The translations under genes were made by a program, and so were the position numbers. This document shows, piece after piece, positions 1 to 64,000 of a stretch of DNA of 64,000 nt; the stretch's first letter is position 1; every line of letters begins with the position of its first letter. Origin of the DNA: Calditrichia bacterium (GTDB taxonomy: Bacteria; Calditrichota; Calditrichia; RBG-13-44-9; J075); assembly GCA_050633245.1 (NCBI GenBank), contig JBOEGD010000024.1, positions 1 through 64,000 on the forward strand. Reading direction: 5' to 3'. The notes beneath the pieces are model-generated. The model saw only the letters and a program-made list of their open reading frames with translations. It was not told where the DNA came from and made no database searches.

Positions 1-151
1 TGCCCGCTGCCTACTGCCTACTCGCTTCGCTGCCTTGCTGTACCCAGAGGTACACCATATCGTACACTCCCTACAAACTTTAATTATCCAGCGAATCGAG
101 AGATTGCATTAATGTGCTGTTATCTATATACTTACATCATTAATACTAAAT

Positions 152-167
152 TGGCACAAGAGTTGAT
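152..167 (+). promoter_or_regulatory. Putative sigma54 -24/-12 promoter
   Basis: TGGCAC-AAGAG-TTGAT with canonical spacing (consensus TGGCAC-N5-TTGCW, one mismatch at -12), about 35 nt upstream of ATG 203 in AT-rich DNA. Confidence 0.5.
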
Positions 168-202
168 ATAGTTAAGTTGGATTCTAACTGGATACTAACA
201 TT

Positions 203-1702
203 ATGAAAACACGCTTACTCATTTTTTCTCTGCTCATAAGCAGCATGTTTACGCTGCTAAATGCCCAGGAAAGAACCGTCGAACGTGAACTCGAACGTCT
301 ACGAACAAGCGTGCAGCGAACTGTCTCAACTTTGCAAGTTTTACCAGATTTCTTTACCAGTGATGCACGAAGCCAAATTGAAAATAAACTGATGGAAATC
401 CGCGAAAGCTTTGAAAATGCCGAACAGTTTGTACGTGATAATCGCAGAGTTCAGGCGCGAATTGCTATTGCAACAACCTACGCGAAACTTCGTGAAATAG
501 AAGCCTTCATTAAAAGACACCCCGTATTTCGCCTGAAGTTTCAGGAGTTGCTCGATCGCAGGATTCAAGATGCTGAGCTTGCAATTGGGAGCCAGGCTGC
601 TGAAGAAGCGCTCTATATGCTGAACAACGCAAAATCTTTTCGACGCAAGGCTTACAGCTTCGCTCAACAAGATCGCACCTACTCTGCGCTGGAGTATTTT
701 CGATTGGCAACTTACTTTGCCGATCAGGCCATTCGCATTTCTCAAGACGATAACTCGCAACGAGATTTGCGTTATTGGCAAAACTACTACAGTGAGACAG
801 AATTACTATTGCAACGCGCTAAAAATCTGCTGCAAAATTCCAATCGAAAAGGCGAGCTGGAAACCCTGATGCGTAAGGCCGAGCGAGAACTCGGAGACGT
901 AAAGCAGTTTACTGAGGAGCGAAACTTCAACGCTGCCAAGCAAAAGCTAACGGCTGTGAACCGTGCGCTATACCGCATAATCGATATGGTTGAAAGCGAA
1001 CCGGAATCTGAAGATGAGCGCATGCGCATGGATGTCGAATCGATTAAGTTCGCACTCTCGGCAGCCAAAGAACACAAAGCTGCCACCAGGCCGGTAGCAA
1101 GCGCGCTGATTCAGCGTGGTAATAATTTAGTCCGGAAAATTGAAAATCATTTGAGTAACCAGCGTTTACGACCGGCCAAACGCCAGCTCTTTTTTGCTAA
1201 TCAGCTCATTGTTAAGCTCAATACTTTGCTTGCCGGGCAATCAGCGAATCAAAATGCAGAAAGACTCTCTCGTCAGTTGGTCAATACTAAACAGAGCTAC
1301 AGTGAACTTAAGCTTAAAATTGATAGCTCGCAGGATGAGAATGGCTTACTTCAGTTGATAGAGACGAATCTTACATTAGCTGAAGAGGCGATAACCTCTG
1401 AGCTAAACTTAAAGGCCGCGCTGCATTTAAAAATTGCAAATCGATTAGGCCTGCAGCTGAACAGAATTCTTATTGGGCGTAATCTACAGGACGCAGATGC
1501 GAAGATTGCTCAGGAAAATTTACAAAGGCTATACGACTTGCTAAAACGGTTGGAAGCCAGCAAAGATAACACGCTGGAAACGCGGGTGAGTTTTGATAAT
1601 GCTGAAGAACTATATAAAATGGCGAGCAATCGCTTTAAGACAAAGAAATATGCCCAAACTATGCAGCTCACCGAGCTGGCAATAAACATATTAACACGAT
1701 AA
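203..1702 (+). CDS. Exported all-helical repeat protein (about six ~80-aa three-helix repeats), function unknown
   Basis: 499-aa ORF; Sec-type signal peptide MKTRLLIFSLLISSMFTLLNA-Q; periodic amphipathic helices. Confidence 0.8.
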   Translation: MKTRLLIFSLLISSMFTLLNAQERTVERELERLRTSVQRTVSTLQVLPDFFTSDARSQIENKLMEIRESFENAEQFVRDNRRVQARIAIATTYAKLREIEAFIKRHPVFRLKFQELLDRRIQDAELAIGSQAAEEALYMLNNAKSFRRKAYSFAQQDRTYSALEYFRLATYFADQAIRISQDDNSQRDLRYWQNYYSETELLLQRAKNLLQNSNRKGELETLMRKAERELGDVKQFTEERNFNAAKQKLTAVNRALYRIIDMVESEPESEDERMRMDVESIKFALSAAKEHKAATRPVASALIQRGNNLVRKIENHLSNQRLRPAKRQLFFANQLIVKLNTLLAGQSANQNAERLSRQLVNTKQSYSELKLKIDSSQDENGLLQLIETNLTLAEEAITSELNLKAALHLKIANRLGLQLNRILIGRNLQDADAKIAQENLQRLYDLLKRLEASKDNTLETRVSFDNAEELYKMASNRFKTKKYAQTMQLTELAINILTR

Positions 1703-1768
1703 TCGTTTTTTCCCGGGCCCGGAAGAAACACTGACGAAACGTCAATCAATCAAACAGAGGTAGGTAAA

Positions 1769-2752
1769 ATGAAACACTATGTAAAATTAGGATTGTGGTG
1801 GGCAATTTTGTCCATACTTATCCTTTCCGGGTGCCAAAACGACACATCCCCCCTTGCGGAGTCTGATGAGGACATTGTTGCCGAGATGGTAACAGCTGAG
1901 GATGAAGACTTTCTATACGATGTCGGAATCGACGACTATAGTGAAGATAATATGTATGATGGATACAGCACGTTTGATGGCAATGGAAAAGCGCCAATTG
2001 AGAATGTTACACGCTTCGGTCGACGCGTATCCGAGCGCCCGCGACGAGGTGTGCGATCATTCGAGCGAATCGGCCCCGATTCAGTTAAGGTGTCTGTTGC
2101 TCGGGTGTTCCCGGGGGCTTTTCACATCCTTTCCGTAGAAGATTCAAACGGCACACGCGTTCGCACGCGCTATATTAAACGTCTGCGCCATATTGTTCGT
2201 CGCAACGCTATTTTCGTGAAGCGAGCTGACACGACGACTGATCGTCGCTGGAAGCTGGCAGCAATTTCTCTTGGTCAAGGTAACAGTACTCCAAATGCCA
2301 GCATTCGCATTCAGAAAGTCGCAATTGCCAGCAGTGGTGGCGACAGCACGGTGATTACCGATCCGCTGAATACCTTACTGGACACCCGTGATGATGTGCC
2401 GACATTCATGCCGGGTGATGAGGTAACCGTAACAGTTTATCTTGAGAACAATACGGCGAACCCGGTTGCCGATAGTACCGGAGCTACCGAAACGGTATTG
2501 CTGCACTACGGCGTCAATCGTGAACATCACGCCCGTTCGCGATTCGAGTATCGCGGTGTCGACCCTGCTACCGGCTATAATGTTTATGTTGGTAGATGGA
2601 CGATTGGGCAGCGACCATTCCGGGCTTATCATGCAATCTTTGATGCCATTGATAATGGTACGATCTATGACGATGACGGGAATACTTATCCGTATAACTC
2701 CACAACCTGGAGTACGCCATACATAGTTACCGGGGCATCAACACTGAAGTAG
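1769..2752 (+). CDS. Hypothetical lipoprotein
   Basis: 327-aa ORF; SD GAGGTAGG; lipobox LILSG-C followed by an acidic tether; beta-rich body. Confidence 0.8.
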   Translation: MKHYVKLGLWWAILSILILSGCQNDTSPLAESDEDIVAEMVTAEDEDFLYDVGIDDYSEDNMYDGYSTFDGNGKAPIENVTRFGRRVSERPRRGVRSFERIGPDSVKVSVARVFPGAFHILSVEDSNGTRVRTRYIKRLRHIVRRNAIFVKRADTTTDRRWKLAAISLGQGNSTPNASIRIQKVAIASSGGDSTVITDPLNTLLDTRDDVPTFMPGDEVTVTVYLENNTANPVADSTGATETVLLHYGVNREHHARSRFEYRGVDPATGYNVYVGRWTIGQRPFRAYHAIFDAIDNGTIYDDDGNTYPYNSTTWSTPYIVTGASTLK

Positions 2753-2761
2753 AATTTCTCT

Positions 2762-2800
2762 GTTGTCATCGGCTTTTGCATAAGCCGATGACAACTTTTT
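2762..2800 (+). terminator. Rho-independent terminator
   Basis: 14-bp stem GTTGTCATCGGCTT/AAGCCGATGACAAC followed by a T run, directly after stop 2752. Confidence 0.8.
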
Positions 2801-2840
2801 CCTGCATCTCATAAGACAACCTTGCGTGGGTTCAGAACCG

Positions 2841-4412
2841 ATGAAAACCAAAGAGAATACCATTAAACGGTTTACCGTTTTTTTTGCGTTGCTATTGCCT
2901 GCGCTGTTATTCTCGCAACAATCTGCTACTTCGCTGGAACAAGAGCTTTACAAAAGTGCGCTTCTTCAGATTGAAAAGGATTTGCTTTTAACGCCTTCCT
3001 CAGATAGCCTTATTCTTGGACTAAAAGATGATGCCGCCGAGTTGGCAAAGGCGGAAAATTGGAGTGATGCTCTTGAGCTTGTCGCTTTACTGCAGGAGAT
3101 GCTGAATGCTGTAGAATTTTCAGAACCTATATTAGAAACCTCTGCCATAATCACCACAGACATCTCCTTAATACCGGAAAGACATCGATTCTCAATTGAA
3201 AGTGGCATTGATTTTTCACAGCAGAAGTTTGGTATTTCACCAATAGAAAGCGATACCAGTATTGTAGAAGAATTACAAAACCCGTTCTTTGCTGTGTCTT
3301 ATACACAACCCATAAAGCTAAGCGAATCGATTTTGAAACTGCGTCATGATTTTCGAATCGATAATCAGTTCATGAATTATGGTCTGAATGCCAATTGGGA
3401 AAAATCCTCTGCAACGCTTAAAGGACGCCTGGAAGGTTCGGTGGACTATCATTACTCTCAAACCAAAGACTTTGCAAGTTTTTTGGATGCGCGTTTTCGC
3501 TTTAATCTCGGAAATGCCAATCGCAGCGCCTGGCGTTGGTCTGTCGATGGCGAGACGACGCTAAAGGATTTCTCAAAACAGGACAGCCTGGCGGCCGACG
3601 TCTTTAGCGGGAACCTCAGCTTATATCTCGAGCGTCTTTGGGGAACCGCGCATTCCTTACTCTTTCGAATCTCGCCCGGATTCTACACATTGGACAACTC
3701 TCAGGGACAATTCTCGCAAAATCAATCGATGGCATCTTATCGCTATCAGAAAATGCTTAATAAACGTATTGAGGTTAGTTTCGCTTCGGTATATCAAGAC
3801 TATGAGTATACGCTTGAACCGATCCTGGAGCGGGATGCTGTTGAGCTGTATAAGAATAGCTACGTGACGTTGGAGCCGCGTGCAGAGCTGGAGTGGGTCT
3901 TTGGTGAACATACCGGTATTGAACTGGAAGTCGAAAATGAACGCCTTCTGTTTAATGACAACAATGCCATCACTCCAAATGAACAGATGCTGTCTGCGAA
4001 GATTTTACCCAAGTTTTATTTCAACAGCCTAAACAGCATCGGAATTGGGTATCGTGGGAGCAGCAAAACGCATACGACTGAAGATGCTCAGGAAGAGGAT
4101 TTTGCCAGAGAATCGGATGTCTACTCTAATGGTATAGTGATTAGTTTTGACTACCTGACATTGGGCGGCGTTTTTATCAATTTGGAATATGAGGCACTCT
4201 GGCGAAGATACCCTAACACCACCGAGACAACTTTTACCACATTCTATTCAGATCGCTTTGTGAACCTCATCAGTCTAATTGCCTGGCTGCCAATTAATGA
4301 TCACTGGCGAATTCAGGCCTTTGCGAACTTTGAGGACGAACAGGACCAGCGTTTTGAAGTGAATGACACGCAAAGCACAATTTTAAGTGCGTCGCTTATG
4401 TATTCGTTTTAA
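2841..4412 (+). CDS. Putative outer-membrane beta-barrel protein with a short N-terminal helical region
   Basis: Signal peptide; alternating amphipathic strands; C-terminal beta-signal SASLMYSF; ATG 2841 preferred over GTG 2826. Confidence 0.7.
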   Translation: MKTKENTIKRFTVFFALLLPALLFSQQSATSLEQELYKSALLQIEKDLLLTPSSDSLILGLKDDAAELAKAENWSDALELVALLQEMLNAVEFSEPILETSAIITTDISLIPERHRFSIESGIDFSQQKFGISPIESDTSIVEELQNPFFAVSYTQPIKLSESILKLRHDFRIDNQFMNYGLNANWEKSSATLKGRLEGSVDYHYSQTKDFASFLDARFRFNLGNANRSAWRWSVDGETTLKDFSKQDSLAADVFSGNLSLYLERLWGTAHSLLFRISPGFYTLDNSQGQFSQNQSMASYRYQKMLNKRIEVSFASVYQDYEYTLEPILERDAVELYKNSYVTLEPRAELEWVFGEHTGIELEVENERLLFNDNNAITPNEQMLSAKILPKFYFNSLNSIGIGYRGSSKTHTTEDAQEEDFARESDVYSNGIVISFDYLTLGGVFINLEYEALWRRYPNTTETTFTTFYSDRFVNLISLIAWLPINDHWRIQAFANFEDEQDQRFEVNDTQSTILSASLMYSF

Positions 4413-4444
4413 CCAGTGGTGCGAATTACGGGGCGAGAGCTACA

Positions 4445-4645
4445 GTGAAAAACAATACTGCCAGGATAGGGCACGGTGGCTCCGATCCCGGTATTACCAC
4501 GGAAATGCTTTCAAATATTTCCAGGGATACTGCGGTGATCATCTTTACGAATACATCTCTGTGTGGTGGAGATAGGAGAATCTATGTTGATTTACGTAAG
4601 GATCTGTGGAAGTATGTCGAGACGCTGAAGAGTTCCGAGAAGTAG
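4445..4645 (+). pseudogene. C-terminal remnant of a serine hydrolase (beta-lactamase-family) gene
   Basis: IGHGGSDPGITTEM...AVIIFTN matches the C-terminal GHGG..PG strand motif of the family; no room for the N-terminal SxxK part. Confidence 0.55.
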
Positions 4646-4703
4646 TATTTTTTCGATAAGTCGAAATGGTTTAGTGTTTCCCCATTTTTGTTGTCTAATG
4701 GAT

Positions 4704-5177
4704 CTATTTGCGCTCCTTTCCCAGTTTAGGCTTAAAGGAGCCTAATACCATTTCGAGCAATAAAGGGATCACATTCGATTGACCAACCAATTGCTCGGTT
4801 TTTTCTGTGTCAAGAAACTCTTGACTGATCTCTCCTGCCGGAATAGAATCCCGGGCTAATTGAACTAACTCCGGCATCATTGGAACCAGAAAGACAAAAG
4901 CATTGACGGTAAGAAAGGCTACCATTAATAGTTTTAATTTTAGCCAATTAGGTTTTATCTCGAAAGAATAATACAGGAGGAGGTCAGTAATAATTTTTAA
5001 TGCCAGCCCCGGTAATATTAAGATATAGGCACTCATTTCTTTGTAAATATATACAGTGTGTATTGTGCTTACATCGGAATGACCAAATATTACGCCGATT
5101 ACAATATGAGAGAGTATGCCTCCAACATACATAATGGTGCCGATTTCCTGAATAAAATTTAATAGTTTTCTTGTCAT
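4704..5177 (-). CDS. Small multi-pass membrane protein (DUF2269-like)
   Basis: 157 aa, about four hydrophobic segments, WLKLKL motif and terminal FKP. Confidence 0.6.
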   Translation of the reverse strand: MTRKLLNFIQEIGTIMYVGGILSHIVIGVIFGHSDVSTIHTVYIYKEMSAYILILPGLALKIITDLLLYYSFEIKPNWLKLKLLMVAFLTVNAFVFLVPMMPELVQLARDSIPAGEISQEFLDTEKTEQLVGQSNVIPLLLEMVLGSFKPKLGKERK

Positions 5178-5272
5178 TTTCTCAACCGTTGTCGGGTTCG
5201 TTTTAGTTAATTAAAAGTCTAATGTGATTAAGTAGCGGGCAATATTATTTAACAGCCTTTTGCAACCAAGTT

Positions 5273-5300
5273 GGGCAGGTTGAGCGAAATCGAAGCCCTG
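5273..5300 (-). repeat. REP-like dispersed repeat copy
   Basis: Reverse complement reads CAGGGCTTCGATTTCGCTCAACCTG, the same core as other intergenic copies. Confidence 0.65.
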
Positions 5301-5365
5301 GTGATTGGCATACGTTTAGCCTCCATATCATAGAGTATTTGGAATATGTGGGAAAACTGGATAGT

Positions 5366-5782
5366 TTATTTATTCAGTTTCAGGTACGTCCATTGCCCAA
5401 AGTAATGAATAAAATGCCCGTTGTTTGCCTTTAGAATGTCTCTCACCTGTTTTGAATTTTCTTCATTTGCTGCCGGTGCAGAAATAACGAAGCGATTTGC
5501 CAGGACATGTTCGCCGTATTGATCAAATACCTTCTGGTCATCAGAAAGCACCTTATAAAAGGTGCGATAGAGTTGCGCAAACACACCATTTTCCTTACCG
5601 GTAAAGTCGATGCGCCTGGCATCATCTTCGCCAGAGAAAACCAGAATGTCTTTAGAGGCATGACCATCGTTCAATAATTGGGCCACGGCCTTCCTGGTAT
5701 CTCTCTCCGTATCAATTACGCCGATTACAATATTTTTCGGGTGTCTTAAAAATGGCTCTTTTGTATCTTTTGAACTACTCAT
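5366..5782 (-). CDS. Hypothetical alpha/beta protein (general-stress/YflT-like fold possible)
   Basis: 138-aa ORF with SD GGAG; pattern VIGVID...AV..L...G....I.V. Confidence 0.65.
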   Translation of the reverse strand: MSSSKDTKEPFLRHPKNIVIGVIDTERDTRKAVAQLLNDGHASKDILVFSGEDDARRIDFTGKENGVFAQLYRTFYKVLSDDQKVFDQYGEHVLANRFVISAPAANEENSKQVRDILKANNGHFIHYFGQWTYLKLNK

Positions 5783-5846
5783 ACTTCATCTCCATACAAT
5801 CATCTAGTGTGTCGCATTAACTGACATTTTTTGTTCAAATAATCAT

Positions 5847-7103
5847 TTACCGAAAGCTGAACTCTTCGTAGTGAATGTCTCGAATTGAGACTCCCTTTTC
5901 AAGTAGTTGCCGGATATAGCTTTCCCTCATTGCCTCGGGACCACATATAAAGACAGACTGGTTTTTTATGGTTGAGCTCGTATGTTGATTAGCTATTGAG
6001 AAGTAGCCTTTTGTATCGCTATCCCAAAGAAGGAAGCTCAGGTTTGGTTTACTTGAGGCTATTTGCTCTATTTCCTCTTTAAAATTAGCGCTCTGTATAG
6101 ATTTGACGCTCCAGATGAGCGTAATTTTGTATTCACCGTTGAGCTCTCTTAAAAATGAAAGATAGGGAGTAATTCCAATACCGCCGGCCAGCCAAAGCTG
6201 TTGTTTATATTTTGCTTTTCTAAAGTTAAAATGACCGTAAGCGCCTCGCACATATGCTTTTGTGCCCTCTTTTAGCTTTGTTTGTAAATCTGCTGTATAG
6301 TCGCCCAGCGCTTTAACTGTAAAGCGTAAATGATCTTCATCTGGATGATTACTGATTGTAAACGGATGAGGTTCTTTGTTGTTTAAGCCGTCGTAGGCAA
6401 CGAATGCAAATTGGCCGGCCGCAAAAGCTAATCTGGTATTTGTTATGGGTTTTAACGTAATTTCAACCACATCATTCTTAAATCGCTTGATTGTATCGAC
6501 TGTGTAATCCAGCTTTTTGTTCAGGAGGTTGTACAGAAAAGCTTTATAAAACCATGAGGCAATTCCGATTAATGCCATTCCATAAACATAAGACCTTACT
6601 ATCGGAAGCTCGCTTGTAAGCGTTGGAACAAAGAAAGAATGTGCAATACCGATTATATAAAAAATTCCCATGAGTTGATGACCGCGTAGCCATTTGTGAT
6701 ATTTGATTTTCCGTTTAAAAACTGGAGCAGCTGCCAGAATAACGCCAATCAATATTAGGATGAGAGCTACAAATCCCATTGGTTTACCAATAGAAAACTC
6801 AGGGTTCTTGGGAACTACGATGAAGTGTAATATTAATAGCGCGACCGCAATAATGCCGGATCTACGGTGAATCATGTACATTTTGTCCAGCCCGCCAAAG
6901 AGTTTTTCAACCCACTTTGCTCTGGTGGCCATTAAAAAATTTGCAGCAAATACTGTTACCACCCACGAAGAAAAGATCTCACCTGCGACATGCTGAGACG
7001 TAAAGTTATAGTCCCCTTCATATAGTTTTAGATCGATCAGCCAGAAAACAAAGTGGATGGCGATGATGACCGGAAAATAGTGCTCTTGCTTGATTGTTCT
7101 CAT
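5847..7103 (-). CDS. Ferric-reductase-like transmembrane protein fused to an FAD/NAD(P)-binding oxidoreductase domain
   Basis: GGLDKMYMIHR and His pairs in TM helices; HPFTIS (FAD); LAGGIGITP (NAD); FICGP; terminal EEFSFR. Confidence 0.9.
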   Translation of the reverse strand: MRTIKQEHYFPVIIAIHFVFWLIDLKLYEGDYNFTSQHVAGEIFSSWVVTVFAANFLMATRAKWVEKLFGGLDKMYMIHRRSGIIAVALLILHFIVVPKNPEFSIGKPMGFVALILILIGVILAAAPVFKRKIKYHKWLRGHQLMGIFYIIGIAHSFFVPTLTSELPIVRSYVYGMALIGIASWFYKAFLYNLLNKKLDYTVDTIKRFKNDVVEITLKPITNTRLAFAAGQFAFVAYDGLNNKEPHPFTISNHPDEDHLRFTVKALGDYTADLQTKLKEGTKAYVRGAYGHFNFRKAKYKQQLWLAGGIGITPYLSFLRELNGEYKITLIWSVKSIQSANFKEEIEQIASSKPNLSFLLWDSDTKGYFSIANQHTSSTIKNQSVFICGPEAMRESYIRQLLEKGVSIRDIHYEEFSFR

Positions 7104-7186
7104 TAAAATTTCCTTGAGTTAACGATTTTTTATAACCAACTCAGCCATCTATAAATGGCTTTTTATGCCTGGCAAATGGTTAAGCT

Positions 7187-7921
7187 TTAACTAAGTTCGC
7201 CTTTCTCCCCGTCAATCCAGCGTTGCATCATGACTCTCTCAGCAGGGGATTGTTCTACTCCACCGGCAAGGATATCAAGAAATTTATCCCAGAGGTTTTT
7301 CTTCCTGGATGCCTCTTGCTTGATTGCCTCATAGGCTTGCGAATAGTCTTTTTCGTACAGGTCTGCATCTGCCAGGGTGAAGTTTGCCGGGATATGGCGC
7401 AGGATCGTGTCTGTAAGCTCATCTATCTCTTCCGGCTTATATTTCTCAATCATCTTTAGTTGCAGGCTGCAAGCTTCAGCATGGCTTCTAATGAGTGAAT
7501 GATTCGATCGTGCTCCGGTCCAGATATCCCGCCAGTTCTCATGTTGGTTCTCGGGAAGTGTTGCAAAGCCCTTCTTTTCCAAAGTCAAAATGCTCTCCAA
7601 AATCTCATCGGAAAAACTCTGGAAGTTTTGCCAAATTGAGACAAGATTCTCTGCATCCTTGTTGCGGATCTTTTCAGTAACGGACGAGAGAATCTTTTTC
7701 AGGCTCGAAACGTTTTGATACAACCTATCGACTTCAGCTTTCCAATTAATACCAGCCTCTGCCGATGCATTTGCTTGAAACAGGGAGGTGGCGTTTTTTA
7801 ATAGCGAGTCCAGATTACTACCGATATTATCCATTGATGCCCAGTTCGACTGTAGCCCTTTCACAATATTTCTAATGGAAAGTATGGCTCTGAGCTTTGG
7901 ATTGTATTGGGCTGATTTCAT
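7187..7921 (-). CDS. Hypothetical helical protein
   Basis: Long ORF; ATG 7921 has SD AAGGA (the track start at 7954 is TTG). Confidence 0.7.
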   Translation of the reverse strand: MKSAQYNPKLRAILSIRNIVKGLQSNWASMDNIGSNLDSLLKNATSLFQANASAEAGINWKAEVDRLYQNVSSLKKILSSVTEKIRNKDAENLVSIWQNFQSFSDEILESILTLEKKGFATLPENQHENWRDIWTGARSNHSLIRSHAEACSLQLKMIEKYKPEEIDELTDTILRHIPANFTLADADLYEKDYSQAYEAIKQEASRKKNLWDKFLDILAGGVEQSPAERVMMQRWIDGEKGELS

Positions 7922-8035
7922 TTTGCTATTCCTTCTAAATAGGTTGAAAGGCAAATTTTTACCTGAATAAGTTCGATTTCAGACTCGCAATGACCGAAAA
8001 TACTCTAAATCAATAAATTTGTTTTCTTGTATAAT

Positions 8036-8071
8036 TTTAACATGTTAATATTTAACATGTTAAATAGTCAA
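8036..8071 (-). promoter_or_regulatory. Tandem palindromic operator overlapping a sigma70-like promoter (probable MarR site)
   Basis: TTAACATGTTAA at 8037-8048 and TTTAACATGTTAAA at 8051-8064; minus strand TTGACT-N18-TAACAT. Confidence 0.7.
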
Positions 8072-8081
8072 CTAAAAAAAA

Positions 8082-8522
8082 CTATTTTTCTTCGAGGTGG
8101 GAGATCAGCTTTTTGAGGCTTCTGAGGGTAATGTCTTCTTCTTCTTTTGAAAGACAGGAGATGGCTTCTCTGTACACACTTATAATGATCGGAATAACCG
8201 CCGCTACCAGCTGCTTACCTTCTTCGGTAATGCTTATGAGACTTGCTCGTCTGTCTCCCTCAACTGGTTTACGAACTAACAGTTGTCGACTTTCAAGTTT
8301 ATCGACAAACCGGGTGATATTGGCATTCTGTTTCCAGGCCGTTCGCGCAAGCTCGGTCATATTCATATCGCCATGATAATTCAACATATCAAGAATAGCT
8401 AATTGTTCCATGGTTATTTCATACCCCGCTTCGGCAATGGCATGATAGTGCTTTCTCCTTAGCAATTGAGAGGCAATTGCCATCTGAGCACCAATTGATC
8501 TATCTCTGGGGTTTTCCGACAT
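8082..8522 (-). CDS. MarR-family transcriptional regulator
   Basis: ITMEQ..IL, ANITRFVDKLE (HTH), DRRA..I.IT.EG wing motif. Confidence 0.93.
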   Translation of the reverse strand: MSENPRDRSIGAQMAIASQLLRRKHYHAIAEAGYEITMEQLAILDMLNYHGDMNMTELARTAWKQNANITRFVDKLESRQLLVRKPVEGDRRASLISITEEGKQLVAAVIPIIISVYREAISCLSKEEEDITLRSLKKLISHLEEK

Positions 8523-8635
8523 GCCGCTGAATCAGCTTTCTATTGTTGAAATTGAGTTGACTGAAAGTATTGGTTTTTTAATCGAGGATCAACAACTAAC
8601 TCTACTTTTTACAACGATTTTAGAGAAACCTCACT

Positions 8636-8663
8636 AAAAAAAGCCCGCTTTTGCGGGCTTTTT
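8636..8663. terminator. Bidirectional Rho-independent terminator
   Basis: AAAAAAGCCCGC-TTTT-GCGGGCTTTTT downstream of the minus-strand gene ending at 8732. Confidence 0.75.
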
Positions 8664-8731
8664 GAGTAGTTCTTATAAAGAAGGTTTTTTGACATCCACC
8701 GTAAAAAGCTGAGGTAATAATTTTAAGTCTA

Positions 8732-9493
8732 TTAGGAACCCTCTGCTTCTTCCTTCTTCTCAACCACCGGCATGGCAAATGTTTCAGCTGGAACAGAATC
8801 AGTGGCTTTGATAGAAGCAATGGTAAATACGCGATAGCGTGTGCCGTATTCAACTTCAATAAAATGAGGCAGCATCACGCCGTCTACCGCTTTATACTCT
8901 CCGTAGAAAGCTTCTTTGGTAACCGGTCGGCCGAAGTCATAAGTGCCGCCAGCCATCTTTACTTCCAAAAACGATTCGGCATCTACAAACCAGTTCTCTA
9001 CGACACTGTCCGGCCGCATAATTGCCAGATGATATGCCGGGCCGTCATCCAGATCTTCTGTCCCTTTTAGCTCGATTTCATAGCCATTCTTTTTTGCTTC
9101 ATACACCGGTGGATCAAACACTGCATCCCGCTCAATAATCAGGCTGTCCGCATTTGGAAGCCGCATTGGATCTGTCGATCCATATGAAGGATGAATTTGC
9201 CAGGCTCTGGTTCCGTCAAACGCAAAGGTTGCTTTGGCACCAACCATCACGCAATCGAAACGATAATGTCCCGGACGCTGTTTCCACATTTTAAAGGGAT
9301 TCGTAAGGCTAAATGCGTTGTAATCACCTTCAATCTCCAACGCCTTCAGTGCCTCGATGTTTTTCTCACCACCACGTGCTTCAATATTCTTTTTAATAAT
9401 TTGCTCAACGGTCAGGTCACCAGCCTGTAAAAAACAGGTGCCGATTACGAGCATGCATATTATGTATAACTGCTTCATCAAATTTTTCCTCAT
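8732..9493 (-). CDS. Exported LolA-like / outer-membrane lipoprotein-sorting-type protein
   Basis: Signal peptide; IIKKNIEARGG start; FDG..AW; YKAVDGVMLPH motif typical of this fold. Confidence 0.7.
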   Translation of the reverse strand: MRKNLMKQLYIICMLVIGTCFLQAGDLTVEQIIKKNIEARGGEKNIEALKALEIEGDYNAFSLTNPFKMWKQRPGHYRFDCVMVGAKATFAFDGTRAWQIHPSYGSTDPMRLPNADSLIIERDAVFDPPVYEAKKNGYEIELKGTEDLDDGPAYHLAIMRPDSVVENWFVDAESFLEVKMAGGTYDFGRPVTKEAFYGEYKAVDGVMLPHFIEVEYGTRYRVFTIASIKATDSVPAETFAMPVVEKKEEAEGS

Positions 9494-9526
9494 GTAGGTT
9501 TTAGATATGAGAAACTACCGCTAAAT

Positions 9527-9560
9527 AAATCGCCCTTCGATTTCGCTCAGGGAGCGGTTT
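9527..9560 (+). repeat. REP-like dispersed repeat copy
   Basis: CCCTTCGATTTCGCTCAGGG enclosed by an AAATCGC/GCGGTTT stem. Confidence 0.7.
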
Positions 9561-9595
9561 TGGCTTCTACTCATATACGTATATAAAACTACTTA

Positions 9596-10870
9596 CTACA
9601 ATGATGACTTTCTAATGTCGAATGCTGCCATCTGCGAAAAATTACGCAGGTAAATTATGCCATTGGCAATTGTTGGGCTGGTCCAGGATTTTCCTTCAAT
9701 CGCTTGAAATGTGCCAAGCTCTTTGTAAGAATCGGAAACGGCCTCTACAACCACAACTTTGCCCTTATCGGAAAGGACGAAGAGCTTATTGTCTGCCGCC
9801 ACCAGCGAACCTTTGCCAAGGCCACGCTTATTCCACATGCGTTTGCCGGTCTCAACGTCAATACAGCGTAGCGTCGCGTTGCTGAAGCCATAAATAGCGC
9901 CATCGTGATAGATTGAGCTGTTGAAGTGATTACGCATAAACTTATTCTGCCAAAGTGTATCCGCCGGTGCTTTTCCTTCTTTGTCCAGCTGTAGCATGGT
10001 ACATCCACCCTGATCCGGATTTGACAAAAATAGCTGCATGCCCGGAAGCAAGATCGGCATTGCGATGGCGCCGGGAACACGGTTTTCCCAAACAACACTA
10101 CCGTCTGTTGGGTTAAGCGAAAAAATTCGCCCGGATGTTACAAACAAAATCTGCGGTCCGGAGGGGAAATCGATTTGAATAGGGGAGGAATAACTGGCGC
10201 GTCCTTCAAAAGTGTGTTGCCAGAGCTGCTCGCCGGTTTTGGCGTTAAGTGCAATCAGGTTATTGAACGACTTGCGTGCCTCACCCTCACCTTCAACTTT
10301 TCCGCCAGCCTCGATAATCAGCATATCTTTGAACAGAATAGGAGACATGCTAAATCCAAAGCGCGGTGTCGGACTCTCATAGTCTTTGTTGAAAGAACGA
10401 TTCCATGATTTGCTACCGTCTTTTTTATTTACAGCGAGCAGTTCGCCATTTGAGCTCAGCGCGTAAATCATGTTTTCGGTTATGAGCGGTGTTGAGCGCG
10501 GACCATCGCCGAATTCATTGTAAAGTGCCTTACCGAGCTCTGTCGACCAGCTTTCTGTACCTTTGCTCTTGTCGAAGGCCGCAAGGTATTCGCTACTGTC
10601 TTTGGCATACATGGTATAGAGGATGTCATTCTCAATTAAGATGGTTGAAAAGCCAGACCCGATTTCTTTAGACCACAACTTCTTGGGCCCGGCTTCCGGA
10701 TAGGTGTCCAGCAGGTTTGTGGAAGGCGATACGCCATTGCGCATTTCACCGCGAAATTGCCGCCACTTCTCTTTGCCTTCATCGCCCGATGCGGGAAATA
10801 TTAAAGCAATCAACAAGACAGCGATCAGATTTTTAATCGTAAATAATTTTGCCACAGGATTTCTCTCCAA
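9596..10870 (-). CDS. PQQ-binding-like beta-propeller repeat protein
   Basis: Signal peptide; WRQFRG..RNG; repeated A.D..TG...W blades; GPRSTP; YSSP; WTSPTIANG..YLR. Confidence 0.9.
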   Translation of the reverse strand: MERNPVAKLFTIKNLIAVLLIALIFPASGDEGKEKWRQFRGEMRNGVSPSTNLLDTYPEAGPKKLWSKEIGSGFSTILIENDILYTMYAKDSSEYLAAFDKSKGTESWSTELGKALYNEFGDGPRSTPLITENMIYALSSNGELLAVNKKDGSKSWNRSFNKDYESPTPRFGFSMSPILFKDMLIIEAGGKVEGEGEARKSFNNLIALNAKTGEQLWQHTFEGRASYSSPIQIDFPSGPQILFVTSGRIFSLNPTDGSVVWENRVPGAIAMPILLPGMQLFLSNPDQGGCTMLQLDKEGKAPADTLWQNKFMRNHFNSSIYHDGAIYGFSNATLRCIDVETGKRMWNKRGLGKGSLVAADNKLFVLSDKGKVVVVEAVSDSYKELGTFQAIEGKSWTSPTIANGIIYLRNFSQMAAFDIRKSSL

Positions 10871-10969
10871 TTAATAGTGTTGGATTGGATGTAGATTGAC
10901 CTTTAGACTACGCAAGATTGTTTAAATTGTTTCAAAAGCTCACGACCTAAGTCATGGGCTAAATAGTCA

Positions 10970-12424
10970 TTACTTCTGCCAGAAGGAAGGAGAAAACAGA
11001 ATGATCACGGTGAACACTTCCAAGCGGCCAACAAGCATGAGAAAAGATAAGACCCATTTTCCGATAACGCTAATGTGAGCGTAATTATCTGTTGGCCCAA
11101 TACTGCCAAGGCCGGGCCCAACGTTGCCAAGTGTTGCAGCAACAGCGCCAAATGAAGATTCGATGTCCAGACCGGTGGCCGTCATTATCAGCACGCCGAC
11201 GGAGTAAATCATGATAAAAAGGATGAAGTAACCAATGATGTTTTGCATAACGTCACGGTTAACGACCGTCTTGCCGATGCGAACCGGCACCACGGCATGA
11301 GGATGAATAAGCCGAACGATTTCTGATAATACAAACTTGATGAGCAGGTAAATGCGAACCAGCTTCATACCACCACTTGTCGAACCTGCGCAGGCACCGG
11401 TAAACATTAAAAAGAACAGCACTGCTTGTGAAGCAAAGGACCAGTCTTCATAGTCCGCGGTGGCAAATCCGGTGGTCGTGATAATCGAAACGACCTGAAA
11501 AAGCGTATCGCGAAAGGACTTGTCAATTGAAGCATCCGACATTGTAAGCGTATCAAATGAAATGATCAGCGTTGCCAGAGCGATGATTCCGAGATAAAAC
11601 TTAAACTCAACGTTTTGAAAATAGGCCTTAAAATTACCACGCAGCATGCGGTAATGCAGCGAAAAGTTACTGCCTGCAATAATCATAAAAAAAATAATCA
11701 CCCAGTCGATGTAGGCACTGGAATATGCTGCAACGCTGGTGTTTTGCGTTGAGTAACCTCCAGTCGCCATGGTACCAAAGGCATGACAAAGTGAATCGTA
11801 TAAGTCCATGCCGCCGAACATCAACAGACTGGTCTGGATTCCGGTTAACAATACATATACGCCCCAGAGCATTTTTGCGGTGTCTGCAACTTTGGGTGCG
11901 AGTTTGTCCGCAGTGGGTCCGGGAACCTCTGCCTTAAATAGCTGCATGCCTCCAACGCCGAGGAACGGTAGAATGGCTAATGACAACACGATGATTCCCA
12001 TACCACCGATCCAGTGAGTCAGGCTGCGCCAGAACAAAATACCGCGCGGCAGACTCTCTATATCCGATAGTATGGTTGCCCCGGTGGTACTGAATCCGGA
12101 GATTGTTTCGAAGAAGGCATTGGTGAAGTCTGGAATGGCGCCGGAAAGAATGAACGGTAGCGAGCCAAATAATGAAAGTCCAATCCAGCTAAAGGTGACA
12201 ATGGCGAAGCCTTCTTTTGGCCGCAGATCCTCATTGAAGTCTGAAAAATAATAGGCCGCGAGTCCGGTGAAAAAGGTTATAGCCGCACTGAAGATGAGTG
12301 GGTTATGGTCGCCTGAATCGTAGTAGAAAGAAAAGGGAAGCGGTAGTAGCATTGTCAGAGCCATAAACATCAATAGCAGGCCAAGGATGTTAATAACGCT
12401 TCGAAAGTGAATATTCAGGCTCAT
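10970..12424 (-). CDS. trkH: Trk potassium uptake membrane protein
   Basis: FETISGFSTTGAT, ATGGYS, TTTGF, GSTSGGMK, LGNVGPG, GRLE pore motifs. Confidence 0.97.
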   Translation of the reverse strand: MSLNIHFRSVINILGLLLMFMALTMLLPLPFSFYYDSGDHNPLIFSAAITFFTGLAAYYFSDFNEDLRPKEGFAIVTFSWIGLSLFGSLPFILSGAIPDFTNAFFETISGFSTTGATILSDIESLPRGILFWRSLTHWIGGMGIIVLSLAILPFLGVGGMQLFKAEVPGPTADKLAPKVADTAKMLWGVYVLLTGIQTSLLMFGGMDLYDSLCHAFGTMATGGYSTQNTSVAAYSSAYIDWVIIFFMIIAGSNFSLHYRMLRGNFKAYFQNVEFKFYLGIIALATLIISFDTLTMSDASIDKSFRDTLFQVVSIITTTGFATADYEDWSFASQAVLFFLMFTGACAGSTSGGMKLVRIYLLIKFVLSEIVRLIHPHAVVPVRIGKTVVNRDVMQNIIGYFILFIMIYSVGVLIMTATGLDIESSFGAVAATLGNVGPGLGSIGPTDNYAHISVIGKWVLSFLMLVGRLEVFTVIILFSPSFWQK

Positions 12425-13755
12425 TTGAAAAGCTTCTCAACTTTCTTTAGCGCCTGTGGCAACATGAATACAGCAACTTTATCGCCGGGTTGAATATGCG
12501 TATCGCCACGAATGATTTCAGCGCGACCGTCGTGAACGATGGCACCGGCCATTGCTTTTTCGGGAAAGCCAATATCCCGCAGCGGCTTACGGGTAATCTT
12601 CGATCGATCGCCTGCAATGAACTCTATGATCTGGGCATCAACGCCGGGAATTGCAGCGATCGAGGCAATCTGATGTTGGCGGATATAGCGCTGCACTGCA
12701 TTTACAGTGAGCAGCTGCTTACTAACCACCGCGTCCATACCGATAGTCGTTGTTACCGGCATATATTCCACCGTGTTTACCAGAGCTATTGTGCGCGGCA
12801 CGCGCAGGTGGCGTGCGACCAACGTGGCAATAATATTCGTTTCGTCGCTGCCGGTAACAGAAATAAAAGCATCCATATCCATTAAGCCTTCAACGGCGAG
12901 AAGGTCAATATCAGTGCCATCTCCGTGAATAATCAGCGATCGCGGGAGCAAATCGGCAATTTCACGAGATTTGTCCTCATTGCTCTCAACTATCTTCACG
13001 TGGATGTCTTTACCGATATCGCGGGCAATGAATTGCCCGATCAGACCGCCGCCGAGAATCATGACGTTCTTGATTTGCGTTTTTGTTTTGCCGGTAAAGG
13101 TGATCACTTCTGCCTGATATTCCGGTAGGCATAGAAAGAAAACTTGATCTCCGGCGGCAAGAATGTCATCTCCGCGCGGGATAATGGTATGATCCCGTCG
13201 GTTTATTGCCACGATTGTCATATGTAGATTATTAAAACGAGGTCCGAGATCCTTCAGCGGAATTCGAAGAACTGGAGATGCATCATCCAGGCGGATGCCG
13301 ATGAGCTGCAGATGACCATCTACCAGTTCAATGACATCGGTTGCCGCTGATTGGCGGATAAGCCGCATTACCGCGGCAGCCGTTTCTTTTTCCGGATGAA
13401 TAATTAAGTCTGCTACTTCCGACTGCGGAATGAGGCAGTCGGGCATGGTATATTCGTGATTTCGCACGCGTGCGATTGTGGTGGCTTTTCCGGCACGGCG
13501 CGCCATCTGGCAAATCAGGATATTGAGCTCATCATTATTGGTCATTGCTGCAACAATATCTGCAGCACCAATTCCCGCCTCGCGCAGCAGACGATAGCTG
13601 CCACCATGACCTTCCAGCACAAAGGCGTCCAGCTGTTCAGACGCGCGCTTTGCCTTTTGCGGATCACTTTCAATTAGCGTGATATCGTGGTCGATGGAGA
13701 GACGTTTGGTAAGCTGAAATCCTACATCTCCGGCACCGATAATTAGTATTTTCAT
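12421..13755 (-). CDS. trkA: Trk potassium uptake regulatory subunit (tandem RCK)
   Basis: IIGAGDVG and ILGGGLIG Rossmann motifs; IIPRGDD; 4-bp overlap with trkH. Confidence 0.97.
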   Translation of the reverse strand: MKILIIGAGDVGFQLTKRLSIDHDITLIESDPQKAKRASEQLDAFVLEGHGGSYRLLREAGIGAADIVAAMTNNDELNILICQMARRAGKATTIARVRNHEYTMPDCLIPQSEVADLIIHPEKETAAAVMRLIRQSAATDVIELVDGHLQLIGIRLDDASPVLRIPLKDLGPRFNNLHMTIVAINRRDHTIIPRGDDILAAGDQVFFLCLPEYQAEVITFTGKTKTQIKNVMILGGGLIGQFIARDIGKDIHVKIVESNEDKSREIADLLPRSLIIHGDGTDIDLLAVEGLMDMDAFISVTGSDETNIIATLVARHLRVPRTIALVNTVEYMPVTTTIGMDAVVSKQLLTVNAVQRYIRQHQIASIAAIPGVDAQIIEFIAGDRSKITRKPLRDIGFPEKAMAGAIVHDGRAEIIRGDTHIQPGDKVAVFMLPQALKKVEKLFK

Positions 13756-13780
13756 AAGTGATGGACAGAATGGTTTTACA

Positions 13781-13857
13781 TTTTGATTTTGTCACCTCGA
13801 GCGAAGTCGAGAGGCTGGTAAGCTCTCAACAGGGCTTCGACTCCGCTCAGTCTGACC
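13781..13857. repeat. Inverted pair of REP-like repeats
   Basis: GTCACCTCGAGCGAAGTCGAGAGG ... GGGCTTCGACTCCGCTCAGTCTGAC between ltaE and trkA. Confidence 0.75.
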
Positions 13858-13910
13858 AAATTAGCTGCACGATACCTTTGAAGAGTTTTTTCTTGGCATT
13901 TAGCGATCTA

Positions 13911-14945
13911 TCAACTTGTTGTTAACAGTTTAAACTGTTCTACTGCATAGGCAATATCATCATCAGAAATGTCCAGATGTAAGACGAGTCTGACACGTGT
14001 GGGGCCGAAGGCGAACATGTGCACACCTCGTTCTGCCATTTGCTTTATTATATAGTCGGTTGTGTAGTGCTTCGGATCTACCTCAAAGATGACAATATTT
14101 GTTTGCACGGCACTTAGATCGACACTTAAACCATTCAGCGTATCCAACTCTTCCGCAATAAAGCGAGCACGGCGATGATCTTCATTGAGAATGGGAAGAT
14201 GGTGTTCAAGTGCATGCAGTGCGGCGGCGGCAAGAATGCCGGCCTGACGCATACCGCCACCATATGCCTTGCGATAAAAGTGTGCTCTTTTCATGAAACG
14301 CTTTGAGCCGGCGACGATAGAGCCAACAGGTGCCCCCAATCCTTTAGAAAAGCAAAGTGACACTGAGTCGAAATGTTGACAGTATTCTTTCAGGCTGATT
14401 CCTGCAGCGATGCAGGCGTTCCAAAGACGTGCGCCATCCAGATGGAGCGGCAACTTTTGCTCTTTGGCAAACTGAGAAATGCGCTCGATTTCGCGAAGAG
14501 GATAGATTGTTCCACCCGCTCGGTTATGGGTATTCTCAAGACAAATCATACCCGTTTGCGGGTAATGATCATCCGTTGGGCGAATGGCGTGCTTCAGTTG
14601 TTCTACCGTTATTACACCATGCGTGCCATCCAGCGGATTCACCTGGACGCCGGCAAGCATTGAGGGGGCACCAGATTCATAGAATACGATGTGGCTGTTT
14701 TTATCCAGCAAAATTTCCTGACCCGGTTGTGTGTGGGCATTAATGGAAATCTGATTGCCTTGGGTGCCGCTGCTTACAAACATTGCGGTTTCCATGCCGG
14801 TTTCGGTGGCAATATAATTTTGCAATTCCTGTATTGTCGGGTCTTCGTTGAATACATCATCACCAACTTCTGCCTTGAACATGGCCTCGCGCATGGCCTT
14901 TGTTGGTTTAGTAAGCGTATCGCTTCGTAAATCGACTGTTCTCAT
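13911..14945 (-). CDS. ltaE: Low-specificity L-threonine aldolase
   Basis: DLRSDT, VGDDV..EDPT, ENTHN..GG, HLDGARL, CFSKGLGAPVGS (PLP Lys), GGGMRQAG. Confidence 0.96.
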   Translation of the reverse strand: MRTVDLRSDTLTKPTKAMREAMFKAEVGDDVFNEDPTIQELQNYIATETGMETAMFVSSGTQGNQISINAHTQPGQEILLDKNSHIVFYESGAPSMLAGVQVNPLDGTHGVITVEQLKHAIRPTDDHYPQTGMICLENTHNRAGGTIYPLREIERISQFAKEQKLPLHLDGARLWNACIAAGISLKEYCQHFDSVSLCFSKGLGAPVGSIVAGSKRFMKRAHFYRKAYGGGMRQAGILAAAALHALEHHLPILNEDHRRARFIAEELDTLNGLSVDLSAVQTNIVIFEVDPKHYTTDYIIKQMAERGVHMFAFGPTRVRLVLHLDISDDDIAYAVEQFKLLTTS

Positions 14946-15232
14946 TGTTCTCTCCGCTAAAATGCATCAGAAATTAACGTGTTCACGTCGCTAAAGCAAG
15001 AACCCACCGGATAATCTACCATCTTTCTCATTTTCATATTAAAAGCTATTAAATGCTTCATTTTCAACGATCTCTGGTAAAACTTTCTGTATAGAAAAGC
15101 AAAATCGTCGAGTGTTTAAATTAATGAATCACCTATTTGTGAAATACACCCTCTTGCCTTCAGAAAAATTCGCGATTTTACTCGCGTTATCAAGTGATCT
15201 GTTGTCTAACCCGAAATACCATAGAGGTAAAG

Positions 15233-18200
15233 ATGGACGGTGCCATTTTACTCTCTTCCAGTGATTTTAAACCCATCTCCAGTAATATCATTGCGGCGTT
15301 ATTATACGATATTCGCGAGGCGGAGCTGGAAACTATTGACCGTCTACTGGTAGAATCGATCTATTTTGACAGCATCACAGAGGGATCTGCGAGCATTCTC
15401 AAGAGCGAGAATACCAAGAAAAAACTTCTGTCAAAACTTCAGCAAAAATCACTCTCCAGCCATATTAACGACTTCCGAACAGACGGTAAGCCACTTGCCC
15501 CGGATTATTTTGAGGAGCGATTCTCAAAGGTAATCAGCTTACGCAATGCGGCGAAGATTGCGCCATCATTCCTGGATATTTTTAGCAAACGAATTGCCGA
15601 ACATACCGAGCTGTCAGATGCGGTTGTACGTCTGTACGCAACTGGAATTAAGCGTGGCGATTGGTCTTTAAATAATGATGCACTCATTACATTCGAGAGA
15701 GTACTCGGACAAATGAATGGGGCGTCGGCGCATCATCATTCAGCAGGCGATGTCGTTGACGTCGAAACCAAACATTCGGATGAGGATGAACTGGTTGAGT
15801 TGTTGCTGAATTCCGATGGGGATGAGGAAACCTCTGAAAGCCCTGTTGAGACGCAGGAGGCGACCACCGATGTTCCCGAGAGTTCGTCTGTGAATGACCT
15901 GCTTGTTGCTGAGGAGCTGGTTGAACAGGAAGAAGAAGGCATTTTGATTGATGCCGAACTTCCGGAAGGCGTAACTGAGGTTGTTCCAACTCTCGATATG
16001 GAAGAGGAAGTGAACGAAGCGATAGACGATGTGTTGACGCGTGAACTTGCAGGCGAGCTGGACGAATCCCTAATCGAAGAACTAAATCTTCAGCTTATTG
16101 AAGCGGATGAAGAATCAGCTGAGGAACCAGATACGTCATCAGACTCCGATAACGCCGACCTGGAGGAAATGCTGGGTGAGCTTTCGGTTGAAGATGATGA
16201 CATTACCGACGAACACATTGTTGAACCCTATGAAGATGATTTTGACGAACAACCCGTTGAAGATCAGCTTAATGTAGAAGCTACTGTTGAAGCAGAAGAG
16301 ACGGATGTTCCTGCAATTGAAGAGACCGTTGATGAAAACGCCTCTGTAGAAGACGTTATAGTTGCTGATGTTGAGAATAATATCGAGGCGCTATTTGAAG
16401 AAGATGAAGCTGAATTCGCTGAGCCTGATGTTGAAGTGAGCGAAGATGTCGCTTCTGAAGAAATCCCCGAAGTTAGTGATAGTGATACGGCCGCTGAGGC
16501 AGCACAGTTTATAGAAAACCTCGAGAGCAGTGTCGATTTAGACGACGAGGCAGAAGAACAGCTGGATTCTGCATTTTATGTAGAGTTGGAAAAAGAAATT
16601 AATGAAAAGCTGGATAAACAGCTTGCCGATGAACGTGATCATGAAGACGCAGAATCGGTAGGACGTTTTCAGACTTGGGAACGCTCTGGTGAACTGGAAG
16701 CATTTGGTTTGCATCAATTCGTTCTTCCTATTCGCGGCATGCGCAAGATGGAACAGGCGCTTTCTGCAAACTCGGTTCTCTATTTAACCGGCTTCAGCGG
16801 TACTGGAAAATCGACACTCATTGCAGCCTATCTGAATCATTTGGTAACCGGAAAAAGCCTGAAGCTCGATGAAATTTTCTATTATCGCTTTATTAATGGC
16901 GTTTCCAGCTATAGCTCATTTCGCAGCAGTCTGGTGCAGTTTGTTGCCGGAATTCGCTCTAAAGAACCGGAAGAGGTTGAAGGTGTACTGGAAGCAACAC
17001 TTGCTGAAACCAGTGCATTCTTTGTTGTGGACGATTTGCATTATGCCACTGATCCCCGAATTTTTGACCTGCTAAATGTTGCACGTGATCAGATAAAACG
17101 CCAGAATCGCTTTAGACGAAAATTGGTGCTTATTGGTCGGGAAATGCATCGCTCTATTCGTGCAGAAGAAGATACCTTCGAGTATTCCGGGCTTTCAAAC
17201 GCGGAATCGAATGCGCTGATTCGCGACCTATGGAAGCTGGATCTTACTCCAAAAGTGCGAAGACTCGTTTCGCAAAGACTTCTGGGCAATCCACAATGTA
17301 TGATTCTATTTCGCAACTGGTGGCAAACTGAAAATCACACAGATACTCGGGTTGAGCGCTATATCGGTGCAATGCCCGCAGGTGAAAAGGAACTCGCCGG
17401 CTATCTTAGCAGCCAACTTTATGATGCGCTTGAGCTGGGTAATAGCCGTGTAAACAATTTTCTGAAATCAATCAGTGCTTTTCGGGTTGTGGAATCTGAA
17501 GAGTTTCTGGAAGAAATGTATGAGCGATCTGGTGGGCTGGACTTTCAGAATCAGCTCGAAGATCTTGTTGAACGCTATAATTTGTTGATTTATCATAATC
17601 AACTGGGCAGGTATCAGCTTAGCGAAACGATGAAGAGCTTCTACTATCACAAGATTGGTAGTGCTCAGATGTACCGCATTCTGCACAATCGTGCTGCGAA
17701 GTTATACAGCAATCGCTTCAATCAGAGTAATCATGTTCTGGATGCAACCGAAGCTGCTTATCACTATACGCGAACTGATAAGGAAGAAGAAGCTGCTCAA
17801 ATTATCTATAGTTATGTTGTTTCCAATGAAGTTGGCGAGCACTATGTAGATAATGTACTGGAAGTTATGCAGCGTCTTAACTTCGATGCCTTCGACGATG
17901 AAGAACTGCGCATGCAAATATTTTATACCCGGGCCAAGTTGGAGCTGCAAAAACGCTCTTTTGCTCGTGCGGAAGAAGATTTTAATGCCTGTCTGTCGTT
18001 CGACAATTTGCCGGAAAAAATTAAAGCCGGTGTCTACTACGGACTCGCGCAAATATTTTACGCAACCGGAGATAGCAAAGCCGCTATTGAATATTGCCAC
18101 AATGCATTGGATTTCTACGAAGAGGCTCAGGATCAAAATGGCAGAGCCGATGTGTTTGCAACACTGATTGATGTATATATACGCCATGAAGAACAGGCAT

Positions 18201-19645
18201 CGACTCTGGAAATTCTCGAAAAAGCCATCAAGTCGTTCAGGTCTGTCGGTGACCGCAAGCGCGAGGCATACGCCAGTGAAATTACTGCCAGCATCTTTAA
18301 AGAAAATAAAGACTGGGAACGCTCGCTCGACTACTATCAGCAAACAGTTTCTCTACATGAAGAGCTTGGCTATACAGATAAACTCGCTGCTGCCTTGGAT
18401 AATATTGGCGTAATTCATAAAAACCGTGGCCAGTGGCAGGATGCCATCAATGCACATCAGCGCGTGCTAGATTTGAAAGAATCTGGCGATGACTGGCGTT
18501 TGATTGCCAAAGCATCCGGGCGTATCGGCAGTATTCTACAGCTCGAAGAAAAGCTGGAAGATGCACTTACCTATTATAACCATTCGCAAAAGCTTTATAA
18601 AGACAATCAAGAGTGGAGAGAGCTTGCGCGAATCCATTATCATATTGGTACCGTGTATCGTCGCCAGGATGAAAATGGTGTCGCTTTGGGCTACTATCAA
18701 AGCTCTCTTGAGCTGTATCAGCGTTTGGAAGATTTACAGGGTATTGCACAATGTTATGGCAGTATTGCGCTAATCTATCGTGGTCAGAAGGACTGGGAGA
18801 AGGCGCTTGAAACTTATAATCGCTCGCTTAAGATTCATCAAAAGACGGGTGATATGCGCCAGACCGCAGATGTGCATGAACAAATGGGCGATATCTTCAA
18901 TTTAATGGATCAGCACGATGAAGCGCTGGACCTATATGCGACCGCAGCCGCAGCAAAAGAAGAAATTAATGATCATACCGGAATGGCTGATATTCTTTAC
19001 CGTATGGGTGAGATTTACGGCAAGCGCGTCGAGTGGGAGCGCTCCAATGAATTCTATCGGAAGGCGCTTGAAATTTTTGAGGATACCAATAACCCTCGCG
19101 GAATGGCCAAGACTTATCGTGCTTTAGGCCGTGGTTATCAAAAGGTCGAGCGTTATACCGAGGTTGTTGGTTTTCTGCAGAAGGCGCTTCAGACCTATCA
19201 AGACTTGAGTGACAAGGAAGGCATTGCCTACAGCGTTTATGATATCGGCAATTATTATCACGATGCCGGTGATTGGGAAAATGCCCTGCATTATTACTCC
19301 GAGGTGTTGCCGTTATTCGAGGAAATTGACGCGGTTTATAATATGGCTCAGGCATTGGGGAATATAAGCTCAATTGAGTTCGAGAAGAAAGACCACGGGA
19401 ATGCGATTGCGCGTCAGATTGAAATTCTGCTATATTTTCAGACGGCCGAAAAATCTGAGTTGGTAGAACGAGTCTTAGGAAACTTGGTTGCATGCCATCA
19501 GGAGCTTGGTGCCGAAACGTTCCAGCCGATTCTCAAAAGCTGCCTCGACCGTATTTCTGAAGGTGGAATAAGCTGGGGAAGGCATCTGATTCTTCCTCCG
19601 GATCATGCTGAGCGAATTATTTCTTCGGTATTTTACAACGCTTAA
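15233..19645 (+). CDS. Large STAND-type (MalT-like) P-loop NTPase with acidic linker and C-terminal TPR array
   Basis: ATG 15233 with SD GAGG; Walker A GFSGTGKS, Walker B FFVVDDLH, GxP (LLGNPQ), LHNRAA..Y arm, many ~40-aa TPRs. Confidence 0.85.
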   Translation: MDGAILLSSSDFKPISSNIIAALLYDIREAELETIDRLLVESIYFDSITEGSASILKSENTKKKLLSKLQQKSLSSHINDFRTDGKPLAPDYFEERFSKVISLRNAAKIAPSFLDIFSKRIAEHTELSDAVVRLYATGIKRGDWSLNNDALITFERVLGQMNGASAHHHSAGDVVDVETKHSDEDELVELLLNSDGDEETSESPVETQEATTDVPESSSVNDLLVAEELVEQEEEGILIDAELPEGVTEVVPTLDMEEEVNEAIDDVLTRELAGELDESLIEELNLQLIEADEESAEEPDTSSDSDNADLEEMLGELSVEDDDITDEHIVEPYEDDFDEQPVEDQLNVEATVEAEETDVPAIEETVDENASVEDVIVADVENNIEALFEEDEAEFAEPDVEVSEDVASEEIPEVSDSDTAAEAAQFIENLESSVDLDDEAEEQLDSAFYVELEKEINEKLDKQLADERDHEDAESVGRFQTWERSGELEAFGLHQFVLPIRGMRKMEQALSANSVLYLTGFSGTGKSTLIAAYLNHLVTGKSLKLDEIFYYRFINGVSSYSSFRSSLVQFVAGIRSKEPEEVEGVLEATLAETSAFFVVDDLHYATDPRIFDLLNVARDQIKRQNRFRRKLVLIGREMHRSIRAEEDTFEYSGLSNAESNALIRDLWKLDLTPKVRRLVSQRLLGNPQCMILFRNWWQTENHTDTRVERYIGAMPAGEKELAGYLSSQLYDALELGNSRVNNFLKSISAFRVVESEEFLEEMYERSGGLDFQNQLEDLVERYNLLIYHNQLGRYQLSETMKSFYYHKIGSAQMYRILHNRAAKLYSNRFNQSNHVLDATEAAYHYTRTDKEEEAAQIIYSYVVSNEVGEHYVDNVLEVMQRLNFDAFDDEELRMQIFYTRAKLELQKRSFARAEEDFNACLSFDNLPEKIKAGVYYGLAQIFYATGDSKAAIEYCHNALDFYEEAQDQNGRADVFATLIDVYIRHEEQASTLEILEKAIKSFRSVGDRKREAYASEITASIFKENKDWERSLDYYQQTVSLHEELGYTDKLAAALDNIGVIHKNRGQWQDAINAHQRVLDLKESGDDWRLIAKASGRIGSILQLEEKLEDALTYYNHSQKLYKDNQEWRELARIHYHIGTVYRRQDENGVALGYYQSSLELYQRLEDLQGIAQCYGSIALIYRGQKDWEKALETYNRSLKIHQKTGDMRQTADVHEQMGDIFNLMDQHDEALDLYATAAAAKEEINDHTGMADILYRMGEIYGKRVEWERSNEFYRKALEIFEDTNNPRGMAKTYRALGRGYQKVERYTEVVGFLQKALQTYQDLSDKEGIAYSVYDIGNYYHDAGDWENALHYYSEVLPLFEEIDAVYNMAQALGNISSIEFEKKDHGNAIARQIEILLYFQTAEKSELVERVLGNLVACHQELGAETFQPILKSCLDRISEGGISWGRHLILPPDHAERIISSVFYNA

Positions 19646-19723
19646 TATTTACTAAGCGTTGTGCTGGATCTGGCAGTTAACTACAGGTTTTTGCGCTATA
19701 CTTCTTGTATTGCTTGCCTTAGC

Positions 19724-19755
19724 GCCTCGATTCCGCTCGGCGTGACAAAATCAAA
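19724..19755 (+). repeat. REP-like dispersed repeat copy
   Basis: GCCTCGATTCCGCTCGGCGTGACAAAATCAAA, close to the reverse complement of 13781-13814 including the GTGACAAAATCAAA tail. Confidence 0.7.
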
Positions 19756-19812
19756 CTGCAGAATCATTCTGTCACACTACTTACTGGTTAGTAGCTATTT
19801 GGTATACGGGAA

Positions 19813-20769
19813 TTACTTTTTCCCGTATAATGCTTTTAGCAGCCGACTGGTTGCCCCGCCTCTTCCCATCGTATAAACGTGCAGACCTGGAACACCGTAG
19901 TCGAAAAGTTTCTCGCAGAGCTCGATGGTCTTTTTGGTTGCTGCAAGACGCAGTTGCTCCGGCGTTTTAGCGCTCTCCATTGCTTGTACAAAGTGCTGCG
20001 GGATAGTTACGTGAAACAGTCTTGGAATAGTCGACAGGTGCCGAAGGCTGCTAATGGGTTTAATGCCCGGAATAATAGGAACGGTAATGCCTGCCTCGCG
20101 GGCCCGCTCAACAAAATTTCGATAGTATTCGAAGTCGAAAAACATTTGAGTCAAAATGTAGTGAGCGCCCTGCTCGACCTTTCGCTTTAGATGCTCCAGA
20201 TCTTTTTCAAGATTAGGAGATTCAAAGTGCTTTTCCGGATACCCTGCCACACCGATGCAAAAGTTTGTCGGTTGTGCTTCTTCCAGATCTTCCATGTAAT
20301 TGCCATCGTTCATATTGCGAATTTGCCCAACCAAATCGGACGCATAGCGATAGCCATCGCGATGAGGAATAAAGCTGCTTTCACCAACTGCCGGGTCACC
20401 TCGCAGTGCGAGAATGTTTGTAATGCCGAGATAGTGGAGATCCATAAGAGCATCTTCTGTCTCAAACTTCGAGAATCCACCGCAGATAAAGTGCGGAATC
20501 GTCTCTATATCAAACCTGTTGCCTATGGAAGCACAAATCCCGACGGTGCCGGGCTTTTTACGCTTAGGAATACGATAGATAACACCGTCTTTATCTTCAT
20601 AAAAAACCTGCGCCTGGTGATAGGTTACGCTCACAAAGGCAGGTTTAAACGGAGCGAGTGTTTCCATTGTGTCATATAGGCCATCTATTTTAGTCCCTTT
20701 ATTTGGCGGAGTTATCTCTAATGACAATACCGGAGACTTAGACTTTTCTATTGCTTCAATAACCTTCAT
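19813..20769 (-). CDS. metF: 5,10-methylenetetrahydrofolate reductase
   Basis: SLEITPP, LALRGD, VAGYPEKH, LKRKV..GA..ILTQMFFD, PIIPGIKP, GLHVYTM. Confidence 0.96.
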   Translation of the reverse strand: MKVIEAIEKSKSPVLSLEITPPNKGTKIDGLYDTMETLAPFKPAFVSVTYHQAQVFYEDKDGVIYRIPKRKKPGTVGICASIGNRFDIETIPHFICGGFSKFETEDALMDLHYLGITNILALRGDPAVGESSFIPHRDGYRYASDLVGQIRNMNDGNYMEDLEEAQPTNFCIGVAGYPEKHFESPNLEKDLEHLKRKVEQGAHYILTQMFFDFEYYRNFVERAREAGITVPIIPGIKPISSLRHLSTIPRLFHVTIPQHFVQAMESAKTPEQLRLAATKKTIELCEKLFDYGVPGLHVYTMGRGGATSRLLKALYGKK

Positions 20770-21049
20770 GGTTTTTAGATCCTTCAGTGGGAGTGTTAGC
20801 GTAGATGAAAAACGTTGAGTTCTAGAGTGAACTATGCCGCTTTGGAATAGCCCATAAAATACATCTTACACGTTACGGCAAGCAAGAAGAAAGATGATTC
20901 GGGGGCACTATGATGCACTTGCAGTGTGCCGACCGCGTGCAATTTGCAGACTTACTTTCTATCTGACTAACGAACTTTTACAGTTGCCAGCCAGATAGGG
21001 AATTCGAATGTCACCCATGGCAGCCTCGATACGACTGACCGCCGATCGG

Positions 21050-22408
21050 TTATTTTCCGGACTTTTCTTTCTTTTTCAGCGGTTTTTCAAACGCTTCGTT
21101 GCTTTCGGATGCACCTGCTTGAATAGAATTGGCGATTTCTTTTTGATACATATGGTCATCTTCAATTAGATAGCGGAATTCCTTCTCGAATTTACTCGTT
21201 CCGGTTGCGCAAACTGCAGCGTACTTCGCCATTGTGTGCGGATCTTCAATGTCGTATCGGTTCAGACGTAACATATAGCGTCTTGCGATAAAATAAGATT
21301 CCGAGTTAATGTCAACCATGCGAACTTTGGTCTTATTGGTAACAGGATCGAGAATGTCCTTGAAGTAAAGTGGTACGAAGTGACCGTTTTGAACTGAAAC
21401 CATCGCGGCATTTCCGCCTTCGAGAATAAACTGAGCGGCACAAAATCCCAGGTCACGGGTATATTCCATGTCAAAAGGAATTGGATCGGCACATCGTAAC
21501 TCATAGCCGATATTCTTTTCTACCAGAGTCACTTCTAATCCAAAGTCTTTCAGGCGATTGCGAACGGCGCTTTTTACAATTTCGCCAAAGTTTACTTCTG
21601 CTAGGCGAATGTGGCCGTGGGCATCCTTTTCAACTTGTTCGAGGTCTTGTAAATCTTTGGGATCGAGTCGTTCAACTAATCCTTCAGCCAGTACGGCAAC
21701 GCCGTTCTGACGGCCATAGCTGAGTCTCTTTATAATCGAACCGACTATAATGTCTACAATATGGTGCAGGCGAATCTTCTCGGAAGTGAATTCTTCCGGA
21801 ATAAGAGTCAATGTTGCGCCTGCTGCCTTGCCGATTCCCAGTGCCAGGTGGCCGGCTTTCCGTCCCATGGAAACTACAAGATACCATCTTTTTGTTGTTT
21901 GAGCATCAACCATCAGGCTTTGCACGATATCTACTCCGACGTGGCGAGCGGTCTGATAGCCAAAGGTTGGTATACCATGTGGCAGGTCCAGGTCGTTGTC
22001 AATTGTTTTCGGTACGTGAATTACGTGAATTCGGCCATTGGCGGCCTCTTCTATTTTCATGGCAGAGAAAGCGGTATCGTCTCCGCCAATGGTAATCAGC
22101 TTGTCTACATTTAGTCTGAGCAATGAGGTGACAGCTGCTTCAAGCGTCTCCTGTTTCTTCGTGGGGTTATCGCGGGCAATACCGAGAAATGAACCACCTC
22201 GGAAGTGTATTCTGCTGATGTTTTCAATATTGAGTTCTTTCACTTGCGAAATATCGCCTCGCATGATGTGCTTAAATCCTTCCTGCACTCCAACAACCTC
22301 AACACCTTCAAGTTCTGCTCGTATTGTTGCTGCTCCAATTACACTGTTAATCCCGGGAGCGGGCCCGCCGCCACAGAGAATTGCAAGTTTTTTCGGGGTC
22401 TTAGACAT
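21050..22408 (-). CDS. pfp: Pyrophosphate-dependent phosphofructokinase
   Basis: GGGPAPGIN, GGDDT (Asp signature of PPi use), PKTIDNDL, MGR, GYELRC. Confidence 0.92.
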   Translation of the reverse strand: MSKTPKKLAILCGGGPAPGINSVIGAATIRAELEGVEVVGVQEGFKHIMRGDISQVKELNIENISRIHFRGGSFLGIARDNPTKKQETLEAAVTSLLRLNVDKLITIGGDDTAFSAMKIEEAANGRIHVIHVPKTIDNDLDLPHGIPTFGYQTARHVGVDIVQSLMVDAQTTKRWYLVVSMGRKAGHLALGIGKAAGATLTLIPEEFTSEKIRLHHIVDIIVGSIIKRLSYGRQNGVAVLAEGLVERLDPKDLQDLEQVEKDAHGHIRLAEVNFGEIVKSAVRNRLKDFGLEVTLVEKNIGYELRCADPIPFDMEYTRDLGFCAAQFILEGGNAAMVSVQNGHFVPLYFKDILDPVTNKTKVRMVDINSESYFIARRYMLRLNRYDIEDPHTMAKYAAVCATGTSKFEKEFRYLIEDDHMYQKEIANSIQAGASESNEAFEKPLKKKEKSGK

Positions 22409-22732
22409 TTCTCAATCCTTCTTTTCTTTATTTATGTAATTGAAGCCTTTGCTCTTAATCTTGGTAAGAAAGAGGTGTGTTGCGCAAAAAATATTTAAGT
22501 ACGCAATGTACTACAAGATCGCTGAAAATTCAACTCTCAGATGTAACATTTCTTGAATTTTAACGTCTTTGAAATTTATACATAGTTTAGCAGTAACTGT
22601 TGTATTGGCTTGGATTGCGTTGAGAAATGGAACTTTATTCCATGACTCTGCATAAACCAAGGAGGCAGGTGCCTGATTGTTAGCGCTGCTCAATTTGTCA
22701 GACTGATGTTAAAATAGCACAAGGAGGCTTTT

Positions 22733-22816
22733 ATGAAGCGTCTTTTGTTTTTGGGAACGTGGCTATGCTTTATCGGATTGCTGTCTTACGAGTTTATTCG
22801 AGCACTAGCGTCTTAG
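22733..22816 (+). CDS. Unannotated 27-aa single-TM small protein MKRLLFLGTWLCFIGLLSYEFIRALAS
   Basis: AAGGAGG SD 5 nt before the ATG; hydrophobic helix; dedicated terminator immediately downstream. Confidence 0.6.
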   Translation: MKRLLFLGTWLCFIGLLSYEFIRALAS

Positions 22817-22833
22817 AATAAAAGTTGTCCCAG

Positions 22834-22872
22834 GAAGAAGCCGCGCGGCAGTAGCTGTGCGGCTTCTTCTTT
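22834..22872 (+). terminator. Terminator hairpin after the small ORF
   Basis: 16-bp stem GAAGAAGCCGCGCGGC/GCTGTGCGGCTTCTTC with two G-U pairs that only form on the + strand, then TTT. Confidence 0.75.
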
Positions 22873-23020
22873 AATAAGGCTTTGCCAATTGTGTCACTGA
22901 ACAGTGTTTAAGTATTCATGTTTATAGCTTGATTTTTAGCGTTCGAGTCGGTAAACTTTTTTACATAGCAACTTCTAACTTAGTCACGATATATAATTAC
23001 AGGTCTATAAGGAGGACTGT

Positions 23021-24313
23021 ATGACACAAGCTCTAAGAACTCTTTTCCTGCTGGTGTTTTGTGCCGGATGCGCATGGGCTTCAGGATTCAACATTAATGA
23101 AGCCGGTGCACGTGCAACTTCTATGGGAAATGCCGTTACCGGACAGGCGTACGATGCATCGACGCTGTTTTATAATCCTGCCGGAATTGGTTTTTTGGAT
23201 GGCACTAATGTCTATGGTGCGGTCACTTTAATTACACCGCAGTCAAGCTTTGTGGGAGCAGCCCCCCTCTTTGACAACACAATTCATAACACCCAAGACA
23301 AAGTTTTCCCCCCGGTTGGTCTGCATATTTCTCATCGTTTTAATGATAAAATCGCCGCTGGTTTTTCTCTGAGCAATCCCTTTGGACTTGGTGTCTTTTG
23401 GGAAGAAGATTTCCCCGGAAGATTTATTTCGCGTGAAGTCGATCTGAAGTCCTTCTACGTAAGTCCGGTTGTCGCATACCGCGCCTCAGAGGAATTTAGC
23501 TTTGGACTGGGATTAGACATCGTTTTAGCACATGTAAGCCTTACCCGGAATCTGCTTGGGTTTGGCAGCGGAGGTTCTCCCGGGACCGAAGTGGGCGAAG
23601 TAGAGCTAAGCGGAAATTCGAATATTAGCGTTGGGTTTACGGCGAGCATGCTTTATAAGGCCAGCCGTGGTGGTGCCGGTATCTTCTATCGCCACAATGT
23701 TAAGAATGAATTCGAAGATGCCGATGCGAATTTTACAGTATACGACGTTGCCGCTCGTGACTTGGTTATCGCAGGTATTGCCGGACCGATGAATGAATTT
23801 GGCCTGAGCCAGTCCGGAAATGCAGAACTGAACTTTCCCGCTTATCTAAGTGTTGGCGTTCACTACATGGCTACAGATAAGTTGGGATTTGCTCTGGACG
23901 GCACCTTTTTTCGCTGGAGCGTAAATGACGAAATTCCGCTGCGCTTCGAGAACCCGGATTTGGATCAGGATATTCCTCAACATTATGATAATTCTCTGCA
24001 GCTTCGCATTGGTGCGGAATATGAGCTTTCTGAGTCCTTCGCTCTGCGCGCAGGTTATATACATGACCAAACACCACAGCCTATTGAAATTACCAGTCCA
24101 TTACTTCCGGATGATACGCGTAACAACTGGTCTGGCGGAATTGGCTATAAGCGTGGAAATATGAGCTTTGACCTCGGCTATATGTATGTTGGAATTGGCG
24201 ACCGCAATACGGTTGTTGATGGTGTAGGACAGAATGAAAATGGTTTTGACGGTGTGTATACCGCTAATGCGCATCTGTATCTGCTAGGTTTTGGATACAG
24301 TTTTAATCAATAA
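23021..24313 (+). CDS. fadL: OmpP1/FadL-family long-chain fatty-acid outer-membrane transporter
   Basis: ASGF.INE.GARA.SMGNA, DAST.FYNPAG, PFGL, LRAGY..DQTP, PLLPD..R, C-terminal YSF. Confidence 0.9.
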   Translation: MTQALRTLFLLVFCAGCAWASGFNINEAGARATSMGNAVTGQAYDASTLFYNPAGIGFLDGTNVYGAVTLITPQSSFVGAAPLFDNTIHNTQDKVFPPVGLHISHRFNDKIAAGFSLSNPFGLGVFWEEDFPGRFISREVDLKSFYVSPVVAYRASEEFSFGLGLDIVLAHVSLTRNLLGFGSGGSPGTEVGEVELSGNSNISVGFTASMLYKASRGGAGIFYRHNVKNEFEDADANFTVYDVAARDLVIAGIAGPMNEFGLSQSGNAELNFPAYLSVGVHYMATDKLGFALDGTFFRWSVNDEIPLRFENPDLDQDIPQHYDNSLQLRIGAEYELSESFALRAGYIHDQTPQPIEITSPLLPDDTRNNWSGGIGYKRGNMSFDLGYMYVGIGDRNTVVDGVGQNENGFDGVYTANAHLYLLGFGYSFNQ

Positions 24314-24339
24314 TTGTGCAAGTATTCAGGAGAATATCA

Positions 24340-25857
24340 ATGAAAAAAGTCTATATGCTTTTATTGGCTGCTGTACTTGCGGTAGCAATATCGTGTAGTC
24401 CGGCCGATCCGGTTCAGGAAATGTTGGTAAGCCCAACCCAAACCGACCTTGTCTTTAGTAAAGTTGTGGCCCTCGGTAATAGTATTACAGCCGGATTTCA
24501 GTCTGGTGGATGGGTAAGTGGAGCACAAAATACAAATTTTGGAACGATTATTTCTCAGCAAATGGGTATGGGTGGCACATTTGTACAGCCGCTTATTGGT
24601 GAGCCGGGAATTGGAACAATTGATGCAGCAACCGGTGCCGCGTTTGGACCCTTGCAGTATACCGGCGGTGCCATTGTACAAGGTGACCCAATACCGGGTG
24701 GAGCAGCCGGTGTACCGGCACTGTTTTTTGCTGGTGGTAATGCCGAGATTCCTCGTCCATTCGATAACTTGGCGATTCCCGGTGCGGACGTAAATGATCT
24801 GGATAACTCCATCACCAGTGCGTCCAACGGTAACCCGCTATACGACCTGGTGCTTCGCAATCCGACATTTGGCAATACGACTCAGGTTGATCAGGCTATA
24901 TTGCTGCAGCCGAGTCTGGTCTATTTATGGATTGGCAATAATGACGTTCTCGGTGCTGCGCTTGGCGGAACCACGGTTGGTACCATCACTGCTCAAACGG
25001 ACTTTGATGCTCGTCTTGATGGGGTGCTTGATCGCCTGCAGAACGAGACGAATGCACAGATCCTGATGGTTAACATTCCGGACGTTACCGCTATTCCTTA
25101 TGTTAATCTGTTGAATAATAGCGCCGTTTCGAATTTGGTCGATCTTGGTGCTGGACCGCAGCCGGTGGTATTTGACGCAACCGGAGCCCCGGTAAATTTT
25201 TCACCTCCGGGGCAACCTCCGTTATTTTTACCGCTATTAACCGAAGAAACCGGCGTGCAATTTTGCTTGCTGCCGTTTGTCAGTCAGTATTTAGCGACCG
25301 GATTAGGCGTGCCGGACAGTCTGGCATTGACGCAGATTTTGCCTGCGCCAATTCAGCCACTCATTCCGCAACTCATCGCCGGTATGCAGGCAAATGGCAT
25401 TAATCCAAGCGGTGTACCGGTTCCCGGGAACCTTACTTTGACAGCTACTGAAATCACTACGATTCAAGCAGCTGTTACCGGATTTAATGCAAAAATTTCA
25501 AGCGCCGCTACCAGTCGTGGTTTGATTCTTGTTGACGCGTTTGCCAGGTTTAATGAACTGGTTGCCGCAGGTGTTGCTGGTATCGACGGCGTATCATCTT
25601 TCTTTGTCTTCCAAGACCCTGCCCGTACGGTATTTAGTTTGGATGGATTTCATCCGAGTGATGCCGGGCATGCCTATATGGCTCGCGAAGTAATTCGCGT
25701 TTTAAACGGAATACCAGGTATTTCTATACCAGAGCCGAACCCAGCTGATTTTGCCGGCCAGTATTTAAGCGGCGTGGCCAAGACAAATACGATGGCTATT
25801 GAGCCAGGTCTAATTGAGGATGTTGCGAAGCGGTTTATTCGTCAGCGTGCTGAATAA
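24340..25857 (+). CDS. SGNH/GDSL lipolytic lipoprotein
   Basis: SD AGGAG; lipobox AISC; block I LGNSITAG, NLAIPGA, WIGNNDVLG, block V DGFHP. Confidence 0.9.
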   Translation: MKKVYMLLLAAVLAVAISCSPADPVQEMLVSPTQTDLVFSKVVALGNSITAGFQSGGWVSGAQNTNFGTIISQQMGMGGTFVQPLIGEPGIGTIDAATGAAFGPLQYTGGAIVQGDPIPGGAAGVPALFFAGGNAEIPRPFDNLAIPGADVNDLDNSITSASNGNPLYDLVLRNPTFGNTTQVDQAILLQPSLVYLWIGNNDVLGAALGGTTVGTITAQTDFDARLDGVLDRLQNETNAQILMVNIPDVTAIPYVNLLNNSAVSNLVDLGAGPQPVVFDATGAPVNFSPPGQPPLFLPLLTEETGVQFCLLPFVSQYLATGLGVPDSLALTQILPAPIQPLIPQLIAGMQANGINPSGVPVPGNLTLTATEITTIQAAVTGFNAKISSAATSRGLILVDAFARFNELVAAGVAGIDGVSSFFVFQDPARTVFSLDGFHPSDAGHAYMAREVIRVLNGIPGISIPEPNPADFAGQYLSGVAKTNTMAIEPGLIEDVAKRFIRQRAE

Positions 25858-25878
25858 GTATTTCTGCTTAAAAGATAT

Positions 25879-25919
25879 AAAAAAGCCCTCGTTTTGTTAT
25901 GCAAAACGGGGGCTTTTTT
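25879..25919. terminator. Bidirectional terminator between convergent genes
   Basis: AAAAAAGCCCTCGTTTTG-loop-CAAAACGGGGGCTTTTTT. Confidence 0.8.
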
Positions 25920-25939
25920 ATTATAACGAAAATTGTGGA

Positions 25940-27247
25940 TTAAGCGTTTTCTTTACTGAAGTCATAAAGAGGAAATTGACTACAAAGTTCAGCAATTTCA
26001 GTCTTTACCTGCGCATACACTTGCTTGTCATCTACGTTTTTAAGCGTGCGATCGATAAAGCGTGCGACTTGCTTCATTTCATTCTCTTTAAAGCCGCGTG
26101 TGGTAAGCGCAGCCGTTCCAAGACGAATGCCACTGGTAACAAATGGACTGCGTTTGTCGAAAGGAACCATGTTTTTGTTAACGGTAATACCTGCCTCATG
26201 TAGCGCATTCTCTGCAACCTTACCACTTTTACCAGTATTGGTGAGATCTACCAGCATAACGTGGTTCTCGGTGCCTCCAGAGACGATCTCATACCCAAGT
26301 TCGATAAGTTCTGTGGCCAGAGCATTGGCATTTTTTATAATTTGTGCTGCATACTCTTTGAATGACGGTTGAAGTGCTTCTTTGTAGGCAACTGCTTTAG
26401 CGGCAATAACATGCATAAGCGGGCCGCCCTGAACGCCCGGCATCACTGCACTGTCTATTAGCTCGGAAAGCATCTTCACGCGACCTGATTTGGGTGCAAC
26501 GATTCCCATGCGATTTTCTCTGTCTTTTCCCATCAAAATCATGCCTCCACGTGGCCCACGCAATGTTTTGTGAGTCGTTGTCGTTACCACATCGCAATAC
26601 GGCATAGGAGAGGGATGCAGCCCGGCGGCAATTAGTCCTGAAGGATGTGCTACGTCTGCCCAGAGGATTGCGCCAACTTCGTCGGCGATCTCACGAAACT
26701 TGTCAAATTCATAGAAGCGGCTGTAGGCTGAAGCACCAACGATAATCATACGCGGTTTAGACTCACGTGCCTTGGCAGCTACAATATCCATATTAATCCG
26801 GCCGGTTGTCTCGTCGACACCATAAGAAACGATGTTGTAGAGTTTACCTGAAAAGTTTACCGGACTGCCGTGAGTAAGGTGTCCACCATGGGCAAGATCC
26901 ATTCCCAGGATCGTATCTCCGGGTTTGCAAAAGGTTAGGTAAATGGCAAGATTGGCATTTGCTCCGGAATGTGGCTGAACGTTGGCATATTCGGCATTAA
27001 ACAGCTCTTTTGCCCGATCTCGTGCGATGTTTTCAGCTACATCGACCCATTCACAGCCGCCATAATAGCGCTTACCGGGATAGCCCTCGGCATATTTGTT
27101 TGTCATTACGCATCCCACGGTTTGCAAGACCGCTTTACTGACAAAATTTTCAGACGCGATAAGCTCCAGAGTCGTATTCTCCCGATCAACCTCCTTCATG
27201 ATAGCGTCATAGATTTCGGGATCGTACTCCTTTATGTGGTGCATCAT
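25940..27247 (-). CDS. glyA: Serine hydroxymethyltransferase
   Basis: [52 protein letters not shown]. Confidence 0.99.
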
Positions 27248-27324
27248 GTGAAGACCTCACGGTTTATGGTGTGTTGTGGCAAAAATACCGGTGGAATTTA
27301 GTGACGGAAGAGGTAGGGGGCAAT

Positions 27325-27363
27325 AAAAAAAGAAGGCTTCCCGCAAAAACGAGAAGCCTTCTT
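27325..27363 (-). terminator. Rho-independent terminator of the TPR gene
   Basis: Minus strand AAGAAGGCTTCTCG-loop-CGGGAAGCCTTC followed by a T run. Confidence 0.75.
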
Positions 27364-27385
27364 GATAAGATCTATTGTAGCGCTA

Positions 27386-28702
27386 TTAGCCAATAATGCC
27401 TTTTAGGCAGGCATCGGCAATATTCTCACGATTGTTCTTCATGAACTTCTCTTCCTTGTTGCGGAAGAAGCCGTTGTCACGTAGTTGGTTGTATCGTTCG
27501 TTAGCCTGACCCTTGTATTTCGGATCTTTGGCAGCTTGGCGATATTGACCTGCGGCACGCTCATAAGCAAGTTTATCATCATAGATGAGTTCGCGTGAGC
27601 TACGTTTGTTAGAGCAGTAGCTGATGGCGTTCTCATAAGCAAACGCTGTAACCATATACGGAAGACCGTTGTTGGGATCAATGCGTTTTGCCTGGCTAAG
27701 ATGTTTGAATGCCGAGCCATACTGATTTAGGCTGATGTATGCCGACGCGATGCTACAAAGTACGTCCACATTTTTGGGATCCAGATTCAAGATAGTCTTG
27801 TATTGCGTTACGGCATCGCTATACTGACTTAAACCTTCATAGGCTTGTGCCATGTAACGCATAGCATCTACGTGCTTTGCATCGGCCTTAATCGTGTTTT
27901 GAAGAGCAGGAATGGCTTTCTCAAACTCACCTACCGTTACTGCTTCTTTTCCAAACGCGAAAGCAACTTTAGGATCTTCCGGATTCTTTGTATACTGACT
28001 CTCCATCAGCTCCATTGGATCTTTGCCGAAGAAGTTATACATACTCAGAAGGTCTTTACTTGCTTTTGTATCGCTCGGATCGAGTTCAGTTACTTTCTCC
28101 TGTAGCTCCAGCGAACGCTCATCTTCCATTTGAAAGAAAAGTTTGGCAAGGGTAGACAAGTAGGATTTCTCTTCCGGCTTTGAAGCAACGAGTGCTTCGT
28201 AATGCGGAACGGCACAAGTTGGTCGACCCAAAGTGCGCTGTAGATTTCCGGCACGATAGTGTAGACTGACATAATCGGGATGCTTCTCAAGTCCGCGATA
28301 AATAATCAGCAGGGTACTGTCCAGGTAAGTGGTTTTGTTGGCCTCGTCGGTTTTTGTTAATTCGAAATAAGCCTTAGCCAATTTTGAATAAACAACCTTG
28401 TAGGTTCCAACTTTGTCATTTACCAGAACTTTCCAGTAATAAGGGATAGACTTTTTATACTGCTCATGTTTGAATTCTTCCTGTCCGAAGCTGTACCAAA
28501 TTTGAATCTGCTTCTGAGGAATTGTATCTGATTGAAATTTCTCATATGGTGTTTCGAAATTGCTGGGTGTACAAACAACTTCTTCACCTGAATCCATTTC
28601 ATCATCTAATTCATCTTGGGCGAACAGCGACTGCATACCTGCAAACAAGAACGCAATCATCAAAAGTTTGACAAGTCCATTTGTTAAAACTTTGCTCTTC
28701 AC
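27386..28702 (-). CDS. Periplasmic TPR protein
   Basis: SD AGGAGG; signal peptide; multiple TPR motifs. Confidence 0.85.
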   Translation of the reverse strand: MKSKVLTNGLVKLLMIAFLFAGMQSLFAQDELDDEMDSGEEVVCTPSNFETPYEKFQSDTIPQKQIQIWYSFGQEEFKHEQYKKSIPYYWKVLVNDKVGTYKVVYSKLAKAYFELTKTDEANKTTYLDSTLLIIYRGLEKHPDYVSLHYRAGNLQRTLGRPTCAVPHYEALVASKPEEKSYLSTLAKLFFQMEDERSLELQEKVTELDPSDTKASKDLLSMYNFFGKDPMELMESQYTKNPEDPKVAFAFGKEAVTVGEFEKAIPALQNTIKADAKHVDAMRYMAQAYEGLSQYSDAVTQYKTILNLDPKNVDVLCSIASAYISLNQYGSAFKHLSQAKRIDPNNGLPYMVTAFAYENAISYCSNKRSSRELIYDDKLAYERAAGQYRQAAKDPKYKGQANERYNQLRDNGFFRNKEEKFMKNNRENIADACLKGIIG

Positions 28703-28763
28703 AATGCTCCTCCTAACGTTAATTTTTCAAGCTCAAGGGCATAGCATTTAACTTTAATCGTAT

Positions 28764-28792
28764 ATTTTAGCTCTGGCAGCTTAGACAGGCAA
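28764..28792 (-). promoter_or_regulatory. Sigma70-type promoter of the TPR gene
   Basis: TTGCCT-N17-TAAAAT about 60 nt upstream of the start codon. Confidence 0.5.
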
Positions 28793-28844
28793 GTAGATTG
28801 TGAATATTTTTTCAGAATGTTGCCTGATTTCGCCACCAAATGGT

Positions 28845-30068
28845 TTATAACCGCCCTCTAAGAAACCAGGTTTCACCCATCGAGAGTGAAATCTGGAGAT
28901 TAATAAAGCGCTCACTAGCAAGATTCTTACTGTCGTCGCCTCGTACGCCGCCAAAAATAGCGACATCGAAGCGATTTCTGGACGCGCCAAAGGGGAAGCC
29001 AAAGCCGAAACTTCCTGTATATTCCATAACCGATTCATTATTAAATCGGTAACCAAGCTGGTTTACAGAAAAGCCCCCTCGTAAATCTAACTGATTTAAG
29101 AAGCTAACGTTCCGCTTACGTAAAGAAGATCGCTCAATTCCGATTCCCATATGATACCAATCATTATAGGTTGGATCGGCAATATCGAGTGTCTGGCTGG
29201 ACTCTTGAAAGGCATAGTCGGCTGCAATATTTACGCGATTGGTCAGACCAAATGCGACCCCTGCTCCGTACTGTATCGGAAAAGAAGTGAGTTGTGCTTC
29301 GCGCTCTTCCGGCTCGATGAGAGCATCCGGATAGGTGATCTGCACATCAATTGTTGGGGCAAGGTCGGCAAATCCGGCAATCTTGAGGCGATTGGGAATC
29401 AGATCGTAGTGTCCACTAAACCCGATACCGCCGCCAAAAAGTGAATACTCCACGCTGTACACGCCGCTTATGTATTCGATTAGGTCGGCAAAGTCGGTGT
29501 CCGCGGAAAAGGGAAACTGATAGCGGTCTTCAATTGTTCCAAAGAAGAAATTACCGCTAACGCTTAAACCAAGTTGGTCGGTGGGAGCCCACATCAGATT
29601 TACCTTAGCCTGACTAATGGTTCCATCGATGATGTTGAGTTGCGGAAATGAAATGCCGCCACTCTCGACCGTTTGTGTCGTTTTGTAATCGACATGGGAA
29701 TATGGGTTCAGCGATGCACCGATCATCCAGCCGCTCTTTTTGAACGGGATAGCAAAACTTAGTCCCGTAAAAGAAGATGTAGACCATAGCTGCGATTGCC
29801 CTTCAGCTTCAAGGCTGACACGCTGATAGTCCATGGCAATACTGGCACGCGTATCGGGAGAGCTAAGCCATTGAGACACACCATAGTTGCCCAACGTAAG
29901 TGAATCTATTGAGGCGATTCCGGTATTACCCATACCAAGGCCACGTACAGTTGAGTAATATTGTTTTAGTCCAATACCATTCTTCTGCGTCGAAAAGAAA
30001 GATTGTGCAGACAGCGAAAAGGTGCACAATAATGAAATAAGTACGAAATGAACCATGCGGTTCTTCAT
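28845..30068 (-). CDS. FadL-like outer-membrane beta-barrel protein of the conserved Bacteroidota type
   Basis: ATG 30068 with SD GAGG; signal peptide; RGLGMG.TGIA N-terminal motif; PYS.V.Y; C-terminal E.WF motif. Confidence 0.75.
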   Translation of the reverse strand: MKNRMVHFVLISLLCTFSLSAQSFFSTQKNGIGLKQYYSTVRGLGMGNTGIASIDSLTLGNYGVSQWLSSPDTRASIAMDYQRVSLEAEGQSQLWSTSSFTGLSFAIPFKKSGWMIGASLNPYSHVDYKTTQTVESGGISFPQLNIIDGTISQAKVNLMWAPTDQLGLSVSGNFFFGTIEDRYQFPFSADTDFADLIEYISGVYSVEYSLFGGGIGFSGHYDLIPNRLKIAGFADLAPTIDVQITYPDALIEPEEREAQLTSFPIQYGAGVAFGLTNRVNIAADYAFQESSQTLDIADPTYNDWYHMGIGIERSSLRKRNVSFLNQLDLRGGFSVNQLGYRFNNESVMEYTGSFGFGFPFGASRNRFDVAIFGGVRGDDSKNLASERFINLQISLSMGETWFLRGRL

Positions 30069-30084
30069 TGCAAATTCCTCGTGT

Positions 30085-31353
30085 TTAGAAACGTTCTTCC
30101 GGCAAAACCAGTGATTCAACAATCAGTCGCGGACGCTTGGCCGGATCCGGATCATTATAACGATAGAAAGAAAAGAACTGTAGAGACGTTGTTTGTGAAA
30201 AGGACGTCAGATAAAATCCGGTAAATGCGCTGGTGTCGGTTGGTGAACTTAATTCCCGGCGCAAAAAGTTTGATGCAAGATCACGTCGTTCGCTGCCATC
30301 GGGAACCTGAAGACCTTTTAACGACAGCGTGGTATCAATATCAAATATATTTGTCAGGTCGATTACCCGGTCGGATAGAAAAGGAAATCCGGTAAAGGCG
30401 GTATCGACTTCAACACTGTTAATTAGATTCAATGGACTAATAAAGGGAACAAATCGTAGCCGCGTGCCGATGTCATCGTTGATATACGAATCAGTCTCAT
30501 CAAGCGTGAGCTGAATATTTGCGCTCTCGACGAGTGCTCTTCCACCGTATTTGCGGTTTAGACTGTCGATGTCGAAGGTATACAAAGAAGCCCATGGATT
30601 CAAGGTAGAAACCTGGGTTCGGCTCTCATCCCGCACAAAGTCGCCATCAAAAAGATATGCATCGCGGATTACCAAAATGGAGTCGCTAATAACTTCTCCA
30701 CCGATAGAGTAGGTGTAATACAGTCGCGCACCAAGATTCAGTGTGGCGTCACGTGCCTGAAACTCTTTGATAAAACCGGCATTGTTAAAATCCAGAACAA
30801 AGCCATTATTTGTAAGCTCATCGCCTGTTGTATCTCCTGCTGCAATCCACTCTTTAATAATAGATGTGTCGCTAATAACCATCACATTATCTAAGGAGTC
30901 TGCACTAAAGCCCGTTTTAAAGGTGCCAAGTGGTCTGCTGAAGTCTACCTGAGCGGGAAAGTTAATAAACGTAGCCGAAGTGTCGGTGTTCCACTCGCTC
31001 ATCATTGGATAGGCGGTAACCTGGATACTGTCCTGGGACGTTCCCTCGCGAACCGTTAGTGCATCGAACTCCACCCGCGCCGAGATCATCGATACGCTAT
31101 CCAAATTGAGGATCGTTGGAAAGGGGGAAAACGTCATAACAGGGCGAAAGGTATAGCCGCGTGCAGATCCGAGTAAAACTCGGCTGGAGCTGAATGTCGC
31201 GATAATTTGATCTACCGGAACAGTTGCATCCGAAGTGGCATAAAGCGTGTCGCGAACGAGTTCAGAAGATGGCAGCTGCAGCTGCAGCGGGTCTTCTGTA
31301 CAACCCCAGTTTGCTAAACCGCTAAGAACAATAAGGAAAAAAATCCGTTTCAT
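30085..31353 (-). CDS. Lipoprotein, DUF4270-like
   Basis: Lipobox-like NWG-C with acidic residues following; S..VLLG motif; SA.I.L; terminal RPRL.V. Confidence 0.6.
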   Translation of the reverse strand: MKRIFFLIVLSGLANWGCTEDPLQLQLPSSELVRDTLYATSDATVPVDQIIATFSSSRVLLGSARGYTFRPVMTFSPFPTILNLDSVSMISARVEFDALTVREGTSQDSIQVTAYPMMSEWNTDTSATFINFPAQVDFSRPLGTFKTGFSADSLDNVMVISDTSIIKEWIAAGDTTGDELTNNGFVLDFNNAGFIKEFQARDATLNLGARLYYTYSIGGEVISDSILVIRDAYLFDGDFVRDESRTQVSTLNPWASLYTFDIDSLNRKYGGRALVESANIQLTLDETDSYINDDIGTRLRFVPFISPLNLINSVEVDTAFTGFPFLSDRVIDLTNIFDIDTTLSLKGLQVPDGSERRDLASNFLRRELSSPTDTSAFTGFYLTSFSQTTSLQFFSFYRYNDPDPAKRPRLIVESLVLPEERF

Positions 31354-31603
31354 GCGTGCATCTTTCTTTCAGTCGTCTTGGTCTAAAAAATTTACAAAAT
31401 AGTTTCAAATGTAAGACACCAGTACTTGGAATACAATACGCATTCTAAAAACGTTCTGTCGTGCCCCGGTTCGTATACCGCAGATGCTCGATGAGGTTCC
31501 ATTTGAAATGATGTTATAACGGATGAATTATGAATGTAGATTTATGATTCCAATTACATGCAGAGACATAATAGCATTTTTCTTTCATCGCCTCAATCAG
31601 ATT

Positions 31604-32542
31604 CTACTCGTAGTGTGCCATTTTTAAACTCTTATAAATTGCCAGATAATTATCATAGCGCTCGGGCAGGAATTCTCCCTGCTCAACGGCTTCTTTCACC
31701 GCACAGCCAGGCTCTTTAACATGTTGGCAGTCTGCAAATTTACATTCCATCGAGATTGCAGCGATATCGCAAAAGTATTCGGGAAGATCGCGTTTATAGA
31801 TCTCCCATAGTCCAAGTTCGCGTACGCCCGGTGTATCAATTACAAAGCTTTTGTTTTTCAAAGGATAAAGCTCAGCGGCTGTTGTGGTGTGTTGGCCTTT
31901 GTTGGTGCGTTCGCTGATTTCCCCCAGTCGAATGTCTAATGACGGTGCGATGGCCTTTATGAGGGAACTCTTGCCAACGCCGGAGTGCCCAACAATGGCT
32001 GTTACTGCATTGCTCAGCACGACTTCCAATGCTTTTACGCCTGCGCCGGTTTCGGCTGATGTGAACAAAAAAGAATAGCCAATTTTTTCGTAATATTCTG
32101 CATATCGCAAAAACTCCGCTTTATCGGCAAGATCAATCTTATTCAGGCAGATGAGCGCATTAAGCTCATTTTTCTCTGCGATGACCAAATAACGATCGAG
32201 TATCCCCGGCTTGAAGGCCGGACTCTTTGCAGAAAGAATGATAAGCAGTTGATCTATGTTTGCAGCAATAATGTGCTCGTGGTGGGCACGGCTTTCGATT
32301 GTTCGAGATAGCTGCGAGGTTCTGGGATGAACTTCTTCTATAATTCCCTTAATGTCTGTATTGGGATCAGAGTTGAGCGAGATGTCTACATTATCACCGG
32401 CCTTGATGGGTGTGAATCCCGATTTTTTGCCCGCGAGCTTACCGCGAAGCGTGCAGGTGATTCGCTCATTGTCCACCAGAACGATGTAGGTCATTCTGGT
32501 GGCGGTTAATACTTTTCCGGTTTTCACGAGGGAGGTCGTCAT
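31604..32542 (-). CDS. rsgA: Small ribosomal subunit biogenesis GTPase
   Basis: AANID, NKIDL, GHSGVGKSS, GQHTTT, DTPG, CKFADCQH..EPGC; start moved to ATG 32542, which removes the overlap with PBP1A. Confidence 0.96.
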   Translation of the reverse strand: MTTSLVKTGKVLTATRMTYIVLVDNERITCTLRGKLAGKKSGFTPIKAGDNVDISLNSDPNTDIKGIIEEVHPRTSQLSRTIESRAHHEHIIAANIDQLLIILSAKSPAFKPGILDRYLVIAEKNELNALICLNKIDLADKAEFLRYAEYYEKIGYSFLFTSAETGAGVKALEVVLSNAVTAIVGHSGVGKSSLIKAIAPSLDIRLGEISERTNKGQHTTTAAELYPLKNKSFVIDTPGVRELGLWEIYKRDLPEYFCDIAAISMECKFADCQHVKEPGCAVKEAVEQGEFLPERYDNYLAIYKSLKMAHYE

Positions 32543-32552
32543 GCTGGAACGG

Positions 32553-34706
32553 TTAGAATCCAAAGAGATTACGGGATTTGCGCTGATTACCCGCAATATG
32601 GATGTCGCAGCTACCCGAGACGCGAAACTTATTGTTGAAAATTTCAGAATATACATCCGGGCATGAACTGACTGCACGCTTTCCGCTTTCTCTACAGACT
32701 TCCAGGCGAGAAACGTCTGGTGGTTGTTTAAAGTTGTCTGCGGGGATTTTCTCGGCATCGTACAGCGTCTTCATAAAGTCGCCCCAGAATGGCAGCGCAG
32801 CGCGTGAACCAACTCCCTCAGGCCCCATCTTCAGTTCAGGAGAATCCAGACCTACCCATACACCGGCAGTTACGTTTGGCGTATATCCAATAAACCAGGC
32901 ATCGGCATAATCGTTTGTTGTCCCGGTTTTTCCGGCAGCGGGTGCGCGGAAATTGTAGAGTGAGCGAATGCGGATACCGGTTCCATGGTCAATTACATCG
33001 CTCAACATATCTGTCATGATATAAGCACTGGCGCGGCTGATAACTTCCTGACGCTTTGGAAAGCGCTCATAAATAACGTTGCCGTAGCGATCTTCAACGC
33101 GTCTAATAAAAATGGGATCGACGCGCACGCCGTTGTTTGCCAATACACCAAATGCATTTACCATTTCGATAGGAATGGTTCCGGTACTGCCCATAGCCAG
33201 ACTGGGATAAGGCTCCAGTGACGTGCTGATCCCCATTCGTCGCGCATAATTCACTACTTGCTGCGGTCCGATATCCAAAATTAAACGCGCGGCGATAATG
33301 TTTAATGATTTTTTAACGCCGGTACGCAGACTGGTGAGCCCGCCAAATGTGCGATCATAGTTTTCGGGCGTCCAGCGCGAGCCGTCTCCGTTGTTGATCA
33401 CGACCGGCTGATTCAACAGCTTGTCGATTGGCGTGTAGCCATTGTCAATTGCAGCGGTGTAAAGAAACGGTTTGAAGGTCGAGCCTGGCTGTCGGCGCGC
33501 CTGTAGAGCACGATTAAACTTTGTCTTCTTAAAATCGCGTCCACCAATCATTGCTTTTACTTCACCCGTGCGATGATCCATAGCGATAAAGGCAATCTGC
33601 AGAATGCTTTTTTCCATGAAGGCAGAGTCGCTGATTGCTTCACCGGTTTCTTTCTCTTTCTTTCTAAACTCGGATTTTAAATACTTGCGCACCTTTGCCT
33701 GAATGTCCGGCATTTGACGGGCAACCGCGCTGTCCATAGCAGCTTGATAACCGCTATGCAAAGTGGTAAACACATTCAGTCCGTCTTCATACACATCGAT
33801 GTTCAGAGAATCCTGCAGGGCATTTAGCTCCTGACGTACATGCTCGGTAAAATAAGGAGCAGTTCCGACGCCGAGTTTCCAGTTGCGTGCCTCAATATCA
33901 ATAACCTTCAGACTGTCATAGGTTTGCCGAGTCAGGTCCTTTGTGACAAACATATTGTGCATAACGACATTTCGACGCAGTTTTGCGCGCTCAGGATGTC
34001 TGGCAGGATTATAAACAGCAGGTCCTTTTAACAGACCAACAAGCAAGGCACCTTCTTCAATACTCAGTTCACTCGCTTCTTTGTCGAAATAACGACGTGC
34101 CGCACTCTGCAGACCGTAAGAACCTCTGCCAAAGTAGGCGACGTTGAGATACATCTCCAGAATTTCACGTTTGGAATAGGTGCGTTCTATCTGTATCGCG
34201 GTAATTGCTTCGCGAATTTTACGGGTGATGCTTCTTTCAAAGCCGATCTTTTTCTGATAGAGATTGCGAGCGACTTGCATGGTTATGGTACTGGAACCCT
34301 GACTGAAACTCATGTTGCGTAAATTTACCAATGCTGCTCGGGGGACTCGTTTTACATTTATTCCCCAATGATCAAAGAATTCCCGATCTTCAGTGGCAAG
34401 GGTTGCTTCCATGACATGTTCAGGAACATTGTCCAGAGAAACCCAGATGCGATTGTTGCGATAAAGCTCGTGCATCACTTTACCGTCGGAAGAGAAAAGA
34501 CGGGTAACCTGTGCGGGATTTACGTTCTCCAGATCATCCAGCGGGGGCAGGCCATTGTAGATAAAAATGCTATAGGCAAGTAATGCGATTGCTGCGATGC
34601 TCAAAAAGCCGAGGAGAATACGTTTTTTCCAGGGATTGATCGGCTCTTGATAGTTGAAAGACTCTTCAGCCGGCTCAGATTGGCGTTCAAGAAAATATTC
34701 AGACAT
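32553..34706 (-). CDS. Class A penicillin-binding protein (PBP1A family)
   Basis: TM anchor; TEDREFF.H.G and GSSTITMQ transglycosylase motifs; SxxK (GSTFKP), SLN, KTGT. Confidence 0.96.
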   Translation of the reverse strand: MSEYFLERQSEPAEESFNYQEPINPWKKRILLGFLSIAAIALLAYSIFIYNGLPPLDDLENVNPAQVTRLFSSDGKVMHELYRNNRIWVSLDNVPEHVMEATLATEDREFFDHWGINVKRVPRAALVNLRNMSFSQGSSTITMQVARNLYQKKIGFERSITRKIREAITAIQIERTYSKREILEMYLNVAYFGRGSYGLQSAARRYFDKEASELSIEEGALLVGLLKGPAVYNPARHPERAKLRRNVVMHNMFVTKDLTRQTYDSLKVIDIEARNWKLGVGTAPYFTEHVRQELNALQDSLNIDVYEDGLNVFTTLHSGYQAAMDSAVARQMPDIQAKVRKYLKSEFRKKEKETGEAISDSAFMEKSILQIAFIAMDHRTGEVKAMIGGRDFKKTKFNRALQARRQPGSTFKPFLYTAAIDNGYTPIDKLLNQPVVINNGDGSRWTPENYDRTFGGLTSLRTGVKKSLNIIAARLILDIGPQQVVNYARRMGISTSLEPYPSLAMGSTGTIPIEMVNAFGVLANNGVRVDPIFIRRVEDRYGNVIYERFPKRQEVISRASAYIMTDMLSDVIDHGTGIRIRSLYNFRAPAAGKTGTTNDYADAWFIGYTPNVTAGVWVGLDSPELKMGPEGVGSRAALPFWGDFMKTLYDAEKIPADNFKQPPDVSRLEVCRESGKRAVSSCPDVYSEIFNNKFRVSGSCDIHIAGNQRKSRNLFGF

Positions 34707-34927
34707 AGTTGTACCATTTTTATATGCGTATTGTATCTATTGAAACTGGACCAGCAGCGTATTTCGACCAGTTCTCCACGTGTTCAGGGGCACGAAATTA
34801 ATTTATAAAAAACATAGCCTATTACCTAGATCAAATAAAGTTGATTGTGCTATGCCGATAATAGATAGACTCTAAAACTGCCGATTTTTATTTACTTCTG
34901 TTTTTACTGTAAAACCGGGGATCTCTT

Positions 34928-36607
34928 GTGCTTAAAGCACTTTCTACACTCTTGCTATTCTGCTTATTGCTTGCAGGCTGCAGTAGCAGTAAGCCCTTTG
35001 TCGAAACGAAGCCGGTTCCCGAAAGTTCCTCTGTCTCTTCTCCTGCCGAACAACACTATCTTGCTGGTGCCTTATTCGACTTTGAAGATAAATACCACCA
35101 GGCGCTGTTGGAATATTACAAGGCACTGGTTTACGACTCTACGTCCGCGCAGGTAAATATGGCAATCGGACGTGACCTTTTTCGCATTCGGCAGTTTCAA
35201 AATGCTGTTACGTACTTAAAACGCGCTCTTCAGTTCAATCCTGAACATGAAGAAGCGCTGTATTTCCTCGGTGAGAGCAATACCCATATGCAGAATTTTG
35301 GACATGCGACAACAGCCTTCGAGCGGTTGTATGCGATAAAACCATTCCATCCACTATATCGCGGAAAGCTCGAACGGCTTTATGAGAAGATTGGCAGCAT
35401 CGATAAGTTGGTGATGTTGAAAGAAGAGACGGTTGAGAAATTTGGACTGTCTCACGAGTCTGCCTATCAGCTGCTTACACTTTACATGCGCGCCAATCGC
35501 TTCAACAGCGCCAGAGAGTTGCTTGAACGCATCCTCGAGATTGAGCCGGACAAGGCGCTGCATTGGTCGGTTTACGGCAATATTCTGGAGGTGGAACGCG
35601 ATACGACGGCTGCTGTGCAGGCCTACCGAAAAGCGCTGGAATACGAGCCGTTTAACAGCAAGGCACAGCAGCAGCTTTTTATGCTGCTATTGGATAACAA
35701 AAACTCCCGCGCTGTAGTTCGTTATTTTAGTGAGTTGGTGCAGCTGGATGGCAGCAACCACCAGGCGCGTCTGTTTTTGGCTGAAGGCTATCTTTATCAG
35801 GAGAACTTTACCGCCGCTATTGCCGCGATTCAGCCGGCGTTGGAAGTATCTCGCTATCGTGCTTCAGCACACCAACTCTTGGGGCGTATTGCTGTATCTC
35901 GTAATCAGCCACAGGAAGCAATGACGCATTTTCGTGCGCTCACCGAACTCGAGCCGGATAATCGTCAGGCTTGGGAGCTGTTGGGCGTGTTTCATCTACA
36001 GCTGGATGATACCGAGACTGCAGCCGACGTTCTGGGAAGAGCCGCAGAGCGATTTCCCGCGGATGCTCGCCTACTTTCGTTGTATGGCAATGCGTTACAG
36101 CGCTCCGGCCGCTATCGCGATGGACTTGAACCCCTGCAGCGCGCGCAGTTTCTTGATCCGGAAGACCTCACCACAATTCTTACCCTCGGGCTTGTCTATG
36201 AAAACTTACGAATGTTTAGTCATCTGGATTCCCTTTACAGTCAGGCACTGGACCGCTACCCGGAAAATGCTCTCCTCTTAAATAACTATAGTTACTCGTT
36301 GGTCGATCGAGGTGTCGAGCTGCAAAAGGCGCTTGCTCTTGCCCAACGTGCAATTGAGCTGGAGCCGGATAACGGTGCCTACATGGATACAATTGGCTGG
36401 ATTTACTATCATCTCGAAGATTATGATGCCGCATTAAGCTATATAAAAAAGGCGGTCCGGCAGCGACAGGAAAGTGCTGTGGTTCTGGAACACCTTGGTG
36501 ATGTCTATTATCGACTGGGTAATTTAACCCAGGCAATTCACTATTGGCGCCTCGCATTAGAGAAAGATCCCGAGAATACCTCGTTGCTACAGAAAGTTGA
36601 AAAATAA
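34928..36607 (+). CDS. TPR lipoprotein (LbcA-like)
   Basis: Lipobox LLAG-C; many TPRs; C-terminal LNNYSY.L...A....P.N.AY.DT.GW.YY and EHLGDVY motifs. Confidence 0.88.
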   Translation: MLKALSTLLLFCLLLAGCSSSKPFVETKPVPESSSVSSPAEQHYLAGALFDFEDKYHQALLEYYKALVYDSTSAQVNMAIGRDLFRIRQFQNAVTYLKRALQFNPEHEEALYFLGESNTHMQNFGHATTAFERLYAIKPFHPLYRGKLERLYEKIGSIDKLVMLKEETVEKFGLSHESAYQLLTLYMRANRFNSARELLERILEIEPDKALHWSVYGNILEVERDTTAAVQAYRKALEYEPFNSKAQQQLFMLLLDNKNSRAVVRYFSELVQLDGSNHQARLFLAEGYLYQENFTAAIAAIQPALEVSRYRASAHQLLGRIAVSRNQPQEAMTHFRALTELEPDNRQAWELLGVFHLQLDDTETAADVLGRAAERFPADARLLSLYGNALQRSGRYRDGLEPLQRAQFLDPEDLTTILTLGLVYENLRMFSHLDSLYSQALDRYPENALLLNNYSYSLVDRGVELQKALALAQRAIELEPDNGAYMDTIGWIYYHLEDYDAALSYIKKAVRQRQESAVVLEHLGDVYYRLGNLTQAIHYWRLALEKDPENTSLLQKVEK

Positions 36608-36700
36608 GTTGCTCGCCTTTGACGATTTATTAATATTGATCCACTGGGAAGTAAGCCACCAGAAAGATTACGTAAATCGTTAAAAACCGGAAAGTCACGT

Positions 36701-37504
36701 ATGCCAATCCTTCAGTTCGTTTTACGCAAACAAAAGAGAATTTTGCTCGCAATCGCCTGCTGTCTGTTTTTTGCCGGATGTGCCGGAAGTGGTATGCGAA
36801 ATTTCGGTGTAAAGCCGTTTCTGAACTCTTTGGATACCTGGCCGGAAGAATATCAGTCGAACTTTGAACAAATTCGCACTTTCTCTGGTTCAGCTCGACT
36901 GTCGATTGAATCGGAACAGTTCAATGGAAACGTTTCTTTGAAAACGAACTGGGTTCGTCCGGATAGGCTTTATCTTCAGGCTGAAGGCCCGCTTGGCCTT
37001 GATGTTGGCAAAATATTTATTGGTGAAAACCGATTTATGGTCTACAATCAGTACAATAATCATTTTACCTCGGGCAGTATTCGCGACCCTTATTTAAATC
37101 GCTTTATGCAGACCAATATTACGCTGAGCGAACTTCGCCATACCGTACTTGGCTACGTGCTCGAACCCGATTCTCCCAAGCAGCTCACCAATCGCACGCA
37201 CGGAATTTTCACAGCACGGTCGATTGAAGATGATATTGACTATCGCTATGTGGTGAACCCGGAGAGTGGTTTACTCGAAACCTGTGAGTTGAGCAGAGAA
37301 TCCCGCGTCTTTTTGCGACAGGATTTTAAGAATTATCGCAATATAGACGGCATCTATCTGCCAATGATTATTCAAATTACGCTTCCCGATCAGAAAGAGC
37401 GTATTTCTATTTTCTATAAATCCGTAGAACTTAATCGGCCGCTGGATTTGGCTAAGCACACCATTGAAATCAGCAGCAAAGTGCAACAACTCAACCTGAA
37501 TTAA
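36701..37504 (+). CDS. DUF4292-family lipoprotein (LolB-like fold inferred)
   Basis: Lipobox FAG-C; GPLG..VG..F motif; position directly after the TPR lipoprotein. Confidence 0.7.
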   Translation: MPILQFVLRKQKRILLAIACCLFFAGCAGSGMRNFGVKPFLNSLDTWPEEYQSNFEQIRTFSGSARLSIESEQFNGNVSLKTNWVRPDRLYLQAEGPLGLDVGKIFIGENRFMVYNQYNNHFTSGSIRDPYLNRFMQTNITLSELRHTVLGYVLEPDSPKQLTNRTHGIFTARSIEDDIDYRYVVNPESGLLETCELSRESRVFLRQDFKNYRNIDGIYLPMIIQITLPDQKERISIFYKSVELNRPLDLAKHTIEISSKVQQLNLN

Positions 37505-37511
37505 TCCCCCT

Positions 37512-38441
37512 ATGGAAATATCTGTTGTTATCCCTGCTTATAATGAAGCAGAGTCGCTGCCGGAGTTGATGAAGCAGCTGACCACCAGTTTACAAGCTCT
37601 GAATATGACCTACGAGATTATCGTGGTTGATGACGGTAGCAGTGATGGCTCTGATGAGCTGTTGCGATCTCTGTCTGCTGAATACCCGCACCTCAAGGCA
37701 CTCATCTTTCGTCGGAATTACGGAAAGAGTCCGGCTTTATCGGAGGGCTTTCGCGAGGCACGAGGCAAATTCGTCATCACGATGGATGGCGATTTGCAGG
37801 ATGACCCCAAGGAAATTCCCAATCTGCTCGCCAAGCTCGATGAAGGTTACGACCTGGTTTCCGGTTGGAAAAAGAAGCGGCACGATCCGCTGTCCAAACG
37901 ATTACCTTCAAAGTTATTTAACTATATTGTGTCACGCGCTGCCAAGCTGGATCTAAACGATTTTAACTGTGGGTTGAAAGCATATCGCAATGAGGTTGTG
38001 AAAGATTTGCAGGTCTATGGTGAACTGCATCGCTTTTTACCGTTCCTGGCAAATGCCAAGGGCTATCGCGTAAGCGAAATCCCGGTGCAGCATCACCCAC
38101 GGGTGCACGGTGTAAGCAAATATGGCGCGAAACGTTATCTGAATGGCGCATTCGATTTGATGACGGTTCTCTTTCTCACCCGGTTCCGCACATCACCACT
38201 GCATATCTTTGGCACTATTGGTTTAATGAGCTTTCTGACAGGATTTTTAATCGAATCCTATCTTATCTCATTATGGCTTATGGGCGAGGGGATAGGCAGA
38301 CGTCCGCTGTTTTTGTGGGGAATTTTTATGATTTTGATGGGCGTGCAGTTTGTGGGGTTTGGGCTTATTGCTGAAATGATCTCTGCCGGCCAGGCGGAGA
38401 ACGTGCGCTATACCATTCGTGAGGTTATCGGCGGAGACTGA
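37512..38441 (+). CDS. GT2 polyprenol-phosphate glycosyltransferase (ArnC/GtrB-like)
   Basis: VVIPAYNE, VDDGS.D, RNYGKS.AL, MDGDLQDDP, two C-terminal TM helices. Confidence 0.93.
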   Translation: MEISVVIPAYNEAESLPELMKQLTTSLQALNMTYEIIVVDDGSSDGSDELLRSLSAEYPHLKALIFRRNYGKSPALSEGFREARGKFVITMDGDLQDDPKEIPNLLAKLDEGYDLVSGWKKKRHDPLSKRLPSKLFNYIVSRAAKLDLNDFNCGLKAYRNEVVKDLQVYGELHRFLPFLANAKGYRVSEIPVQHHPRVHGVSKYGAKRYLNGAFDLMTVLFLTRFRTSPLHIFGTIGLMSFLTGFLIESYLISLWLMGEGIGRRPLFLWGIFMILMGVQFVGFGLIAEMISAGQAENVRYTIREVIGGD

Positions 38442-38483
38442 GCTTGGGCTGCTTCGCTGGTTTCTTCTTGAGGCTATTCTACT

Positions 38484-39518
38484 ATGAACCGCTATTCCTT
38501 CTTCTCGATTATCGTACCTTCCTATAATCGTCTCGATGAAATTACCGAGATGCTCACATCTATTCAACAAATGGATTTCCCGCCCAATCGCTTCGAATTA
38601 ATTATTGCTGATGACGGCTCAACAGACGCCACGGCGGAATACATTCGCAGCCAAACGGATAATTGCGCATTCTCTCTGAGGCTGCTGCAGCAGGAGAATC
38701 AAGGTCCGGGGGCAGCCAGAAATCTGGGGCTTGCCGCGGCTGAAGGCGATTTCTTTATCTTCATTGATTCAGACTGCACCGTTGCGCCAAACTGGCTTCG
38801 GGCGATTGACAAAGGGCTGAGCGCTGAACAGGCTGATGCCTTTGGTGGTCCCGATTCGTATCGTGAGGATTTTTCTTCATTGCTTAAGGCAATTAATTAC
38901 TCGATGACCTCATTTTTGACCACTGGTGGTATTCGCGGTGGTAAGAAGCGAATTGGCAAATTCTATCCGCGTAGTTTCAATATGGGATTATCACGGGCGG
39001 TATATGAGAAAATCGGTGGTTTCGGAGGACTTCGCCATGGACAGGATATTGAGTTTAGTCATCGCATTATAAAAAGTGGTGCTCGTGTTCGTCTAATAGA
39101 AAATGCGGTAGTCTTTCACAAACGCCGCACATCTTTACGCAAATTCTTCCGACAGGTATTTAATTGGGGCATAGCTCGTATTAATCTGTACAAGATTGAT
39201 AACGCGATGTTGGAGCTTGTGCATGCCTTACCGGCAATTGCCACATTTGGTTTCCTTGTTTTGGCTGTTGCGGCCTGTTTTTCTTCGGTAATATTAACCC
39301 TTCTTGGCGGGCTGGTGGCTTTAGCTATGCTGCTTATAGCGCTGTCCGCAATGCATTCGATGATCGTCTACAAAGACTGGAAACAACTATTTTTGCTTCC
39401 GGTGGTTATGCCGACGCAAATTCTTGGCTATGGGTTGGGTTTTGGAATTGCGTATATCTTGCGGGTTGTGTTTAATGGTGCTGTTTTTACTGGGTTTACG
39501 AAAAAATACTATCATTGA
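38484..39518 (+). CDS. GT2 glycosyltransferase with C-terminal TM helices
   Basis: SIIVPSYNR, DDGSTD, GPGAARN, FIDSDC, FYPRSFNMG, FFRQV. Confidence 0.93.
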   Translation: MNRYSFFSIIVPSYNRLDEITEMLTSIQQMDFPPNRFELIIADDGSTDATAEYIRSQTDNCAFSLRLLQQENQGPGAARNLGLAAAEGDFFIFIDSDCTVAPNWLRAIDKGLSAEQADAFGGPDSYREDFSSLLKAINYSMTSFLTTGGIRGGKKRIGKFYPRSFNMGLSRAVYEKIGGFGGLRHGQDIEFSHRIIKSGARVRLIENAVVFHKRRTSLRKFFRQVFNWGIARINLYKIDNAMLELVHALPAIATFGFLVLAVAACFSSVILTLLGGLVALAMLLIALSAMHSMIVYKDWKQLFLLPVVMPTQILGYGLGFGIAYILRVVFNGAVFTGFTKKYYH

Positions 39519-39525
39519 TTAGCAC

Positions 39526-39592
39526 AAAAAAAACAGGGGACGATGAATCGTCCCCTGCGGAGTTGGGAGGGAGGTTTTGACCTCGAAAGGTC
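39526..39592 (-). ncRNA. Candidate small regulatory RNA (~67 nt)
   Basis: Predicted transcript GACCU-UUCG-AGGUC AAAACCUCCCUCCCAACUCCG CAGGGGACGA-UUCA-UCGUCCCCUG U8, lying between its own promoter and terminator; no ORF. Confidence 0.7.
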
Positions 39593-39597
39593 AAAGG

Positions 39598-39626
39598 AAT
39601 ATAGCTTTTGTGTAGATTTTTGTCAA
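39598..39626 (-). promoter_or_regulatory. Near-consensus sigma70 promoter of the candidate sRNA
   Basis: TTGACA-N17-TATATT with an upstream A-tract (UP-like). Confidence 0.75.
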
Positions 39627-39731
39627 GTGATTTTTTTAACTTTCTCAGCGAATAGTCAGTGTGTAGGTAAATAGACATAAATTTGTAACGCAAATTGAAC
39701 ATTAGATTTGTATGAAGCCTTGAGTGGAAAT

Positions 39732-40685
39732 ATGCTTGGAGAACACTTTTTAAATTGGGGTATTGTTGCCCAGGAACAAGATGGGTATCCCATTGACTGG
39801 CAGCATATATTCGGACGTATCGCGCCGATTGGAATCGAAATCGGTTTTGGCAATGGCGAATATCTGTTGGAGTGGTCGCGTCGTCAGCCGGACTGGAATT
39901 TAATTGGCATGGAAGTGTCGCTGGAGTCGATGGAGCGCTGCCAAATGCGCATGCGCAAGCACCAGGTTCAACATGCGCGTCCACTTTACTGCGATGCCCG
40001 ATTTGGCCTAAAGGAGTTTTTCGCTCCAGAATCTATCGACCATGTCGTTATGAACTATCCCGACCCGTGGCCAAAGCGTCGTCACGATAATCGTCGATTA
40101 ATCAGCGGAAACTTCCCGGACGTATTGGCCTCTGGTTTAAAGACCGGCTGCTTTTATGAACTGGTTACCGATCAGGAGTTTTACGTGCGTGAGGCGGCAG
40201 AACGGTTTGCAGATTCCCCCTTTTTTGATACCTCACCAGTGGAACGCAATCCGGAGCGGTCAGTTAAAACGAAATACGAACGTAAATGGGATGAGATGGG
40301 ACGCGATTGCTTTCGTTTATTGGCACGCAAGATAAAGCAATCCAGTCCAAATAGATTACTGGAGAACTCGGAAATGCCGCATACTTTTTTGACTCGTGAA
40401 CCCGAATTAATGCTCGTTCGTAAACTACAGGATTTTACTCATCGCGATAAGCATGGTTTGGTTACGGTAAAGCAAATTTTTAAAAATACAGAGCAGGATG
40501 GTTATCTTCTGAAGGTGGTCGCAAAGGATATTGACTACAAGCAGAGTTTCTTCGTGTTAATAAAGCCACATGAGGATGGACGCTGGATTGTAAAGCTCGA
40601 TCAGGGGGCTCTTCCCTATCGTACACCGGCGGTTAAAATGGCGGTTTGGGAGATCGGAAACGCCCTTGTGGAGAGCCTTTCCTGA
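39732..40685 (+). CDS. trmB: tRNA (guanine-N7)-methyltransferase with C-terminal extension
   Basis: IEIGFGNG, NYPDPWPK.RH..RRL, LVTD, TKYERKW; ATG 39732 preferred. Confidence 0.92.
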   Translation: MLGEHFLNWGIVAQEQDGYPIDWQHIFGRIAPIGIEIGFGNGEYLLEWSRRQPDWNLIGMEVSLESMERCQMRMRKHQVQHARPLYCDARFGLKEFFAPESIDHVVMNYPDPWPKRRHDNRRLISGNFPDVLASGLKTGCFYELVTDQEFYVREAAERFADSPFFDTSPVERNPERSVKTKYERKWDEMGRDCFRLLARKIKQSSPNRLLENSEMPHTFLTREPELMLVRKLQDFTHRDKHGLVTVKQIFKNTEQDGYLLKVVAKDIDYKQSFFVLIKPHEDGRWIVKLDQGALPYRTPAVKMAVWEIGNALVESLS

Positions 40686-40803
40686 TTAAAAATCTCTTGC
40701 GATCTTATGGCTAAACAGTTAACATAATTATAATTGAATAAAAAAAGATAGAGAAAATGATAAGTATAAAGAAAAAGAAAAAAAAAGAACAGGTGGTATA
40801 TGA

Positions 40804-42507
40804 ATGGAGCACAAATGGGTGCTTGATGATGAGTTCGCCGAGGAGGATATCGAGCGGCTAGCGGGTGAACTGGGTGTTCCCCGAGTGTTGTCGCATATTC
40901 TCCTTCAACGAGGTGTAGACTGTTTTGACAAGGCACAAACTTATTTCCGCCCAGATCTGAACGAGCTGTACGATCCGTATCTGATGAAAGATATGGATAT
41001 TGCTGTCAAGAGACTGAATGAAGCCCTTAGTAAAGGGGAAAAAATTCTGGTCTTTGGTGACTATGATGTTGATGGCGTCTCCAGCTGTTCACTGGTATAT
41101 CTTGTCTTGGCCAAATTAGTCGGCTCTAAAGCCAGCTACTATATTCCTGACCGCATTAAAGACGGTTATGGTTTGTCTAAACGTGCTATTGAAAAAGCGC
41201 GTGATGATGGAATCTCGCTAATTATTACTGTGGACTGTGGCGTTACAGCAATTGAAGAAGTAAAACACGCTACGGAGTGCGGGGTTGATATTATCATTTC
41301 CGATCACCATGAATCTGGTGATGAACTCCCTCCAGCCGTTGCTGTTTTAGATCCCAAGCGTAAAGATTGTCCATATCCTTTTAAAGAATTGGCCGGTGTT
41401 GGCGTGGCATTTAAGTTTATGCAAGGGCTATACGACCAACTTGGCATGAATAAGTCCGAACTGGATGAATATCTGGATCTCGTGGCTATCGGCAGCAGCG
41501 CGGATATCGTGCCGCTGATTGATGAAAATCGAATTTTGGTGCGCCATGGACTGGATCGTATTAATTACAATCCACGCTTTGGTGTTAAAGCTCTTCTTGA
41601 ATCAACCGGTTTGGACAAGCGAGATATCACGGTCGGACTGATCGTTTTTGTTGTCGCCCCGCGAATTAATGCTGTGGGACGAATGGGTGATGCCGGCAGG
41701 GCTGTTAAGCTGCTGGTTGCCAGAAGCCTGCAGCAGGGACGCGTTGCAGCAAAAGAGCTGGAGCGTGAAAATAAGCTGCGCCGTACTGTAGATGAAAACA
41801 CGTTTAAAGAGGCAATCGAACTGGTAGAACAGAAACTTCAACCAGACGACGATTCCTGCATCGTGCTTTATCAAAAAGATTGGCATCCCGGTGTTATCGG
41901 AATAGTTGCCTCTCGAATTGTAGAGAGATACTATCGACCAGCAATTATGATTTCAGTGGTAAATGGTGTCGGTAAGGGATCGGCCCGAAGCATTGCTAAT
42001 TTTAATATCTATGAAGCAATTAAAAGCTGTTCGGAATATCTTGAGGCATTTGGTGGTCATAAATACGCTGCTGGATTGACTATCAAGGAAGAGAATATTC
42101 CCGCCTTTGTCGAAAAATTTAAGATCGCGGCAGCAAATACGCTTCCCGAGAAGGATCTTATTCCGACCGTTCAAGTCGACTGCGAAGTGCGTTTAAAAGA
42201 TTTTGATGAACGCCTGATGCGCCTCTTAAAACTTATGGGGCCGTTTGGACCAAAAAATCTGAGACCGGTTTTCGTTTCGCGTCAGCTAAATATTGTTGGT
42301 GATCCCTGCATCGTAGGTGGTAATCACCTAAAGCTGAATGTTGAGCAAAATGGTGTCGTTATGAATGCAATCGGTTTTAATCTCGGTAATCATCTCGAAA
42401 AAGTGAAAACGCAAAAAGCGCTTGTAGACTGCGCTTATGTGATAGAAGAAAATTTCTGGAATGGCAGAAAGAAACTACAACTCAGGCTAAAAGACGTTAA
42501 AGTATAA
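40804..42507 (+). CDS. recJ: Single-stranded-DNA-specific exonuclease
   Basis: GDYDVDG, TVDCG, SDHH, ADIVPL..ENR, PRINA.GR, GKGSARS, FGGH..AAG. Confidence 0.98.
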   Translation: MEHKWVLDDEFAEEDIERLAGELGVPRVLSHILLQRGVDCFDKAQTYFRPDLNELYDPYLMKDMDIAVKRLNEALSKGEKILVFGDYDVDGVSSCSLVYLVLAKLVGSKASYYIPDRIKDGYGLSKRAIEKARDDGISLIITVDCGVTAIEEVKHATECGVDIIISDHHESGDELPPAVAVLDPKRKDCPYPFKELAGVGVAFKFMQGLYDQLGMNKSELDEYLDLVAIGSSADIVPLIDENRILVRHGLDRINYNPRFGVKALLESTGLDKRDITVGLIVFVVAPRINAVGRMGDAGRAVKLLVARSLQQGRVAAKELERENKLRRTVDENTFKEAIELVEQKLQPDDDSCIVLYQKDWHPGVIGIVASRIVERYYRPAIMISVVNGVGKGSARSIANFNIYEAIKSCSEYLEAFGGHKYAAGLTIKEENIPAFVEKFKIAAANTLPEKDLIPTVQVDCEVRLKDFDERLMRLLKLMGPFGPKNLRPVFVSRQLNIVGDPCIVGGNHLKLNVEQNGVVMNAIGFNLGNHLEKVKTQKALVDCAYVIEENFWNGRKKLQLRLKDVKV

Positions 42508-42526
42508 GACCGCCGGAGCTTTATTT

Positions 42527-43453
42527 GTGAAAGAGTTTTATCAGAACCTTCAAAAGAAACGCAGCGAAAAAGGCATTTCGCTGGAGGATATTAATCAAAA
42601 AACCCGACTTCCCATGAGCTATCTCAAAGCTCTGGAAGAAGGGCGCATGGATGATCTTCCCTTCGGATACGAACGCATTTACCTTCGTCGCTATGTAAAG
42701 GAGATTGGCCTTAATGAGGCGGAAGTTCTTCGGGACTTCGATATGCTTACCGGCAGGCTGGCCCCTACCACTGCTTCTGACGCCGTTAGCGAAGAAGCCG
42801 AACTCGAAGAGCCGGTGGCTGCGCCTTCACCCAGTTTCCCATCCAGCGTTAATGCCCAGGAGTTTGTGCATAGCTTAAATCTGGACCGCATTCATAAGCT
42901 GGTTTGGGTTGGCGGTGCTTTCTTTGCTATATTGCTGGCAGGCTATTTTATCTGGCAGCAATATATGACGCATCAAAATGATAAAGCGTTGGAAGTGAAA
43001 GAGATATCTTTGCAAGAGCTGGTCGAAAACTTTGAAGAAAAAGATACAACCGAAGTGATTCCGGATTCAACAGAAGTGCAAGCTGCTACAGCTCTTATCG
43101 CTTCGCAAGGCACTACAGGAAATGTTAATGTGTTGCTAAATGCGTTGAAGCGCACCTGGATTCGCGAGATTCGGGATGTGAAAGACACCACGGATTATAT
43201 CCTGCCCCGTGGCATCAGACGCAGTGTTAACGCACGATCATCCATTCAATTTCGGTTTGGCGTCGCAGATGGTGTCGAAGTGTGGCTGAATAAGAAAAAC
43301 CTCGGCGTTATGGGAAAGGAAGATGAAGTCTTATTGTATCTACTGCTCGATGCCGATGGAATTCAAGGTAAGCGGGTCAGAAAGGTACAACCAGGCGCTA
43401 AAGCACCTGTATCTACCGCAATTCCCGATGCACCACCAATCAGGGGGCAATAA
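42527..43453 (+). CDS. rodZ: RodZ-like HTH-TM-periplasmic domain protein
   Basis: N-terminal HTH (GISLEDI..KTRL...YLKALEEG...LP..Y.R.YLR.Y...IGL), single TM, C-terminal beta domain with G.A.GVEV.LN. Confidence 0.8.
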   Translation: MKEFYQNLQKKRSEKGISLEDINQKTRLPMSYLKALEEGRMDDLPFGYERIYLRRYVKEIGLNEAEVLRDFDMLTGRLAPTTASDAVSEEAELEEPVAAPSPSFPSSVNAQEFVHSLNLDRIHKLVWVGGAFFAILLAGYFIWQQYMTHQNDKALEVKEISLQELVENFEEKDTTEVIPDSTEVQAATALIASQGTTGNVNVLLNALKRTWIREIRDVKDTTDYILPRGIRRSVNARSSIQFRFGVADGVEVWLNKKNLGVMGKEDEVLLYLLLDADGIQGKRVRKVQPGAKAPVSTAIPDAPPIRGQ

Positions 43454-43977
43454 TGAAAAATTTGTCTGGATTTATTTATATAGCTTTTCTGATAATGCTG
43501 ACATCAGCATGTTCCTCCAGTAAAAAGGTGACGACATCTATGGCTGAGCCCGAGAAGGTAGAAACTGTTTTGGTTGGGGACTTGAAGTATACGGATATCA
43601 TTTCTACGCTTCCCCGCTGGGAAGAGCAGGATAAGCAAGCAGAGTTAAATCCTGCTGAGGTCGAGCAGCTTAGTAAGGTTGCCCGCAAAATTGAAGTGGT
43701 CTGTTATCTTGGGACATGGTGTCCTGATTCCCGCGGAGCGGTACCACAATTTACGCGGAGTCTTGAATTAGCCGAGAACCCTAATATTTCTTACCGCATT
43801 ATTGGATTGAATCGCGATAAAGATGATCCGCCTGCACATCTTGCGCTGCAGAACGATATTCAGCGGGTGCCGACATTTGTAATTTATGAGAATGAAGCTG
43901 AAATCGGTCGACTGATAGAATATCCAGTTCAGGAAAATTTTGTTTTAGACATTCTGGAGCTGCTTAGCTCGAAGTAA
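43453..43977 (+). CDS. Monothiol thioredoxin-fold lipoprotein
   Basis: Lipobox TSA-C; GTWCPDS; RVPTF cis-Pro loop; EIGR.IE.P; TAATG coupling with rodZ. Confidence 0.85.
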   Translation: MKNLSGFIYIAFLIMLTSACSSSKKVTTSMAEPEKVETVLVGDLKYTDIISTLPRWEEQDKQAELNPAEVEQLSKVARKIEVVCYLGTWCPDSRGAVPQFTRSLELAENPNISYRIIGLNRDKDDPPAHLALQNDIQRVPTFVIYENEAEIGRLIEYPVQENFVLDILELLSSK

Positions 43978-44079
43978 GGCAGAGCAACTTTTCAGAATTA
44001 GAACTGGTATTATTAAGAATATTGGCGCATATTTACGGCTCGAAAAATGATGAGCTGTTTAACAATTAAAGTGATACTG

Positions 44080-44376
44080 ATGACGAATACGAATATCGAC
44101 AAAACAGATGAAAATGAATCAACGGTAGATAAAACCTACAATAAAATTACCCGTGTCATGGAAGGGTATATTATACTGTGTTTTGTCCTCGTCACAATTA
44201 TTCCCCTGCTTGAATACGCATGGGTTCCTCCATTTGTTCGATTTATCTACTTCACCGGTTTTCCCATGCTGCTTATTCTAATTTTGGTTAGCCTTGTGAA
44301 AGATAATATCCTCGACAATTTGAAACGCAAATACGATGAGACTCCCGGCCAGGCCAAATCTGCCGGAAGGAAGTAA
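44080..44376 (+). CDS. Small two-TM membrane protein
   Basis: Two hydrophobic helices; operon position; start uncertain (44047 or 44080). Confidence 0.65.
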   Translation: MTNTNIDKTDENESTVDKTYNKITRVMEGYIILCFVLVTIIPLLEYAWVPPFVRFIYFTGFPMLLILILVSLVKDNILDNLKRKYDETPGQAKSAGRK

Positions 44377-44378
44377 AA

Positions 44379-45377
44379 ATGATTCATATATCTTCCCGGC
44401 GGTTGGGAGATATCCTTTCTTTAAGTTCCCGCAAACGCATTATGGTTATTGGCGATCTCATGCTCGATCGCTACCTATGGGGACAGGTTACTCGAATTTC
44501 CCCTGAAGCCCCCGTTCCAATAATAAATATTGAAGATGATGAAGTCCGCTTTGGTGGTGCAGCCAACGTGGCTAACAATATTGTTGGCCTTGGTGCAGAA
44601 CCCGTTTTGGTTGGAACTATCGGTGATGATAACGGTGGAGAAATATTCCGCAGACTATTGGCCGAAAAAAAACTAACCGCCGCTGGGTTAATTGTTGATA
44701 GTTCGCGACCCACAACAATTAAAACGCGAATCATCGGTAATGATCAGCAAATAGCCCGCGTCGACCGCGAGAAGACGCATTCGATAAGCACTGAGGTGCA
44801 AGACCGCATTCTACAGCAGGTGCGCGATTTAATCGTCGATGTCGATGCGATTATTCTGCAGGATTATAACAAAGGGATGATGCTGCCCGGATTAATAAAA
44901 GGCATTGTTGAAATAGCAGGCAAAGCAGATACGATTGTTACTGTCGATCCGAAGTTCGATCACTTCCTTGAATACCGCGGTGTAACGCTATTCAAACCGA
45001 ATCGTAAGGAAACTGAGGAGGCGCTTGTAATGCGACTCGATAGTGATGAGGCTGTCTGCGAGGCTGGCAGTTTGCTTCTAAAAGAGCTAAGCGCCAAAGC
45101 CGTGTTAATCACCTTGAGTGAACGCGGTGTGGCACTGTTCGAGCGGGACGAAGAGCCGGTTTTTACCCATACGCGCGCTCGCAAAGTTGCAGATGTGTCA
45201 GGTGCTGGTGATACTGTTATCGCAGCAGTGACGGTTGCTTTGGCTGCAGGAGCGTCCTTTAAGGAAGCCGTTTCGATGGCGAATTATGCCGCAGGAGTTG
45301 TTTGCGGCGAAGTAGGAGTCGTGCCAATAACAAGAGCGCATTTAATGTCAGCTTTTGAGCAAAACACAGGCGATTAG
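44379..45377 (+). CDS. rfaE1: D-glycero-beta-D-manno-heptose-7-phosphate kinase (stand-alone HldE domain I)
   Basis: GDLMLDRY..G...RISPEAPVP, GGAANVA, PTTIKTR, DYNKG, DVSGAGDTV. Confidence 0.95.
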   Translation: MIHISSRRLGDILSLSSRKRIMVIGDLMLDRYLWGQVTRISPEAPVPIINIEDDEVRFGGAANVANNIVGLGAEPVLVGTIGDDNGGEIFRRLLAEKKLTAAGLIVDSSRPTTIKTRIIGNDQQIARVDREKTHSISTEVQDRILQQVRDLIVDVDAIILQDYNKGMMLPGLIKGIVEIAGKADTIVTVDPKFDHFLEYRGVTLFKPNRKETEEALVMRLDSDEAVCEAGSLLLKELSAKAVLITLSERGVALFERDEEPVFTHTRARKVADVSGAGDTVIAAVTVALAAGASFKEAVSMANYAAGVVCGEVGVVPITRAHLMSAFEQNTGD

Positions 45378-46108
45378 CGATTTTGGCGAGCCTGCCAAAG
45401 GACCTCTGCCAGATGCAACATCTTTGTCGATCCGCCCTGACGTTTACTATATCCGGACAAATGCATCAAGCAACTGGAATCTCCTGAAACGAGAACAGAA
45501 GCACCACTTTCCCGGATCCACTCCGTTTTATTCTCAGCCATTGCCGTTGAAATCTCGGCAAACTTTACCGAAAATGTCCCGCCAAATCCACAGCAGGTAT
45601 CCGATCGTTTCATCTCCTCTAGCGACAAACCATCGATAGACCGGAGTAACTTTCGCGGCTGCTCAAAAATGCCCAATTCCCGCAAACCATGACATGCATC
45701 ATGATATGTTACAGTTGCATCGTATTGGCCATTCCAGGTTTCAATGCCAAGTTCATCGACCAAAAACTGCGATAATTCAAAGATGCGGCTCTGGATTTTG
45801 GCATGCCGCTCAAAGCCTGAATCGGATAGTTTCAGATGCTCGTAATGTTTTTTTACCTGGCTTACGCAGCTTCCGGAAGGGGCGACAATCGTTTCAGCAT
45901 CTTCAAATATTTTCAGGAAACGTTCTGCCATAACCGCACATTCGGCGGCATAACCACTATTTCCGGCGGGTTGGCCACAGCAGGTTTGCTCTTCTAAAAA
46001 GATAGGTTGGCAATCCAGGTCGCGCAGGATATTTACCATCGCCATCGCAACTTGCGGAAAATACTGATCGACATAACAGGGGATGAACAAGTGTATGGGA
46101 CGAGGCAT
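45374..46108 (-). CDS. lutA: LutA/YkgE-family Fe-S protein (two CCG domains)
   Basis: FIPCYVD, QTCCGQPA.NSG, PSGSC, TYHDACH..R, CCGFGGTFSVK, D.SCLMH. Confidence 0.88.
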   Translation of the reverse strand: MPRPIHLFIPCYVDQYFPQVAMAMVNILRDLDCQPIFLEEQTCCGQPAGNSGYAAECAVMAERFLKIFEDAETIVAPSGSCVSQVKKHYEHLKLSDSGFERHAKIQSRIFELSQFLVDELGIETWNGQYDATVTYHDACHGLRELGIFEQPRKLLRSIDGLSLEEMKRSDTCCGFGGTFSVKFAEISTAMAENKTEWIRESGASVLVSGDSSCLMHLSGYSKRQGGSTKMLHLAEVLWQARQNR

Positions 46109-46119
46109 GGCATGCTTTC

Positions 46120-47212
46120 CTATTTATTGAGCAGGAAGGCGTAGATGAAACCATCCAGATCGCCGTCCATAACTTTTTGAACGTCGCCGGTTTCATGGCT
46201 GGTGCGATGATCCTTTACCATGCTGTATGGGTGGAATACATAGGAGCGTATTTGATTTCCCCAACCGATCTCGGTTTTTGTGTCTTCAAGCTCCTGCAGG
46301 CGAGCTTTTTCTTCTTCCAGCTTAAGTTGATAGAGGCGGCCGGAAAGAATCTTCATGGCATTGGCTTTGTTCTTGTGTTGCGAGCGTTCGCTCTGACAAG
46401 TTACCACGGTGTTGGTTGGCAGATGAGTGATCCGCACTGCAGAATCGGTACGGTTTACGTGCTGTCCACCAGCGCCACTGGCGCGGTAAGTGTCGATTCG
46501 CAGATCATTGGGATTAATTTCGATCTCAAAATCGTCGTCTACCTCGGGAACAACAAATATGGAGGCAAAAGACGTATGGCGGCGACCGCTGGAGTCGAAA
46601 GGAGAAATGCGCACCAGGCGATGCACACCAACTTCGGCCTTTAGAAATCCGTAGGCGTAGTCGCCCTTAATTTCCAATGTTGCGCTTTTTATTCCTGCCT
46701 CATCCCCGGGGAGCATATCCAAAGTGGATGCCTTGAAGTCCTTTCGCTCGGCCCACCGAAGAAACATACGCATGAGCATTTGAGCCCAGTCCTGACTTTC
46801 GGTTCCGCCGGCACCCGGATGAATCGTAAGAATAGCGTTTTTGGGGTCTTCAGGAGTAGAGAGCAGGCCTTTTAGTTCCAGCTCTTGAGTAGCAGCATAC
46901 AAGGTTTCACCGTCTTTGGCAACCTCGGCAAGAGTCTCAGCATCGTCTGCTTCCAGTGCCATTTCCAGCATTAGGCGCAAATCTTCCAGCTGCTGTTGCT
47001 GCTTTTTCCACGAGTTCAGTTTGTCTCGCTTGGTGTTCAGATGTTTTAATATTTTTTGAGCGCTTTCCTGATTGTTCCAAAACTCCGGTTCTGCGGTCTT
47101 TGCTTCAAGAACTTTGATATCTTCTGCCAGCTGAGAAATATCAAAGATACCCCCGAAGGTTTTCGAGGATAATGCCGGTCTTTTCCAAGTGAGACTGTAT
47201 TTCTTCGCTCAT
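46120..47212 (-). CDS. prfB: Peptide chain release factor 2, expressed through a programmed +1 frameshift
   Basis: ORF0 MSEEIQSHLEKTGIILENLRGYL ends at CTT TGA (47146-47141); +1 frame continues DISQLAEDIK...FWNNQ into the SPF and GGQ motifs; length 1093 = 3n+1. Confidence 0.97.
47140..47155 (-). promoter_or_regulatory. prfB frameshift cassette
   Basis: CGGGGG TAT CTT TGA T: internal SD-like G run, 3-nt spacer, slippery CUU-UGA. Confidence 0.93.
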
Positions 47213-47232
47213 GCGATAGACTCTCTATTGTT

Positions 47233-48825
47233 TTACAGCTTATAGGCTTTTTGAATTGAATGCGATTCAAAATAGTGATTCAGAATCTTTTTATGGTTCT
47301 GCTTTTCCATTGCCATAATTGCGGCTCCGGTTTTACACATACCAACGCCATGCCCGTGGCCTGCGCCAACAAAGGTGAAGGAAATAGGAGTGCCTGTATC
47401 ATCAAGTTCCCGTTCTACCAGAAAACAGGAGCTTGGCAGATATTCATGCGCAAGGGCTTCGCGAATGTTAAGCTGACCGCGAATGCGATAATTTTTCAGA
47501 CTGCCAATCAGTTCTATTTCGCGCAGACGGGCGGATGCGCCGCGATCAATTGGAATAATCTCGAATAGGATACCGATATCCTCACCGGTTTTTTTGCGAA
47601 TAATTTCTTCCAGCTCTCGACGCGAATAGTTGAATTCCCAACGGAAAAACTTTTTTACTCGTTCTAATGATGCCGGTAGTTCCCGGCCCTTCATGTTGCA
47701 CCAGGTTTCCGGGCGGGAGAGAATCCAGTTACGAGCATTGTTCTCTTTACGCAGGTTTGTAGAGCGTTTCGGCTTTTCGGCACTATCGAGCTTTCCGATA
47801 AGGAGTGGATTTTCACCATCCCCGAGCATACCACCAGCGTTTTCAGTGTGCCCCCCACAAATCAGATGAAATGGGGTGTCACTGATATTGCCATCATTGC
47901 AAACGACCTGTCCGGTAGTTAGGTTCACCGCCTTGTCGATGTTCTCATCCTCAAACTCTTCGCCGAAATAGCGAAGCGTTTCACCGGTGTGTCCATAATC
48001 GAATGGGTCGCCTAAACGTTTGTGGTTGATGCGGGCCAGTGCTTCACTACGGCAAACAATGGCGAGACTTTTGGAAAACTCAAGCGGCAGGTCTGTACCA
48101 ATTTCGGAATAGATAACCCGCTTTAGATATGCTTCCAGCGGAATTTCGCTGATTCCCATCAGGTTGCCCTTGATATCGAAGCGAAGTTCTACAACACCGC
48201 TATAAACAAGATCGTTGAAATGCTCTTTTTGCAGCAGGTCATCGAAGCTGCGAACGCCAAAAATTTTCGTCATGGTAGCCGTTTCTTCCGGCACGATACG
48301 CACAACGTTTGCAGCTTCAGTAGACTTGTCGTATTCTGCGTCGAATATTTCAAGATAGCCCTGAGGCGCTTCCAGCTGTCTTTTCTCAAAATAGGGAATA
48401 AATGTCGGTTGAAATTGCTTGAAGGCTTTACGAGCAGCCATTTCACTGCCGTATTCTCCGGCTGTAATAACATATTTGCTATTGTCATTTAACTTTTTGT
48501 TCTTCAGATAAATCTCGCCGCCAAGCTGTCTGATCTCGGCTGATTCATCCATCGAGCGGGCTATTTCGAGCTTCTTCTCTGCATCTTCGCGTTTAAAGGA
48601 TTCGTAGAGGATAAGAAAAAATGCTTCTTTTCCAGGCCGACTGTCACGCATCTTTACGCGCCACTTCAAATCGGACTTCATGGGCTTGAGCAATTCTTTC
48701 CCGTCGCCATCCTCCAGATGAAATTTACCCATAACCCGAAAGTCGATATGTTCCTGGCCAGTAAAGAGACCAATTCGAAATACCGGTTGATTATCGCGTT
48801 CTTTCAGTTGAATCTTATTATCCAT
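47233..48825 (-). CDS. SpoIID/LytB-domain protein with SPOR-like N-terminal inserts
   Basis: PLEAYL..VI.SE, CGGHTE, FFRW, LPSS.F, G.GHGHGVGMC..GA..MA...IL.HYF. Confidence 0.88.
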   Translation of the reverse strand: MDNKIQLKERDNQPVFRIGLFTGQEHIDFRVMGKFHLEDGDGKELLKPMKSDLKWRVKMRDSRPGKEAFFLILYESFKREDAEKKLEIARSMDESAEIRQLGGEIYLKNKKLNDNSKYVITAGEYGSEMAARKAFKQFQPTFIPYFEKRQLEAPQGYLEIFDAEYDKSTEAANVVRIVPEETATMTKIFGVRSFDDLLQKEHFNDLVYSGVVELRFDIKGNLMGISEIPLEAYLKRVIYSEIGTDLPLEFSKSLAIVCRSEALARINHKRLGDPFDYGHTGETLRYFGEEFEDENIDKAVNLTTGQVVCNDGNISDTPFHLICGGHTENAGGMLGDGENPLLIGKLDSAEKPKRSTNLRKENNARNWILSRPETWCNMKGRELPASLERVKKFFRWEFNYSRRELEEIIRKKTGEDIGILFEIIPIDRGASARLREIELIGSLKNYRIRGQLNIREALAHEYLPSSCFLVERELDDTGTPISFTFVGAGHGHGVGMCKTGAAIMAMEKQNHKKILNHYFESHSIQKAYKL

Positions 48826-49110
48826 CCTTTAACTCGCAGGTTTTGTCATAAGAGCGTGGAGATTTTGTGTAGCTGAATAATTTAGCATACTTTTTGTTCC
48901 AAATCAAGTCTCAACGGGTCGGTAAGCCCGGTATATATCATATTTTAGCAAAAATTTCAAAATTTCATCTTTACTTTTCACGATAGACGGAATTACTGTT
49001 GAAAAGTCGACTTATATTCAAGAATATATGTGAACTTGTTTTAGAAAGGTTAGTTTACCGATCAATAGCCGTGGGATTTGCTAAGGATTAACTGAAAATA
49101 GGATACGTAT

Positions 49111-50739
49111 TTGCGAGAATTGCGCTACACGCTTTTATTTCTCTTTGGATTTATGGGATGCCTTCTGGCACAGCGTTCGGATGCTTTACCACCGAGTTTG
49201 GGGGGTAAGTTGACTATTGGCATTGTAGCTGATCCCACAGAGTTGCTGCATCCACTGCGCGTTCGCGCACTGGAAGAGAAGCGTATTGCCGATTTGATCT
49301 TTGGAAACAGCGTGTTCCGTAAAAGCGAAGCGACCAGGAATCCACCAAATTTCTTTAATATTGAACCGAGCGATCGCTCAAATCGCCTTTGGAAAATTGT
49401 GCTGCGTCGTGGCATTGCCTTTCACGATGGCAATTACATGAGCAACGAGGATATTGTCTTTACGATTGAATTGATTCGCAAATTTGGTGGTGCACTATTA
49501 AATGTTCCGCTTCGTTTTGACGATGTGGTGCAAATGAAAAAAAATGGTGATCTCGAGTTACTTGTCGAGTTGAAAGACGGTGACAAGCTGTTTGTCGAGC
49601 GGATCGCACAGATTCCTATTCTTCCCAGCCATTACTATTCTGATGCGCTTGAAAAGGGTTTTGCGGTTTTTCGCAATAAAGCTCCAATGGGCAGCGGGCC
49701 ATACCGATGGTCTTCTTCGACCAAAGATCAGTTACGACTGGTTTTTCATCCCAACTATTATGCCGGACGTCCGTTTCTTCAGGAAATCAGCGTAAGATTC
49801 TATGATAATGAGCAGCAAATTAGCAGTGCTCTGGTAAATGACCAGATCGACTTTGCCGAACTGCCGGATCATGGTAGTGCCAATCGCCTGCACGATTTAA
49901 TGAAAAGTAAGCTGAACGTATTTCTGGTGCCCCGTGAGGCAACGCGAATTACGTTTATTCTATTCAACCTGAAATCCTTTCCTCTAAGTGCCAAAGAAGC
50001 ACGTCGTGCGCTACACCTGGCCTTAAACCGCATAGACATGGCAAGCGGTGTGGGGCCGTTACTCAATACAGTTATGCCCGTCGAACATTCTGACTATGAT
50101 CGTTCGCTGTTCTCAAATGACTACAACCCTCAAGCGGCAATACAAATGCTAAGGGATAAAGGCTGGACGCAATTGCCCGGTAGTAATTTGATGGCAAAAG
50201 AGGGCAAACCCTTTTCATTCGAGTTGTTTTTTGCCGAAAAATCTACTCTTGAAGAGAATCTCGCGCGAACTATTCTTTTGAATCTGCGCGAATTGAATAT
50301 TGATGTAAAACCTATTCCGTTGCCTTCCGTAAGCAAGAAGAAGCGTTTGGAACAGGGAACGTTCGAATCGATGATTTTTAGCTATGAATATGATTCGGAG
50401 TATATCTACGAGGCATTAGAGGAATTTTATTTTGAGATTCTTGGAGCGGGGGCAACACCGGTTAATTATCGCAATCGCTATATTTCAAACATTTTCAGGA
50501 TTGCTCGCGAGGGCGGCGAGCGCGAATCTATTCCACAGCGCTTTCAGCTGTTTGTACATCAGGAAATGCCGGCAGTTTTTCTATTTCACGAACAGGCGCG
50601 TGTCGTTGCGGTACGCAACCGTGTAAAGGGGTTTCGTACTCAGGAAATAACTCAGGCAGGAACGATTACGCGCTTGAATCCGATTGAAGAATGGTTTATT
50701 CCACGTGAACTCCAGCGAGGGAGTAGCAATGGCAATTAG
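49111..50739 (+). CDS. Family-5 (Opp/Dpp-type) solute-binding protein
   Basis: Signal peptide; GG.LTIG; LR.GI.FHDG...EDIVFT; PMGSGPY; YYAGRPFL; RRAL.LALNR; no permease or ATPase genes adjacent. Confidence 0.85.
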   Translation: MRELRYTLLFLFGFMGCLLAQRSDALPPSLGGKLTIGIVADPTELLHPLRVRALEEKRIADLIFGNSVFRKSEATRNPPNFFNIEPSDRSNRLWKIVLRRGIAFHDGNYMSNEDIVFTIELIRKFGGALLNVPLRFDDVVQMKKNGDLELLVELKDGDKLFVERIAQIPILPSHYYSDALEKGFAVFRNKAPMGSGPYRWSSSTKDQLRLVFHPNYYAGRPFLQEISVRFYDNEQQISSALVNDQIDFAELPDHGSANRLHDLMKSKLNVFLVPREATRITFILFNLKSFPLSAKEARRALHLALNRIDMASGVGPLLNTVMPVEHSDYDRSLFSNDYNPQAAIQMLRDKGWTQLPGSNLMAKEGKPFSFELFFAEKSTLEENLARTILLNLRELNIDVKPIPLPSVSKKKRLEQGTFESMIFSYEYDSEYIYEALEEFYFEILGAGATPVNYRNRYISNIFRIAREGGERESIPQRFQLFVHQEMPAVFLFHEQARVVAVRNRVKGFRTQEITQAGTITRLNPIEEWFIPRELQRGSSNGN

Positions 50740-52564
50740 AATTAAAAAACGACTTCGTCAGCTGAGAGCCAAAATTCGACGTTTCTCCTCGCGTAAAATA
50801 TCCAATCGACTTATTCTGACGAATGTTGCTCTTGGCGCCATCCCACTGGTTGTTGTGGGGCTTTTTCTAATCTCATTAACTGCTAATACCGTGGAAAGCT
50901 ATATTCATCAGCGAAACTTAGAGACTGCTCGCAGAGCAGGAAACGACATCGCTTTATTTTTAAACCGACCGTTTACCATTCTTCAAACAACCGCCTTTAC
51001 TCAAGATATTGTATCGATGGCTCCGCTACAGCAGAACATCATGATCAATAAGCTAAAAAAAGAGAACCAGCTGTTCAATAAACTCTTTGTGGTGAACGAT
51101 AGCGGTAAGGTTATCGCGACGACTCGTTTTGGGGAAGAAAACTCCGATGTATCGCAGGAAGTCTTCTATCGCCAGGCGCTGGCAGATAGCGCCTATTTTT
51201 CAGATGTGTACTTTACAGGATCGCGATTTCCGGTGATGCTGATTTCAGAGCCGATTCGTCGTTATGGAAAGGTTGCCGGTGCACTGGCTGCCGAAGTCGA
51301 CCTTGAGAGTATTTGGAGCGTGGTAGACAGCATTCACATTGGCAAAACCGGTCTGGCCTTTTTACTGAGTGAAAAAGGCGAGGTTATTGCGCACCCGGAC
51401 AAGGCTGAAGTGCTGGACCGTCGTAATTTCTCGAGCTATGGCTTTTTTTCTAAATTGCGGGAAGGGATTAGCGGCGTAACGAATATTGAAAGTCGGGGTG
51501 AGCCGCAGGTTGCCGCGTTTGTTCCTATCTTTGAGCCGCCCTGGGGCGTCGTTGTGCTACAGTCTGAGCAGGAAGCCTTTATGCTGGCGAGCGAAATGCA
51601 GCGTCGCATTGTGATTGCGCTTTTCCTGACTATGCTTAGCGCTGTTTTACTCGGTATCTTTGGCGTGAAGCGCTTTACGCGTCCTTTGCTGGAATTAGTA
51701 CGCGGTGTGCGGGAATACGCCGGTGGTAATCTAAGCCATAAAATAGAAATGAACTCCAAAGATGAAATTGCCCTCTTGGCGCAGGAGTTCAACTCGATGG
51801 CGACTTCCTTAATGAAAAATCAACGTGAACTACAGCGAATGGAGCGGCTTGCCTCACTGAGTCGTTTTGCGGCTCTGGTGAGCCATGAAGTGCGCAATCC
51901 GCTGAATTCAATGAACATCAATATGCAGATCCTTAAGCGCTTAATAGACAAGCCGGAAGTGGACTCGGAGCGCAAAATAAAATATCTGGACGTTATCTCA
52001 TCGGAAATTACTCGAATTAACGATATGGTTACGAACTTCCTGACAATTTCCCGTCCACCGGAACTACAGCTTTCTCCAACGGATATTCACTCGGTCATCG
52101 ATGAAATTGTGCTACTTCAGGAAGCGCGCGCTGCCGCAGAGGGCGTCGAACTGAAACGCATTTTTTGCGAGTCTCCACTTGTCGGGCGACTGGATTACAA
52201 CCAGCTGAAGCAGGTTTTTATCAACCTGATTAACAATGCACTTGAAGCAATGAATGATTCGGGAACCATTTTCATTGAAACATCTATAAAAGAAGTAGCA
52301 TCTAACGATGATTCGGGAAGAAGAATGGCCCGAGTATCGTTTCGCGATACCGGCGAAGGGATTCCGGAAGAAATTTTGGCAGAGGTCTTCGAGTTTTACT
52401 ATACCACGAAGCGTGCCGGAACCGGCCTGGGACTTGCAATAGCAAAACAAATTGTTGAAGGTCATGGAGGAAGTGTCTATATTGAAACGACGGAACAGAT
52501 TGGAACGAGTGTGATTATCGATCTGCCAATTGGGCCGGTTGAAGAACCGATCGAAAAGCAGTAA
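50729..52564 (+). CDS. Sensor histidine kinase (TM-dCache-TM-HAMP-HisKA-HATPase)
   Basis: ATG 50729 with SD GGGAG; VIAHPD cache motif; DEI..LA..FN.M HAMP; SHEVRNPL; NLINNA; DTGEG; GTGLGL. Confidence 0.95.
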   Translation: MAIRIKKRLRQLRAKIRRFSSRKISNRLILTNVALGAIPLVVVGLFLISLTANTVESYIHQRNLETARRAGNDIALFLNRPFTILQTTAFTQDIVSMAPLQQNIMINKLKKENQLFNKLFVVNDSGKVIATTRFGEENSDVSQEVFYRQALADSAYFSDVYFTGSRFPVMLISEPIRRYGKVAGALAAEVDLESIWSVVDSIHIGKTGLAFLLSEKGEVIAHPDKAEVLDRRNFSSYGFFSKLREGISGVTNIESRGEPQVAAFVPIFEPPWGVVVLQSEQEAFMLASEMQRRIVIALFLTMLSAVLLGIFGVKRFTRPLLELVRGVREYAGGNLSHKIEMNSKDEIALLAQEFNSMATSLMKNQRELQRMERLASLSRFAALVSHEVRNPLNSMNINMQILKRLIDKPEVDSERKIKYLDVISSEITRINDMVTNFLTISRPPELQLSPTDIHSVIDEIVLLQEARAAAEGVELKRIFCESPLVGRLDYNQLKQVFINLINNALEAMNDSGTIFIETSIKEVASNDDSGRRMARVSFRDTGEGIPEEILAEVFEFYYTTKRAGTGLGLAIAKQIVEGHGGSVYIETTEQIGTSVIIDLPIGPVEEPIEKQ

Positions 52565-52715
52565 GGCGTTTCAATTATATTTTTTAAGAATTCTTCTTTA
52601 TACCGGCGAATGAGCTGGAATAAGACCGATAACCTATCATCAGATTATTTACTTATCGCAGCGAGGTAGTGATTGGGGGCTTTTTCTACCACATCAATCT
52701 GCGAGGCAAGAACGA

Positions 52716-54086
52716 ATGAATGAACGGATACTAATTGTCGAGGATGACATTAACACCCTTAACGGGTTGGCGGAAATACTTGAGGACGAGAAATTTGCCG
52801 TCAGCAAGTCTAAGAATTCGCGCCAGGCTTTAGGGCAGCTAAAAGAGAACAGCTTTGATGTTCTGCTGGTAGACTACCTGCTGCCCGATACCGATGGACT
52901 CCATCTGTGTAAAGATGTGCTCGGAGAGCAACCCGATATTAAGATTATTATGATGACCGCTTTTGGCACGGTTAAGAATGCCGTGGATGCCATGAAGCTG
53001 GGAATTTACGATTACCTCACCAAGCCTATAAATTTGGATGAGCTGCTTATCGTCCTGCGTCGTGCGATTCAGGAACAGCAGCTGATTTCAGAGAACCGCT
53101 CGCTTAAGTCGAAAATTAATAAGACCTATAGCTTCGATAACATTATCGGAGTCAGCGGAAAAATGCAGCAGGTCTTTCAGAAAGTCTCGAAAGTTGCGGT
53201 ATCCGATGCTACAGTCTTAATACGCGGACAGAGTGGAACCGGTAAAGAGTTGATTGCGCGTTCTATTCACTATCAAAGTCAACGTAATGAACATCCGCTG
53301 GTCGAGATAAACTGCGCATCCATTCCTGAAAATTTGTTGGAAAGCGAACTCTTCGGTCATGAGAAAGGCGCATTTACCGGCGCTTATAAGATGAAGAAGG
53401 GCAAATTTGAAGTCGCCGATAAAGGATCGCTCTTTTTGGATGAGATCGGTGAATTGCCGATGTCTCTTCAGGCCAAACTACTGCGGGTGCTTCAGGAAAA
53501 GCGCTTTAATCGCGTAGGTGGTGTCACCAACCTGGAAGTCGATGTGCGTCTTATCGCTGCGACGAATGCCGATCTTGAGCAAAAAATGCGCGACGGGCTT
53601 TTTCGGGAAGATTTGTATTATCGCCTGAACGTTATTCCGATACTTATTCCACCGTTGCGTGAAAGACTGGAAGATATTGGGCCCTTAGTAGAGCACTTTA
53701 TCGCCAAATATGCCGAGAAGAATGGACGACAGATGTCCGGTATTTCGGACGATGCGCTAAAGATTATGATGAAGTATGAGTGGCCTGGAAACGTGCGGGA
53801 GCTCGAAAACGCCATCGAAAATGCCATCGTCATGTGCGATAGTGAGGTTGTAACGGCTGAGGATTTACCTGCGTATTTACAACAGTCGGAAACGACCAAT
53901 ATGCCGCTGCTAAATATCGTGGTGGGTGACAAGGAACTTGGGTATCGTGAAAAATTGGATGCCTGCGAACGTGAGATTATCAGGCAGGCATTGATAGATA
54001 CGTCGAATAACAAGACCCGTGCCGCGAAAAAGCTTGGCTTTACGCTGCGAACGATGCGCAATAAAGCGAAAAAGTACGACCTTTAA
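52716..54086 (+). CDS. Sigma54-dependent response regulator (NtrC/AtoC family)
   Basis: REC (EDD, D, TAFG, KP); GQSGTGKE; ESELFGHEKGAFTGA; LFLDEIGE; WPGNVREL; Fis-type HTH. Confidence 0.97.
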   Translation: MNERILIVEDDINTLNGLAEILEDEKFAVSKSKNSRQALGQLKENSFDVLLVDYLLPDTDGLHLCKDVLGEQPDIKIIMMTAFGTVKNAVDAMKLGIYDYLTKPINLDELLIVLRRAIQEQQLISENRSLKSKINKTYSFDNIIGVSGKMQQVFQKVSKVAVSDATVLIRGQSGTGKELIARSIHYQSQRNEHPLVEINCASIPENLLESELFGHEKGAFTGAYKMKKGKFEVADKGSLFLDEIGELPMSLQAKLLRVLQEKRFNRVGGVTNLEVDVRLIAATNADLEQKMRDGLFREDLYYRLNVIPILIPPLRERLEDIGPLVEHFIAKYAEKNGRQMSGISDDALKIMMKYEWPGNVRELENAIENAIVMCDSEVVTAEDLPAYLQQSETTNMPLLNIVVGDKELGYREKLDACEREIIRQALIDTSNNKTRAAKKLGFTLRTMRNKAKKYDL

Positions 54087-54127
54087 AACGTGATCTTTAT
54101 ACACCCTCACCCAAAAGGGAGATTATT

Positions 54128-54781
54128 ATGAACCGTTTTTTTCTAATATTAGCGATGCTGTTTCTGTCCATCGGATTATTTGCTCAGTCTGAGGGGACTG
54201 GTGGTGTGGACGATAACTGGTTTGGACATCAGCAGGTAGAACATGCCGGCACATCCTGGGAAGATTTCCAGGATCGCAGTGGCCGCGCCTTGTTTACCGC
54301 CGGCCCGGGTTATGTTGGTTCTTCCCTGGCTTACTTTATGAATGGCGGTGGGCGTTTGCAGTATGGTCTTAATCTGGATCTTGTAACGGTTTTCGATGGT
54401 GCTCAGCAGCGTCTTACTCAAGCCGGATACACGGTTAGCCAAAGCGAACAGGCGTTTTTGGTGCCGCTATGGTTATCGATGAAAGTTAAAGTAACGGATA
54501 ATCCATTTGCGAAGTTTGCACCCTATGTTATTACCGGTGCTGGTCCTACGCTGGGCCTGAAGTTTAATGATGCCTCTACCTTTAGCAATATCATCAGCAA
54601 TGTAGAAGGTGAGCTTGGTGGTGGTGCATTTTTGGGTGCCGGTGTCGACTTTATGTGGATGGAGCGCTGGGCAATTAGCACGGACGTCCGATACAACTTT
54701 GTGAAGTTCAACGACACGCTTGGCCTTAGCGATGAATATCGCGGTGTATCGTTTTCGTTTGGATTTATTCGGGCATTTTAA
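54128..54781 (+). CDS. Small outer-membrane beta-barrel protein (OmpW/OmpA-like)
   Basis: Signal peptide; PYV..GAG, G.G...GAGVDF, DVRYNFV strands; terminal Phe. Confidence 0.75.
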   Translation: MNRFFLILAMLFLSIGLFAQSEGTGGVDDNWFGHQQVEHAGTSWEDFQDRSGRALFTAGPGYVGSSLAYFMNGGGRLQYGLNLDLVTVFDGAQQRLTQAGYTVSQSEQAFLVPLWLSMKVKVTDNPFAKFAPYVITGAGPTLGLKFNDASTFSNIISNVEGELGGGAFLGAGVDFMWMERWAISTDVRYNFVKFNDTLGLSDEYRGVSFSFGFIRAF

Positions 54782-54837
54782 TTGATGAATGATGATTGAT
54801 CATTGATGCGAATTACGGTTTGAAGTTCATGGCATAA

Positions 54838-54892
54838 TTAGAGACGAAAATGTGCGCTTCGACTCCTCTCAGCACGACATTTTCGTCTCTAA
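54838..54892. repeat. REP-like core inside a 16-bp perfect inverted repeat
   Basis: TTAGAGACGAAAATGT / ACATTTTCGTCTCTAA enclosing GCGCTTCGACTCCTCTCAGCACG. Confidence 0.8.
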
Positions 54893-54958
54893 AGTATAGC
54901 CAAAGCTTCAACATGTAATTCACATCATTGACTATTGCCCACTAAAAATTAGATTCCC

Positions 54959-55027
54959 TGTCGCCTTGTCGCCTTGTCGCCTTGTCGCCTTGTCGCCCCG
55001 TCACCCCGTCACCCCGTCACCCCGTCC
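54959..55027. repeat. 8-bp tandem repeat
   Basis: (TGTCGCCT)x4, TGTCGCCC, (CGTCACCC)x3, partial CGTCC. Confidence 0.95.
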
Positions 55028-55105
55028 ATCTACTCAGGTATTTCCCCTAAAATGACGATAGTGAAAGCACAATAATGGATTATTGTGGATCAGCAAGGGA
55101 GTGCA

Positions 55106-55960
55106 ATGAATAGTACGATTGAACAGGTTGCGGCAGGTATTTCGCGATTACCCGCGATTCCATCTGTCGCCGGAGAGCTACTTCGCCTCTGCCGGGAGAA
55201 TGGTGACGATGAAAACACGCTGAACATGCTCATTCGAAGCGATCCGGCTTTACTGTGCTATATCTTAAAAGTGAGTAACGCAGCATACTTTGGCAAACCG
55301 GCGGCAATCTTTACGCTAACTGAAGCAATCGAGCAGTTGGGAATACGCAAAATACGCGATATTGCAAAAGGACATGCCTGTTTTAGCCTGGCAAAGCTAG
55401 CGGACTATCCTCCACAAGCCGAGCGATGCTGGCAGCACATTCTGTTGAGAACAATTGCCGCGGAATGCGTTGCCGAACAGTATAGTCCATCTGAGAGTGA
55501 ATATTTTATGACGCTGACGGCCTTAAGTCATATTGGTGAGCTGGCAAAAATCAACCAAAATGCGGTTGAATCGCTCAATGGCAATACTTCAGATGAAAAA
55601 AAGTTGTTTTTAAATTTTGATCAGCACGAATTTGGGGCTATTATATTAAAAAAATGGAATTTACCGGAGCAAATTCCGATAATTATTCGCTCGTTGAATA
55701 ATCCGGATGCTATTTCAGAGATGCCAATGCTTTATCGGCATGTCCGGTTTGTTCTTCTTGCCAGGGAACTGGCTGACTATCTGCGGCACGGCAACCACAG
55801 CGCAACCGATAACAGAAGATTATGGGATGCTGTTAACTCCGGCTTGTGCGCCTCCACAGATGCGTTTATTACACTTGCAGGTTCCATTCGGCAACGCGTT
55901 CAAAACTATATCCGTGCTATTTTGGCACTGGGTATTCGGGTAGGGGACACCGGTTTATGA
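55106..55960 (+). CDS. Stand-alone HDOD-domain protein
   Basis: LPAIPSVA, I.SDPAL...ILKVSNAAYFG, AI..LG, DQHEFGA.IL.KWNLP; ATG 55106 with SD AAGGGAG. Confidence 0.88.
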   Translation: MNSTIEQVAAGISRLPAIPSVAGELLRLCRENGDDENTLNMLIRSDPALLCYILKVSNAAYFGKPAAIFTLTEAIEQLGIRKIRDIAKGHACFSLAKLADYPPQAERCWQHILLRTIAAECVAEQYSPSESEYFMTLTALSHIGELAKINQNAVESLNGNTSDEKKLFLNFDQHEFGAIILKKWNLPEQIPIIIRSLNNPDAISEMPMLYRHVRFVLLARELADYLRHGNHSATDNRRLWDAVNSGLCASTDAFITLAGSIRQRVQNYIRAILALGIRVGDTGL

Positions 55961-58218
55961 GTGCGCGTTCAAATATCAGCAGTTATTTCGAAAGCATTCT
56001 GGTTTCCATTAAAAACATGGAACAGGGTGCAAAAATGTTCGATAAGCTTCATGTTTTGGGAAAGGAAATTTCCCAGCTGGAGCGCTATGTCAAAAGTTCA
56101 TTTGAAACGTTAGACAATCATTTTCAAGCCTACATTGAGCAGATCAATCTGCTATCCAGCCTAATTGAATTTCAGCGTAAAGTGGTTCACTATCGCACGC
56201 CCGACGACATGGCTGAGGCTGCTTTTCGCTATGTCCACGATAATGTCGGTTTCGATGACGCTTTTTTACTGTTGGAAATCGGTTCGGAAAAAAGCGGTGG
56301 AAACATCATCGCAGCGGATCGTGAAAAGCTGCCGCAATACGAAAAATTCCTCTCAGACAATGATAATGCCGGACGCCTGAAGCGCATGATCGAGGACAAA
56401 GATCTGGGCATGATCCTCAGCAATGTCGATCAGTTTCAATCCGATCAGCTATCCTGGCACTTGTTGGATGCAAAATCTGCCATTATCTTTCCACTCCGCG
56501 TTCAGGGAAAATTTCTGGGATTCGGCGTAATGATTCGTCGCAAGAACCCGTTTTTACTAAACCAGCTTTCGTTTGTCAATCTAATCCTCGGCATGCTTTC
56601 GCTTCTGATTTTCCAGCATTACTATCTGTTTCACCTAAAGCGAAAGCTGTTCAAACAGGTAAAGCTGCAAAAAGTGCTGGAGAAGGTTACCTTCGCCGAG
56701 TATTTCGATCATGGTCCACTGTTTATTTATTCTTTGGATCAACGCGGTGTCATATTGCATGCTAACAATGCAGCTCTGGATCGCATCAATCGCGAAAAGG
56801 CCAGCGTTATTGGTGAAAGTTTTATGAGCTTTTTGGTCGATGCGGATCGCAAGCCGGTAGAGAATATGTTAAATAAGCTACAGCTTGGAGAGCTAAAGTT
56901 TTACCAGGCCAGGATGCGGCCATCTGGAACGGAACCACTGATTTGTGACTTCTATTTAACCAAAATGGAGCTGCATGATCGCTTCAATTTGAATATTATT
57001 TTTGCCGTCGATATTACGCAAAAATTTTATCAGCAGCAGCTCGAGCAGCGCAATCGCATTTTAGACAGTGTCGGACAGGTTGCACGACGATTGAACTCGC
57101 AGCTTAACGACCTGCTTTCAGTTGCGGTGCCGCATGTTAGTCTTCTAAAAACTCGCTTGGAGAATACCGAAAACAGTTCAAGTTTGCTGGCGGTTGAAAA
57201 TGCGCTTGAAAAAACCGGCAGTATGGCCAGGAAGTTCCTGAACTACGATCTGGTCGATATCGAACGACCGATGCGCATACAGCTTAACGATCTGCTACGT
57301 GATACGGCGATGGGGCTTCAGGATGGTCTGCAGGGAGATGTGCGTTTCGATTTTGCACTGGATCCAGGCATCCCACTGCTGCAGACATTTCCGAAACGCC
57401 TGACCCAGCTGGTAAAAATTTTGACGCAAAACAGTCTTGAGGTTGTTGGGAACGATGGAGTTATCCGCTACTCAACGCAGATTGTGGTGCGAAAGAGTGA
57501 CGGCGTTTTAAGGCCGCAAATGATCCATTTGCAAAAGGGCCGCTTTGTTGAGTTTGTGGTGAGTGATAATGGACCGGGAATCCCGCAGCACGAGCTGAAT
57601 GATATTTTCAGGCCATTCTATTCAAATAAAGTAAAAAATGACAGCCTTGGTATGGGTTTATTCGTTGCTTATTCAATAGTCAAAGATATGGGCGGCGAGA
57701 TTGTTGCCCGGAGTCTGCCAGGTGAAGGTGCTTCGCTGCATGTTTTTCTCCCTCTTGGTGAGAAAGCAGAACCAGAGCTTAAAATAGTACCGAATGGCAA
57801 AAGCCGCAAACCGGTGATTTTGATTGTCGATGATGAGTATACGATTCGCGAAATGCTTCGTGAAATTTTTGAAGAGCGCCACTTTAAAGTTCATACTGCT
57901 GCCGATGGTATGGAGGGCACGAAGATTTTTGAACAACATCAGAATGAGATTGACTTAGTGATACTGGATATGGTTATGCCGGTGTTGGATGGCAAAGCAG
58001 CCTTCGAAGCAATTCGGCAGATAAAGCCCGATCAGCGCGTGATTGTAATCAGCGGCTACAGTAAGCAGGAAGATCTACAGGAACTTCTGATGAAAGGCGT
58101 TTCCCAATTTCTCAGCAAACCCTTTCAGCTGGGTGAGCTGGTGCGATGTGTTGAAAAGGCACTGCAGGAAAAAGAGGCTAACGACAGTGCTCCAGAAAAA
58201 CATCCGGATCCTGCTTAA
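55957..58218 (+). CDS. Hybrid sensor protein GAF-PAS-(degenerate HisKA)-HATPase-REC
   Basis: ATGA overlap with HDOD fixes the start at 55957; DNGPGI, IF.PF, GMGL; REC VDDE/LDMVMP/SGY/KPF; H-box His absent. Confidence 0.88.
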   Translation: MSARSNISSYFESILVSIKNMEQGAKMFDKLHVLGKEISQLERYVKSSFETLDNHFQAYIEQINLLSSLIEFQRKVVHYRTPDDMAEAAFRYVHDNVGFDDAFLLLEIGSEKSGGNIIAADREKLPQYEKFLSDNDNAGRLKRMIEDKDLGMILSNVDQFQSDQLSWHLLDAKSAIIFPLRVQGKFLGFGVMIRRKNPFLLNQLSFVNLILGMLSLLIFQHYYLFHLKRKLFKQVKLQKVLEKVTFAEYFDHGPLFIYSLDQRGVILHANNAALDRINREKASVIGESFMSFLVDADRKPVENMLNKLQLGELKFYQARMRPSGTEPLICDFYLTKMELHDRFNLNIIFAVDITQKFYQQQLEQRNRILDSVGQVARRLNSQLNDLLSVAVPHVSLLKTRLENTENSSSLLAVENALEKTGSMARKFLNYDLVDIERPMRIQLNDLLRDTAMGLQDGLQGDVRFDFALDPGIPLLQTFPKRLTQLVKILTQNSLEVVGNDGVIRYSTQIVVRKSDGVLRPQMIHLQKGRFVEFVVSDNGPGIPQHELNDIFRPFYSNKVKNDSLGMGLFVAYSIVKDMGGEIVARSLPGEGASLHVFLPLGEKAEPELKIVPNGKSRKPVILIVDDEYTIREMLREIFEERHFKVHTAADGMEGTKIFEQHQNEIDLVILDMVMPVLDGKAAFEAIRQIKPDQRVIVISGYSKQEDLQELLMKGVSQFLSKPFQLGELVRCVEKALQEKEANDSAPEKHPDPA

Positions 58219-58405
58219 GATCAACAGCGTACAGCCGTACCAGCTCCGGAGAAAGAAAATCCTCATTGGGAAGCGTTAATCTTTCAAATGGAAAGTTCGT
58301 ATTACGCATAACCGTAACCTGCGGTGTTTTCAAATCTTCTAAAAATCCAAGATTTTGAATAGTTCGCACGAGGTTTACCCTTGAGATTTGCTCACGGGTC
58401 GGCAC
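58178..58405 (-). CDS. HicA-like protein lacking the GSH motif (75 aa)
   Basis: From GTG 58405: MPTREQISRVNLVRTIQNLGF...VMR....LTLPNEDFLSPELVR......DPDVFL follows the HicA pattern; directly downstream of hicB. Confidence 0.55.
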   Translation of the reverse strand: MPTREQISRVNLVRTIQNLGFLEDLKTPQVTVMRNTNFPFERLTLPNEDFLSPELVRLYAVDLKQDPDVFLEHCR

Positions 58406-58448
58406 GGGCGCTGGTGTTATCAGCTTACCTGTCTTTGCTGCAGACTTC

Positions 58449-58640
58449 TTACGCGGTTGTCTGGTAGTCGATTTTTTCGTGGCGCTGTTTGTGGCTGACG
58501 ATGTAGGCTTTGATTGCCCCTTCGATTGCCTGCTGCGCCTCTTCTTCGCTTTTTGATTCAATATGACACCCTTTTAGCGTTGGACAGCTCGCTAAATAAA
58601 TTTTTTCGTCAATTTTTCGAATCACAATCTTTAACTTCAT
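58449..58640 (-). CDS. Short HicB-family antitoxin-like protein
   Basis: Y.ASCP.LKGCH....SEEEA...I..AI..YI pattern; upstream promoter TTGTAT-N17-TATATT (58695-58667). Confidence 0.8.
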   Translation of the reverse strand: MKLKIVIRKIDEKIYLASCPTLKGCHIESKSEEEAQQAIEGAIKAYIVSHKQRHEKIDYQTTA

Positions 58641-58726
58641 TTCTGAGACCCTTACGTATTCGAGTCAATATAATAAGATAGATGTGACAATACAATAATT
58701 GTGCTAATAAGGATTACTATCAAGCA

Positions 58727-59482
58727 ATGGAAATAGTTTCGAAGAATGTAGTATTTGTTTTGGTCGAACCGGAGACGCCTGGGAACGTGGGCTCAGCAGC
58801 ACGGGCTATAAAAACCATGGGCTTTAACAGGATGGCATTGGTGAACCCTTGTGACCATCTAAGCAGAGATGCGCGAATGCTTGCGCACGGATCGAACGAT
58901 ATCCTCGAGGCCGCTCAAGTGTTCTCTACTCTGGAGGAAGCGGTATGGGATTCCAATCTGGTTATTGCGACAACAAATCGCAAACGCGACTTTCAACATC
59001 CGATATTTACTCCCGAACAAGTTGCAGAACGTGCGATTATTGCATCGAATGAACATAAAGTTGCGCTGGTTTTTGGGCGTGAAAGTAAGGGGCTTACCAA
59101 TGAAGAACTTACCACCTGCCATTTAATGTCTACCATTCCGGCGGTGTTAAATCATCCTTCATTAAACTTAGCCCAGTCTATTATGCTTTATGCCTACTCG
59201 CTACATCGTGCCACGGTGCCAGACGATCGGGTTTATCGCTGGGACTTAGCCAGCTACGAAAATGTTCAGGGTGTTTACAGGCATTTGCAGGAAAGCCTGG
59301 AAAGCGTAGACTTTGTTCCCAAAGACAACTGGCCGAGCTTTATTATGCGCTTTAAGCGGGTTTTCGCCCGCGCAAACCCAGAGGAGCGAGATGTTCGACT
59401 GATGCACAAGATTTTACAGTCGTTCGATTTCTACATCGAGGGCTTGAGAAAAAAGAACCTCATGGAGGGAGATAAGAAATGA
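58727..59482 (+). CDS. TrmJ/LasT-family SPOUT RNA methyltransferase
   Basis: VLVEP..PGNVGSAARA.KTMG, ALVFGRE..GLTNEEL, SLNLAQS. Confidence 0.93.
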   Translation: MEIVSKNVVFVLVEPETPGNVGSAARAIKTMGFNRMALVNPCDHLSRDARMLAHGSNDILEAAQVFSTLEEAVWDSNLVIATTNRKRDFQHPIFTPEQVAERAIIASNEHKVALVFGRESKGLTNEELTTCHLMSTIPAVLNHPSLNLAQSIMLYAYSLHRATVPDDRVYRWDLASYENVQGVYRHLQESLESVDFVPKDNWPSFIMRFKRVFARANPEERDVRLMHKILQSFDFYIEGLRKKNLMEGDKK

Positions 59483-60870
59483 AGTATTATTTTCTCGGTA
59501 TTGGAGGAACGGCTATGGCTGCGCTTGCAGTTTTGTTAAAGCAGCGTGGCCATGACGTATGGGGCAGTGACAAAGGTATTTATCCACCCATGAGCGATTT
59601 TCTGGCGGAACATAAAATTGACGTTATTGAAGGTTTTTCTGCAGACAATCTGAAGCGCGATTTTGATGTTGCGGTTATCGGTAATGCTCTTTCACGAGGG
59701 AATCCGGAAGTCGAAGCAATTTTGGCAGATAAACATCCATTTACCTGCCTGCCGGAAATTATCCGGCATGAATTTGCAGTCAGGCATAAAAATATCGTCG
59801 TTACCGGAACGCATGGAAAAACGACAACAACGTCATTGATGTCTTGGGTGCTTCAGCACGGAAAAATGGATCCCACTTTTTTGATTGGTGGAATTGCAAA
59901 AAACTTCGACTCATCTATTCAGAATGGTTCCGGCGATTATTTTGTGATCGAAGGGGATGAATACGACTGTGCATTCTTCGATAAACGTCCGAAGTTTATT
60001 CATTACTTTCCGGATTATTTAATTTTGAATAACATCGAATTTGATCATGCAGATATTTATCCCGACCTGGAGTCGATTAAAAATGAATTTCGTAAATTGT
60101 TGCGAATCGTACCCGAGAATGGACTTGTCGTCGCAAATGCAGAAAGCCCGGCTGTCATGTCGGTAGTGGAAAAAGTCTGCTCCCGGCTTGAAACGTTTGG
60201 GCGCAGTCGCGAAAATGACTGGTCTTATGAAATCGTTGAGATGGGACGTGCGACCCGCTTCGACTTATTACAGAAGGGGCAGTTTGTGCAGCAATTCGAG
60301 ATTCCCTTTCCGGGAGAGTTTCAGGTGCAAAACGCCGTAGCAGTATGTGCCGTTGCCCATTCGATTGGTTTGGATTGGCAAACTATTGGCGAGGCCTTGT
60401 CTACATTTGAGGGCGTAAAACGACGTATGGAATTTTGGGGCAAGCTGGATGGTGCAGATGTGTACGACGATTTTGCACATCATCCAACAGCCATTGGCGC
60501 TACGCTTGCCGGCGTAAAGCAAAAATTCCCCGGTCGCAGATTGGTAGCGCTTTTTGAGCCGCGAACAAATACCACGGTGCGAAACATCTTTCAGGATGAT
60601 TTGGTTACAGCTCTCGCTGAAGCTGATGCCTCTGTTGTAACGCCGATTCACAGAGCAGAGCGAATGCCCGTTGAGCAGCGCTTATCGCTAACTGCCCTTG
60701 CAGATGCGCTTGGAAAGAAACAACATACGGCTCATCTCGTTGATGACTATCAGAAGTTGATTCCGGAACTGCGTCAGCAGCTGCGCGATGGGGATGTATT
60801 GATATTGCTAACGAACGGTAGCTTAGGTGGACAATATAAGAGGTTGAGGGATTTGGTTCAGGTACGCTGA
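59479..60870 (+). CDS. mpl: Murein peptide ligase
   Basis: GIGGTAM..LA, YPPMS, GNALSRGNPEVE, GTHGKTTT, EGDEYD.AFFDKR.KF, EFDHADI, DDFAHHPTAI, EPRTNT. Confidence 0.93.
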   Translation: MKYYFLGIGGTAMAALAVLLKQRGHDVWGSDKGIYPPMSDFLAEHKIDVIEGFSADNLKRDFDVAVIGNALSRGNPEVEAILADKHPFTCLPEIIRHEFAVRHKNIVVTGTHGKTTTTSLMSWVLQHGKMDPTFLIGGIAKNFDSSIQNGSGDYFVIEGDEYDCAFFDKRPKFIHYFPDYLILNNIEFDHADIYPDLESIKNEFRKLLRIVPENGLVVANAESPAVMSVVEKVCSRLETFGRSRENDWSYEIVEMGRATRFDLLQKGQFVQQFEIPFPGEFQVQNAVAVCAVAHSIGLDWQTIGEALSTFEGVKRRMEFWGKLDGADVYDDFAHHPTAIGATLAGVKQKFPGRRLVALFEPRTNTTVRNIFQDDLVTALAEADASVVTPIHRAERMPVEQRLSLTALADALGKKQHTAHLVDDYQKLIPELRQQLRDGDVLILLTNGSLGGQYKRLRDLVQVR

Positions 60871-62375
60871 CTCTTTCCTGGCAGGAGGCCAATAGGAGCT
60901 TTGTTGGCTACTCTGGTAGCGAACTCTCGCCGGACTTGATTGAATTCCCGTTGAGTGTCCAAAAAAATATCGAATATGTAGGGATTAAAGTGGCTTCCGC
61001 GATCGCGAGCCATAATCTCGAGCGCATTTTCATGACTAAAAGGTGGCTTGTAAATGCGTTTGGAAGTGAGCGCATCATACACATCTGCAATTGCGGTAAT
61101 CTGGGCTGAGAGGGGAATGTCTTCACCAGATAGTCCATTCGGATAGCCACTTCCGTCATATTTCTCATGATGTGCGTGAGCGATATCCATTCCCATCTTT
61201 AGCAAATCTGTCTCTCCATATTGTTCTCGAATCGCTAACAGTGTTTCGAAACCAATGGTTGTATGGGTCTGCATTCGCCGAAATTCAACTTCATCTAATC
61301 GTCCCTTTTTTAGCAGAATTCTATCTGGTATTCCAACCTTACCAATGTCGTGTAGTGGAGCGGCTTTGAAGAGCACGGAAATAAAGTGCTCAGAAATTTT
61401 CTCTTCAAAGCGCAGATCATCAGACATTGCTGTTGCCAATATGCGACAATAGCTGCGAATTTTTTCGAGGTGAAAACCGGTCTCGGGATCGCGATACTCC
61501 GCCAGCCTTGCCAGTCCGAATATGATGGCTTCATTTGCCATGCTGTGCTGTTGAAGACTATCAACTAATGCTGTTTGTATGGCACGCTTTTCAGTGATGT
61601 CGGTAATTACGACTGCATAGGCAAAGGTTTGCCCACTTTCTTCCTTCATCGGTGAACAGGCGATGTTGGCTATCCACGGATCACGCCCAGCTGTTTTTAG
61701 CTCAAATTCACGCTGCCATTTACCCTGTTGTTTCAGGGAACTAATCACACTCCTGAAGCTAAGGCGGGTTTTAAACAAATTTGGAATTTGGAAAATCCGT
61801 TTATCAATAAGCGCTTCTTCTGCCAGGCCACTCATGTGGCGAAACCCTCTGTTCACTTTGATAATCATTCCGGTAGTATCAAGAATTAACAGACCTTCTC
61901 GCCGGCTTTCGAACAAATCCTGAAAAATCCGCAATTCTTTAACGCGTTTATTCAACACGCCACGCAAATCGGTCATTAGTTGCTGCTGAACCGCATTTTT
62001 CCGACTCTTTTGAATGGCCTTCTTTACCTTATTGCTAAAGGTTGCCAGTGAAATAGGCTTTATTAAAAAATCGCACACTCCGCCTTTAAGCATTCGAATG
62101 GCAGTGTCAGCATCCGGCTTACCGGTGATTATCATAAATGGGAGATTGGGATAGCTTTCGCGAACCACATCGAATAGTGCTGCGCCATTACCTCCGGGCA
62201 TGTAGAAATCGGATATAACAATATCAAAGGTATAGCGATCCAGATAGTTGATGCCCTGCTGAATATCCGTCGCGCTAACCGTTTCAATGCCTTCTCTATT
62301 GAGTATCTCGGAAAGCGCCTGAGCTATTTCATACTCGTCATCCAAAATAAGCGCTCGGTAATGATACTGTCCCAT
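60858..62375 (-). CDS. REC-PAS-HD-GYP cyclic-dinucleotide phosphodiesterase
   Basis: REC with conserved Asp; PAS/PAC (DITE); E.RD.ETG.H, LHDIGK, HHEKYDGSGYP, ADVYDAL...R.YK. Confidence 0.94.
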   Translation of the reverse strand: MGQYHYRALILDDEYEIAQALSEILNREGIETVSATDIQQGINYLDRYTFDIVISDFYMPGGNGAALFDVVRESYPNLPFMIITGKPDADTAIRMLKGGVCDFLIKPISLATFSNKVKKAIQKSRKNAVQQQLMTDLRGVLNKRVKELRIFQDLFESRREGLLILDTTGMIIKVNRGFRHMSGLAEEALIDKRIFQIPNLFKTRLSFRSVISSLKQQGKWQREFELKTAGRDPWIANIACSPMKEESGQTFAYAVVITDITEKRAIQTALVDSLQQHSMANEAIIFGLARLAEYRDPETGFHLEKIRSYCRILATAMSDDLRFEEKISEHFISVLFKAAPLHDIGKVGIPDRILLKKGRLDEVEFRRMQTHTTIGFETLLAIREQYGETDLLKMGMDIAHAHHEKYDGSGYPNGLSGEDIPLSAQITAIADVYDALTSKRIYKPPFSHENALEIMARDRGSHFNPYIFDIFLDTQREFNQVRREFATRVANKAPIGLLPGKSQRT

Positions 62376-62594
62376 TAAATTCCTTCCCTTGTTTACAAGG
62401 CTATTGTCGTCTTTTACAGGTTGAAAATTAGCCTCAATAACAGAAGTTGTTGTGAATTTGGGAAGCTTAACCAGCGTTCCCGGAGGCCATTTTAAGAGTG
62501 ACTTGGTAGCACACCTGTTGTTAATTGTTCACTCTGGTGATACATTTAAGAGCTAAAAACACCACTATTTGGCGTTTATTGAGGGGAATTGTGC

Positions 62595-62610
62595 TGGCAT
62601 TTACTTTGCT
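62595..62610 (+). promoter_or_regulatory. Sigma54 -24/-12 promoter
   Basis: TGGCAT-TTACT-TTGCT with exact GG-N10-GC spacing, 46 nt upstream of ATG 62657. Confidence 0.65.
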
Positions 62611-62656
62611 TTATTCAATGGCAGAACGATTACTTAGAATGAATGAGGTTAGAGTT

Positions 62657-63253
62657 ATGAATAAGATTTTATTGATTGGATTGCTTCTCTTTTCGAGTTG
62701 GATTTTTGCTCAGGAGGAACCTGCAAAAACGGAATCCATGCTGCGAAGCCATCATGGATTGAAAGTTAACTTCGGTGTTGGCGGGTTTGAAAATAAGATT
62801 AAGCAGCTTGACGGACGTATTACAGGTGGTGCACTAACGCTGGGGCTTGGTTGGGGAATAAATGAAACGTCTACGATTTGGCTTACAGTACTTGGTGCAG
62901 GTGAGGAAAAAGAAGAATCTCAGCTGGAACAAGAGGGTTTCTTTGCCTTAGAGTTAGGGTGGCAATATCGCCTGCGTCCGAAAAAAACTGTCCAGCCGTA
63001 TGGAAAGATTGGATTGGGAGCCTATTTTCTCGGGCAAGAGCTTCTATCATACTCTGGTGGAGGGTTGGCACTCGCGGTTGGTGTGGACTGGGATTTGTCC
63101 CGACACATCTTGATCGGTGCAGAGTTTCAGGTAAAGGGCCAAGAATATTCGGAGCGCCGCATGACGCTTAACGGCACTGAGACGGTTGTCGATTTGAACC
63201 CATCGCTGGAAGGAGAGTCTAGCGGAATACTCCTCACGTTGACTATCCGCTAG
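62657..63253 (+). CDS. Small outer-membrane beta-barrel protein
   Basis: ATG 62657 with SD GAGG gives a clean signal peptide MNKILLIGLLLFSSWIFA; PY.K.GLG and GVDW strands. Confidence 0.75.
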   Translation: MNKILLIGLLLFSSWIFAQEEPAKTESMLRSHHGLKVNFGVGGFENKIKQLDGRITGGALTLGLGWGINETSTIWLTVLGAGEEKEESQLEQEGFFALELGWQYRLRPKKTVQPYGKIGLGAYFLGQELLSYSGGGLALAVGVDWDLSRHILIGAEFQVKGQEYSERRMTLNGTETVVDLNPSLEGESSGILLTLTIR

Positions 63254-63256
63254 TTG

Positions 63257-64000
63257 CTAATTGAGTAGTAGCGGGTCTGACGGTTCGGTCGACGATTCGT
63301 CGCCTGTATCATTGACCAGCAAATTTTTGCGCTGTTTTAGGGATTCCTGAAGCTGTGGATAGGCGACTGAATAACGACCGACAGCGTAATGTTCGATCAT
63401 GTTGGGCAGAAAGACCTCAAGTTCTGTCCACATTTCGAGCTCCAAATAGCTGCGGCACAAGAAAAACGCCAGCGTTTCCATGTCAAAAAAGTCTGAGTCG
63501 AGTCTAGTTATCGTTTTGCAACATGTAATGAGCTCCTCAAAATCTCGCTTCTCATAAAGCAGATGAGCAATTCCAAAATAACCTGACGCCTTGTCTGAAT
63601 CGGTTGTTGCATCAGTGATAATGCGTTCGAAAAGCTTCTCGGCTTCGCGATTTTCCTTTTCATAAAACAGAATGAAGCCAAGATAATAGCGATTTGCCCT
63701 GAGGTAAGCAGCCTCATCTTCACTAAAGTGCTCGATTGCTTTTTCCAAATAGGGCCGTGCTTCTTTTGTCAGATTCTGTGTGTAGAATATCTTACCGATT
63801 TCAAACAACACATAACGTTTCTCGCGTTCCTCTAGTGGTTGGCCGAGTGCATCCTGCAGAAAAGCCAGCGCCTTATCGGGCTGATCAGTGAATTCGTAGC
63901 AGAAACCGGTAAGCCGCAGGCAGTCAAAAACTTGTTTCTGATTGATGTGGGGGCTTCCCAAAGCCATCTCAAAATAAGGTCCTGCTTTAGAAAATTCCTT
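63257..64000 (-). CDS. TPR protein, 5' end truncated by the window edge
   Basis: TPR motifs; the frame stays open from 63967 to the window end (KEFSKAGPYFEM...). Confidence 0.8.
   Translation of the reverse strand, partial: KEFSKAGPYFEMALGSPHINQKQVFDCLRLTGFCYEFTDQPDKALAFLQDALGQPLEEREKRYVLFEIGKIFYTQNLTKEARPYLEKAIEHFSEDEAAYLRANRYYLGFILFYEKENREAEKLFERIITDATTDSDKASGYFGIAHLLYEKRDFEELITCCKTITRLDSDFFDMETLAFFLCRSYLELEMWTELEVFLPNMIEHYAVGRYSVAYPQLQESLKQRKNLLVNDTGDESSTEPSDPLLLN

What the first reader, a model, noticed from the sequence alone, without database searches (positions are those of the whole stretch)
39526..39640. Complete hidden small-RNA gene with an exposed CCUCCCUCCC (anti-Shine-Dalgarno-like) segment
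Seen: between two + strand genes the minus strand carries TTGACA-N17-TATATT plus an A-tract. At the expected start site (39592/39591) there is a 5-bp UUCG hairpin, then a ~21-nt unpaired C-rich linker AAAACCUCCCUCCCAACUCCG, a perfect 10-bp GC-rich stem and U8. The terminator has a U-tract only in the minus direction, where no protein gene lies upstream. Known: C-rich CCUCC seeds let sRNAs such as the alphaproteobacterial 'cuckoo' RNAs and staphylococcal RNAIII/RsaE pair with ribosome-binding sites. Inference: a strongly expressed ~67-nt trans-acting RBS-blocking sRNA. I do not recognise it as a named family.
Basis: partly seen in the sequence, partly recalled or inferred. Interest (0 to 1): 0.85.

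Follow-up and report, generated by a model that had tools for sequence, protein, structure and literature searches.

The report
New small RNA gene in Calditrichota
A real, previously undescribed small-RNA gene of about 66 bases sits between two protein genes; it is conserved across one uncultured order of Calditrichota and exposes an unchanging C-rich stretch that resembles the ribosome's mRNA-docking sequence, but its targets are still unknown.

Summary
On the minus strand there is TTGACA-N17-TATATT (39626-39598), a short 5' hairpin, an unpaired C-rich linker, a 10-11 bp terminator and U8 (to 39526).

It is a real gene. It is single-copy in its own genome. A covariance model finds it in 33 of 36 other genomes of the same order of Calditrichia. 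It gives 0 true hits in 49 genomes of the rest of the phylum. Both hairpins covary. The -35 and -10 boxes keep their spacing while the spacer sequence drifts. The neighbouring genes differ between families.

The 21-nt linker AACCUCCCUCCCAACUCCGCA is identical in every copy seen. This includes 15 of 15 metagenome contigs found with a pattern that did not specify the linker.

No Rfam family reaches threshold. The best hit is RF00519 (suhB/MmgR) at 30.2 bits against a cut-off of 41.

The most likely mechanism is a trans-acting, Hfq-independent sRNA whose anti-Shine-Dalgarno-like linker pairs with ribosome-binding sites. This is inferred, not shown. There is no transcript evidence. No conserved target was found, and three target leads failed.

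Verdict: a new family of a known kind, of moderate interest.

The parts
39631..39637 (-). A-tract just upstream of the -35 box (UP-element-like)
   Evidence: An A-run in this position recurs in most homologues (upstream sequences printed).
39621..39626 (-). -35 hexamer TTGACA
   Evidence: TTGACA is present in all 34 distinct upstream sequences (for L025 read by eye, because the script picked a second TTGACA).
39598..39603 (-). -10 hexamer TATATT, 17 nt after the -35
   Evidence: The script placed the -10 in 33 of the 34 distinct upstream sequences: spacer 17 in 28 and 16 in 5. For L025 it picked a second TTGACA, and the true spacer, 17, was read by eye. The spacer sequence itself varies.
39526..39592 (-). 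Predicted sRNA transcript, about 66-67 nt. The start at 39592/39591 is inferred from the promoter geometry; the 3' end lies in the U-tract.
   Evidence: Fold. The covariance model R1 matches 39525-39596 at 87 bits, E 6e-16, and this is the only copy in the genome. Neither end has been mapped experimentally.
39577..39594 (-). 5' hairpin UUGACCU-UUCG-AGGUCAA (conserved core GACC/GGUC)
   Evidence: Three of the 4 core pairs show compensatory double changes, for example AACC/GGUU, GGCC/GGCC and GUUAGC/GCUAAC.
39556..39576 (-). Invariant single-stranded 21-mer AACCUCCCUCCCAACUCCGCA. CCUCCCUCCC occupies 39565-39574.
   Evidence: Identical in all 33 distinct aligned copies, in the copies from G024 and G026, and in 15 of 15 metagenome contigs found without specifying it. 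The mean unpaired probability of CCUCCCUCCC is 0.96.
39534..39557 (-). Terminator stem-loop CAGGGGACGA-UUCA-UCGUCCCCUG
   Evidence: Five of 10 pairs show compensatory double changes.
39526..39533 (-). U8 tract of the intrinsic terminator
   Evidence: There is no T-run on the plus-strand side of the stem.
38484..39518 (+). Neighbour: family-2 glycosyltransferase, convergent with the sRNA
   Evidence: Pfam Glycos_transf_2, E 5.6e-29.
39708..40685 (+). Neighbour: tRNA (m7G46) methyltransferase TrmB-type gene, divergent from the sRNA. The likely true start is the ATG at 39732.
   Evidence: Pfam Methyltransf_4, E 1e-35; translation.

Best explanation
This is an independently transcribed, non-coding small RNA of about 66 nt.

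Its gene has a near-consensus sigma-70 promoter with an A-tract. The RNA has a short 5' hairpin, probably for stability. It has a 21-nt permanently single-stranded C-rich linker and a strong Rho-independent terminator.

It defines a new family confined, as far as searched, to one uncultured order of class Calditrichia (phylum Calditrichota), with one copy per genome.

The most likely mode of action is trans base-pairing. The linker carries the core of the 16S anti-Shine-Dalgarno sequence (ACCUCC) followed by further CUCCC and CUCC repeats. It would anneal to G-rich ribosome-binding regions (GGAGG, GGGAGG) of several mRNAs, occlude the 30S binding site and lower their translation. This would happen without Hfq or ProQ.

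Shown: gene anatomy, conservation, covariation, single-strandedness, use of SD sites by the host, and absence of Hfq.

Inferred: transcription, abundance, base-pairing, target identity and the direction of regulation.
For: - Anatomy and fold.
- Conservation: blastn finds one copy in 33 of 40 relatives.
- Model R1 finds one copy in the own genome at 87 bits.
- R1 also finds one copy in 33 of 36 other genomes of the order at 64-91 bits. The 3 misses are 88%, 83% and 62% complete.
- The exact 19-mer occurs in 33 stretches of 185,579 species genomes. 32 of these are this gene, mostly in records titled Calditrich*.
- Covariation: 98.2% of cells are paired, 9 of 15 pairs show double changes, and 0 of 500 shuffles reach the observed score. 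Slid controls give 40-52% paired.
- Promoter: the hexamers and their spacing are kept while the spacer sequence varies.
- Independence from neighbours: in family f1 the gene is divergent from trmB-recJ. In f3 it lies between a PEGA-domain gene and a GWxTD-domain gene. In f2 the context varies.
- Non-coding: no Pfam hit for the overlapping ORFs, and the alignment indels are not multiples of three.
- Linker: invariant and unpaired.
- The host uses SD sites: GGAG begins at -14 to -9 in 798 of 3774 long ORFs, against about 8 per position in the background.
- The 16S rRNA of a same-family genome ends in GGAUCACCUCCUUU.
- The real linker has more matches of 9 nt or longer to start regions (25 of 4767 genes) than 10 mononucleotide shuffles (2-15).
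- Hfq is over cut-off in 0 of 37 genomes of the order. ProQ is not found in the own genome.
- Precedent: unpaired C-rich or anti-SD motifs in RsaE and RNAIII (PMC2790875), NfeR1 (PMC10746234) and SuhB/MmgR (PMC7143759; bioRxiv 10.64898/2025.12.09.693200) bind SD regions. I read passages of these papers.
Against: - No transcript has been seen. No RNA run holds the organism, and three polyA RNA runs laid 0 reads, which is no test.
- No dominant or conserved target was found.
- The top genome-wide complementary sites are mostly inside coding regions.
- Start-proximal matches are about as common for the reversed linker, which keeps the CCUCC-like core: 45 against 42 at 9 nt, 14 against 4 at 10 nt. 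In the predicted gene set it is 25 against 23.
- Two candidate genes keep the complementarity in 0 of 11 and 0 of 9 orthologues.
- A recurrent GGAGUUGGGA start-region motif stands at plausible starts in only 2 of 17 matches across the order.
- A 21-nt invariant stretch is longer than a base-pairing seed normally needs. That leaves room for a protein or other partner.
- There is no complementarity to the adjacent genes' start regions.
Confidence: 0.55

Rival explanations
1. Protein-binding (sequestering or RNP) RNA. The invariant C-rich single strand would be the recognition site for a protein that binds pyrimidine-rich or C-rich RNA, such as a KH-domain, cold-shock-domain or Rho-like binder. 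The RNA would titrate or guide that protein rather than pair with mRNAs.
For: - 21 nt are identical in every copy while both stems drift. That is more constraint than a 6-10 nt seed needs.
- No conserved mRNA target was found.
- The near-consensus promoter with an A-tract, and no other conserved upstream box seen by eye in the alignment, looks constitutive.
Against: - No candidate protein is linked to the locus: the neighbours differ between families.
- CsrA is present, but the RNA has no exposed GGA motif.
- Ultraconserved anti-SD motifs in multi-target sRNAs such as NfeR1 are also invariant (PMC10746234, passages).
Confidence: 0.2
2. Global anti-Shine-Dalgarno mimic. The RNA would be abundant and constitutive and would compete with the 16S 3' tail for SD sequences across the transcriptome. 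It would tune the translation of strong-SD mRNAs as a class rather than a defined regulon.
For: - The linker shares ACCUCC with the 16S tail.
- Its complementarity to start regions is explained by its SD-likeness, since the reversed linker does as well.
- The promoter is near consensus.
- No gene-specific target is conserved.
Against: - There are no expression data, so abundance is unknown.
- The invariant 3' half of the linker (AACUCCGCA) is not needed for a plain SD mimic.
- The RNA was not found in the 49 genomes searched from the rest of the phylum. I did not test whether those lineages use SD sites.
Confidence: 0.12
3. Cis-acting element. The RNA would be either an antisense regulator of a plus-strand GT2-trmB read-through transcript, or a terminated 5' leader (attenuator) of the gene downstream on the same strand.
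For: - In the window the RNA is fully antisense to the GT2-trmB intergenic region. The plus strand has no terminator there.
- In family f3 a GWxTD-domain gene starts about 130-170 nt downstream on the same strand.
Against: - The neighbours differ between families while the RNA stays the same.
- In the window and several f1 relatives the downstream gene is convergent.
- There is no complementarity to the f3 downstream start regions.
- The terminator is strong and no alternative anti-terminator fold is predicted.
Confidence: 0.06

Closest known systems
SuhB/MmgR, the alpha-r8 family (Rfam RF00519) of Alphaproteobacteria
   Same: - Similar size (77 nt against about 66 nt).
- Same order of parts: short 5' hairpin, unpaired stretch containing CCUCCCU, terminator with a long U-tract.
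- SuhB represses translation by binding the SD region of thnR (bioRxiv 10.64898/2025.12.09.693200, passages).
   Different: - The score is 30.2 bits, below the 41-bit cut-off.
- Only 1 of 10 relatives' loci gives any hit at E<=1, at 27.8 bits.
- The phylum is different.
- MmgR is described as Hfq-dependent (PMC7143759, passages), whereas no Hfq gene is over cut-off in 0 of 37 genomes here.
- The invariant motif here is longer and different.
- The resemblance is most simply convergence.
NfeR1, the alpha-r14 family
   Same: An ultraconserved anti-SD motif (CCUCCUCCC) in unpaired regions, with stems that vary. NfeR1 is Hfq-independent, silences mRNAs by occluding the RBS, and has many predicted targets (PMC10746234, passages).
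   Different: - Those RNAs have three hairpins, each carrying the motif in its unpaired region. Here there is one motif-bearing linker between two hairpins, and the motif is CCUCCCUCCC.
- Apart from RF00519 (sub-threshold), no Rfam family of this kind appears even at E<=10.
RsaE/RoxS and the staphylococcal UCCC-box sRNAs (including RNAIII)
   Same: A 5' hairpin and a terminator, with unpaired UCCC or C-rich boxes that bind SD sequences and block formation of the initiation complex. Their expression is Hfq-independent (PMC2790875, abstract and passages).
   Different: - Those are Firmicutes RNAs of more than 90 nt, with C-rich boxes in several places.
- There is no sequence or model match here.

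Membership tests
Rfam RF00519 suhB/MmgR (alpha-r8) | Covariance-model score at or above the curated gathering score (41 bits) | tested here: not met
   - The window scores 30.2 bits, E 1.9e-4 in a 401-nt search.
- No hit at gathering level in the whole window.
- Only 1 of 10 relatives' loci hits at E<=1, at 27.8 bits.
- The model also gives weak hits at E<=1 in 13 of 14 control genomes, and is over cut-off in 1.
Rfam RF00519 suhB/MmgR (alpha-r8) | Architecture: 5' hairpin, unpaired CCUCCCU, terminator | tested here: met
   Full-length alignment to model positions 1-77; fold.
Rfam RF00519 suhB/MmgR (alpha-r8) | Alphaproteobacterial distribution and Hfq dependence | tested here: not met
   The host lineage is Calditrichota by record titles. 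Hfq is over cut-off in 0 of 37 genomes of the order. Hfq dependence of the RNA itself cannot be tested here.
alpha-r14 / NfeR1-type anti-SD sRNAs | Three hairpins, each with CCUCCUCCC in an unpaired region | tested here: not met
   There are two hairpins. The single C-rich motif (CCUCCCUCCC) lies in the linker, not in a loop. No such Rfam family appears at E<=10.
Generic trans-encoded bacterial sRNA gene | Own promoter and own intrinsic terminator, conserved independently of the flanking genes | tested here: met
   promoter; terminator with covariation; different neighbours in different families.
Generic trans-encoded bacterial sRNA gene | Non-coding | tested here: met
   By my reading, there is no AUG or GUG in the predicted RNA. 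The overlapping ORFs have no Pfam hit. The alignment indels are not multiples of three.
Generic trans-encoded bacterial sRNA gene | A detectable discrete transcript | not testable with these tools
   No RNA holder is listed. Three polyA RNA runs laid 0 reads on the stretch, which the tool marks as no test.
RBS-occluding (anti-SD) sRNA, as a functional class | Conserved complementarity to the translation-initiation region of at least one target | tested here: inconclusive
   - The linker matches SD-like sites, but no better than its reversed copy.
- Orthologues of two candidates keep the pairing in 0 of 11 and 0 of 9 cases.
- The motif lead stands at plausible starts in 2 of 17 matches.
- A whole-genome comparative prediction could not be run.

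The most novel reading that the evidence does not exclude
The 21-nt invariant strand may not be an ordinary regulon seed. The RNA could be a constitutive, abundant mimic of the 16S 3' tail (or the RNA half of a dedicated RNP). It would set the translation of strong-Shine-Dalgarno mRNAs globally in a lineage that lacks Hfq and ProQ. That would be a housekeeping-type 'SD buffer' RNA, a role with no described counterpart that I know of (recalled, not searched).
Probability: 0.15. Interest if true: 0.75.

Novelty: new member of a known kind. Interest (0 to 1): 0.5.

Why it matters
Calditrichota are abundant sediment bacteria. A review table credits the phylum with a single annotated sRNA (PMC9029176, Table 1, passage seen).

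This would be a lineage-specific regulatory RNA defined purely from genomes. Its comparative support (promoter, covariation, one copy per genome) is as clean as that of curated Rfam families.

Its 21-nt invariant anti-SD-like strand, in a lineage without Hfq or ProQ, gives a simple test case for how C-rich sRNAs work outside Proteobacteria and Firmicutes.

It is also a ready-made addition to RNA-family databases, since the alignment (A1) and the model (R1) exist. The practical impact is modest until a transcript and a target are shown.

Tried and rejected
- **Rfam membership.** No family reaches its gathering score. RF00519 is sub-threshold. Rejected.
- **Paralogues.** None in the own genome.
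- **Homologues elsewhere in the phylum.** Two weak hits of 30-32 bits turned out to be a tRNA 3' end plus terminator, and a gene-end terminator. Rejected.
- **The three 'missing' genomes of the order.** Their exact 12-mer matches are not the sRNA.
- **An extended antisense partner.**
  - With up to 3 mismatches in 20 nt, 5 relatives contain only the gene itself plus one 3-mismatch site.
  - The rRNAs of a same-family genome give a longest complement of 6 nt (16S) and 7 nt (23S). That is at or below almost all of 200 shuffled linkers (range 6-14, mode 8).
  - Rejected.
- **Target prediction in the own genome**. No standout.
  - An excess of proteins of 700 aa or more among the 9-nt hits (9 of 25 against 11%, p = 0.001) was noticed after the fact. 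No conserved target came of it.
  - Signal-peptide enrichment was not significant (12 of 25 against 36%, p = 0.21).
- **GGAGUUGGGA start-region motif.** 17 matches in 9 of 37 genomes, of which 2 stand at plausible starts. Rejected.
- **Orthologue test of two candidates.** The complementarity is kept in 0 of 11 and 0 of 9 orthologues.
- **12-mer GGAGTTGGGAGG with up to 1 mismatch across the order.** By my hand sum's table, about 674 matches against about 441 for the reversed control. Uninformative.
- **Pairing with the f3 downstream gene's start region.** None.
- **Expression.** No RNA holder is listed. The polyA RNA runs X4-X6 laid 0 reads, which is no test.
- **Literature.** The searches were:
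  - 'Calditrichaeota' + 'small RNA' (2 papers);
  - 'CCUCCCUCCC' (11 papers, the 10 listed all on eukaryotes);
  - 'Calditrichota' + 'sRNA' (0 papers);
  - 'Caldithrix' + 'non-coding RNA' (3 papers, unrelated by title and abstract).

  None describes this RNA.
- **Supplementary files.** I did not ask for any, so an sRNA table held only in a supplement could have been missed.

Full report
**Observation.**
- an A-tract (39637-39631);
- TTGACA (39626-39621), a 17-nt spacer, and TATATT (39603-39598);
- six to seven bases later, a hairpin UUGACCU-UUCG-AGGUCAA (39594-39577);
- an unpaired AAAACCUCCCUCCCAACUCCG;
- a 10-11 bp G+C-rich stem (39557-39534);
- U8 (39533-39526).

The promoter scan rates the site at 11 of 12, the best in 38000-41000. 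The terminator scan calls the stem only on the minus strand. The 69-nt RNA folds into the two hairpins with a free linker: MFE -28.5 kcal/mol, z = -5.8, and 0 of 200 shuffles fold as well.

The flanking plus-strand genes are a family-2 glycosyltransferase (GT2, 38484-39518) and a TrmB-type methyltransferase (39708-40685, probably starting at the ATG at 39732). The minus-strand 162-aa ORF that overlaps the element has no Pfam hit.

**Is it real?** blastn of 221 nt against 40 relatives found one copy in 33 of them. All 33 belong to three families of one order. None of the 4 genomes from other orders of the class had it.

The alignment shows the classic signature of an RNA gene:
- invariant promoter hexamers with a drifting spacer;
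- stems that change by compensatory substitutions;
- an unchanging linker.

An exact 19-mer scan of one genome for each of 185,579 species gave 33 stretches. 32 of them are this gene. Most records are titled Calditrichia, Calditrichaceae, Calditrichota or Caldithrix sp. Five are simply titled 'bacterium' or 'uncultured bacterium', and one is titled Deltaproteobacteria. The one exception in architecture (L062, titled Ignavibacteria) has no hairpins and is a chance match.

I built a covariance model, R1, from 33 distinct copies. It gives these results:
- One copy in the own genome: 87 bits, E 6e-16.
- One copy in 33 of 36 other genomes of the order, at 64-91 bits. The three misses are 88%, 83% and 62% complete.
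- In 49 genomes of the five other families of the phylum, only two hits of 30-32 bits. On inspection these are a tRNA 3' end with a terminator, and a gene-end terminator.

**Structure and promoter.** On the 33-sequence alignment, 98.2% of cells form standard pairs, and 9 of 15 pairs show changes on both sides. None of 500 column shuffles reaches the observed covariation. Sliding the partners by 1-3 columns drops pairing to 40-52%. Three of the 4 core pairs of the 5' hairpin covary, as do 5 of 10 terminator pairs.

All 34 distinct upstream sequences carry TTGACA. The -10 box follows after 17 nt in 29 of them and 16 nt in 5. The L025 value (17) was read by eye, because the script picked a second TTGACA there.

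The linker AACCUCCCUCCCAACUCCGCA (39576-39556) is identical in every copy. To check that this is not an artefact of how I collected the copies, I scanned metagenome contigs with a pattern that specifies only the -35 box, the hairpin core and the 3' half of the terminator. All 15 of the 15 contigs found have the same 21-mer.

Across the 33 homologues, the mean probability that CCUCCCUCCC is unpaired is 0.96, with a minimum of 0.72.

A contig from a relative about 93% identical over 38900-40500 shows no difference in 39522-39593 or in 39598-39677 among the rows printed. That table was cut (69 rows not shown), so this point is tentative.

**An independent gene, not a cis element.** The gene's neighbours depend on the family:
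- In the window's family (f1) it sits divergently upstream of trmB-recJ.
- In family f3 it lies, on the same strand, between a PEGA-domain gene and a GWxTD-domain gene.
- In f2 the context varies.

TrmB is only 45-50% identical between the window's genome and the other genera compared, yet the RNA core is unchanged. The linker has no conserved complementarity to the f3 downstream start region.

**What it is not.**
- No Rfam 15 family reaches its gathering score in the window.
- A permissive search gives one notable hit: RF00519 (suhB/MmgR), full length, 30.2 bits against a cut-off of 41.
- Only 1 of 10 relatives' loci gives that family at E<=1, at 27.8 bits.
- The RF00519 model rings weakly in 13 of 14 control genomes.

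I therefore do not file it under RF00519.

There is no extended antisense partner. With up to 3 mismatches in 20 nt, five relatives contain only the gene itself plus one 3-mismatch site. The 16S and 23S rRNAs of a same-family genome offer at most 6-7 nt of complement. That is at or below almost all of 200 shuffled linkers.

**Mechanism.** The host uses Shine-Dalgarno (SD) sites. GGAG begins at -14 to -9 in 798 of 3774 long ORFs, against a background of about 8 per position. A same-family 16S rRNA ends in GGAUCACCUCCUUU. The linker shares ACCUCC with that tail and adds CUCCC and CUCC.

Hfq is over cut-off in 0 of 37 genomes of the order. ProQ is not found in the own genome. CsrA is present, but the RNA exposes no GGA motif.

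By analogy with three groups of RNAs, the best reading is an Hfq-independent, trans-acting, RBS-occluding sRNA:
- RsaE and RNAIII (PMC2790875);
- NfeR1 (PMC10746234);
- SuhB/MmgR.

I could not substantiate targets:
- The strongest genome-wide sites are mostly inside coding regions.
- Start-proximal matches are as frequent for the reversed linker.
- A GGAGUUGGGA motif at three start regions of very large envelope proteins is not conserved: 2 of 17 matches across the order stand at plausible starts.
- Two candidate genes lose the pairing in all 11 and all 9 orthologues.

The 21-nt invariance also exceeds what a seed needs. This keeps a protein-binding role or a global SD-mimic role alive.

No expression evidence could be had.

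**Comparison and novelty.** It works like the C-rich, anti-SD class of sRNAs. It resembles the alpha-r8 architecture most closely, but it fails that family's score threshold, its taxonomy and its chaperone context.

Four literature searches and Rfam found no prior description. Supplementary tables were not consulted.

I rate it a new member (a new family) of a known kind. My confidence that the gene is real is about 0.9. My confidence in RBS occlusion as its mode of action is about 0.5.

Interest is moderate (0.5). The comparative case is clean and the invariant strand is unusual, but there is neither a transcript nor a target yet.

Noticed in passing
Own genome, contig C7:331408-331496 (outside the window): The 3' end of tRNA-Ser(GCU) (…AAUCCCUCCCUCUCCGC) resembles the sRNA linker (CCCUCCCUC … UCCGC). 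The covariance model's false positive in another genome was also a tRNA 3' end plus a terminator. This is probably a compositional coincidence. An origin from a tRNA 3' half was not examined.
   Followed up: partly
Own genome, 31st contig in file order, 42609-42705 (ARAGORN output): ARAGORN predicts a tRNA-SeC(TCA), so the organism may use selenocysteine. Only 35 tRNAs were found in the assembly, and no 16S 3' end was found with a short motif search.
   Followed up: no
window 39486-39515 (+): A weak promoter-like site (TTTACT-N18-TATCAT, 9 of 12) lies inside the end of the glycosyltransferase gene. It would drive a plus-strand transcript fully antisense to the sRNA and into trmB. The match is at chance level in the scan.
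   Followed up: no
Own genome, C12:96087-96100, C13:24249-24263 and a 1160-aa gene on contig C7: Three genes of 1090 aa or more with signal peptides carry GGAGUUGGGA directly before the start codon. One encodes a CHAT-TPR protein, one a Golvesin_C/fn3 protein, and one was not annotated. The 10-mer is complementary to UCCCAACUCC of the linker. The motif is not kept at gene starts in relatives (2 of 17).
   Followed up: yes
Own genome, C7:192407-192565: A CsrA gene is present (94.5 bits). Hfq was not found over cut-off in any of 37 genomes of the order, and ProQ was not found in the own genome. This is an unusual set of RNA chaperones for a lineage with a conserved sRNA.
   Followed up: partly
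Loci L040, L044, L051, L053, L057, L059, L064, L067 (family f3): In family f3 the sRNA gene sits in a conserved block: BamB/PQQ-like beta-propeller, PEGA-domain protein, sRNA, GWxTD-domain protein. All are on one strand, and all look like envelope or secreted proteins.
   Followed up: partly
window 36701-39518: Upstream of the sRNA lies a run of envelope-type genes on the plus strand: a DUF4292 protein and two family-2 glycosyltransferases. In family f2 the same GT2-DUF4292 pair also lies downstream of the sRNA.
   Followed up: no
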